Part shown: positions 1-5,202 of the stretch, piece by piece | Layout of the letters: every line of letters begins with the position of its first letter | Numbering within the stretch: the stretch's first letter is position 1 | Source: a virus | Taxonomy: Duplodnaviria; Heunggongvirae; Uroviricota; Caudoviricetes | IMG/VR virus record: IMGVR_UViG_2671180275_000007 | Length of the DNA stretch: 5,202 nucleotides | Reading direction: 5' to 3' (one strand) | The notes under the pieces: model-generated | Database searches by the model: none | The model's input: only the letters and a program-made list of their open reading frames with translations | Told to the model about the DNA's origin: nothing | Program-made: the position numbers and the translations under genes

Positions 1-85
1 AAATCTTACGGATCCGCTTTCCTTCCGCCCCTTGCGGCCTTACATCAACCTTATAACGCCCGTCTTTGAGTTGCTTAATCGACAT
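1..85 (-). CDS. int: Tyrosine integrase, P2-family, N-terminal fragment (gene continues past window start)
   Basis: Minus-strand ATG at 85..83 with GGAGG about 8 nt upstream (complement of 93-99). Translation MSIKQLKDGRYKVDVRPQGAEGKRIRKI resembles the N-terminus of P2-type integrases as I recall it (MAIKKLDDGRYEVDIRP...). Position immediately downstream of the repressor on the same strand matches P2 int-C order. Only 28 codons visible. Confidence 0.75.
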   Translation of the reverse strand, partial: MSIKQLKDGRYKVDVRPQGAEGKRIRKI

Positions 86-154
86 GATTAGCCCCTCCAA
101 CGGATGAATCAGCCGTACACTCTCTACGGAATGAAACCCGCTCGATGTACAGCG

Positions 155-502
155 TTAGCCAGCATTGCGGCCTGATCGGGATGATTTTTGGGTAACGTCG
201 ATTGAAGCCAGATCGCCCTCCGACTGAGAAGATCCATCAAGAGAGAGAGCCGGGGCAATTTGACCCCCAGCTTCAAACGTTTCATCAGTTGTTAACCAAA
301 GTGCATATTTTTTAAAACGTAAATTTTTTGTGATCTTTAATAAGATCTCACTTCCGATTCCATCTTGCCTTCCCGTTTCGTAATACCTCTGCGTATTAAC
401 AGGAATCCCTGTAAGCTCAAAGAATTGCTTCCTTGTAAGCCTCTCACTTTTCCGGATCATCAAGATTTTTTCACCGATACTTATTGACAGTGTCGAATTC
501 AT
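155..502 (-). CDS. Immunity repressor, XRE-family helix-turn-helix, P2 C-like
   Basis: ORF track 155..553 (-); I place the start at the internal ATG (500-502), giving MNSTLSISIGEKILMIRKSERLTRKQFFELTGIPVNTQRYYETGR...FKKYALWLTTDE...GGQIAPAL. The HTH lies 8 aa from this N-terminus, and the block pattern (EKI..MRKSE.L.R.Q...LTG.P...YYE.GR, KY.LW, GQIAPAL) matches my recollection of the P2 C repressor. GAGGA lies 10 nt upstream of the 502 ATG on the minus strand; the ATG at 541 and TTG at 553 have no RBS. Stop TAA at 157..155. Confidence 0.85.
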   Translation of the reverse strand: MNSTLSISIGEKILMIRKSERLTRKQFFELTGIPVNTQRYYETGRQDGIGSEILLKITKNLRFKKYALWLTTDETFEAGGQIAPALSLDGSSQSEGDLASIDVTQKSSRSGRNAG

Positions 503-513
503 ACCACTAAAAT
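484..513 (+). promoter_or_regulatory. Candidate sigma70-type early (Pe-like) promoter: TTGACA-18 bp-TAAAAT
   Basis: Perfect -35 TTGACA at 484-489 and -10-like TAAAAT at 508-513 with 18-bp spacer, oriented toward the Cox-like gene (predicted start near 520). It overlaps the first codons of the repressor gene, compatible with P2/186-type overlapping switch promoters. Sequence motif only; no transcript data. Confidence 0.4.
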
Positions 514-534
514 CCTCGCAAAAGTGTCGTAATT
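489..534. promoter_or_regulatory. Candidate repressor operator: direct repeats AGTGTCG(A/TA)ATT flanking the -10 element
   Basis: AGTGTCGAATT at 489-499 and AGTGTCGTAATT at 523-534, a 7-bp exact core plus AATT tail, centres 34 bp apart, on either side of the candidate -10. P2 C repressor is known to bind direct repeats flanking the -10 of Pe. The second copy is also part of a small inverted repeat TGTCG-n6-CGACA (525-540). Confidence 0.35.
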
Positions 535-538
535 TCGA

Positions 539-561
539 CATCAAACAAATCAAAACAAACC
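539..561. repeat. Tandem A-rich direct repeat CATCAAACAAA / TCAAAACAAACC in the switch leader
   Basis: Read directly: 539-549 CATCAAACAAA followed by 550-561 TCAAAACAAACC, between the candidate early promoter and the Cox-like start codon. A 13-bp exact copy recurs at 1130-1142. Confidence 0.6.
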
Positions 562-603
562 TTCATGAGGCGCGACAAGCGCACCAACGCAAGAGGATAG
601 CAA

Positions 604-1128
604 ATGCGGAAGTCAATTGCCGATAAAGAGTTATCTGACACACAAGCCCTTCAGGAAAACGACAGCATCACCGAATCCGTTGGTGCGGAAAACGACGATG
701 AACACCAAGAGGAAAAGAAAAAACGCACCTACAAAAAAGGGGCAACCTTGCGACTGGATGGCCCGGTAGCCGGACTTTGCTCACTTGAAAAAGGGGCAGC
801 CTATATCGGGTTGACAAAAGCTGCATTGCGCGTGGCGCTTCAGCGAAATCAGATGCCTGGACACAAGACCCGTTCAAACCCTGAAGATGAAAATTCGGAT
901 GGCGTATGGTGGTTTAACGCCAGAGAGTGGGACAAGCTGGCTGACGAACTACCAGAATGCGAGCCGCCAGAATGGCACAACTGGAAAAGCTACTGGACGT
1001 ACGACCGACAGAAAAGAAAGTTTTCCCCGGCAAACAAAGAAGACTGCCAGACCATCAATGGAAAGCGGGTTTACACAGGAAGAAAGTCAAAACTGGAGCA
1101 ACACCAATACAGCGAAGGCAACCAGTGA
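604..1128 (+). CDS. cox: Cox/Apl-like winged-HTH regulator/excisionase with acidic N-terminal and W/K/R-rich C-terminal extensions
   Basis: ATG 604 with AGAGGA 6 nt upstream. Central segment LEKGAAYIGLTKAALRVALQRNQMPG...GVWWFNAREWDKL has the HTH-plus-aromatic-wing pattern of P2 Cox as I recall it (AKLIGKSTGAVRRMIDKGKLPV...GEYWVYLPAWN) and of excisionase-type HTH domains. First gene to the right of the repressor, as for cox in P2. At 174 aa it is about twice the length of P2 Cox; an internal TTG at 745 with an AAAGGGG Shine-Dalgarno-like sequence would give a shorter Cox-sized N-terminus (alternative start). Confidence 0.65.
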   Translation: MRKSIADKELSDTQALQENDSITESVGAENDDEHQEEKKKRTYKKGATLRLDGPVAGLCSLEKGAAYIGLTKAALRVALQRNQMPGHKTRSNPEDENSDGVWWFNAREWDKLADELPECEPPEWHNWKSYWTYDRQKRKFSPANKEDCQTINGKRVYTGRKSKLEQHQYSEGNQ

Positions 1129-1142
1129 CATCAAAACAAACC
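1129..1142. repeat. Distal copy of the leader repeat (CATCAAAACAAACC), immediately after the Cox-like stop codon
   Basis: ATCAAAACAAACC at 1130-1142 is identical to 549-561 (13/13), so the two copies bracket the Cox-like CDS. Followed by CGGGAT...CGGGAT short direct repeats (1142-1147, 1159-1164) and a GATC at 1145. Confidence 0.6.
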
Positions 1143-1179
1143 GGGATCATTAAGAGCATCGGGATTTGAAGGTGTTGAC

Positions 1180-1374
1180 ATGACTGACTCCACTCAAACA
1201 AAAGACTTATACAGCGATTTACGCTTCATCATCATACAACAGCAATCAGGCAGGATGGATCCAACACGTGCAAGCAAGGCCTGGAAAGAAGCCCTTACCG
1301 ATCAGGGGATCGATGTAATTAGCGTAGTCATGGCTGAAGTGATTTTTAGGCTGTCAAGAGACGCGTCACTGTAA
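1180..1374 (+). CDS. Hypothetical small protein (64 aa), early operon
   Basis: ATG 1180 with GAAGGTG 5 nt upstream; same strand and tightly packed with neighbours. No recognisable motif. Confidence 0.5.
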   Translation: MTDSTQTKDLYSDLRFIIIQQQSGRMDPTRASKAWKEALTDQGIDVISVVMAEVIFRLSRDASL

Positions 1375-1399
1375 CCATTACATAAGGACCAGGTGAAGA

Positions 1400-1750
1400 A
1401 TGAAGCAACAACGAAATGCGCGCATCCATAACAACACTGAACGCCACAAATTGCGCAGTGGCGCAGAACGCAACGTTGCGTGTCAGTCCCACCGTAAAAA
1501 TGGTGCGACCGCAACCACTGAAATCCATGCAACACCTGACGGCCGCCCTGTAACACAAACCGGCAAACACACCTGGACGGTTGGCGATACCGGCATCGTC
1601 ATTCACAAAAGCCTTCGCAGCCCTGTTACTGGCAGATTTAATTTTTCTCTGACACGGGGTGATGAATATTTCGGGCAGGACTTCACACTTTTTGAAGCCT
1701 TAAGGACAGCAGACCGCCTGATAAACGGAAGAAGTTTTCACAACAACTAA
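1400..1750 (+). CDS. Hypothetical protein (116 aa), basic polar N-terminal half
   Basis: ATG 1400 preceded by AGGTGA (3-nt spacer) and AGGA (11 nt); fills the gap between neighbouring genes on the operon strand. N-terminal 60 aa are unusually polar/basic and contain two DNA palindromes (1452-1465, 1468-1481), so coding status is less certain than for the neighbours. Confidence 0.45.
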   Translation: MKQQRNARIHNNTERHKLRSGAERNVACQSHRKNGATATTEIHATPDGRPVTQTGKHTWTVGDTGIVIHKSLRSPVTGRFNFSLTRGDEYFGQDFTLFEALRTADRLINGRSFHNN

Positions 1751-1763
1751 CGCGGGTGGAAAT

Positions 1764-1988
1764 ATGAAAAAATATTATCTTTATGAAAGCACACGTGAGT
1801 CCGGGATAATTAAAATAAGTAGTATTAGCTCTGCTACCAGACATGACCGTGAAGTAAAAATTATTCTTAAAGAAGGTGTTGAAATTAATTTGATTACTGA
1901 CACGGAAAGCAACGCTGTTAAATGCGTAAGCGCAATAATAAAAACCATTAAAAATAGATCAAATCCTGCGGACTGGATTGTATTTTAA
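1764..1988 (+). CDS. Hypothetical protein (74 aa) in a sharply AT-rich segment; candidate horizontally acquired moron
   Basis: ATG 1764 with GGTGGA upstream. The ORF is visibly AT-rich (roughly one-third G+C by eye) against a roughly 50% G+C background. Protein MKKYYLYESTRESGIIKISSISS... is I/K/S-rich with no motif I recognise. Confidence 0.5.
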   Translation: MKKYYLYESTRESGIIKISSISSATRHDREVKIILKEGVEINLITDTESNAVKCVSAIIKTIKNRSNPADWIVF

Positions 1989-2012
1989 TCACAGGAGAGA
2001 AAGGAGACAGAC

Positions 2013-2252
2013 ATGAACAACCACTACAAACAATTAGTGAATTTGCTCCTTGAGCGCCACAGTTTTTCACTGGCAAAAACAAACGGAGAAAATAAAACTG
2101 CCGCCGACAACTCCCTGATACTGGGCCTCAGCGGGTTACAACAGGCAGCATTCTGCGCTGACGACAGTGAGGCGCTTACCGAAATAAACGAGCTCATCAG
2201 CCAGATGGATATTGATGGGTACATCCAGCCCTACAATCTGGCGGTCGTATGA
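2013..2252 (+). CDS. Hypothetical protein (79 aa)
   Basis: ATG 2013 with a strong AAGGAG Shine-Dalgarno 6 nt upstream (2001-2006). Stop TGA 2250-2252 overlaps the next start (ATGA). Confidence 0.65.
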   Translation: MNNHYKQLVNLLLERHSFSLAKTNGENKTAADNSLILGLSGLQQAAFCADDSEALTEINELISQMDIDGYIQPYNLAVV

Positions 2253-2353
2253 GTTCAACATTAATCATTATCGCGTCATGGGTGATATTACTGGCGTCAT
2301 TCGTTGTTTCTTATTTCGTGGTGAAGCTGCTTACTCAATATTTAAATCTGTAA
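2249..2353 (+). CDS. Unannotated 34-aa hydrophobic single-pass membrane peptide (MSSTLIIIASWVILLASFVVSYFVVKLLTQYLNL)
   Basis: Not in the ORF track (below length cut-off). ATG 2249-2251 overlaps the upstream stop as ATGA; own translation gives one about 21-residue hydrophobic helix with a short polar tail; stop TAA 2351-2353. Segment is AT-rich. Size and composition resemble phage Kil-type or type I toxin-type membrane peptides. Confidence 0.45.
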   Translation: MSSTLIIIASWVILLASFVVSYFVVKLLTQYLNL

Positions 2354-2401
2354 CAGCAAATGAACTTCCGATAACACCAGAACACACATGAACAGTTAAT
2401 T

Positions 2402-2438
2402 AAGGCATTCATGCCTTCGGGTTCCCTTTGTCTTTTTT
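2402..2438 (+). terminator. Candidate attenuator/weak intrinsic terminator or palindromic protein site: AAGGCATtcATGCCTT then T-tract
   Basis: Near-perfect 16-bp palindrome at 2402-2417 (6-bp stem, 4-nt loop as RNA), preceded by the TTAATTAA palindrome (2396-2403) and followed 13 nt later by TCTTTTTT (2431-2438), just upstream of the RBS of the next gene. The T-tract is not contiguous with the stem, so not a canonical terminator. Confidence 0.3.
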
Positions 2439-2450
2439 CAGGAGACAACA

Positions 2451-2684
2451 ATGAAAACCGTTAAATCACCTGACAAAGAAATAAGCACCGGACAGGAGCA
2501 CATGCACGCACATATCAGCATGGCCGCAAGAAATGCCGAGCGTGCGCATATCTGCGAAATACTGCGCGAGCGGATTGACGGGATGAAAGAAATTAACGCA
2601 TCCCCGGAACAAATCTACTCAGCCATTGAGCGATTAATTGCTGTGCTCATGAACACCCGTGAACAGAAAGGTAACGCACAATGA
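2451..2684 (+). CDS. Hypothetical protein (77 aa)
   Basis: ATG 2451 with AGGAGA 6 nt upstream; stop overlaps the exonuclease start as ATGA (2681-2684). No motif recognised. Confidence 0.65.
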   Translation: MKTVKSPDKEISTGQEHMHAHISMAARNAERAHICEILRERIDGMKEINASPEQIYSAIERLIAVLMNTREQKGNAQ

Positions 2685-3262
2685 ACCACCTCATGATTGA
2701 CACTGAAACACTGGGCTCCGGACCGGATGCCGTCATATTCGCAATTGGCGCGGTGTTTTTCGACCCGTTCACCGGAAAGCTGGGCAAGCAGTTTGAGCAA
2801 TTCATCGACCCGGTGGATTCAGAACGCAACGGCGGAACCGTCAATGCAGCAACCACTGTATGGTGGGCCGGACAATCCGTGGAAGCCAGAGCCTGCCTGC
2901 GCAACGCAAAGGGAACAGAGCTTGCAGCAGTGACCGAATTTCTGGCGTTCATTTCACGCAACATGCATGACGAAAGCCCGGGCAATTCACTGACCATATG
3001 GTGCAAGGGCGCATCCTTCGATTTCCCGATCCTGAAATCCGCCATAACACGCACAGCCGGAGAAAAAAGCATTCCGTGGTGCTACTGGAACGAGCGCTGT
3101 ATGCGCCCGCTTATCGCCATGGCTGAGTCAACGGGCTGGAAAATGCCAGGCAGATCAGGAAAAGAGGCCATTGCTCACACCGCACTAAGCGACGCCATTT
3201 ACCAGGCAAAGATCGTGTCAGAAATCTGGCAGCGCTTCACAACACCATTCCTGAACATATGA
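2681..3262 (+). CDS. DEDDh-family 3'-5' exonuclease, small DnaQ/RNase T-like fold (Rv2179c-like)
   Basis: Exo I motif MIDTETLG at the N-terminus (D-x-E), Exo II-like IWCKGASFDFPIL, Exo III HTALSDAIYQA (H-x4-D) near the C-terminus. Size (193 aa) and motif spacing match the short phage/actinobacterial Rv2179c-like exonuclease family as I recall it. Translationally coupled to the upstream ORF. Confidence 0.85.
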   Translation: MNHLMIDTETLGSGPDAVIFAIGAVFFDPFTGKLGKQFEQFIDPVDSERNGGTVNAATTVWWAGQSVEARACLRNAKGTELAAVTEFLAFISRNMHDESPGNSLTIWCKGASFDFPILKSAITRTAGEKSIPWCYWNERCMRPLIAMAESTGWKMPGRSGKEAIAHTALSDAIYQAKIVSEIWQRFTTPFLNI

Positions 3263-3271
3263 GGTGAAGCC

Positions 3272-3499
3272 ATGGTCGCCATCCTGAATATGCGTTGCCG
3301 CCCCCCCCTGAACGTGGAAACAAAAGCCCGCACGTCTCTGCGCTTATTTCGCAACGGAGCGCGGAATTTTTCACGCATAAAGCCCCACGACTACCTGGTC
3401 ATAAGAATCGGTTTTCGCTGGCGATTACTGAGCAAAAACAACGGGAAGTCATGGGATTTATTAACGCACGAAACCTATAACAGAGAGGCCGCGTTATGA
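3272..3499 (+). CDS. Hypothetical basic protein (75 aa) containing a C8 homopolymer tract; coupled to dam
   Basis: ATG 3272 with GAGGTG 5 nt upstream; stop TGA 3497-3499 overlaps the dam ATG 3496-3498 (ATGA). R/K-rich product (MVAILNMRCRPPLNVETKAR...). The C8 run at 3301-3308 encodes RPPL. Coding status rests on RBS and coupling geometry only. Confidence 0.4.
   Translation: MVAILNMRCRPPLNVETKARTSLRLFRNGARNFSRIKPHDYLVIRIGFRWRLLSKNNGKSWDLLTHETYNREAAL
3301..3308. repeat. Homopolymeric C8 tract (G8 on the minus strand)
   Basis: Read directly: gccgCCCCCCCCtg at 3297-3310; the only homopolymer of 8 or more G/C I can see in the window. Lies 30 nt into ORF 3272..3499. Confidence 0.9.
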
Positions 3500-4470
3500 G
3501 CGAAAAACTGTTATCCGGCACACCGCTGAAATGGGTGGGCGGAAAAAACCGCATCATGGACACACTGAAGGCGCACCTGCCAGAAGCTGACTGCCTGGTT
3601 GAGCCGTTCGTGGGTGGCGCATCGGTATTCATGAACACCCGTTACAGCCGCTGCATCCTTGGAGATTCCAACGGTGCGCTGATTAATTTCTGGCGGGCAG
3701 CACGGGACAACACCGACAGCCTGATCGATGAGGCAAAAGACCTGTTCCTGGAACATAACAACAGGGCTGACTATCTCGCCATCCGCAACACCTTTAATGC
3801 AGAGAATCATGCATTCCTGAGCACGGGAATAAGCGACCGCCGTGAACTGCGACTGGCCGCCATGTTTTTGTACCTCAACCGGCACTGTTTTAATGGCCTG
3901 TACCGGGTGAACGGAAAAGGTGATTTTAACGTGCCTTTCGGCGGCTACCGAAAACCCTACTTCCCTGAGCGGGAAATCCGCGCATTTGCAGACAAGGCAA
4001 ACAGCACCCAAACGCTGCTTGTTCATGGCGATTTTCGAAAAACGCTGAGCTGTGCCAGCCACCTGTTCAGCATGGGTAACACGCTTTGCGTGTACTGCGA
4101 TCCCCCTTACCTGCCATTCAGTGGCCGGGACAATTTCACCGCCTATGGAAAACCCTTCACGAAGGACGACCACATTCGCCTGAGAGCAGCGCTTGACCGC
4201 CTTTCACAGGAAACGGGCGGCATGACCAGCATCACCATCTCCAATTCCGACACACCGGAAACCAGACGCATTTATCAGGGTTACCGGATGAACTGCATAC
4301 AGGCACCACGAAGCGTTGGCGCAAGAACCAGTGAACCCGCAATGGAAGTTATCGCCACCCTGAAGCAGTGCGACACCTGCGGTCGCCATGGCGGTGGCTG
4401 GTGCCCGGACTGCGGCCCGGCGACGGGAGATGCAACGTACAGCGCGATGTTTACCTCTGCTCACCCGTGA
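3496..4470 (+). CDS. dam: DNA adenine methyltransferase, Dam family (GATC N6-adenine MTase), with about 45-aa C-terminal Cys4 extension
   Basis: Strong block-by-block match to E. coli Dam as I recall it: LKWVGGK (Dam LKWAGGK), CLVEPFVGGASVFMNT, FLYLNRHCFNGLYRVNGKGDFNVPFGGYRKPYFPE, catalytic VYCDPPYLPFSGRDNFTAYG (DPPY), ISNSDT. Extra C-terminal tail contains CDTC-x7-CPDC (nt 4369-4413). Antisense ORF 3511..4173 is spurious. Confidence 0.95.
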   Translation: MSEKLLSGTPLKWVGGKNRIMDTLKAHLPEADCLVEPFVGGASVFMNTRYSRCILGDSNGALINFWRAARDNTDSLIDEAKDLFLEHNNRADYLAIRNTFNAENHAFLSTGISDRRELRLAAMFLYLNRHCFNGLYRVNGKGDFNVPFGGYRKPYFPEREIRAFADKANSTQTLLVHGDFRKTLSCASHLFSMGNTLCVYCDPPYLPFSGRDNFTAYGKPFTKDDHIRLRAALDRLSQETGGMTSITISNSDTPETRRIYQGYRMNCIQAPRSVGARTSEPAMEVIATLKQCDTCGRHGGGWCPDCGPATGDATYSAMFTSAHP

Positions 4471-4505
4471 ATAACCAGATGAATCAGCAACACAGGAGTC
4501 AACCG

Positions 4506-4751
4506 GTGAATAACAAAAGCACGCAGCAATCAATCGTCGTTTCAGCACTGAGATATCTGGCCTGCATCAAACAACAGGAAGCAAGAGAGGCGGTGGAGAA
4601 GCGGGATTCGGGGATATTTGTGGCACTTGGACACAGCTATACGGCAATGCTTGCCAGCAGGTCCGCTGAATTCATTGAGGAGCAGCAACGGGAAATTGAG
4701 GCACTTAAAACCGCAGCAAACAAGGAACGGAGAGGAAGGGGCGAACAATGA
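4506..4751 (+). CDS. Hypothetical protein (about 81 aa; GTG start favoured, ATG 4479 alternative)
   Basis: In-frame with track ORF 4368..4751, whose first 33 codons overlap the dam 3' end (dam stop 4468-4470) and are unlikely to be translated. GTG 4506 is preceded by AGGAG (4494-4498) at 7 nt; ATG 4479 lacks an RBS. C-terminal part is charged and coiled-coil-like (EEQQREIEALKTAANKERR). Confidence 0.5.
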   Translation: MNNKSTQQSIVVSALRYLACIKQQEAREAVEKRDSGIFVALGHSYTAMLASRSAEFIEEQQREIEALKTAANKERRGRGEQ

Positions 4752-4966
4752 TCCAGGAATCAACCGTTATCCGGTTCACAGCCAACGGCCGTCAGTACGA
4801 AGTCGACGAAAGCCTGATTGACCCGGGCATGACACGCCAGGACTCACGCAATCCTGAGATGCATCACATCCGCCTTATCAACGGCTCGCACTTCTGCGCC
4901 ACGAACATGGAAGAAGTACGCGTGCTGACAGCAACACGCAACACGGGAGGTACAGCATGGCAGTGA
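4748..4966 (+). CDS. Hypothetical protein (72 aa)
   Basis: ATG 4748 overlaps the upstream stop (ATGA, 4748-4751); GGAGAGGAAGGGG purine-rich RBS upstream. No motif recognised. Confidence 0.55.
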   Translation: MIQESTVIRFTANGRQYEVDESLIDPGMTRQDSRNPEMHHIRLINGSHFCATNMEEVRVLTATRNTGGTAWQ

Positions 4967-5202
4967 TTTATATCGCCGGTCCCATGACCGGATACAAAGA
5001 CCACAACAGAACGGCGTTTTCCATGGCGGCGATGAAGCTTAAGTCAGCCGGATACACCGCACTCAACCCTGCCATACTGCCGGACGGACTAAGCCAGCAG
5101 CAGTACATGAGCATTTGTATTTCGATGCTCATGTGTGCCGATGCCATTTACTTACTGGAAGGCTGGACGGAGTCAGCTGGCGCACGGGCTGAGTACGCAA
5201 TG
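4957..5202 (+). CDS. DUF4406-like protein (nucleoside 2-deoxyribosyltransferase-like fold), N-terminal 82 codons; continues past window end
   Basis: Not in the ORF track because it runs off the window. ATG 4957 with GGGAGG 6 nt upstream, overlapping the upstream ORF by 10 nt. Own translation MAVIYIAGPMTGYKDHNRTAFSMAAMKLKSAGYTALNPAILPDG...CADAIYLLEGWTESAGARAEYAM shows the IY(I/L)(A/S)GPMTG...N...F......L...G....NP...L......C(D/A)A...L.GW..S.GA..E pattern I associate with DUF4406. No stop to 5202. Confidence 0.75.
   Translation, partial: MAVIYIAGPMTGYKDHNRTAFSMAAMKLKSAGYTALNPAILPDGLSQQQYMSICISMLMCADAIYLLEGWTESAGARAEYAM

Follow-up and report, generated by a model that had tools for sequence, protein, structure and literature searches.

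A moron is an inserted gene whose two flanking genes lie next to each other in related phages. Among the morons and AT-rich accessory genes of P2-like phages, old, tin, and Z/fun of P2 are expressed from the prophage and form autonomous units at the old/tin and Z/fun loci. The window analyzed here, a stretch of 5,202 nucleotides (IMG/VR record IMGVR_UViG_2671180275_000007), is the left arm of an E. coli P2-like prophage of the P88/Xuanwuvirus type, the cultured relatives of which include P88 and Xuanwuvirus P884B11. A first-pass annotation of this DNA had regarded an ORF of 74 aa (ORF74; 1764–1988, plus strand, ATG to TAA, pI 9.2) as a recently acquired moron. Like these P2 genes, ORF74 is lower in GC than the phage backbone and is present in some relatives but not in others. 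Unlike old, tin, and Z/fun, however, it lies inside the early operon, lacks signals of its own, and has positional homologues. ORF74 belongs, as a rare member, to an undescribed family of small phage early proteins, a known kind of gene product. The explanation that we favor, on balance, is that ORF74 is a rare allele of a slot in the early operon that was recombined into this lineage and that encodes a dispensable protein-binding module with a pleckstrin-homology-like (PH-like) fold.

In the window, the start of the integrase gene (to approximately position 85) and the gene of an HTH repressor lie on the minus strand. The rightward operon on the plus strand opens with a cox-like gene (604–1128), which is followed by a 64-aa ORF, DUF4761, ORF74, DUF4754, a 34-aa micro-ORF, and a 77-aa ORF; it continues with genes of an Rv2179c-like exonuclease, a ParE-like protein, and a Dam methylase and with further small ORFs. 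The gene of the DUF4761 family protein (116 aa; 1400–1750, plus strand; Pfam PF15958, E = 2e-29; phrog_2492) is located directly upstream of ORF74 and forms the left anchor of the slot, and the gene of the DUF4754 family protein (79 aa; 2013–2252, plus strand; Pfam PF15946, E = 7e-13) follows it. In complete genomes the element adjoins dmsABC, with replication gene A further to the right.

A candidate early promoter (484–513, plus strand), consisting of TTGACA, an 18-nt spacer, and TAAAAT with 11 of 12 matches to the consensus, was found upstream of the cox-like gene. This promoter is likely the source of ORF74 transcription after derepression, a role that we assume from the paradigm of Pe in the P2 early operon. 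A simple consensus scan detected neither a promoter nor a terminator flanking ORF74, although AT-rich DNA can hide promoters. ORF74 is separated by 13 nt from the stop codon of DUF4761 and by 24 nt from the next start codon. The 13-nt spacer (1751–1763, plus strand; CGCGGGTGGAAAT) leaves no room for a promoter; it contains a Shine-Dalgarno-like sequence, GGTGGA, at the right distance from the ATG of ORF74. Since ORF74 is packed into the early operon, its expression from the repressed prophage is not expected. In the mechanism that we propose, ORF74 would be transcribed from the early promoter on induction or infection and would be silent in the repressed prophage.

The translation of 1764–1988 was identical to that given in the first-pass annotation, and the claim made there that the ORF is conspicuously A+T-rich against a background of roughly 50% G+C was borne out by a sliding-window GC analysis (0.32 versus 0.51). 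The GC content of ORF74 was 0.320 (GC1, 0.347; GC2, 0.360; GC3, 0.253), compared with 0.498 for the whole window and 0.511 outside the variable cassette described below (binomial z = −5.7). The minimum among all 225-bp windows (GC 0.32) starts at 1760, and only 0.14% of such windows are as low. The boundaries of the dip had been placed close to the ORF ends. This is the case on the left, where the edge lies at approximately 1731–1741, no more than about 30 nt from the start of the ORF, but not on the right, where the 40-bp GC stays below 0.46 to approximately 2090, about 80 nt into DUF4754. A second AT-rich patch that had been noticed over the micro-ORF (2249–2353) is real, with a GC content of 0.352. 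Rare codons (ATA, AGA, AGG, and CTA) account for 8.1% of ORF74, the highest load in the window.

Several lines of evidence establish that ORF74 truly encodes a protein of an E. coli P2-like prophage. At least 428 contigs carry a call for the identical protein, its variants comprise 12 rare missense changes and one frameshift, and the ORF is intact in 18 of the 18 clusters of the protein family described below. It is extremely unlikely that this segment is instead an AT-rich non-coding spacer or regulatory patch, such as a nucleoid-protein binding site, in which the ORF arose by chance. Enterobacterial AT-rich DNA is often bound by H-NS, a weak promoter-like site occurs at 1783–1810, and the ORF-length test by itself yielded only p ~0.01 (when the 262-nt island was dinucleotide-shuffled 5000 times, 47 of the shuffles had an ORF of 74 aa or longer in some frame). 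However, the ORF is kept in three subfamilies that are approximately 25% identical in protein, and the indels between them occur in whole codons; the GC3 of ORF74 is lower than its GC1 and GC2 and is the most extreme of the codon positions; dN/dS within subfamily 2 is 0.49, that is, below 1; the Shine-Dalgarno-like sequence is correctly spaced before the start codon; and the family alignment yields a confident predicted fold. An antisense ORF (1781–1948) was also considered and was rejected; its sequence is not conserved across the subfamilies, and such an ORF is a usual by-product of an AT-rich coding strand.

Related loci were gathered by the DUF4761 anchor (80 viral-contig loci and 3 genome loci), and the gap between DUF4761 and DUF4754 was measured in 97 loci. 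The scan of genome contigs contributed no more than three loci, as the family hardly occurs beyond Escherichia and its close relatives. The slot was filled with a small gene in 83 of the 97 loci (gap, 246–310 nt), and 13 of these 83 were of the window's own type. An empty junction was found in 14 loci (gap, 18–38 nt), which included the nearest relatives: ORF74 was absent from L002 and L003, which are inserted at the same dmsA site and have a DUF4761–DUF4754 gap of 18 nt. ORF74 is rare, being present in 4 of 5426 complete E. coli genomes. Another kind of occupant is a 92-aa protein (phrog_3800, type A), which is also present in 1355 of the 5426 genomes; about one quarter of E. coli genomes carry this 92-aa gene, which looks unrelated to ORF74, in the slot and a minority carry nothing there. 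The slots of L019 and L021 are occupied by AT-rich ORFs of 71 and 78 aa. DUF4761 alleles that are 84–100% identical co-occur with different slot contents. Because the junction is empty in relatives, we propose that ORF74 is dispensable. In L027, L050, and L093, the slot holds an ORF of 84 aa (for example, L027, 2831–3085; 'MATTTKDMAEIASAY...') with a weak resemblance to DUF4754 (Smith-Waterman p ~1e-3), and this ORF may have arisen by tandem duplication of DUF4754, which lies downstream.

Comparison of ORF74 with the slot protein of L019 gave a Smith-Waterman score of 75 against a shuffle mean of 26, a value that none of 3000 shuffles reached (Gumbel p = 3e-6). The two proteins align without a gap over residues 1–62 of each, and both C-termini are IVF; BLASTP missed this relationship. 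The slot protein of L021 was also related to ORF74 (p = 6e-4, Smith-Waterman with shuffles), and the L019 and L021 proteins themselves belong to different subfamilies with no significant pairwise similarity. A profile from the three sequences led to 18 clusters of 70–78 aa, the named members of which are all from E. coli, in three subfamilies. ORF74 is the sole member of subfamily 1. Subfamily 2 ('METYKIK...IVF'; P0080–83, P0088, P0090, and P0091) and subfamily 3 ('MTTDHIAIDNGKVI...ICFTEM'; P0075–79, P0084–87, and P0089) are annotated as hypothetical proteins. The ORF74 subfamily is the rarest of the three.

Subfamilies 2 and 3 share with ORF74 the slot, the 13-nt spacer after DUF4761 (a spacing seen in L097 and L100), the length of 70–78 aa, a low GC content, a co-linear alignment, and the C-terminal I-x-F. 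On the other hand, their identity to ORF74 is only 21–27%, most of them are acidic (pI ~5) whereas ORF74 is basic, and they are paired with a different DUF4754 clade. The sister prophages are located at the prpC and pdxB sites, and their genes are ordered as at dmsA; the alleles of integrase, repressor, and cox are different ones. The GC contents of the sister slot genes are 0.31–0.39, compared with 0.43–0.48 for their flanks. It is therefore apparent that low GC characterizes the family as a whole. In the family alignment, E30, A51, and I58 are invariant and the C-terminus is a hydrophobic I/L-x-F; the differences among subfamily 2 members are concentrated in the final ~30 residues. Net charge varies across the family, which argues against one shared electrostatic binding mode.

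The first-pass annotation had recognized no motif in the product, and the ORF74 family indeed has no match in Pfam, PHROGs, NCBIfam, or PADLOC (known anti-phage defence proteins). A tblastn search with ORF74 found no match in 50,697 phage records and 72,556 plasmids, and a word-indexed search in which ORF74 was the sole query returned only its own cluster from 5.8 billion proteins. The family is thus not covered by Pfam or PHROGs and has a fixed genomic address, with all members in one slot. In the literature on DUF4761, DUF4754, and prophage PH domains, nothing relevant was found save a bacterial PH-domain paper.

The unit that varies is larger than ORF74. A hypervariable cassette of 656 bp (approximately 1715–2370, plus strand; GC 0.405) comprises ORF74, a divergent allele of DUF4754, and the micro-ORF, together with the end (~12 codons) of DUF4761. 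In blastn comparisons with L002, L021, L097, and L100, homology was lost at 1714–1774 and was regained exactly at 2371 in all four, and the flanks of the cassette are 84–92% identical to those of the relatives. The DUF4754 allele of the window is an outlier, at most 38% identical to the alleles in other cassette types. In L019 and L021, the DUF4754 proteins are 81% identical whereas the slot proteins belong to different subfamilies, indicating that the slot gene diverges or exchanges faster than its neighbour DUF4754. From these sequence comparisons we infer that the cassette consists of old alleles exchanged between related phages across conserved flanks, which fits better than illegitimate capture of foreign DNA. 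The cassette would accordingly be regarded, in the proposed mechanism, as having entered the lineage by homologous recombination between related phages and not by insertion of foreign DNA.

Two small elements lie at the right side of the cassette. The micro-ORF (34 aa; 2249–2353, plus strand; GRAVY 1.67) has an ATG that overlaps the stop codon of DUF4754 as ATGA, and relatives have a 41-aa ORF with the same overlap (L002, 3559–3684; L098, 5468–5593). On account of these counterparts, the micro-ORF looks like a real, translationally coupled small membrane peptide. Its hydrophobicity resembles that of a single transmembrane helix, and peptides of this type are missed by most gene callers. The right boundary of the cassette is formed by a conserved non-coding element of 80 bp (2371–2450, plus strand), at which homology resumed in the four comparisons. 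It contains a hairpin (AAGGCAT-TC-ATGCCTT) just upstream of the ribosome-binding site of the next gene, and it matches at 91–92% in further E. coli genomes (H19–H28), where it is the sole part of the query that matches. Rfam had no entry matching the window, the boundary hairpin included, and the folding energy of the hairpin was not better than that of shuffles (z = −0.35).

The results above bear directly on the proposal of a recent moron, that is, a foreign AT-rich gene that entered by illegitimate insertion between adjacent phage genes and is expressed from the prophage for the benefit of the host. Parts of the proposal stand. The island is real, its composition (GC 0.32 versus 0.51) is unlike that of the surrounding phage genome, its rare-codon load is the highest in the window, and ORF74 is a genuine accessory gene that is rare (4 of 5426 genomes) and absent between DUF4761 and DUF4754 in the closest relatives at the same site (L002 and L003). 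The insertion itself fares less well. The flanking genes are adjacent in 14 of the 97 loci, the nearest relatives among them, and the slot is occupied in 83, which does not support entry of the gene into an otherwise empty junction; equally AT-rich homologues of two sister subfamilies occupy the identical slot in other prophage lineages, so ORF74 is not a foreign one-off; the varying unit is the cassette at approximately 1715–2370, which includes a divergent allele of a core-family gene, DUF4754; a promoter and terminator of its own were not found by the simple consensus scan, and the spacers are 13 and 24 nt; and searches of 1.84 billion representatives, 50,697 phage records, and 72,556 plasmids yielded no homologue beyond the P2-like prophages of E. 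coli. The first-pass annotation had itself stated that conservation of the ORF with unchanged composition across all P2-like relatives would point to ancestry and not acquisition, and the sister genes, with GC 0.31–0.39 in the same slot, come close to this. A recent moron is therefore improbable. The island is better described as an allele of a gene that diverges fast within a recombining cassette, with a low GC content inherited with the family, and the case shows that compositional islands should be compared with relatives before an insertion is called.

The common occupant of the slot, phrog_3800, is the 92-aa slot protein of phage P88, Xuanwuvirus P884B11, and Citrobacter phage Shae_phiSM. 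It resembles ORF74 in its position between DUF4761 and DUF4754, in a GC content below that of the flanks, and, by eye, in the order of its predicted strands and helix; unlike ORF74, it is longer, and the two share no significant sequence or profile similarity. A possible but doubtful reading is that there is one ancient slot family, in which ORF74 and its sisters are extremely diverged homologues of phrog_3800 and a single fast-evolving gene occupies the slot throughout. The shared slot is consistent with this, as are the L021 protein, which is co-linear with type A (Smith-Waterman p = 1e-3 to 6e-3), an hhalign comparison that set residues 11–42 of ORF74 on residues 17–52 of type A in the expected register, and the layout, judged by eye, which in both proteins runs from several strands through one long helix to a final strand. 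However, the hhalign probability was 0.6% (E = 0.099 for the single comparison), the direct comparisons of ORF74 and the L019 protein with type A were not significant, and no family member matched the phrog_3800 HMM at E up to 5. This reading refines the explanation of a recombined slot allele and does not exclude it.

The structure of ORF74 was predicted with AF2 from an alignment of 18 sequences (Neff ~2.4), which gave a pLDDT of 86.8 and a pTM of 0.73; all five models had pLDDT values of 80–87. The model contains strands at residues 2–7, 15–17, 21–27, 30–35, and 39–44, a helix at 48–63, and a last strand at 71–73. Single-sequence AF2 gave a pLDDT of 56, which is too uncertain to use, with the same order of strands and helix. 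ORF74 is accordingly predicted to adopt a minimal PH-like fold, namely, a five-stranded antiparallel sheet followed by a C-terminal helix and a final short strand. The modelled antiparallel beta-sandwich with its C-terminal alpha-helix is superposable on PH domains; Foldseek returned ARAP2/3 PH domains and FERM F3 domains with a TM of ~0.6 and weak E-values (0.07 or above), and a fold search of BFVD gave only weak matches with no named neighbour. The model differs from the canonical seven-strand domain in having five strands before the helix and one after it, and typical PH domains are larger than the 74 aa of ORF74. The PH superfold includes the eukaryotic PH, PTB, and FERM-F3 domains and the bacterial PHb domains (Pfam PF08000; PMC2817789), but ORF74 has no membership in it at the sequence level: the only match among sequence-defined PH families was PF25401 (PH_27), with E = 0.13 and 13 bits against a cut-off of 27 bits, in one of the 18 members. 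A PH-like architecture is common and does not dictate function.

A different lead came from phmmer, which gave 28 matches among 1.84 billion representatives; besides ORF74 itself, ankyrin-repeat (ANK) proteins were returned, and all six matches that were scanned are of this kind, with E-values down to 9e-14. The best sequence matches in the PDB were designed ANK proteins, and none of 1000 shuffles reached the real score. On this basis, residues 19–56 might be an ANK repeat that binds a target as the eukaryotic-type ANK proteins do. Each repeat contributed only 7–12 bits, however, and the E-values arise from the summing of as many as ten near-identical repeats; shuffled queries reached 47 and 35 bits with the same targets by the same route. 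Moreover, the Pfam Ank models had no match at E up to 10, the confident model places beta-strands over residues 21–44 without a helix-turn-helix repeat, and the sister subfamilies have beta-hairpin sequence patterns at this position, for example EITIFLINNTEITIVE. The ankyrin similarity appears to be a chance likeness of motif that was inflated by repeat summing, and, as it contradicts the predicted fold, this reading is effectively refuted and scarcely credible. A short phmmer query in combination with repeat proteins can thus produce spuriously strong E-values.

The two parts of the favored explanation differ in strength. The evolutionary and structural description of ORF74, as a rare slot allele with a PH-like fold in a recombining cassette, is very probable. 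The functional step, in which ORF74 would be an early-expressed binder acting on a host or rival-phage protein, is tentative. As we envisage it, ORF74 would be a small, dispensable protein-binding module that docks onto such a protein. The contact surface would be formed by strand 5 together with the helix, where alleles differ the most, and would set the target specificity, and docking might confer an accessory advantage in host takeover, counter-defence, or exclusion.

A partner within the operon can be considered in place of a host or rival-phage target, ORF74 then being dedicated to DUF4754 or DUF4761 as a regulatory subunit or an antidote-like protein. One cassette contains both ORF74 and the DUF4754 allele of the window, each of them an outlier, and the tight packing of the genes allows coupled translation. 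Nevertheless, DUF4754 proteins that are 81% identical accompany slot proteins of different subfamilies, cassettes with DUF4754 and no slot gene exist, and the 84–100% identical DUF4761 alleles accompany different slot contents, which together make such a partnership quite unlikely.

A bolder extension of the slot-allele explanation is that, in P2-like coliphages, the slot is a hypervariable specificity locus of interchangeable mini PH-like binders, perhaps including phrog_3800, each of which would neutralize a different host-defence or rival-phage protein at an early stage of infection. We regard this as rather unlikely. If it were true, the slot would represent a new phage counter-defence or exclusion family in which alternative alleles are kept by an arms race, and if the slot proteins are allele-specific binders of host or phage targets, the slot would be one more variable locus of P2-like phages, besides those already known, in which to look for counter-defence or exclusion functions. 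About one quarter of E. coli genomes carry some gene in the slot. The work defines a small family beyond Pfam and PHROGs that, with its confident predicted fold and fixed genomic address, is readily testable.

Variation was also seen in the immunity region. Prophages with identical ORF74 genes carry different repressor genes (L004, 4396–4737; L007, 4392–4739), and the repressors beside ORF74 loci are either 113 aa with an HTH_3 match or 115 aa without a Pfam match. Since ORF74 loci occur with two repressor genes, recombination of the cassette is independent of the immunity region. Across 283–542, the window differs from L002 as well. This difference, together with the two repressor genes, indicates that the immunity region is a second, independently recombining variable segment.

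Some further features of the window and of the gathered loci were recorded. The cox-like protein has 174 aa in the window, compared with 93–100 aa in L097 and L100; its match to Phage_Cox covers only residues 58–129 and, at 25.3 bits, falls below the Pfam cut-off of 27.5 bits, and its N-terminal extension is acidic and its C-terminal tail basic. The ORF with a ParE-like toxin domain (PF24732; 3272–3499, plus strand) overlaps the start of the Dam methylase gene (3496–4470, plus strand) by 4 nt. No antitoxin was evident for this ORF, and it is called inconsistently between loci, as 75, 69, 61, or 46 aa or not at all. The C-terminal tail of the Dam methylase is Cys-rich (CDTCGRHGGGWCPDCG). An E. 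coli-type P2-like early region with a type A slot gene was found in L096 (NZ_JBQPOM010000071.1), which is titled Vagococcus sp. WN89Y; contamination or misassignment is the likely reason for its assignment to this Gram-positive genus.

Follow-up and report, generated by a model that had tools for sequence, protein, structure and literature searches.

A described counterpart of the gene considered here is gp07 of phage P88 (YP_009113050), a 37-aa product recorded as 'membrane protein', which together with its homologues in E. coli, Shigella and Salmonella prophages makes up what we call type A. The type A homologues carry the UniRef name 'Prophage membrane protein'. Small phage membrane proteins without an assigned function are a common kind of gene, and the relatives discussed below already have database entries as 'membrane proteins' of no characterised function; the present analysis overturns no known fact. 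Bacterial small membrane proteins generally bind or modulate larger membrane proteins, and many functional ones are about 30 aa long and nearly tail-less (PMC12648545). Literature searches on DUF4754 (the family of the upstream partner), on the peptide sequences and on the P88 gp07 gene found none.

We analysed a 5,202-nt stretch of DNA, hereafter the window, from the Caudoviricetes record IMGVR_UViG_2671180275_000007. The operon context comprises an integrase, an HTH repressor, a Cox-like regulator, DUF4761, DUF4754, an exonuclease, Dam and a replication endonuclease, an order that, judged from the gene assignments, matches that of P2-like phages. A first-pass annotation made from the letters alone had proposed a 34-aa ORF whose ATG overlaps the stop of the 79-aa ORF, and direct reading of the sequence confirmed both the ATGA junction and the exact peptide: the micro-ORF ATG (2249-2251) shares bases with the TGA of the 79-aa DUF4754 ORF (2013-2252). 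The same operon contains further ATGA junctions at 2681-2684, 3496-3499 and 4748-4751. The SD-like GGCGG element forms a duplex of -6.0 kcal/mol with the 16S 3' end, comparable in strength to the Shine-Dalgarno sequences of other coupled genes in the operon (-6.5 for dam and -4.0 for the exonuclease). The positions of all features are collected in Table 1.

Table 1. Features at and around the DUF4754/micro-ORF junction, in window coordinates.
Feature	Position	Strand	Basis or remark
DUF4754 gene, 79 aa, upstream partner	2013..2252	+	Pfam PF15946, E=7e-13
Weak Shine-Dalgarno-like GGCGG	2240..2244	+	4 nt 5' of the micro-ORF ATG, within the DUF4754 3' end
ATGA start/stop overlap (translational coupling junction)	2249..2252	+	Sequence reading
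Micro-ORF, 34 aa, MSSTLIIIASWVILLASFVVSYFVVKLLTQYLNL	2249..2353	+	Direct sequence reading; exact match to GenBank DAV59207.1
Predicted transmembrane helix codons (residues 5-25), including S10-W11-x5-S17, then K26	2261..2323	+	Hydropathy, insertion energy, AlphaFold2, motif alignment
Conserved non-coding block ATAACACCAG...CAGGAGACAACA	2371..2450	+	80 nt, between micro-ORF and next gene
Palindrome/hairpin AAGGCAT-TC-ATGCCTT	2402..2417	+	Equivalent in position and design to the 186 tR1 and P2 putative terminator hairpins
T-run (2433-2438) pairing with the AGGAG Shine-Dalgarno of the 77-aa gene, second predicted hairpin	2428..2448	+	RNAfold minimum-energy structure
77-aa gene (PHROG 22206)	2451..2684	+	PHROG match, E=2.4e-25; first gene after the conserved block

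The micro-ORF lies in DNA of low GC (0.35-0.36 over 2250-2399), the sole T-rich stretch (AT skew -0.28) within the profiled 1300-3000, with T at 56% of second codon positions. The AT-rich patch of the first-pass annotation is thus present, but it is not continuous with the AT-rich 74-aa ORF, a GC-normal DUF4754 gene lying between them. The encoded peptide is strongly hydrophobic, its 19-residue Kyte-Doolittle maximum (2.47) exceeding that of every other ATG-ORF of 25 aa or more in the window (43 in all), and an equally hydrophobic ORF of at least 30 aa arose in 0.1% of local 300-nt shuffles and in 4% of whole-window shuffles. The best transmembrane segment comprises residues 5-25, for which the apparent insertion energies add up to about -2.5 kcal/mol, and AlphaFold2 modelled the peptide as a single helix over residues 3-32 (pLDDT 90), bearing out the prediction of a hydrophobic peptide with one transmembrane helix. 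The N-terminal flank MSST has no K/R before the helix, whereas K26 follows it, from which the peptide would be expected to insert with its N-terminus outside and its C-terminus inside. The C-terminal tail is KLLTQYLNL, 9 aa with one K.

To the question whether relatives carry frameshifts or stops, which the first-pass annotation had raised as a check on the gene, the answer from 107 DUF4754 loci of Escherichia-type P2-like prophages was none, leaving the gene reading unrefuted. An intact hydrophobic single-pass micro-ORF of 34-49 aa occupied the junction in 107/107, in the form ATGA at 105 loci and TAAATG at 2. The ATGA-coupled ORF was intact in all 83 P88-type loci (83/83), and the 12 STEC-type loci all had an intact 41-aa ORF that is annotated by PGAP. 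Type D, found at six loci (L093, L102-L106), has micro-ORFs of 46-49 aa and a DUF4754 about 50% identical to that of the window. In type A, pN/pS was 0.16 in the micro-ORF frame and 2.1 and 0.87 in the alternative frames, with variable sites distributed 6/5/18 over the three codon positions; in type D, indels were multiples of 3 and dN/dS was 0.2-0.6. These coding-selection figures come from types A and D, the two types with variation, the window type being invariant in 7 copies, and such substitution patterns show coding-type (purifying) selection on the frame in both. Types A and D aligned with each other at 95% probability (hhalign, E=1.9e-8) and, by this profile comparison, are homologous. 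Taken together, the 107 intact loci and the purifying selection in two types make it very likely that the micro-ORF is a real translated gene for a membrane micro-protein coupled to DUF4754. It would belong to a family of 34-49-aa micro-proteins that, among the loci examined, are always encoded right after DUF4754 in those Escherichia and Citrobacter prophages of the P2 family that are P88-like (Xuanwuvirus-like).

Placement of the window peptide within this family draws on weaker similarity. Its hhalign match to type A (E=7e-4, probability 26%) and to type D (E=2e-3, probability 12%) is weak, yet both alignments are in register, with the window SW on the family SW and K26 on R/K. The motif S-W-x5-S (S10-W11...S17 in the window peptide) is common to types A, B and D; its second Ser is replaced by Ala in two distant type A variants. 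We had also entertained that the window peptide is the homologue of the STEC-type second micro-ORF (type B), both starting about 152 nt 5' of the hairpin, and rejected this as a length coincidence because block-abutting type A ORFs likewise start about 156 nt before the block. Synteny, design and the weak in-register similarity together suggest that the window peptide is a divergent, nearly tail-less family member.

The shortness of the tail raises the possibility of a truncated, perhaps inactive allele, that is, a decaying family remnant which has lost its tail and is non-functional or poorly translated. The relatives' tails run to 14-23 aa with 4-7 K/R in every case, against 9 aa with one basic residue in the window, and six further in-frame codons past the TAA before the next stop would give 41 aa, the STEC-type length. 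The lineage is also rare (4/5426 E. coli genomes and a few metagenome contigs), it has no PGAP call, and there is no variation within the window type by which selection could be demonstrated. Set against this, the helix, the SW-x5-S motif, the start-codon overlap and the SD-like element are all intact, and the peptide was identical in 7/7 window-type copies found in different strains and samples, among which the nearby DNA varies by substitution and the micro-ORF sequence and its stop do not. Scans for closer relatives added one P88-type locus only from the genome collection and one further copy, with an identical micro-ORF, from metagenomes. Many functional small membrane proteins, moreover, have scarcely any tail at this length (PMC12648545), and we regard decay as unlikely. 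The preferred reading is that of an intact, divergent membrane micro-protein gene.

The first-pass annotation had called the gene unannotated, which holds for the four RefSeq E. coli genomes with an identical prophage, where PGAP makes no call at the micro-ORF, but not for databases at large: the exact peptide, called on two metagenome/SRA contigs, has the GenBank entry DAV59207.1 ('MAG TPA: hypothetical protein [Caudoviricetes sp.]'), and homologues such as P88 gp07 are annotated. Automated annotation is thus inconsistent for one gene slot, called in the P88 and STEC types and missed in the window type and in 5/6 type D loci, L093 being the one with a gene-finder call. Should the gene be real, and the evidence points that way, a prophage of clinical E. 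coli gains a gene that annotation had missed. The peptide gave no significant match in Pfam, PHROGs, NCBIfam or PADLOC and no match among PDB sequences. A tblastn search of the window peptide and a type D peptide against 50,697 phage records also returned no match, probably owing to low-complexity masking.

The micro-ORF is followed by the 97-nt gap (2354-2450) described in the first-pass annotation, and both the palindrome and the T-run noted there are present. The conserved block within this gap is 92-94% identical to that of 22 other E. coli prophages, in which identity drops to about 78% over the coding sequence just downstream and the DNA upstream cannot be aligned. The hairpin stem (AGGCA/TGCCT plus flanking A-T pairs) is GC-rich with at least 5 pairs, and it is kept with differing stem sequences (5/5 stem pairs) in five lineages. 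A canonical terminator scan of 1700-2800 returned 0 terminators, whereas the same scan detects 186 tR1 and the P2 terminator; the T-run begins 15 nt past the stem, with no U-tract directly after it. Rfam matched the region on neither strand, and its folding z-score was not significant. The suggestion that the palindrome and T-tract act on transcription stands in part: the element occupies the slot of the 186 tR1 and P2 terminators and its hairpin persists in five lineages, but it fails the terminator scan and lacks both an Rfam match and a significant folding score. The second predicted hairpin, whose pairing is weakened in relatives by an uncompensated A-to-T change, is a putative structure. 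A hidden ORF in the block was considered as well, the minus-strand frame MNALINCSCVFWCY being open with substitutions in 2/3 phases, but the variable sites numbered no more than 7 (p ~0.06) and one lineage had two Cys-to-Arg changes, which leaves no case for it.

Proximity of the micro-ORF to this block permits an explanation in which the peptide is irrelevant and translation of the micro-ORF controls the hairpin block, for example through protection of the RNA from Rho or an influence on read-through into the replication genes. A spacing of 17 nt separates the ORF end from the highly conserved non-coding block in the terminator slot, and the peptide diverges strongly between lineages. However, types A and D show purifying selection on the amino-acid sequence itself, and the helix design, the SW motif and the basic residue after the helix are kept where the DNA of the lineages is unalignable. 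The stop codon lies 49 nt 5' of the hairpin in the window; in other prophages the spacing varies, some of them carrying a 135-nt insert, and a distance so long and so variable is unsuited to ribosome-hairpin attenuation. We consider this explanation highly improbable and retain the protein-coding reading.

The block just 3' of the ORF, being conserved, non-coding and hairpin-forming, also bears on the proposal of the first-pass annotation that the peptide is type I toxin-like, here meaning a toxin controlled by a small RNA, antisense or neighbouring, that is encoded within 2249-2450. Its size and hydrophobicity fit, and some type I systems are prophage-borne (PMC12648545). A sigma-70-like promoter and terminator consensus scan of 2249-2450 found no site on either strand, the two promoter-like matches in 1700-2800 being at chance level and outside that interval, and neither strand has an Rfam match. 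The ORF is not a unit of its own; it is start/stop-coupled inside an operon, as in 105/107 relatives, which is the opposite of the translation-repressed, independently transcribed design of type I toxins, and the block is accounted for by its equivalence to the 186/P2 terminator slot. The proposal found no support in these results, and a type I toxin appears barely credible.

Much the same evidence bears on a role in superinfection exclusion or lysogenic conversion, in which the peptide, made by the prophage, would keep the DNA of other phages from entering at the inner membrane. The gene encodes a predicted small inner-membrane protein in a prophage, and its AT-rich surroundings resemble those of many accessory 'moron' genes. 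It is, however, located 3' of the Cox-like gene within the early lytic operon, which the immunity repressor would be expected to shut off in the lysogen, and no above-chance promoter-like site for independent expression in the lysogen was found near the ORF by the consensus scan, which can miss weak or activator-dependent promoters. Strict linkage to DUF4754, unlike that of a free-standing moron, and the lack of a PADLOC match also argue against exclusion, which we judge very unlikely.

The preferred reading, an early lytic membrane micro-protein, involves its upstream partner. In the AlphaFold2 model of DUF4754 (pLDDT 95), three helices form a bundle and the C-terminal tail is extended, and a Foldseek comparison of the model with PDB structures gave no informative neighbour (best E=2.4); the modelled fold is a generic three-helix bundle and gives no functional clue. 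Among 5.8 billion proteins, the window's DUF4754 had only two clusters, at 97% and 51% identity. Apparent natural fusions of DUF4754 and the peptide ('DUF4754' proteins of 103-128 aa) were frameshifted read-throughs from low-coverage assemblies and were discarded. In a Klebsiella phage, a distant homologue of DUF4754 carries a soluble extension at its C-terminus and lacks a membrane partner, indicating that the pairing of DUF4754 and micro-ORF is not universal.

We propose that transcription from the Cox-side promoter covers the micro-ORF along with the rest of the early lytic operon, and that a C-type repressor would hold this promoter off in the lysogen. Ribosomes finishing DUF4754 would translate it by termination-reinitiation at the ATGA with the help of the weak SD, so that DUF4754 and the micro-protein would be made together. 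During lytic growth or induction, the peptide may act at the inner membrane, either tethering or partnering the soluble DUF4754 or binding a larger host membrane protein, the latter being the mode of most bacterial small membrane proteins. The micro-ORF would be the last gene before the conserved hairpin block, within the first early block, where 186 has the host-directed fil and dhr; by analogy with this position, host takeover is the most likely function class. A host-directed early function is in itself possible rather than probable, whereas the reading as a whole, a genuine membrane micro-protein gene made together with DUF4754 in the early lytic phase with host takeover as its likeliest function class, seems to us probable.

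The strict coupling suggests joint action of DUF4754 and the micro-protein, and the two might form a two-part membrane-anchored early effector, in which the three-helix bundle is recruited by the 34-49-aa anchor to take over a host membrane process, as a P88-like counterpart of the 186 fil/dhr block before tR1. This extension is conceivable but unlikely. Candidate host processes for such an effector include division, envelope proteolysis and DNA-membrane attachment. DUF4754 and a coupled single-helix membrane micro-protein, encoded just 5' of the terminator slot, emerge from the analysis as a compact module shared by a large group of enterobacterial P2-like prophages, and experimental work on how P2-like phages take over the host early could start from this unit.

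Comparison with known systems places the window gene nearest to P88 gp07 and type A in organisation. Both start with an ATGA on the DUF4754 stop in the early operon of a P2-like prophage, and both encode one transmembrane helix with an uncharged N-flank, S-W-x5-S and a basic residue 15 positions past the conserved Trp, but the window peptide is only 17-25% identical, with a weak profile match, and lacks the 16-20-aa charged cytoplasmic tail of type A. Type D has the DUF4754 partner closest to the window's among those available, and its start overlaps or abuts the DUF4754 stop; the L093 peptide shares 10/34 residues without gaps, among them M1, S2, S10, W11, S17, V19, V25, K26 and L27. It differs in its long charged tail (...SKLDEENSADINKHNHK), in a second Trp past the helix, and in another downstream module and another hairpin block (CCGCATTTGCGG-AGGTATTCGC).

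Beyond this family, MgtS (31 aa) and MgtR (30 aa) are alike in size and in having a single helix, but there is no sequence relationship, and they are chromosomal stress-regulated genes whereas the window peptide is a phage early gene coupled to a soluble partner. Type I toxins of the Hok, TisB, Ibs and Ldr class are likewise short and very hydrophobic with a single helix; the window ORF differs from them in that it is coupled in an operon and lacks an antisense RNA gene, its own promoter and a structured leader. Fil and Dhr of 186 are not membrane proteins by sequence, and BLASTP found no similarity of the peptide or of DUF4754 to either, so that the match to fil/dhr is one of operon position only. 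The Kil-like, division-inhibiting role floated in the first-pass annotation (lambda Kil being one such peptide) drew no support from this comparison or from the Pfam, PHROG and NCBIfam searches with the peptide, and is at most a candidate. A literature search on '186 tR1' returned lambda tR1 papers only. The 77-aa gene had no Pfam match, whereas 186 gp34 matches DUF2732; by gene-order comparison, its slot is that of the DUF2732 genes in 186 and P2. The 186 and P2 elements pass the canonical terminator scan that the window element fails, yet they share with it TTAATTAA, a short GC hairpin, GG.(A)TTC and a T-rich run. The likeness to fil-dhr-tR1 of 186, and to gene B and the putative terminator of P2, is for the genes one of position only: in each, small early genes closing the first early lytic block stand directly 5' of a hairpin element, which is followed by a gene of about 75 aa opening the replication-associated block.

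The 5.2-kb window belongs to a P2-like prophage, of whose early lytic operon it is the left end (Table). Of the named phages, those of the Xuanwuvirus group, P88 and 520873, are closest. An identical copy in E. coli JNEC-KY179 adjoins rraA, with an integrase and an HTH repressor lying beside it on the other strand. No family matched the 74-aa ORF that separates DUF4761 from DUF4754, and the slot it occupies is hypervariable in related prophages, being empty in locus L002 and filled by unrelated ORFs of 70-93 aa in L097, L098, P88 and L102. The stop codon of the ParE-like toxin-domain gene (3272-3499; Pfam PF24732, E=7e-18) overlaps the Dam methylase start (ATGA), and no antitoxin gene is recognisable beside it. 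The exonuclease start called by PGAP lies 12 nt downstream of an ATG at 2681 (2681-2693; L001 6794) that shares an ATGA with the end of the 77-aa gene, and this coupled start looks at least as plausible.

Table. Early-operon genes in the window, and the conserved slot element in the window and four related loci
Feature	Position	Strand	Remark
Cox-like regulator	604-1128	+	
64-aa ORF	between Cox-like regulator and DUF4761	+	
DUF4761	1400-1750	+	
74-aa ORF	1764-1988	+	AT-rich, GC ~0.30-0.38
DUF4754	2013-2252	+	
77-aa gene	2451-2684	+	
3'-5' exonuclease, then ParE-like gene, then Dam	after 77-aa gene	+	
Derepression protein, replication endonuclease	beyond Dam	+	
Slot element, window	2371-2450		
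Slot element, L002	3001-3082		
Slot element, 186 (L107)	2868-2933		
Slot element, P2 (L108)	2460-2522		
Slot element, P88 (L003)	3060-3130		

The 34-aa hydrophobic peptide that the first-pass annotation had placed at the stop of the 79-aa ORF (DUF4754) is the exact product of the ORF at 2249-2353 (+). Its ATG overlaps the DUF4754 TGA as ATGA, a junction that recurs in the operon (2252, 2684, 3499 and 4751), and the weak Shine-Dalgarno (SD)-like GGCGG upstream of it (-6.0 kcal/mol) is comparable with those of other coupled genes of the operon. Of the window's 43 ATG-ORFs with 25 aa or more, this micro-ORF ranks first in hydrophobicity; an ORF of 30 aa or longer that was as hydrophobic arose in only 0.1% of local 300-nt shuffles and 4% of whole-window shuffles. 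The stretch is both AT-rich (GC 0.35-0.36) and T-rich, and T fills 56% of second codon positions, as hydrophobic codons would produce. The single transmembrane helix predicted for the peptide was recovered as the best membrane segment at residues 5-25 and, using AlphaFold2 with the family alignment as input, as one continuous helix over residues 3-32 (pLDDT 90). Since no Lys or Arg precedes the segment and K26 follows it, the positive-inside rule suggests an N-out/C-in topology.

The window lineage is rare, with seven copies (one on a 190-kb metagenome contig) in which the ORF is identical and nearby DNA differs. Because the ORF is invariant among them, the conserved upstream gene DUF4754 was used as the anchor for finding relatives for selection tests. 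Loss of the frame in relatives had been named as grounds for rejecting the peptide; instead, a hydrophobic micro-ORF is kept at the junction in 107 of 107 loci. All 83 P88-type loci fetched carry an intact ATGA-coupled ORF resembling P88 gp07 (type A), with pN/pS of 0.16 in the ORF frame versus 2.1 and 0.87 in the other two frames, and 18 of 29 variable sites at third codon positions. Type D ORFs (46-49 aa; six loci) begin either at the DUF4754 stop, as ATGA, or immediately behind it, as TAAATG, with indels only in multiples of three and a dN/dS of 0.2-0.6; their partner DUF4754 proteins, the closest relatives available, are ~50% identical to that of the window. Profile alignment shows homology between types A and D (hhalign 95%, E=1.9e-8). 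By sequence the family is narrow: 1.84 billion representatives, searched exhaustively with HMMER, gave 16 matches, all from this prophage type. A coupled membrane-helix micro-ORF is conserved, and under selection, in the relatives. A regulatory ORF for which translation alone is important is very improbable, given selection at the amino-acid level and a variable distance to the downstream hairpin.

Common to all types are a few uncharged residues, one hydrophobic helix containing S-W-x5-S and, 14-15 positions past the Trp, a basic residue. The window peptide aligns ungapped with that of the type D locus L093 at 10 of 34 identities, S10, W11, S17 and K26 among them, and aligns in register, but only weakly, with both family profiles (E=7e-4 and 2e-3, probabilities 26% and 12%). 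Synteny, coupling and design are our grounds for counting it as a family member. Every relative has a charged tail of 14-23 aa that the window peptide lacks, a real difference that could represent a minimal version or a truncated allele. Although a truncated or decaying allele would fit a tail this short and a lineage this rare, that reading is unlikely with start, motif and helix intact and seven copies identical in sequence. Past the TAA, six further sense codons (QQMNFR; 2351-2374) precede the next in-frame stop, a TAA inside the start of the conserved block, and a sense codon at 2351 or read-through would yield 41 aa, the STEC-type length; these codons may be left over from an ancestral gene that was longer. 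Klebsiella phage ST16-OXA48phi5.4 (L005 2210-2587) encodes a 125-aa distant DUF4754 homologue (hhalign 93%, E=3.5e-7; no Pfam match) with a soluble 46-aa C-terminal extension where others have the coupled membrane micro-ORF, so the pairing holds for Escherichia/Citrobacter lineages and is not universal. The sole match to the DUF4754 profile in a species-level genome collection was a P88-type locus (L006, NZ_JBQPOM010000071.1) whose contig carries the label of a Gram-positive genus, Vagococcus sp., which suggests contamination or mislabelling of that assembly.

The micro-ORF had been described as unannotated, which holds for PGAP, calling nothing in four RefSeq genomes with the identical prophage, but not for GenBank, where the exact peptide is DAV59207.1, called on two other contigs. 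P88 gp07 (37 aa), a RefSeq 'membrane protein', starts on the DUF4754 stop codon; its counterpart ORF in phage 520873 is present without annotation, a 41-aa version is annotated by PGAP in STEC-type prophages, and type D ORFs were called in L093 and missed by gene finders in the other five of six loci. Databases already contain this kind of micro-protein, although it is uncharacterised and belongs to no Pfam or PHROG family. On a 135-nt insert that separates the type A ORF from the conserved block in some relatives lies another hydrophobic micro-ORF (type B, 31-33 aa, MKNVK[VA]I[LH]TIAT[AV]WVIFQVSALIWLALK...; L002 2881-2982, also L087-L092, L098, L099 and L101). It was never annotated by PGAP and exists as called proteins P0137 and P0141. 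Its SD (-1.8 kcal/mol), marginal insertion energy (-0.26), three nonsynonymous versus two synonymous changes and 1-nt indel near the end make a weak case for coding.

The 80-nt non-coding block downstream of the micro-ORF is 92-94% identical in 22 other E. coli prophages, beside downstream coding sequence that is ~78% identical and upstream genes that are not alignable as DNA; the type A stop directly abuts it in some relatives and is separated from it by the 135-nt insert in others. Annotations put a terminator in the same slot of 186 (tR1, following fil-dhr) and of P2 (putative and rho-independent, following B), and a ~75-aa gene comes next in both. These elements and that of the window have in common TTAATTAA, a short hairpin, GG.(A)TTC and a T-rich run; across distant Peduoviridae the slot contains TTAATTAA, the hairpin and GG.(A)TTC, the last often twice, 13-16 nt apart. 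All five hairpin pairs are kept with five different stem sequences across lineages, a chance of ~1e-5 by rough estimate with stems chosen by eye. The palindrome and T-tract had been proposed as a possible terminator; the slot agrees, but at the window element a scan able to pick up both tR1 of 186 and the terminator of P2 found nothing, the T-run starts 15 nt past the stem, Rfam gave no match and folding z-scores were unremarkable. The window element is thus no canonical intrinsic terminator. P88-type blocks have no T-run at all, and therefore the conserved role may be other than termination, for example in pausing, in processing or in controlling translation of the next gene; the element may be a family-wide cis element with a role beyond simple termination. 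A second predicted hairpin, weakened and uncompensated in relatives, pairs the T-run with the SD of the next gene. At 2441, also inside this hairpin, the first G of the 77-aa gene's SD is T (CAGGAG to CATGAG) in the window-type copies L095, L109 and L110, a recurrent change that arose independently in L098 and L099. A hidden ORF was sought on both strands of the block (2383-2450), where every variant has an open minus-strand frame (…EGMNALINCSCVFWCY…) and the seven variable sites are confined to two of the three codon phases; given p ~0.06 from so few sites, and Cys-to-Arg changes in one lineage, this pattern is probably chance. The suggestion that the micro-ORF encodes a type I toxin is extremely improbable, as consensus scans found no antisense promoter or terminator, Rfam gave no match and the ORF is coupled within an operon.

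Overall, the first-pass observation was correct, and the micro-ORF is very probably a real gene. A DUF4754 plus micro-protein module is now defined, inconsistent annotation of one gene slot is exposed, and a conserved element is recognised at the terminator slot. The claims supported are 'early, membrane, coupled to DUF4754', and nothing functional beyond. DUF4754 itself is predicted to form a three-helix bundle (pLDDT 95), a model with no informative structural neighbour. The micro-ORF would be transcribed from the early promoter, repressed in the lysogen, and translated by reinitiation after DUF4754; its product would insert N-out/C-in and act at the inner membrane in lytic growth, with DUF4754 or on a host membrane protein. 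An exclusion factor expressed in the lysogen, an option raised earlier, is quite improbable for an ORF whose operon is repressed there; a consensus scan gave it no promoter of its own above chance level, and PADLOC had no match. Most bacterial small membrane proteins act on a larger membrane protein (PMC12648545). The micro-protein has no sequence similarity to 186 Fil or Dhr; in 186, the host-directed fil and dhr occupy its position, last before the terminator slot, and from this shared position a role in host takeover would therefore be our best guess.

What the first reader, a model, noticed from the sequence alone, without database searches (positions are those of the whole stretch)
2681..5202. 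Exonuclease - poly-C ORF - Dam - small ORFs - DUF4406 cluster: candidate DNA-modification/anti-defence module in the early operon
Classical P2 carries replication-helper genes (B, orf80-83) between cox and A; here that position holds a DEDDh 3'-5' exonuclease, an orphan Dam methyltransferase and a DUF4406-like protein, interleaved with four small unknown ORFs. All are tightly coupled, which suggests co-regulated function. Orphan phage Dam enzymes are established anti-restriction/self-marking functions. The roles of a small Rv2179c-like exonuclease and a deoxyribosyltransferase-fold protein beside it are not established; possibilities include degrading host or defence-derived nucleic-acid signals, trimming replication intermediates, or remodelling nucleotide pools. 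The small ORFs (2451, 3272, 4506, 4748) have no recognisable domains and are candidates for new anti-defence or host-takeover proteins.
Basis: inference. Interest (0 to 1): 0.5.

Follow-up and report, generated by a model that had tools for sequence, protein, structure and literature searches.

The report
Accessory early genes of P2-like prophage
The cluster is real and sits in the early lytic operon of a P2-like E. coli prophage. It is a mosaic of already annotated gene families, and its exonuclease appears to be an allele of a published anti-T4 defence nuclease, not a new anti-defence module.

Summary
The ORFs exist as described and are tightly coupled on the + strand of a P2/186-like E. coli prophage, downstream of the early promoter.

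- The "poly-C ORF" (3272-3499) has a domain: Pfam PF24732 ParE_like. Its predicted fold is RelE/ParE.
- The exonuclease is a homologue of T4 DexA. It very probably is an allele of "EcD", shown in 2025 to digest 5hmC DNA and protect E. coli from T4. That is defence or inter-phage exclusion, not counter-defence.
- The conserved unit is four genes: small helical ORF 2451, exonuclease, ParE-like protein, Dam. It lies upstream of replication gene A. ORFs 4506 and 4748 and the DUF4406 gene were found only in the E. coli lineage of these cassettes.

Dam keeps its catalytic motifs and most GATC-contact residues and is an orphan.

Unexpected extras:
- The C8 tract varies between C7, C8 and C9 among near-identical prophages.
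- About 80% of cassette exonucleases outside the E. coli lineage have lost catalytic residues.
- Where the exonuclease is missing, ORF 2451 homologues abut the ParE-like gene in a toxin-antitoxin-like arrangement.
- The zinc-ribbon tail of Dam is shared with RecE.

The anti-defence reading is only partly supported. Interest is moderate.

The parts
484..513 (+). Predicted early (Pe-type) sigma-70 promoter that would drive the whole + strand gene string. This is context, not part of the finding.
   Evidence: TTGACA-18-TAAAAT, 11 of 12 matches. It faces the divergent HTH repressor gene.
2451..2684 (+). Small helical protein (77 aa, phrog_22206). It is the first gene of the conserved four-gene cassette and a candidate partner or antitoxin of the ParE-like protein.
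   Evidence: PHROG hit E 2.4e-25. No Pfam or PDB match. An HMM finds it upstream of the ParE-like gene in 81 of 88 loci. It directly abuts the ParE-like gene with a 4-nt overlap where the exonuclease is absent, in L007, L009, L011 and L039. dN/dS 0.39-0.46.
2681..3262 (+). DEDDh 3'-5' exonuclease of the Rv2179c-like / T4 DexA family. Very probably an allele of the published EcD ('HREX') nuclease.
   Evidence: PF16473 E 5.7e-51. Matches T4 DexA structures 8KEN and 8KEL at E 2e-11. Catalytic D7, E9, D114, H166 and D171 are intact. The DexA D90 equivalent is A82, which is A78 when counted from M5 as in EcD. The W152 equivalent is W136. The EcD forward cloning primer matches orthologues exactly. 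The start at 2681 (MNHLMID) is conserved in homologues, whereas RefSeq starts at 2693.
3272..3499 (+).
3301..3308 (+). C8 homopolymer in codons 10-13 of the ParE-like gene. Its length is polymorphic (C7, C8, C9) among close relatives.
   Evidence: Among 27 complete E. coli genomes, 3 have C7 and 2 have C9 (all five confirmed by sequence) and 22 are read as C8 from ungapped match lengths. Among 10 IMG/VR loci, 5 have C8, 3 C7 and 2 C9. Length changes occur on near-identical flanks and on several haplotypes.
3496..4470 (+). Orphan Dam-family (D12 class) N6-adenine DNA methyltransferase, predicted GATC-specific, with a C-terminal CxxC-x7-CxxC zinc-ribbon tail.
   Evidence: PF02086 E 7.8e-53. TIGR00571 232.9 bits (above cut-off); PADLOC orphan methyltransferase model E 5.4e-77. 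EcoDam 2G1P E 1.8e-53. Equivalents of EcoDam K9, N120, L122, R124, P134 and Y138 are kept, with Y119 changed to F and R137 to G. EPFVGG starts at aa 36 and DPPY at aa 202. No endonuclease gene lies adjacent.
4369..4413 (+). Coding segment for the four-cysteine motif (C292, C295, C303, C306) of the Dam tail.
   Evidence: The tail is 57-60% identical over about 30 aa to an internal segment of lambdoid RecE / exonuclease VIII proteins. It is conserved in the Klebsiella phage Dam.
4506..4751 (+). Small ORF (81 aa, GTG start) of unknown function. Its N-terminus varies between lineages.
   Evidence: Annotated in RefSeq. Only a weak PHROG hit, E 5.5e-4. Other E. coli lineages carry a 78-aa ORF at the same position that resembles it at the C-terminus by eye and has the same ATGA coupling to the next gene.
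4748..4966 (+). Small all-beta protein (72 aa, phrog_3459) of unknown function, restricted to E. coli and Shigella P2-like phages.
4957..5202 (+). First 82 of 116 codons of a DUF4406 protein with a nucleoside 2-deoxyribosyltransferase-like fold. It runs off the window.
   Evidence: PF14359 E 7e-34 and phrog_355 E 2.9e-41 on the full protein from L001. Homologues occur in 613 phage records from many hosts.

Best explanation
The region is the distal accessory part of the early lytic operon of a P2/186-like (Peduoviridae) prophage of E. coli. It is a mosaic, not one machine.

Its core is a four-gene cassette conserved across enterobacterial genera and placed just upstream of the replication initiator gene A:
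- small helical protein (2451)
- DexA-like DEDDh exonuclease (2681)
- mini RelE/ParE-fold protein (3272)
- Dam-family methyltransferase (3496)

Three further genes follow (4506, 4748, DUF4406). In the loci examined they accompany the cassette only in the E. coli lineage.

How it most likely works:
- When the C repressor is lifted, all genes are transcribed from the early promoter and translated by coupling. This is inferred from gene layout.
- Dam methylates GATC on replicating phage DNA. This acts as self-marking and as protection against GATC-directed restriction. It is inferred from family membership and retained contact residues.
- The exonuclease is an allele of EcD. That enzyme ignores unmodified dsDNA, degrades 5-hydroxymethylcytosine DNA, and blocks T4 when expressed from a plasmid. 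This was shown by others, for EcD. The role here is therefore most likely exclusion of competing T-even phages, or DexA-like DNA-end processing, not counter-defence.
- The RelE/ParE-fold protein keeps a near-invariant Arg, His and Tyr. It probably acts as an RNA-directed or gyrase-directed toxin-like effector during the lytic programme, possibly held in check by the 2451 protein. This is inferred.
- DUF4406 probably acts on nucleotides or nucleosides. This is inferred from its fold family only.
For: - Prophage context and operon layout.
- Family assignments with curated cut-offs passed.
- Exonuclease: intact DEDDh pentad; DexA homology; the EcD link through the A78 numbering, the W152 equivalent and an exact forward-primer match in orthologous prophage loci.
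- Dam motifs and GATC-contact residues.
- GATC is not depleted in the prophage.
- RelE/ParE fold and conserved residues.
- Cassette synteny: 70 of 88 ParE-like-seeded loci carry all four genes, with protein identities down to 33-60%.
- The methyltransferase slot is filled by a PAPS-reductase-domain protein in 6 loci, and SI7 carries a second D12 methyltransferase immediately upstream of the ParE-like gene.
- Each cassette gene can be absent while the others stay, which argues for separable functions.
- Purifying selection on all tested ORFs.
Against: - No expression or functional data exist for this prophage.
- The identity with EcD rests on indirect evidence. The GenBank record could not be fetched, and the published reverse primer differs from the window by one inserted base.
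- A defence role for a gene in a repressed lytic operon needs leaky or lytic-phase expression.
- About 80% of cassette exonucleases, mostly Klebsiella-type, have lost 2-3 catalytic residues yet remain full-length. The conserved role of that gene in the cassette therefore cannot be nuclease activity.
- E. coli already has Dam, so the benefit of a phage Dam in this host is unclear.
- The loci were seeded on the ParE-like gene and many are near-identical Klebsiella prophages. Synteny counts therefore overstate the number of independent lineages.
Confidence: 0.5

Rival explanations
1. The cluster is a counter-defence module. Dam masks phage DNA from restriction, the exonuclease destroys defence-derived nucleic-acid signals or retron-type DNA, DUF4406 remodels nucleotide pools depleted by defence systems, and the small ORFs are new anti-defence proteins.
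For: - Early-operon position and coupling.
- Orphan Dam.
- The slot after the ParE-like gene is reserved for DNA-modifying enzymes.
- PF24732 proteins also occur in strictly virulent and jumbo phages, where they must serve the infection.
- DUF4406 is widespread in phage nucleotide-metabolism regions.
Against: - The one component with experimental data (EcD) was reported as a defence nuclease acting on modified phage DNA, with no activity on unmodified dsDNA at 25 deg C.
- Nothing indicates activity on signalling nucleotides.
- There are no PADLOC or literature links for the small ORFs.
- Most cassette exonucleases are predicted to be catalytically dead.
Confidence: 0.2
2. The genes are replication and recombination helpers. 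They would replace P2 B and orf80-83, doing end trimming (exonuclease), methylation to escape SeqA or MutH on rapidly replicating DNA (Dam), and dNTP supply (DUF4406).
For: - The cassette lies immediately upstream of replication gene A in nearly all P2-like loci.
- In L008 and phage ESSI2_ev239 the ParE-like gene lies directly upstream of a Toprim primase gene, overlapping it in L008.
- T4 DexA has DNA-scavenging and intron-homing roles.
Against: - Each gene is dispensable in some related prophages.
- The exonuclease is catalytically degenerate in most cassettes.
- A RelE/ParE fold has no known replication role, except that ParE poisons gyrase.
- Classical P2 replicates without any of these genes (established knowledge of P2).
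Confidence: 0.15
3. Genes 2451, exonuclease and ParE-like form one toxin-antitoxin-like or abortive-infection unit. The 2451 protein neutralises the RelE/ParE-fold toxin. The DexA-like protein, active or catalytically dead, senses modified or foreign DNA ends and releases the toxin. The poly-C tract makes the toxin phase-variable.
For: - The gene order is antitoxin-like then toxin-like, with a 4-nt overlap, wherever the exonuclease is missing.
- A dead exonuclease is retained as a full-length ORF inside the cassette.
- The RelE/ParE fold has a conserved Arg, His and Tyr.
- EcD has anti-T4 activity.
- Tract length is polymorphic while the downstream ORF stays intact and under purifying selection.
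Against: - The 2451 protein has no DNA-binding or known antitoxin domain.
- Several P2-like loci have the ParE-like gene without 2451 (L008, L010, L016, L017).
- Virulent phages carry the ParE-like gene in unrelated contexts.
- No toxicity data exist.
- A complex prediction could not be run.
- The operon should be silent in the lysogen.
Confidence: 0.1

Closest known systems
EcD / 'HREX' exonuclease of E. coli and T4 DexA (Kang et al., Nucleic Acids Res 2025, PMC12153337; PDB 8KEL, 8KEN)
   Same: - Same family: PF16473, with phmmer E 2e-11 to DexA.
- Intact DEDDh residues.
- Ala at the DexA D90 position, which is A78 in EcD numbering.
- Trp at the W152 position.
- The EcD forward cloning primer matches orthologous prophage genes exactly.
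   Different: - The paper treats EcD as a bacterial defence gene and never mentions a prophage. Here the gene sits in the repressed early lytic operon of a P2-like prophage, inside a conserved four-gene cassette.
- The EcD construct starts at M5 of the conserved 193-aa ORF.
- Sequence identity to HAK9828821.1 could not be checked directly.
E. coli Dam (EcoDam, PDB 2G1P) and orphan phage Dam enzymes such as T4 Dam and P1 Dam
   Same: - D12-class fold, with FxGxG and DPPY motifs.
- Most GATC-contact residues are conserved.
- No partner endonuclease.
   Different: - It scores below the EcoDam equivalog cut-off (221 against 441 bits).
- Y119 is changed to F and R137 to G.
- It carries an extra ~45-aa C-terminal four-cysteine tail that is shared with RecE proteins.
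RelE/ParE-superfamily type II toxins (RelE, YoeB, YafQ, HigB, ParE), and T4 RegB as a phage-encoded RelE/YoeB-like early endoribonuclease with no known antitoxin (PMC3014915)
   Same: - C-terminal His and Tyr plus a conserved Arg, as in YoeB-type RNases.
- Expressed from a phage early operon, like regB.
   Different: - Only 75 aa, with one N-terminal helix instead of two.
- No adjacent antitoxin in this window.
- RegB itself was not among the structural hits.
- No activity data exist, and Pfam names the family ParE-like without experimental basis that I could find.
PaaA2-ParE2-type systems with a small helical antitoxin that lacks a DNA-binding domain (from my own knowledge; PDB 5CZF appears)
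   Same: A small helical protein is encoded upstream of a ParE-fold toxin in prophage DNA.
   Different: - In this window the two genes are separated by the exonuclease gene.
- No sequence similarity was detected.
- The partnership is untested.
Nucleoside 2-deoxyribosyltransferase / DNPH1 (Rcl)-like enzymes
   Same: DUF4406 gives weak hits to PF05014 and a strong hit to phrog_355, annotated 'nucleoside 2-deoxyribosyltransferase'.
   Different: The PF05014 score is below its cut-off (14.6 against 28.8 bits). There is no solved relative by sequence. Substrate and reaction are unknown.

Membership tests
Rv2179c-like / DexA DEDDh exonucleases (PF16473) | Profile score above the Pfam gathering threshold over the full domain | tested here: met
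   173.1 bits against 27; residues 2-183 match profile positions 1-177.
Rv2179c-like / DexA DEDDh exonucleases (PF16473) | Five catalytic residues D-E-D-H-D present | tested here: met
   D7, E9, D114, H166 and D171. This is not met in about 70 of 86 cassette homologues from other lineages.
EcD / HREX 5hmC-specific defence exonuclease (PMC12153337) | Sequence identity with EcD (HAK9828821.1) | tested here: inconclusive
   The record is not retrievable. The forward primer matches orthologues L019, L022, L023 and L026 exactly, and the window with one synonymous mismatch. The reverse primer matches apart from one inserted base. The A78 numbering fits.
EcD / HREX 5hmC-specific defence exonuclease (PMC12153337) | Loss of the tetramer-forming Asp (DexA D90) with retention of the 5hmC-recognising Trp (DexA W152) | tested here: met
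   A82 and W136 in the phmmer alignment to 8KEL and 8KEN. The D169 equivalent lies outside the aligned stretch.
EcD / HREX 5hmC-specific defence exonuclease (PMC12153337) | Selective digestion of 5hmC DNA and protection from T4 | not testable with these tools
   Needs enzyme and plaque assays.
Dam family GATC N6-adenine methyltransferases (TIGR00571, PF02086) | Profile scores above curated cut-offs | tested here: met
   TIGR00571 232.9 against 114.85; PF02086 180.2 against 22.
Dam family GATC N6-adenine methyltransferases (TIGR00571, PF02086) | AdoMet motif FxGxG and catalytic DPPY | tested here: met
   EPFVGG starts at aa 36 and DPPY at aa 202.
Dam family GATC N6-adenine methyltransferases (TIGR00571, PF02086) | GATC base-contact residues of EcoDam | tested here: met
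   Equivalents of K9, N120, L122, R124, P134 and Y138 are conserved. Y119 is changed to F and R137 to G. Actual specificity is untested.
EcoDam equivalog (NF008152) | Score above the equivalog cut-off | tested here: not met
   221.4 against 441 bits. It is a Dam-family member, not the host Dam orthologue.
Orphan (solitary) methyltransferase | No cognate restriction endonuclease gene adjacent | tested here: met
   Neighbours are the ParE-like gene and small ORFs. The best PADLOC hit is the orphan methyltransferase model.
RelE/ParE toxin superfamily (PF24732 ParE_like) | Profile score above the gathering threshold | tested here: met
   64.9 against 24.4 bits.
RelE/ParE toxin superfamily (PF24732 ParE_like) | RelE/ParE three-dimensional fold | tested here: met
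   [not shown]
RelE/ParE toxin superfamily (PF24732 ParE_like) | Toxicity through mRNA cleavage or gyrase poisoning | not testable with these tools
   The only available data are conserved residues: R51, H66 and Y69 in at least 90% of 62 members.
Type II toxin-antitoxin system | Adjacent upstream antitoxin gene, usually with a DNA-binding domain | tested here: not met
   - In the window the upstream gene is the exonuclease.
- The 2451 protein has no DNA-binding or antitoxin domain.
- 2451 homologues abut the toxin-like gene only in exonuclease-less loci.
DUF4406 (PF14359) | Profile score above the gathering threshold | tested here: met
   116.5 against 22 bits on the full-length protein from L001. 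Only 82 of 116 codons lie in the window.
Nucleoside 2-deoxyribosyltransferase (PF05014) | Profile score above the gathering threshold | tested here: not met
   14.6 against 28.8 bits. This is a fold-level relation only.
Phase-variable contingency locus | Homopolymer in the 5' coding region whose length differs among otherwise near-identical sequences | tested here: met
   C7, C8 and C9 occur on near-identical flanks and on several haplotypes.
Phase-variable contingency locus | Reversible switching within a clonal population | not testable with these tools
   Homopolymer sequencing error cannot be excluded.
Known anti-defence proteins | Homology to a characterised anti-defence family | not tested
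   No anti-defence profile library was available. PADLOC, a defence library, matched only the methyltransferase strongly and gave a weak hit to a generic CRISPR-associated DEDDh model.

The most novel reading that the evidence does not exclude
The 2451 protein, the DexA-like protein and the mini RelE/ParE-fold protein form a previously undescribed three-part phage-borne system. A DexA-like module, catalytically dead in most lineages, senses modified or foreign DNA. It controls a RelE-like toxin that the 2451 protein otherwise neutralises. In the E. coli lineage a slippery poly-C tract switches the toxin, and through translational coupling perhaps the downstream Dam, between expression states.
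Probability: 0.1. Interest if true: 0.7.

Novelty: new member of a known kind. Interest (0 to 1): 0.4.

Why it matters
- It places the recently described EcD/'HREX' anti-T4 nuclease in its genomic home: the early lytic operon of P2-like prophages, inside a conserved cassette. This reframes EcD as a weapon of phage-against-phage competition and raises the question of when it is expressed.
- It flags PF24732, a family of RelE/ParE-fold proteins with no adjacent known antitoxin in the contexts examined, found in temperate and strictly virulent phages. No published function was found for it.
- It offers a testable candidate partner for that protein (the 2451 family) and a possible homopolymer switch.
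- Otherwise the cluster is an ordinary mosaic of phage accessory genes that RefSeq already names.

Tried and rejected
- **Complex prediction.** The proposed interaction is therefore untested.
- **Dam tail homologues.** A homologue search with the Dam tail alone returned one uninformative hit. The tblastn search of phage records was informative instead.
- **2451 family.** Its profile against PDB and Pfam gave only designed helical repeats and noise.
- **DUF4406.** No solved relative by sequence.
- **Rfam.** No RNA family in the window at E up to 0.1.
- **Literature.** DUF4406, PF24732, Rv2179c with phage, and P2-like Dam searches gave nothing functional. The P2 hotspot paper does not cover this region.
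- **EcD reverse primer.** A scan of viral contigs hit one unrelated contig. The cluster listing did not display HAK9828821.1.
- **Fusion proteins.** Longer 'fusion' proteins in the ParE-like family proved to be upstream read-through gene calls, not real fusions.
- **Separate transcription unit.** I considered that the cassette has its own promoter and is expressed in the lysogen. No promoter or canonical terminator is predicted between 2252 and 2451. The scan is only a consensus match, so this does not exclude one.

Full report
**What the window is.** The 5202-base window is 99.3% identical over its whole length to the chromosome of E. coli JNEC-KY177. There it lies inside a P2-like prophage integrated next to dmsABC. 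The gene order runs as follows:
- integrase and an HTH repressor on the minus strand
- a long plus-strand gene string: cox-like regulator, several small ORFs, the genes of the finding, a derepression protein, replication endonuclease A
- the P2-type morphogenesis genes

The only strong sigma-70 match is TTGACA-18-TAAAAT at 484-513, in front of the cox-like gene. No promoter or canonical terminator is predicted just ahead of 2451. Only the left 1.1 kb is similar at DNA level to deposited phage genomes. About 27 of 5426 complete E. coli genomes carry the ParE-like/exonuclease junction.

| Coordinates | Size | Assignment | Source |
|---|---|---|---|
| 2451-2684 | 77 aa | phrog_22206, no Pfam domain | |
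| 2681-3262 | 193 aa | PF16473 Rv2179c-like, E 5.7e-51 | |
| 3272-3499 | 75 aa | PF24732 ParE_like, E 6.7e-18 | |
| 3496-4470 | 324 aa | PF02086 E 7.8e-53; TIGR00571 dam 232.9 bits (cut-off 114.85) | |
| 4506-4751 | 81 aa, GTG start | no domain; weak phrog_9338 hit | |
| 4748-4966 | 72 aa | phrog_3459 | |
| 4957 to window end | 82 of 116 codons | PF14359 DUF4406, E 7e-34 on the full protein from L001 | |

Coupling is tight. There are ATGA overlaps at 2681, 3496 and 4748 and a 10-nt overlap at 4957. A 9-nt spacer with GAGGTGA precedes 3272. A 35-nt spacer with AGGAG precedes the GTG at 4506.

Three corrections are needed:
- ORF 3272 is not domain-less. It matches PF24732 ParE_like above the gathering score, and RefSeq already names it 'ParE family toxin-like protein'.
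- ORF 2451 starts before the stated coordinates but belongs with the others.
- The conserved N-terminus MNH(L/V)MID in homologues shows that the exonuclease starts at 2681, not at the RefSeq start 2693.

**The exonuclease.** It keeps the full DEDDh set: D7, E9, D114, H166 and D171. In phage genomes its relatives include more than a thousand records, many annotated as T4-type dexA. Its only solved relatives by sequence are T4 DexA structures 8KEL and 8KEN (E 2e-11).

A 2025 paper (PMC12153337) reports the following:
- DexA switches between a dimer and a tetramer.
- An E. coli homologue, EcD (HAK9828821.1), has Ala78 in place of the tetramer-forming Asp90.
- EcD is inactive on unmodified dsDNA and digests the T4 genome.
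- EcD protects E. coli from T4 when carried on a plasmid.

Three lines connect the window gene to EcD:
- In the alignment to DexA, the D90 equivalent in the window protein is A82. That is A78 when counted from Met5, the start the authors used. The W152 equivalent is W136.
- The EcD forward cloning primer (ATGATTGACACCGAAAC) matches the orthologous gene exactly in four related prophage loci. It matches the window with one synonymous mismatch.
- The reverse primer matches the 3' end apart from one inserted base.

I could not fetch the GenBank record, so identity is very probable but not proven. The paper never mentions a prophage. The genomic setting found here, a lytic early operon, is therefore new information about that enzyme. 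It also changes how 'defence' should be read.

A profile search of 1.8 billion representatives finds only 94 family members. Across 62 of them, R51, W61, H66 and Y69 are conserved in at least 90%, within the signature RWRLLS...W.L(M/L)(S/T)HE.YN. From my own knowledge, this resembles the Arg/His/Tyr active sites of YoeB-type RNases.

The family also occurs in virulent and jumbo phages: Sortsne, RaK2 and fHe-Yen9-04. A plasmid-style addiction role is therefore unlikely to be its general function. T4 RegB is a precedent for an early phage endoribonuclease with a RelE/YoeB-like fold and no known antitoxin (PMC3014915).

**Dam.** The protein aligns to EcoDam (2G1P) at E 1.8e-53.
- EcoDam residues K9, N120, L122, R124, P134 and Y138 have conserved equivalents. 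Y119 is changed to F and R137 to G.
- EPFVGG and DPPY are present.
- It scores below the EcoDam equivalog cut-off, so it is a Dam-family enzyme and not the host orthologue.
- No endonuclease gene is adjacent.
- GATC occurs at roughly the expected frequency in the prophage (99 observed, 99-124 expected).
- A ~45-aa tail carries C292, C295, C303 and C306. It is conserved in Klebsiella phage Dam. It is 57-60% identical over about 30 residues to an internal segment of lambdoid RecE proteins.

**Neighbourhood conservation.** I seeded on the ParE-like family in GTDB genomes and IMG/VR and obtained 92 further loci. Of 88 loci with at least 1.5 kb on both sides:

| Number of loci | Arrangement |
|---|---|
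| 70 | 2451 - exo - ParE-like - Dam in a P2-like context, with replication gene A downstream where the flank reaches it |
| 6 | a PAPS-reductase-domain protein in place of Dam |
| 4 | no exonuclease gene |
| 5 | other P2-like arrangements, each missing one to three of 2451, exonuclease and Dam |
| 3 | non-P2 contexts |

- Two of the P2-like loci without Dam have a Toprim primase gene downstream of the ParE-like gene (L008, L016).
- One P2-like locus (phage SI7) carries a second D12 methyltransferase immediately upstream of the ParE-like gene.
- Protein identities to the window fall to 33-36% for the exonuclease, about 50% for Dam and 58-65% for the ParE-like protein in Klebsiella, Enterobacter and Yokenella prophages. 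The order is therefore old.
- Many of the loci are near-identical Klebsiella prophages, and all were chosen through one gene. The counts overstate independence.
- ORFs 4506 and 4748 and the DUF4406 gene accompany the cassette only in the E. coli lineage.
- DUF4406 on its own is common in phages of many hosts (613 records). ORF 4748 is confined to P88- and Xuanwuvirus-like coliphages.
- All tested ORFs show purifying selection, dN/dS 0.08-0.46.

**Three unexpected findings.**

*1. The poly-C tract is length-polymorphic.* The window has C8.
- Among 27 complete E. coli genomes, three have C7 and two have C9, all confirmed by sequence. The other 22 are read as C8 from ungapped match lengths.
- Among ten IMG/VR loci, three have C7 and two have C9.
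- The changes sit on near-identical flanks and on several haplotypes.
- C7 puts a TGA directly after the tract, giving a 12-aa peptide. C9 gives a 69-aa out-of-frame product that ends 16 nt before the dam start codon. Only Shine-Dalgarno-less internal starts remain in frame.
- The ORF body stays intact and under purifying selection in those variants. This fits reversible slippage better than decay. Homopolymer assembly error cannot be excluded.

*2. Most cassette exonucleases look catalytically dead.* Only 14 of 86 cassette exonuclease homologues keep all five catalytic residues: the E. coli lineage plus a few others. The Klebsiella-type proteins read D-I-K-R/C-D or D-R-x-T-D yet remain full-length. 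Whatever keeps this gene in the cassette in those lineages is not nuclease activity.

*3. A toxin-antitoxin-like gene order appears when the exonuclease is absent.* In the four exonuclease-less loci the 2451 homologue overlaps the ParE-like start codon by 4 nt. That is the classic antitoxin-toxin order. The 2451 family has no detectable domain or solved relative. It is missing from some P2-like loci that have the ParE-like gene.

**Interpretation.** The best-supported reading is a mosaic of separable accessory functions expressed with the replication genes at lytic onset.
- Dam acts as a GATC methyltransferase of the replicating phage genome.
- The EcD-type exonuclease most plausibly harms 5hmC-containing competitors or processes DNA ends as DexA does.
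- The RelE/ParE-fold protein is an effector of unknown target, possibly paired with the 2451 protein.
- DUF4406 is a nucleotide-acting enzyme.

From my own knowledge, P2 itself excludes T-even phages through tin, so a T-even-directed function fits this phage group.

It has no direct support, and it is contradicted in sign by the only experimental data available for a component.

A replication-helper role fits the position, but each gene is dispensable in related prophages. The integrated three-part TA-like or sensor system is the most novel reading that the data allow. I give it about 10%.

**Novelty and score.** All families are already in Pfam and NCBI annotation, and the exonuclease has a 2025 functional paper. 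As a cluster this is a new member of a known kind: a phage accessory gene set with an orphan methyltransferase. Four points are new here:
- the prophage context of EcD
- the conserved four-gene cassette
- the degenerate exonucleases
- the variable poly-C tract

Interest is moderate, 0.4.

Noticed in passing
window 3301-3308; L107-L111, L019-L028: The C8 run in codons 10-13 of the ParE-like gene is C7 or C9 in about 20-50% of closely related prophages, on near-identical flanks. C7 creates a stop right after the tract. C9 gives a 69-aa out-of-frame product ending 16 nt before the dam ATG. This is possible phase variation or homopolymer assembly error.
   Followed up: partly
L002:4286-4852, L004:5429-5962, L016:4444-5004 and about 70 other loci: The cassette 'exonuclease' has lost 2-3 of its 5 DEDDh catalytic residues in most non-E. 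coli lineages (for example D-I-K-R-D) while staying a full-length conserved ORF. This looks like a pseudo-enzyme with some non-catalytic role.
   Followed up: partly
L007:5801-6216, L009:5771-6189, L011:5759-6177, L039:3258-3727: Where the exonuclease gene is absent, the 2451-family gene overlaps the ParE-like gene by 4 nt, giving an antitoxin-toxin-like pair.
   Followed up: partly
window 4369-4413 (Dam aa 292-306): The CxxC-x7-CxxC tail of Dam is 57-60% identical over about 30 aa to an internal segment of lambdoid RecE / exonuclease VIII proteins. It also hits PHROG families of longer exonucleases that carry a DexA-like domain. It may be a shared zinc-ribbon module of unknown role.
   Followed up: partly
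L046:5126-6142, also L048, L049, L050, L062, L067: In six Klebsiella-type loci a PAPS-reductase-domain protein (PF01507) occupies the Dam slot directly after the ParE-like gene.
   Followed up: partly
window 2249-2353: An unannotated 34-aa strongly hydrophobic ORF (MSSTLIIIASWVILLASFVVSYFVVKLLTQYLNL) starts with an ATGA overlap on the stop of the DUF4754 gene. It may be a small membrane peptide.
   Followed up: no
window 2681/2693 and 3272/3290: RefSeq start codons are probably too far downstream for the exonuclease (2693) and the ParE-like gene (3290). Homologues conserve the longer N-termini, and the upstream ATGs have the overlap or the Shine-Dalgarno sequence. The published EcD construct also starts at the internal Met5.
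   Followed up: yes
window 1-460: Seven of the window's 18 GATC sites cluster in the first 460 bases (integrase 3' end, repressor gene and switch region). This could matter for Dam-dependent regulation.
   Followed up: no
window 4506-4751; L019:5299-5535: ORF 4506 has a divergent 78-aa counterpart in other E. coli lineages. It resembles it at the C-terminus by eye and has the same ATGA coupling to ORF 4748, which suggests a rapidly diverging N-terminal part.
   Followed up: partly
window 604-1128: The cox-like protein is unusually long (174 aa), with an acidic and lysine-rich N-terminal extension. It scores just below the Pfam Phage_Cox cut-off (25.3 against 27.5 bits).
   Followed up: no
L001:25281-25805 (minus strand, just beyond the window end): A 174-aa hypothetical ORF runs convergently and overlaps the 3' end of the DUF4406 gene, interrupting the plus-strand string before the derepression protein and gene A.
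   Followed up: no
L018:3873-4094 (phage Sortsne); BFVD hits from RaK2 and fHe-Yen9-04: PF24732 proteins occur in strictly virulent and jumbo phages, always as small stand-alone ORFs overlapping an unrelated upstream gene.
   Followed up: partly

What the first reader, a model, noticed from the sequence alone, without database searches (positions are those of the whole stretch)
3272..3499. C8 homopolymer tract inside a small ORF that is translationally coupled to dam: possible slipped-strand on/off switch for the methyltransferase
The 75-aa basic ORF has its stop fused to the dam start (ATGA at 3496-3499), so dam translation plausibly depends on ribosomes terminating there. Thirty nucleotides into that ORF is an uninterrupted C8 run (3301-3308). 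A +1 or -1 slip would shift into a frame that terminates early (the -1 frame corresponds to track ORF 3295..3480, ending before 3496), which could uncouple and reduce Dam translation. Homopolymer-driven phase variation of DNA methyltransferases (phasevarions) is established in several bacteria; for a phage-borne Dam in this arrangement it would be unusual. Alternatively the C-tract is incidental, or the ORF is not translated and the region is a structured leader.
Basis: partly seen in the sequence, partly recalled or inferred. Interest (0 to 1): 0.6.

Follow-up and report, generated by a model that had tools for sequence, protein, structure and literature searches.

The report
Hypermutable poly-C tract in prophage gene
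A run of eight C's near the start of a small, conserved toxin-like gene of an E. coli P2-like prophage changes length (C6 to C10) again and again in nature, switching that gene in and out of frame; the neighbouring DNA methylase is probably little affected.

Summary
The C8 run is at 3301-3308, 30 nt into the 75-codon ORF 3272-3499, whose stop overlaps the dam start (ATGA).

The ORF is a real gene, not a leader. It matches Pfam ParE_like (E 7e-18) and phrog_1525, is a 72-78-aa protein conserved across Enterobacterales temperate phages, and changes mostly at synonymous sites.

The tract varies in nature. In 33 related E. coli prophage sequences I found:
- C8 in 21
- C7 in 6
- C9 in 3
- C10 in 1
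- interrupted in 2

Out-of-frame alleles sit next to nearly identical C8 relatives, for example 0-5 mismatches in 1.4-3 kb with no other indel. That implies at least 10 independent slips. Exact-protein look-ups put C6-, C7- and C9-type products on about 200 contigs, against at least 1,360 for C8. C8 is the in-frame, majority state.

The switch acts on ParE_like. A strong effect on Dam is unlikely:
- dam has its own GAGG Shine-Dalgarno.
- No RNA structure occludes the dam start.
- C9 alleles still carry ribosomes to 15 nt before the dam ATG.

Other genera lack the tract, but unrelated lambdoid prophages carry their own variable poly-C just upstream of ParE_like. This is a new member of a known kind (hypermutable homopolymer, or phage contingency locus). 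Whether it is adaptive is unproven.

The parts
2681..3262 (+). Upstream early gene: 3'-5' exonuclease (Rv2179c-like). Its TGA stop (3260-3262) is part of the ParE_like Shine-Dalgarno.
   Evidence: Pfam PF16473, E 5.7e-51. PGAP annotation in SCU-106.
3261..3266 (+). Shine-Dalgarno GAGGTG for the canonical ParE_like start, 5 nt upstream of ATG 3272.
   Evidence: Read from the sequence. Identical in all 33 E. coli-clade sequences, because it was part of the search pattern. A TGAGG + ATG arrangement is also present in other genera.
3272..3499 (+). 75-aa ParE_like gene (phrog_1525). This is the gene whose frame the tract controls.
   Evidence: Pfam PF24732, E 6.7e-18, residues 14-71. phrog_1525, E 5.6e-27, residues 5-73. 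37 homologous clusters, mostly 75 aa. Polymorphic codons in the domain are mostly synonymous. AlphaFold model pLDDT 84.5. Weak Foldseek hits are almost all RelE/ParE-superfamily toxins.
3301..3308 (+). Poly-C tract (C8), covering codons R10-P11-P12-L13 (CGC CCC CCC CTG), in the predicted loop between strand 1 and helix 1. This is the hypermutable site.
   Evidence: Natural alleles are C7, C8, C9, C10 and interrupted, and a C6 type inferred from protein. Near-identical flanks carry different tract lengths.
3309..3311 (+). TGA that becomes in frame in C7 and C10 alleles, giving a 12-13-aa product that ends 184 nt before the dam ATG.
3314..3316 (+). In-frame GTG (V15), 2 nt after that TGA. PGAP uses it as the start in some out-of-frame alleles (61-aa product). 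It is a possible re-initiation site.
   Evidence: Re-initiation is an inference.
3478..3480 (+). TAA that ends the frame entered by C9 and C6 alleles, giving a 69-aa out-of-frame product that stops 15 nt before the dam ATG.
   Evidence: This frame has no Pfam hit.
3482..3488 (+). dam's own Shine-Dalgarno (AGAGAGG; GAGG core at 3485-3488, 7 nt before the ATG).
   Evidence: Read from the sequence. Conserved in alignment A1. No stable occluding structure.
3496..3499 (+). ATGA: the dam start overlapping the ParE_like stop.
   Evidence: Stop-to-start distance is -4 in every E. coli-clade locus with an in-frame ORF that reaches the junction. The same overlap occurs in four other genera.
3496..4470 (+). 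Phage orphan Dam-family N6-adenine DNA methyltransferase (324 aa) with a Cys-rich C-terminal tail.
   Evidence: TIGR00571 232.9 bits (cut-off 114.85) and PF02086 E 7.8e-53. PADLOC orphan MTase.

Best explanation
The C8 run is a genuine replication-slippage hot spot at codons 10-12 of a real, conserved early gene of a P2-like E. coli prophage. That gene encodes a 75-aa ParE_like protein of unknown function.

C8 is the in-frame, ancestral and majority state. Gaining or losing C's uncouples the strongly initiated ATG 3272 from the ParE_like domain:
- C7 and C10 stop after 12-13 codons.
- C9 and C6 give a 69-aa nonsense product.

The tract therefore works as an on/off, or at least on/low, toggle for ParE_like. 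Such slips arise a few hundred times more often than a substitution at a single nucleotide. Out-of-frame alleles make up roughly 10-30% of natural copies, depending on the data set, and appear short-lived.

Dam is probably translated largely from its own Shine-Dalgarno. Any effect of tract length on Dam is likely to be a modest polar or coupling effect, strongest in C7 and C10 alleles.

Shown: the polymorphism, its recurrence, the frame consequences, and that the ORF is coding. Inferred: slippage as the mechanism, the rate, the independence of dam translation, and re-initiation at GTG 3314. Open: whether the tract is kept by selection as a bet-hedging device or is only tolerated.
For: Coding status:
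- Pfam ParE_like E 6.7e-18 and phrog_1525 E 5.6e-27 covering residues 5-73.
- 75-aa homologues with a conserved N-terminus across Klebsiella, Enterobacter, Citrobacter, Salmonella and Pantoea, and in isolated phages such as Salmonella SW3 and SI7.
- Of 22 polymorphic codons downstream of the tract, 10 are purely synonymous; within the conserved core (codons 38-70) 6 of 9 are.

Polymorphism:
- 33 DNA copies: C8 in 21, C7 in 6, C9 in 3, C10 in 1, interrupted in 2.
- Exact-protein counts: C8 products on at least 1000 + 200 + 160 contigs; C7-type on 100 + 3 + 2; C9-type on 31 + 3 + 2 + 1; a post-tract GTG-start product made from out-of-frame alleles on 31 + 2; C6-type on 36.
- By their accession series these appear to be mostly NCBI draft assemblies. 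I infer short-read data, so this is unlikely to be a long-read artefact.
- The out-of-frame share is similar in complete genomes and in metagenome/IMG-VR contigs. Six of 27 complete genomes are out of frame; 12 of the 27 were read directly, and the other 15 were assigned C8 or counted in frame from alignment span or identity. Four of 20 metagenome/IMG-VR contigs are out of frame.

Recurrence, with no other indel in any pair:
- L010 (C9) vs L033 (C7): 4 mismatches in 3000 nt.
- L034 (C10) vs L050 (C8): 3 in 2421 nt.
- L005 (C7) vs L045 (C8): 1 in 1939 nt.
- L009 (C7) vs L037 (C8): 2 in 1653 nt.
- L049 (C7) vs L044 (C8): 5 in 1858 nt.
- A rough tip-cluster estimate gives about 350 times the per-site substitution rate.

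Selection for the in-frame state: 21 of 31 uninterrupted tracts are in frame against 1/3 expected (p = 9e-5). This test treats the copies as independent, although some are near-duplicates.

Other points:
- Frame consequences were computed on the real alleles.
- A C7 allele lies in an apparently intact prophage.
- dam independence rests on its own GAGG Shine-Dalgarno and on no excess RNA structure (z +1.1).
- Literature: indel rates rise exponentially with run length, and 8-bp G·C runs are outliers in E. coli (PMC8510543). 5' homopolymers mutate about 1000 times faster than point mutation (PMC2831843). Phage contingency loci are described for T2 and T4 (10.1101/2025.10.21.683753).
Against: - There are no within-population (read-level) data, so reversible switching inside a clone is not shown.
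- Small sets of clonal isolates (SW0716xx x3; G1/2, G6/7, G8) have identical alignment spans. This argues against very fast switching.
- The tract is absent from orthologues in other genera and is broken by non-synonymous changes in some E. coli lineages (CCCCACCC). It is therefore dispensable.
- Dam independence was not measured. A 184-nt untranslated gap in C7 and C10 alleles could cause Rho-dependent polarity on dam and on the downstream replication genes.
- ParE_like function and toxicity are unknown. Structural matches to RelE/ParE toxins are weak (E about 0.1, TM 0.4-0.57).
Confidence: 0.72

Rival explanations
1. The tract is primarily a slipped-strand on/off switch for the phage Dam methyltransferase. 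Dam translation depends on ribosomes terminating at the ATGA overlap, so out-of-frame tract lengths switch Dam off (phasevarion-like).
For: - The ATGA overlap is conserved in every complete E. coli-clade copy and in four other genera.
- Tract length really varies.
- C7 and C10 alleles leave 184 nt untranslated before dam, which could also invite Rho-dependent polarity.
- Precedent: phage T2's contingency locus lies in a DNA-modification gene (10.1101/2025.10.21.683753).
- Over-expressed Dam, including phage P1 Dam, can trigger retron abortive infection (10.1101/2020.06.22.160242), so variable Dam could pay.
Against: - dam has its own GAGG Shine-Dalgarno at optimal spacing and no occluding structure.
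- C9 and C6 alleles terminate only 15 nt upstream of the dam ATG.
- In C7 and C10 alleles an in-frame GTG lies 2 nt after the stop, so ribosome flow may be restored.
- ParE_like genes occur with the same stop/start overlap in front of unrelated genes (Citrobacter, Trabulsiella, Raoultella). The analogous lambdoid poly-C tract is associated with ParE_like and not with a methylase.
- The host has its own Dam.
- The operon lies downstream of the divergent repressor gene and, from what is known of P2/186-type phages, is expected to be silent in lysogens.
Confidence: 0.12
2. Adaptive contingency locus. The tract is maintained by selection so that a fraction of prophages or virions carry ParE_like off, perhaps with lowered downstream expression. 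This would hedge against hosts in which this early protein is harmful or is sensed by a defence system.
For: - The tract persists in two sub-lineages whose immediate flanks differ (ATATGCGTTGCCG-C8 and ATGTGTGTTGCTG-C8).
- An independent variable poly-C tract (C6-C10; 10 of 22 out of frame) sits in the phrog_340 gene just upstream of ParE_like. It occurs in lambdoid prophages that differ by up to about 18% in their flanks.
- In that set, one pair is identical over 2400 nt except for C9 against C10.
- Raoultella L031 has yet another C10 run, about 40 nt upstream of its ParE_like start.
- Phage contingency loci have been shown experimentally in T2 and T4 (10.1101/2025.10.21.683753).
Against: - A C8 run in a mismatch-repair-proficient host is expected to slip at about the inferred rate without any selection (PMC8510543, PMC2831843).
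- Out-of-frame alleles at 10-30% fit mutation-selection balance for a gene that is rarely expressed.
- Orthologues in other genera lack the tract.
- The lambdoid loci carry several other G/C runs (poly-G G7-G11 and C7-C12). Long G/C runs may be a general property of that phage group and not specific to ParE_like.
- No synonymous-site test for tract maintenance reached significance.
Confidence: 0.3
3. Artefact. The length differences are homopolymer sequencing or assembly errors, and the tract is stable and incidental.
For: - Several out-of-frame alleles come from long-read complete genomes (NCTC9112, JNEC-KY series), where C8-C9 runs are error-prone.
- Some metagenome contigs have low coverage.
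Against: - The same out-of-frame products recur on 100 (C7), 31 (C9) and 36 (C6) contigs. By their accession series these appear to be mostly NCBI draft assemblies, which I infer are short-read.
- Out-of-frame fractions are alike in long-read genomes and in metagenome/IMG-VR contigs.
- No other indels appear in the 1.4-3 kb flanks of the near-identical pairs.
- A two-step difference (C10 against C8, C9 against C7) is unlikely to be a consensus error.
Confidence: 0.04

Closest known systems
Phage contingency loci (poly-A repeats in T2 agt and T4 rIIA; Gomez, Barrick & Waters, bioRxiv 10.1101/2025.10.21.683753)
   Same: A mononucleotide repeat inside a non-essential phage gene. Frameshifts of +1 or -1 arise and revert about 1000 times faster than point mutations, creating on/off heterogeneity in phage populations. 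The repeat lies in or next to DNA-modification functions.
   Different: - Here the phage is temperate (a P2-like prophage) and the repeat is G/C, not A.
- The evidence is between-strain polymorphism, not measured switching.
- The affected gene is a ParE_like protein of unknown function.
- No selective agent is known.
5' homopolymeric-tract inactivation of Listeria monocytogenes inlA (Orsi et al., PMC2831843) and the E. coli kpsC A7 tract (PMC13410964)
   Same: The homopolymer lies a few codons into the ORF. Slips give a very short truncated peptide (8 aa in InlA, 12 aa here). The same frameshift has independent recurrent origins in natural isolates. The rate is estimated at 100 to 1000 times that of point mutation.
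   Different: Those are chromosomal surface or virulence genes expressed by the cell. This is a phage early-operon gene that is expected to be silent in the lysogen. Reversion has not been shown here.
Phasevarions (repeat-controlled mod/hsd methyltransferases of Haemophilus, Neisseria and Helicobacter; e.g. PMC4209511)
   Same: A simple sequence repeat and a DNA methyltransferase lie in one transcription unit, and the tract length is polymorphic.
   Different: The repeat is not in the methyltransferase ORF or its promoter. The methylase is an orphan phage Dam in a Dam-positive host. No regulon effect is expected or shown. dam has an independent ribosome-binding site.
RelE/ParE-superfamily type II toxins (ParE, YoeB, HigB, YafQ)
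   Same: Pfam places the protein in ParE_like (PF24732). The predicted fold is strand-helix followed by a 4-stranded sheet and a helix. The best structural neighbours are RelE/ParE toxins.
   Different: - It is only 75 aa, with one N-terminal helix instead of two.
- No adjacent antitoxin gene is recognisable in the P2-like context; the upstream gene is an exonuclease and the downstream gene is dam.
- No PDB sequence relative was found.
- Structural matches are weak (E about 0.1).
- Toxicity is untested.
Translational coupling through overlapping stop/start (ATGA) in phage operons
   Same: The 4-nt ATGA overlap between ParE_like and dam is conserved across genera.
   Different: The downstream gene keeps a good Shine-Dalgarno and an unstructured start region. 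The overlap may simply reflect compact phage gene packing.

Membership tests
Simple-sequence-repeat contingency locus (hypermutable homopolymer) | A repeat placed in an ORF or promoter so that length change alters expression. | tested here: met
   The C8 run covers codons 10-12. C7 and C10 give a 12-13-aa product, C9 gives a 69-aa out-of-frame product, and C8 gives the 75-aa ParE_like protein.
Simple-sequence-repeat contingency locus (hypermutable homopolymer) | Tract length is polymorphic between closely related strains whose flanks are otherwise identical, with independent recurrence. | tested here: met
   At least 10 independent out-of-frame alleles were found. Each of five near-identical pairs has 1-5 mismatches in 1.4-3 kb, and none has another indel. 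Variant products occur on hundreds of contigs.
Simple-sequence-repeat contingency locus (hypermutable homopolymer) | High-frequency reversible switching within a clonal population. | not testable with these tools
   No read-level data are available. Clonal isolate sets (H16-18, H20-22) show the same alignment span, which argues only against extremely fast switching.
Simple-sequence-repeat contingency locus (hypermutable homopolymer) | The tract is maintained by selection, and the product faces unpredictable selection. | tested here: inconclusive
   For: the tract is retained in two E. coli sub-lineages, and there is an analogous poly-C upstream of ParE_like in lambdoid prophages. Against: it is absent in other genera and interrupted in some lineages.
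Phasevarion | The repeat lies within the methyltransferase (mod/hsd) gene or its promoter. | tested here: not met
   The tract lies in the separate upstream ParE_like ORF, 188 nt before the dam ATG.
Phasevarion | Methyltransferase expression switches with tract length and changes a regulon. | not testable with these tools
   The only indirect evidence is dam's own Shine-Dalgarno and the lack of an occluding structure. The host encodes Dam (established knowledge).
ParE_like (Pfam PF24732) / RelE-ParE toxin superfamily | The sequence matches the family model above its curated threshold. | tested here: met
   64.9 bits against a gathering score of 24.4, E 6.7e-18, residues 14-71.
ParE_like (Pfam PF24732) / RelE-ParE toxin superfamily | RelE/ParE fold. 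| tested here: inconclusive
   The AlphaFold model (pLDDT 84.5) has top Foldseek hits to YoeB, HigB, YafQ, GraT and ParE. However, E is at least 0.09 and TM is 0.37-0.57.
ParE_like (Pfam PF24732) / RelE-ParE toxin superfamily | A cognate antitoxin gene is adjacent. | tested here: not met
   The neighbours are a 3'-5' exonuclease and dam. In lambdoid contexts an 82-aa phrog_340 gene of unknown function overlaps the ParE_like start; its role is unknown.
ParE_like (Pfam PF24732) / RelE-ParE toxin superfamily | Toxic activity (gyrase poisoning or mRNA cleavage). | not testable with these tools
   No experimental report was found.
Translationally coupled gene pair | Overlapping stop and start codons. 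| tested here: met
   ATGA at 3496-3499, conserved in relatives.
Translationally coupled gene pair | The downstream gene lacks an accessible ribosome-binding site of its own and depends on upstream translation. | tested here: not met
   GAGG lies 7 nt before the ATG. The MFE of 3430-3540 is -19.2 kcal/mol against -22.3 for shuffles, z +1.1. Actual dependence was not measured.
Dam family N6-adenine methyltransferase | The sequence matches TIGR00571 or PF02086 above threshold. | tested here: met
   232.9 bits (cut-off 114.85); PF02086 E 7.8e-53. GATC specificity is inferred from the family and was not tested.

The most novel reading that the evidence does not exclude
Temperate phages of Enterobacteriaceae may use G/C homopolymers as true contingency loci for the ParE_like early protein.
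- P2-like E. coli prophages carry the tract inside the gene.
- Lambdoid prophages independently carry a C6-C10 tract in the overlapping upstream gene.

In every prophage population a reversible minority would therefore enter the lytic cycle with ParE_like off and, through polarity, with altered Dam or downstream expression. This would be bet-hedging against host defences that sense or are triggered by these early proteins.
Probability: 0.22. Interest if true: 0.7.

Novelty: new member of a known kind. Interest (0 to 1): 0.48.

Why it matters
Contingency loci in phages were first proposed in 2025, and only for virulent coliphages with poly-A repeats.

This locus offers a ready-made natural example in a temperate phage. 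A single G/C tract has slipped at least ten independent times in sequenced E. coli, and it sits in a widespread phage gene of unknown function (ParE_like, phrog_1525) immediately upstream of an anti-restriction-type Dam.

There is also a practical annotation lesson. PGAP hides these frameshifts by choosing alternative starts, giving 46-, 61-, 68- and 70-aa "ParE family toxin-like proteins". The on/off polymorphism is therefore invisible in annotation.

If the switch is adaptive, it would point to a cost or a defence trigger attached to ParE_like, and would give a handle on that protein's function. If it is not, the locus is a clean case of a mutational hot spot held in check by weak selection in a prophage.

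Tried and rejected
- Megablast of 3100-3700 against 50,697 phage records found no match. Relatives were found only as prophages in E. coli genomes, and by protein in Klebsiella and Salmonella phages.
- NCBIfam has no model hit for the small protein. PADLOC gave no hit. A PDB sequence search with the family profile gave no hit at E up to 10.
- The structured-leader idea is rejected. Folds of 3250-3340 and 3430-3540 are no more stable than shuffles (z +0.9 and +1.1).
- An internal promoter or terminator between the exonuclease gene and dam was not found.
- The alternative-frame ORF 3295..3480 as a second protein is rejected. It has no family hit. It is open in all E. coli-clade copies, but these are about 90% identical, so this says little.
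- A synonymous-site test for selection maintaining the tract was considered. With only about 4 synonymous positions it has no power, so I did not pursue it.
- Literature searches for PF24732, and for P2-like prophage plus homopolymer or phase variation, found nothing specific.
- The genome-contig scan (one genome per species) returned only other genera, none with the tract. It is useful as an outgroup but not for counting alleles.
Full report
**1. Observation**

The window reads ...AATATGCGTTGCCG-CCCCCCCC-TGAACGTGGAAAC..., with the C8 run at 3301-3308. ORF 3272..3499 encodes 75 aa with pI 11.4. Its TGA overlaps the ATG of the 324-aa ORF 3496..4470 as ATGA. A GAGGTG Shine-Dalgarno (3261-3266) lies 5 nt before ATG 3272 and incorporates the stop of the preceding gene.

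A C8 or G8 run is not rare by composition alone. 18 of 200 shuffles of the window have one. But in 201 kb of related E. coli-clade loci, every G/C run of 8 or more is this tract.

**2. Context**

The central 601 nt are 100% identical to three E. coli chromosomes, and related copies occur in 28 of 5,426 complete genomes. In strain SCU-106 the region lies in a P2-like prophage. That prophage has an integrase, an HTH repressor, the early genes, a replication endonuclease, a portal, a terminase and a GPO scaffold.

The gene order is 3'-5' exonuclease (PF16473), then the small ORF, then a Dam-family methylase (TIGR00571, 232.9 bits). All three lie in the early rightward operon, downstream of the divergent repressor gene. 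From what is known of P2/186-type phages, this operon is expected to be repressed in lysogens.

**3. The small ORF is a real gene**

- It matches Pfam PF24732 ParE_like (E 6.7e-18, residues 14-71) and phrog_1525 (E 5.6e-27, residues 5-73 of a 75-position profile).
- A protein search found 37 clusters, mostly exactly 75 aa, in Klebsiella, Enterobacter, Citrobacter, Salmonella and Pantoea. Their N-terminus is conserved (MHPRLSVVCSAPLPVC...).
- Homologues occur in isolated phages such as Salmonella SW3, SW5 and SI7 and several Klebsiella phages.
- Within the E. coli clade, 10 of 22 polymorphic codons are purely synonymous. In the conserved core (codons 38-70), 6 of 9 are.
- An AlphaFold model (pLDDT 84.5) has strand 4-7, helix 13-27, four strands and a C-terminal helix. 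The tract encodes the loop between strand 1 and helix 1.
- Foldseek hits to the PDB are weak (E at least 0.09), but almost all are RelE/ParE-superfamily toxins.
- There is no PDB sequence relative and no defence-system match.

The region is no more structured as RNA than shuffled sequence.

**4. The tract varies in length**

I fetched 12 complete-genome loci, 13 metagenome contigs and 7 IMG/VR contigs with a pattern that spans the tract. Counting the window, the result is C8 in 21, C7 in 6, C9 in 3, C10 in 1 and an interrupted CCCCACCC in 2.

Each out-of-frame allele has a close relative with a different tract length:

| Pair | Tract lengths | Mismatches |
|---|---|---|
| L010 vs L033 | C9 vs C7 | 4 in 3000 nt |
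| L034 vs L050 | C10 vs C8 | 3 in 2421 nt |
| L005 vs L045 | C7 vs C8 | 1 in 1939 nt |
| L009 vs L037 | C7 vs C8 | 2 in 1653 nt |
| L049 vs L044 | C7 vs C8 | 5 in 1858 nt |

None of these pairs has any other indel. This implies at least 10 independent events, all at the tips of the tree.

A rough count in the five tightest clusters gives 6-7 tract changes against about 37 substitutions per 2 kb. That is about 350 times the per-nucleotide substitution rate. It is of the order reported for 5' homopolymers (PMC2831843) and for phage contingency loci (10.1101/2025.10.21.683753). It also agrees with the exponential dependence of indel rate on run length in E. coli (PMC8510543).

**5. The variation is not a sequencing artefact**

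Exact-sequence look-ups in the 15-billion-protein collection gave the following contig counts:

| Allele type | Product | Contigs |
|---|---|---|
| C8 | 75 aa | at least 1000, 200 and 160 (three sequence variants) |
| C7 | 68 aa (MLLPPLNV...) | 100 |
| C7 | 67 aa (MPPPLNV...) | 3 |
| C9 | 70 aa (MCVAAPPLNV...) | 31 and 3 |
| out of frame (start after the tract) | 61 aa | 31 |
| C6 | 69 aa (MCVAAPLNV...) | 36 |

By their accession series most of these appear to be NCBI draft assemblies, which I infer are short-read.

The out-of-frame share is similar across data types. It is 6 of 27 in complete genomes, where 12 loci were read directly and 15 were assigned from alignment span or identity. It is 4 of 20 in metagenome and IMG/VR contigs. 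One C7 allele (MSB1_4I) lies in an apparently intact prophage. One other (JNEC-KY203) lies in a prophage truncated by IS1.

**6. Consequences of each length**

- C8 gives the 75-aa protein.
- C7 and C10 make TGA 3309-3311 in frame. The result is a 12-13-aa peptide, with 184 nt left before the dam ATG.
- C9 and C6 enter the frame of ORF 3295..3480. The result is a 69-aa product with no family match, stopping 15 nt before the dam ATG.

It belongs to the +1 insertion.

In-frame C8 is significantly over-represented, at 21 of 31 against 1/3 expected (p = 9e-5). This test treats the copies as independent. No C5 or C11 was seen. Out-of-frame alleles therefore appear short-lived, either purged or reverted.

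PGAP does not flag these alleles as pseudogenes. It picks other start codons, giving 46, 61, 68 or 70 aa.

**7. Dam**

The ATGA overlap is conserved in every complete E. coli-clade copy and in Yokenella, Klebsiella, Raoultella and Hafnia. Several points argue against Dam depending on it:

- dam has its own GAGG, 7 nt upstream of its ATG.
- No stable structure covers its start (z +1.1).
- No promoter or terminator intervenes.
- In C9 and C6 alleles, ribosomes still reach to within 15 nt of the dam start.
- In C7 and C10 alleles, an in-frame GTG (3314) lies 2 nt after the stop. This is a classic re-initiation geometry, which I infer and have not shown.
- ParE_like genes show the same overlap in front of unrelated genes in Citrobacter, Trabulsiella and Raoultella.

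I therefore judge a strong Dam switch unlikely (about 0.12). It remains testable, because polarity in C7 and C10 alleles cannot be excluded.

The phasevarion label fails a defining test, because the repeat is not in the methyltransferase or its promoter. In addition, E. coli has its own Dam, and the operon is expected to be silent in lysogens.

**8. Is the tract maintained?**

Orthologues in other genera have no homopolymer at this site. For example, they read TGCAGCGCGCCATTG, encoding CSAPL. Some E. coli lineages have broken the tract with non-synonymous changes (P→T, P→H). The tract is therefore dispensable.

Against that, it is retained in two sub-lineages whose immediate flanks differ at 3 of 14 positions.

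There is also an unexpected parallel in a distant ParE_like clade, carried on lambdoid prophages (context). There, the 82-aa phrog_340 gene that overlaps the ParE_like start carries its own poly-C at codons 13-15:

- Lengths are C6 in 3, C8 in 3, C9 in 8 and C10 in 7, with one interrupted copy. Ten of the 22 are out of frame.
- The tract persists across flanks that differ by up to about 18%.
- One pair is identical over 2400 nt apart from C9 against C10.
- Raoultella L031 has a different C10, about 40 nt before its ParE_like start.

This recurrence is the best argument for an adaptive contingency role centred on ParE_like. It is tempered by the fact that those lambdoid loci hold further variable G/C runs, namely poly-G G7-G11 and C7-C12. 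Long G/C runs may be a general trait of that phage group.

**9. Verdict**

The tract is a real, recurrently slipping homopolymer that toggles a conserved ParE_like early gene. Its effect on Dam is unproven and probably small.

In kind it belongs with hypermutable 5' homopolymers and the recently described phage contingency loci. It is a new member of that kind, being temperate, G/C-based and supported by population evidence, and it is not a new mechanism.

Mutation-selection balance in a rarely expressed prophage gene explains the data without invoking adaptation. The lambdoid parallel keeps the bet-hedging reading alive, at about 0.2-0.3.

Noticed in passing
L027 2818, L029 2804, L030 2799; L054-L073 (lambdoid prophages of Citrobacter, Trabulsiella and E. 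coli LR536431): An 82-aa phrog_340 gene directly upstream of, and overlapping, a ParE_like gene carries its own poly-C tract at codons 13-15. Lengths are C6, C8, C9 and C10, and 10 of 22 are out of frame. L057 (C10) and L071 (C9) are identical over 2400 nt otherwise. The DNA after the tract (..AACGTGGA..) and the peptide PP(V)LNV(D/E) resemble the window's tract context.
   Followed up: partly
About 497 nt upstream of that poly-C in L027, L030, L054-L073 (e.g. L027 2290): There is a second variable tract, poly-G G7 to G11, in the context AAAGGGG..GCAATAATG. Depending on its length, the upstream ORF either stops (..KGGGQ**) or continues into a 37-aa extension (MTFLKDKAAH...). The run also resembles a Shine-Dalgarno for that ATG.
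   Followed up: partly
L031 1785 and 2952 (Raoultella sp. BIGb0138): C12 and C10 runs occur in the same lambdoid-type early region. The C10 lies near the 3' end of the phrog_340 homologue, about 40 nt before the ParE_like start. It leaves the conserved C-terminal residues out of frame.
   Followed up: no
window 4330-4470 (Dam residues about 279-320): Dam has a Cys-rich C-terminal tail (CDTCGRHGGGWCPDCG). It is weakly similar to the C-terminus of exodeoxyribonuclease VIII (RecE; NF007259, E 2e-4) and to phrog_20376 exonuclease (E 1e-7). This may be a shared zinc-ribbon-like module.
   Followed up: no
L004, L005, L007-L010 at about 1685-1700, equivalent to window 3285-3300: In the sub-lineage AATGTGTGTTGCTG-Cn, start codons (ATG, GTG, GTG, TTG) lie in all three frames within 12 nt upstream of the tract. 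PGAP can therefore always call an ORF through the tract (68, 70 or 75 aa), and the frameshift is never flagged as a pseudogene.
   Followed up: partly
Protein collection, cluster 1: The 90%-identity cluster that holds the ParE_like variants has a 193-aa 3'-5' exonuclease as its representative. It mixes both proteins, which suggests a chained or fused gene call somewhere in the collection.
   Followed up: no
window 1-5202 against L001 (SCU-106): The 601-nt core is 100% identical, but the flanks differ by 22 mismatches in 3 kb. The window comes from a different, mosaic relative of the SCU-106 prophage.
   Followed up: no
L005 (JNEC-KY203) 182-879: An IS1 insertion next to ycaD has removed the left part of this prophage, including the integrase, repressor and early genes. 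This truncated copy carries a C7 (out-of-frame) tract.
   Followed up: no

Follow-up and report, generated by a model that had tools for sequence, protein, structure and literature searches.

The C-terminal Cys4 tail of a P2-like prophage Dam methyltransferase is a portable module also carried by RecE-type nucleases and small phage proteins

The window, i.e., the whole analysed stretch of DNA (5,202 nucleotides), belongs to a P2-like (Peduoviridae-type) E. coli prophage, of which it represents the early operon on the Cox side. Its gene order (Table 1) was mapped from an annotated homologue, a 98.5%-identical prophage. The region 3496-4800 shows 98.5% identity to the prophage of E. coli JNEC-KY179, which is integrated beside menA/rraA, and related copies of this region are present in 29 of 5,426 complete E. 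coli genomes. Megablast of the dam region detected nothing in the phage collection; the element is known as a prophage only.

Table 1. Genes of the window and subdivisions of the dam product.
Feature	Coordinates	Strand	Basis or remark
HTH repressor	159..500	-	Annotated homologue
Cox-like protein	604..1128		Annotated homologue; followed by small ORFs
Rv2179c-like 3'-5' exonuclease	2693..3262		Annotated homologue; window ORF 2681..3262
'ParE family toxin-like' small ORF	3290..3499		Annotated homologue
dam, 324-aa Dam-family N6-adenine DNA methyltransferase with C-terminal module	3496..4470	+	
Dam catalytic core, residues 1-289	3496..4362	+	Alignment to E. coli Dam and P2-like phage Dams
Cys4 knuckle pair, C292-D-T-C295-G-R-H-G-G-G-W-C303-P-D-C306-G307	4369..4416	+	
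Post-knuckle segment, P308-A-T-G-D-A-T-Y-S-A-M-F319	4417..4452	+	Consensus [PA]VMGDATYxxMF
Variable C-terminal end, T320-S-A-H-P324 and stop	4453..4470	+	Not conserved
Hypothetical protein, 81 aa	4506..4751	+	GTG 4506, the PGAP start in the 98.5% homologue
Hypothetical protein	4748..4966		Annotated homologue
DUF4406	4957 onward		Annotated homologue

The product of the dam ORF (stop codon 4468-4470) is recognized by sequence comparison as a bona fide Dam-family enzyme. Residues 13-265 match PF02086 with 180.2 bits (cut-off 22), the score against TIGR00571 is 232.9 bits (cut-off 114.85), and E. coli Dam (PDB 2g1p) aligns with E=1.8e-53. The 98.5%-identical dam homologue (975 nt) is labelled DNA adenine methylase by PGAP. 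The core motifs include EPFVGGAS (AdoMet, FxGxG; residues 36-43), DPPY (residues 202-205), ISNSDT (residues 248-253) and RSVGAR...EVIATL; D202-P-P-Y205 is invariant in Dam alignments. Residues K12, N133, L135, R137, P147 and Y151 align with K9, N120, L122, R124, P134 and Y138 of E. coli Dam, which we take from the 2G1P literature to be the GATC-contact residues; in the same alignment E. coli Y119 and R137 correspond to F132 and G150. Conservation of the contact-residue equivalents makes a GATC specificity plausible. The score against the host-dam equivalog NF008152 (221.4 bits) lies far under its cut-off of 441, which places the window Dam in a separate phage lineage and not among the chromosomal dam orthologues.

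Homology to the core extends past ISNSDT, where the initial annotation had placed its end, through RSVGARTSEPAMEVIATL, which matches RSISSNGGTRKKVDELLAL of E. coli Dam, to approximately L289. The appended part thus comprises residues 290-324, i.e., ~35 amino acids instead of the ~45 given previously. E. coli Dam is indeed devoid of this tail; the 278-aa protein of 2g1p aligns to residues 11-277 only.

The tail itself could be located precisely. The C-terminus of Dam carries C292-x2-C295-x7-C303-x2-C306 (nt 4369-4413), followed by GPATGDATYSAMF; the layout is ...EVIATLKQ-C292-DT-C295-GRHGGGW-C303-PD-C306-GPATGDATYSAMFTSAHP, and the protein ends with ...EVIATLKQCDTCGRHGGGWCPDCGPATGDATYSAMFTSAHP before the stop codon. 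The four cysteines are encoded by codons 4369-4371, 4378-4380, 4402-4404 and 4411-4413. The CxxC-x7-CxxC arrangement first reported at 4369-4470 is therefore exact in both coordinates and spacing in the translated ORF. The protein has 11 Cys, and a CxxC-x5-20-CxxC pattern arises by chance in 707 of 200,000 residue shuffles (0.35%).

The reading frame across the tail is identical in independent complete E. coli genomes at 94-98% identity, which disposes of a frameshift near the tail, a possibility raised at the outset. The tail evolves under purifying selection in the frame of Dam: pN/pS over 27 module codons is 0.47 in this frame versus 1.31 and 1.02 in the other two, the values being pooled from non-independent pairs of 8 related E. 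coli alleles and hence indicative only. ORF 4368..4751 does open one base ahead of the C292 codon, and this coincidence is the point in favour of an artefact, i.e., a sequencing frameshift, fusion to the downstream gene by read-through, or a region that belongs to the overlapping ORF. The coordinate of this ORF was given correctly by the initial annotation; the significance attached to it does not hold, since the 5' extension is interrupted in relatives by a stop codon 5 codons upstream of the annotated start (L007, L010-L012) and the overlap is mechanical. The initial 46 codons of the ORF are non-coding, pN/pS in its frame across the tail region is ~1.0, and the real start of the downstream gene is GTG 4506, preceded in the window by AGGAG (Shine-Dalgarno) at 4494-4498. 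Judging from these comparisons, the overlapping ORF is an accident of the window's lineage.

The tail is also retained in the P2-like phages ST16-OXA48phi5.4, SI7, phiT5282H and SEN5. The genes downstream of the tailed dam differ among such phages: gpA follows it in ST16-OXA48phi5.4, and in SI7 and SEN5 the place is taken by a second methyltransferase or by other small ORFs. The tail is therefore not a fused remnant of a downstream gene, as had been considered. Genome and phage comparisons refute the artefact explanation, which retains next to no probability: frame and tail are common to many independent genomes and phages with differing downstream genes, selection is confined to the Dam frame, the extension of the overlapping ORF is closed in relatives, and a Shine-Dalgarno sequence with GTG lies at 4494-4508.

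Conservation of the tail was assessed in an alignment of 72 full-length Dams from E. coli, Klebsiella, Citrobacter, Enterobacter and Raoultella, most of which are ~50% identical overall to the window protein. C292, C295, G300, C303 and C306 are invariant in all 72, so that the tail with its four cysteines proved to be a conserved part of phage-encoded Dams. Among the 120 best homologues, the Cys4 pattern is present in 115 of the 118 with a C-terminus. Other Dam lineages have 16-51 residues past the fourth Cys, often with an acidic ...E[PGA]F end, and SSB-tip-like acidic ...EPF ends follow the module in 69% of Dam homologues. One lineage has lost the ligands. The Dam of Klebsiella phage 3LV2017 keeps the core and lacks both the Cys and the TY motif; it has GDVGRNSGACGAW where the knuckles would be, and none of the other reading frames searched in this tail region restores them. 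Loss of the ligands with an intact core suggests an accessory role for the module relative to the methyltransferase core.

The tail is a portable module common to unrelated phage proteins. When 1.84 billion representative proteins (1.84e9) were screened with a profile of the tail (36 positions), single clear matches with the common motif C-x2-C-G-x2-GGG-x-CPDCG-x3-G-x2-TY were obtained in non-Dam proteins. These carriers are of several kinds. RecE/exonuclease VIII-like proteins (P0141, P0155, P0167), recognized by PF06630 and/or PDDEXK domains, have the module in the middle of the chain. Fusion proteins (P0138, P0139, P0151) consist of a RecE-type N-terminal region, the module and a C-terminal Rv2179c-like 3'-5' exonuclease. 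Small proteins of 79-190 aa (P0124, P0125, P0127, P0128, P0142, P0144) bear the module at their C-terminal end, and a 47-aa ORF in locus L033 is almost the module alone. Two independent curated libraries lead to the same families: Dam residues 289-320 match positions 255-286 of phrog_20376 'exonuclease' (E=1e-7), and residues 279-320 match positions 516-556 of the NCBIfam RecE equivalog NF007259 (E=2e-4). The small carriers occur in early regions, one of them in a lambdoid early-left operon (RecT...RdgC-carrier...integrase) and another next to Kil and GemA in the early region of a Mu-like phage.

As a separate observation, the exonuclease family of the three fusion proteins is also that of window ORF 2681..3262.

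In 50,697 phage genomes, tblastn with the consensus module found matches only in Dam genes, recE genes and one Aeromonas phage ORF. The Dam carriers are P2-like phages; the recE carriers are Rac-type, lambdoid and Stx phages together with an Actinobacillus phage. The Aeromonas ORF (299 aa) has a variant first knuckle and carries CPDCGAVMGDATYQEMF, identical in 16 of 17 residues to CPDCGAVMGDATYQETF of the Rac-SA53 RecE. The module is encoded by at least 485 viral contigs (IMG/VR scan) and by prophages across many Enterobacterales genera; the best 80 IMG/VR carriers comprise 63 Dams, 16 RecE-N-type proteins and 1 small protein. Among species-representative genomes, virtually all that carry the module belong to Enterobacterales, the genera being Kluyvera, Yokenella, Citrobacter, Trabulsiella, Buttiauxella, Hafnia, Pectobacterium, Erwinia, Klebsiella and Escherichia. 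A 41-aa module profile run against an index of 5.8e9 proteins returned 9 short fragments, the word index favouring short proteins.

Two sets of candidates were set aside. The top matches of the tail profile (P0121-P0123 and others) are long surface proteins with 'GWSPxxxxVTGDATYTAxF' repeats and no Cys, whose scores are sums of many weak ones; we judge them not to be homologous. The Bacteroidales loci L034 and L036 have only GGGWCPDCG in common with the module, and this string lies inside an ordinary zinc ribbon.

An alignment of 55 modules drawn from every type of carrier (Dam, RecE-type and small proteins) shows four invariant Cys and an invariant Tyr. At least 90% conserved are the G after the second Cys, the GGG loop, P-D of CPDC, the next G and the Thr. 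In all carrier types the non-cysteine positions P, D, G, T and Y behind the second knuckle are conserved as strongly as the cysteines, which argues for a ligand-binding surface and not a bare scaffold. None of the Pfam and NCBIfam domain models covers the module, and no description of it was found in the literature on the motif, on zinc in RecE or on P2-like Dam. The tail thus looks like an undescribed, widely distributed Cys4 mini-domain of ~30 residues on a known enzyme.

With CxxCG and (W)CPxCG, the knuckles have the signatures of a rubredoxin-type zinc ribbon, and a profile search of PDB sequences gave weak pattern matches to the 2lcq ribbon (E=0.0036) and TFIIB. The inter-knuckle spacer is glycine-rich and consists of 7 residues, whereas classical zinc ribbons have a longer one. 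Pfam zinc-ribbon models (DZR, Zn_Ribbon_TF, Zn_ribbon_3 and others) reached 8-17 bits against cut-offs of 23-29, and even these sub-threshold scores arose for the RecE-type sequence only. DnaJ-type PF00684 gave no match even at E up to 10; the window motifs CxxCGxxG and CxxCGxxxG differ from the CxxCxGxG repeats of DnaJ type.

Structure prediction by AlphaFold2 gave low confidence for both the full-length Dam (72-sequence alignment; mean pLDDT 59.6, tail below ~52) and the module alone (55 sequences; mean pLDDT 55.8). In both low-confidence models, isolated beta-bridges occur at the knuckles and ATYSAMF forms a short helix. Foldseek comparison of the module model with the PDB gave nothing significant (best E=1.7), the top, non-significant neighbours being Cys4 fingers of ~30 residues of the RanBP2/NZF type (ZRANB2) and rubredoxin. 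Of the earlier designation of the tail as zinc-ribbon-like, the conserved CxxCG/CPxCG knuckles stand; the thresholds of zinc-ribbon profiles are not reached, and pLDDT stays at ~50-60. The conserved cysteine pattern makes it very probable that the module binds a metal, most likely one Zn2+, and the module presumably adopts an ordered fold.

A genuine mini-domain of ~30 residues, maintained by selection (nt 4369-4452), is appended to a complete Dam, probably a GATC methyltransferase. We propose that its two rubredoxin-type knuckles, joined by the glycine-rich 7-residue loop, chelate one Zn2+; the conserved GDATYxxMF segment follows. The zinc-stabilised module would most likely serve as a protein-interaction (targeting) handle through which otherwise unrelated DNA-processing proteins of phages are tethered to a single common partner, and this partner would be conserved in Enterobacterales and their neighbours, e.g., a replication or recombination hub. 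Catalysis would be performed by the Dam core alone. Such a protein-binding handle, which would bring varied phage proteins to a common partner, is favoured by the varied placement of the module, the constrained GDATY, its acidity and the loss in 3LV2017; we assign it a probability of about one half. We infer the binding of protein rather than DNA, as well as the identity of the partner. With a mean net charge of -1.8 the module is acidic; none of its basic positions is kept throughout the carrier contexts in the module alignment, and its flanks in RecE are strongly acidic. A clamp-binding motif (QLxLF type) was sought by eye in GDATYxEMF and rejected, the Dam versions being without Q and the spacing being wrong.

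The acidity bears directly on the main rival, according to which the module is a nucleic-acid-binding zinc finger adding DNA contacts to the carrier enzyme. The contacts could be made with duplex, ssDNA, ends or hairpins, and they could, for example, increase the processivity of Dam or steer it to replication intermediates. All large carriers (Dam, RecE nuclease, DnaQ-like 3'-5' exonucleases) do act on DNA, which suits nucleic-acid binding just as well as protein binding, and zinc ribbons are frequent nucleic-acid binders. The RanBP2-type fingers, e.g., ZRANB2, among the weak, non-significant Foldseek neighbours would also agree with such a function, as would the invariant aromatic Tyr and the W or Y that is frequent before the third Cys. 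Against this role, the module is net acidic and lies between poly-acidic flanks in RecE; R297, the sole basic residue conserved in Dams, is replaced by Q, H, M, K, A or T elsewhere, and the small carriers are without any other recognizable DNA-binding domain. We regard a DNA-binding finger as rather unlikely.

Alternatively, the module could be a counter-defence peptide directed at a component of host defence or a nuclease, which it would bind and neutralise or else evade, acting alone in the small carriers or riding on enzymes that defence systems sense. Small carriers contain little beyond the module; their genes belong to early 'host takeover' regions near Kil/GemA or RdgC, and the 47-aa ORF of L033 is almost solely the module. 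Anti-restriction functions and the triggering of retrons have been ascribed to both Dam and RecE (bioRxiv 10.1101/2020.06.22.160242), which provides context only; the retron effects in that work are catalytic and come from the module-less host Dam, and this counts against the explanation. Since no defence-related homology of the module was found in the libraries searched (PADLOC left out), and since counter-defence would be a special case of protein binding and not a separate line of evidence, this explanation appears improbable.

A purely structural cap, whose metal cluster stabilises or folds the C-terminus or mediates self-association with no external ligand, would agree with the intact Dam core of 3LV2017 after ligand loss, and a structural role is common for Cys4 clusters. 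Yet a Dam-specific stabiliser would not recur unchanged in RecE linkers or unrelated small proteins, and the strongly conserved non-ligand GDATY points to a selected surface; we give this explanation little credence.

The protein-binding handle could be taken further. In temperate phages of Enterobacterales, the module may be a previously unrecognised portable recruitment domain, a zinc-stabilised peptide by which unrelated DNA enzymes of the phage (Dam, RecE, DnaQ-like exonucleases) and small effectors dock onto one host hub, e.g., SSB-coated DNA, the replisome or the clamp loader. The SSB-tip-like ...EPF ends found in Dam homologues would fit a recruitment role. We advance this extension tentatively and hold it to be rather unlikely; if true, it would be the bacterial-virus counterpart of PCNA- or SSB-tail-mediated recruitment and would account for part of the long-unassigned RecE N-terminal region.

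Dam methyltransferases and RecE are textbook enzymes and routine laboratory tools. If the module is a targeting handle, it would reveal the way in which temperate phages steer enzymes of DNA modification and recombination to one site in the cell. The handle would then be the first defined element for the uncharacterised part of RecE, a part required for efficient linear-linear recombineering, and would provide a compact tag with which proteins could be recruited in E. coli. Should the module turn out to be a structural zinc cap, a useful annotation and a new small domain family would result. The value of the finding lies more in the link to RecE and to phage early proteins than in Dam, and this link makes the search for a partner straightforward.

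Comparison with known systems places the module as follows. The window Dam has the entire catalytic core (FxGxG, DPPY and the contact positions) in common with E. coli Dam (2G1P) and the Dams of PF02086/TIGR00571, whereas the host Dam ends ~12 residues past the core without a Cys4 module. The centre of Rac-type RecE/exodeoxyribonuclease VIII contains the module in the form C-x2-C-G-x2-GGG-x-CPDCG-[PA]-VMGDATY-x-E-[TM]-F, as in the window tail, with 16 of 27 residues and 54 of 81 nucleotides identical. In RecE the module is internal, between long acidic linkers and upstream of the PD-(D/E)XK nuclease, whereas in Dam it is C-terminal. It is all that the two proteins have in common: the window Dam scores 19.6 bits against the full NF007259 (cut-off 1269), with only residues 279-320 matching, and a profile search found no PF06630 match in it. 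By these scores the window Dam is not a member of the RecE family and has one module in common with it. The function of the RecE N-terminal part was described as unclear in a 2023 review (PMC11610958).

The TFIIB ribbon, the C-terminal ribbon of 2LCQ and the RanBP2/NZF type resemble the module in having two CxxC knuckles, CPxCG and ~30 residues. The module differs from these small zinc ribbons in its 7-residue glycine-rich spacer, its scores below the Pfam thresholds and the low confidence of its predicted fold.

Methyltransferases with accessory parts are also known from other systems. DNMT1 has a PCNA-binding motif and a CXXC finger, and CcrM has a C-terminal DNA-binding domain. These parts have no sequence relationship to the module, and the analogy is functional only, valid on condition that the module recruits Dam to a partner. 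In DNMT1 and CcrM, as would be the case in the window Dam, a methyltransferase core is combined with an added part that presumably determines where or how it acts.

The Cys4 module of the window Dam is encoded near a gene for a Rv2179c-like 3'-5' exonuclease (see the table). In other prophages a single fusion protein contains an N-terminal region of the RecE type, the Cys4 module and, behind them, the Rv2179c-like exonuclease domain, as in the proteins P0138 and P0139 and the loci L024-L026 and L104-L115. Since the exonuclease gene lies near dam in the window and the same domain is fused behind the module elsewhere, the module and the Rv2179c-like nuclease travel together, in differing arrangements.

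In the Dam tail of Klebsiella phage 3LV2017 the acidic end (...GEPSDEHA) is retained, and none of the alternative frames at the 3' end of the gene brings the motif back; this tail is a natural 'module-dead' variant. The Dam tail of Salmonella phage SEN5 includes an additional Cys-rich stretch, CAQCCPGIAACEEGWSFDCCGNCDICEPSDNPETW, which may form a second metal site.

Coordinates of features in the window and in related loci
Feature	Location	Strand	Remarks
Cox-like protein, 174 aa	window 604..1128	+	PF10743 over residues 58-129, 25.3 bits
Rv2179c-like 3'-5' exonuclease	window 2681..3262	+	lies two genes before dam; PF16473, E=5.7e-51
Small ORF before dam	window 3272..3499	+	PGAP start corresponds to 3290
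DUF4406 protein, 5' part	window 4957..5202	+	runs off the end; PGAP name of the homologue
dam 3' end, Klebsiella phage 3LV2017	L006 3302..3484		Cys ligands and TY motif gone; reads GDVGRNSGACGAW...
dam 3' end, Salmonella phage SEN5	L005 about 3350..3466		four Cys kept as CxxC...CxxC
47-aa ORF, Erwinia rhapontici	L033 3971..4114		MQYRRCCRCGKVCDGCDRTGGGHCPDCGPCAGYSADCWESDENPIPF
334-aa protein with DnaJ-like CxxCxGxG pairs	L037 5537..6541		directly follows the gene of P0127, a small module carrier

At 3496-3499 the sequence reads ATGA, where the start codon of dam overlaps the stop codon of the small ORF before it. Counterparts of this small ORF in homologous prophages (annotated length 141-228 nt) are named 'ParE family toxin-like protein' by PGAP; no antitoxin partner is evident for this ORF. 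Downstream, the mechanical ORF 4368..4751 begins with 46 codons (4368..4505, + strand) that are open in this lineage only; relatives have a stop codon five codons upstream of the start at 4506. The real gene within this ORF is 4506..4751, and the sole match of its 81-aa product is a weak one to phrog_9338 (unknown function). The DUF4406 gene overlaps the stop of the 72-aa gene just before it (4748..4966). At the other side of the window, the Cox-like protein scores narrowly below the PF10743 cut-off of 27.5 bits; it is about twice as long as the 87-position Pfam Phage_Cox model, and its N-terminal extension is acidic and lysine-rich.

The module also occurs nearly alone. The Erwinia rhapontici ORF, which in a small integrated element has an integrase on one side and a gpA-like replication gene on the other, is essentially the module with an SSB-tip-like end and could be either a real gene or a remnant. 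The Cys pairs of the 334-aa protein encoded next to P0127 read CSRCKGHG ... CPDCGGRG, a Cys-rich element distinct from the P0127 module and encoded in the same early operon.

The best tail-profile scores in the representative library were obtained by long repeat proteins (P0121-P0123, P0129, P0131, P0136, P0146) with 6-18 repeats each, terminating in 'GW[ST]Pxxxx V[TS]GDATYTAxF'. These proteins rank first because every repeat carries a GDATYTAxF-type ending, which is like GWCPDCGPATGDATYSAMF but Cys-free. Their homology to the module was rejected, the similarity without Cys being judged summed chance or convergence.

Beyond the module, Dam ends were compared among homologues of window 4453-4467 (P0023-P0120; L015-L035; L042-L106), comprising 176 distinct Cys4-tailed Dam proteins. 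Phenylalanine or leucine as the last residue, together with at least two acidic residues in the last eight, was found in 122 of them (69%), for example ...AEGF, ...TQEPF, ...DLEAF and ...ESEENPIPL. The E. coli clade of the window Dam ends in ...FTSAHP, without an acidic F/L terminus. SSB has the C-terminal tip DDDIPF, which the acidic F/L-terminated Dam ends resemble.
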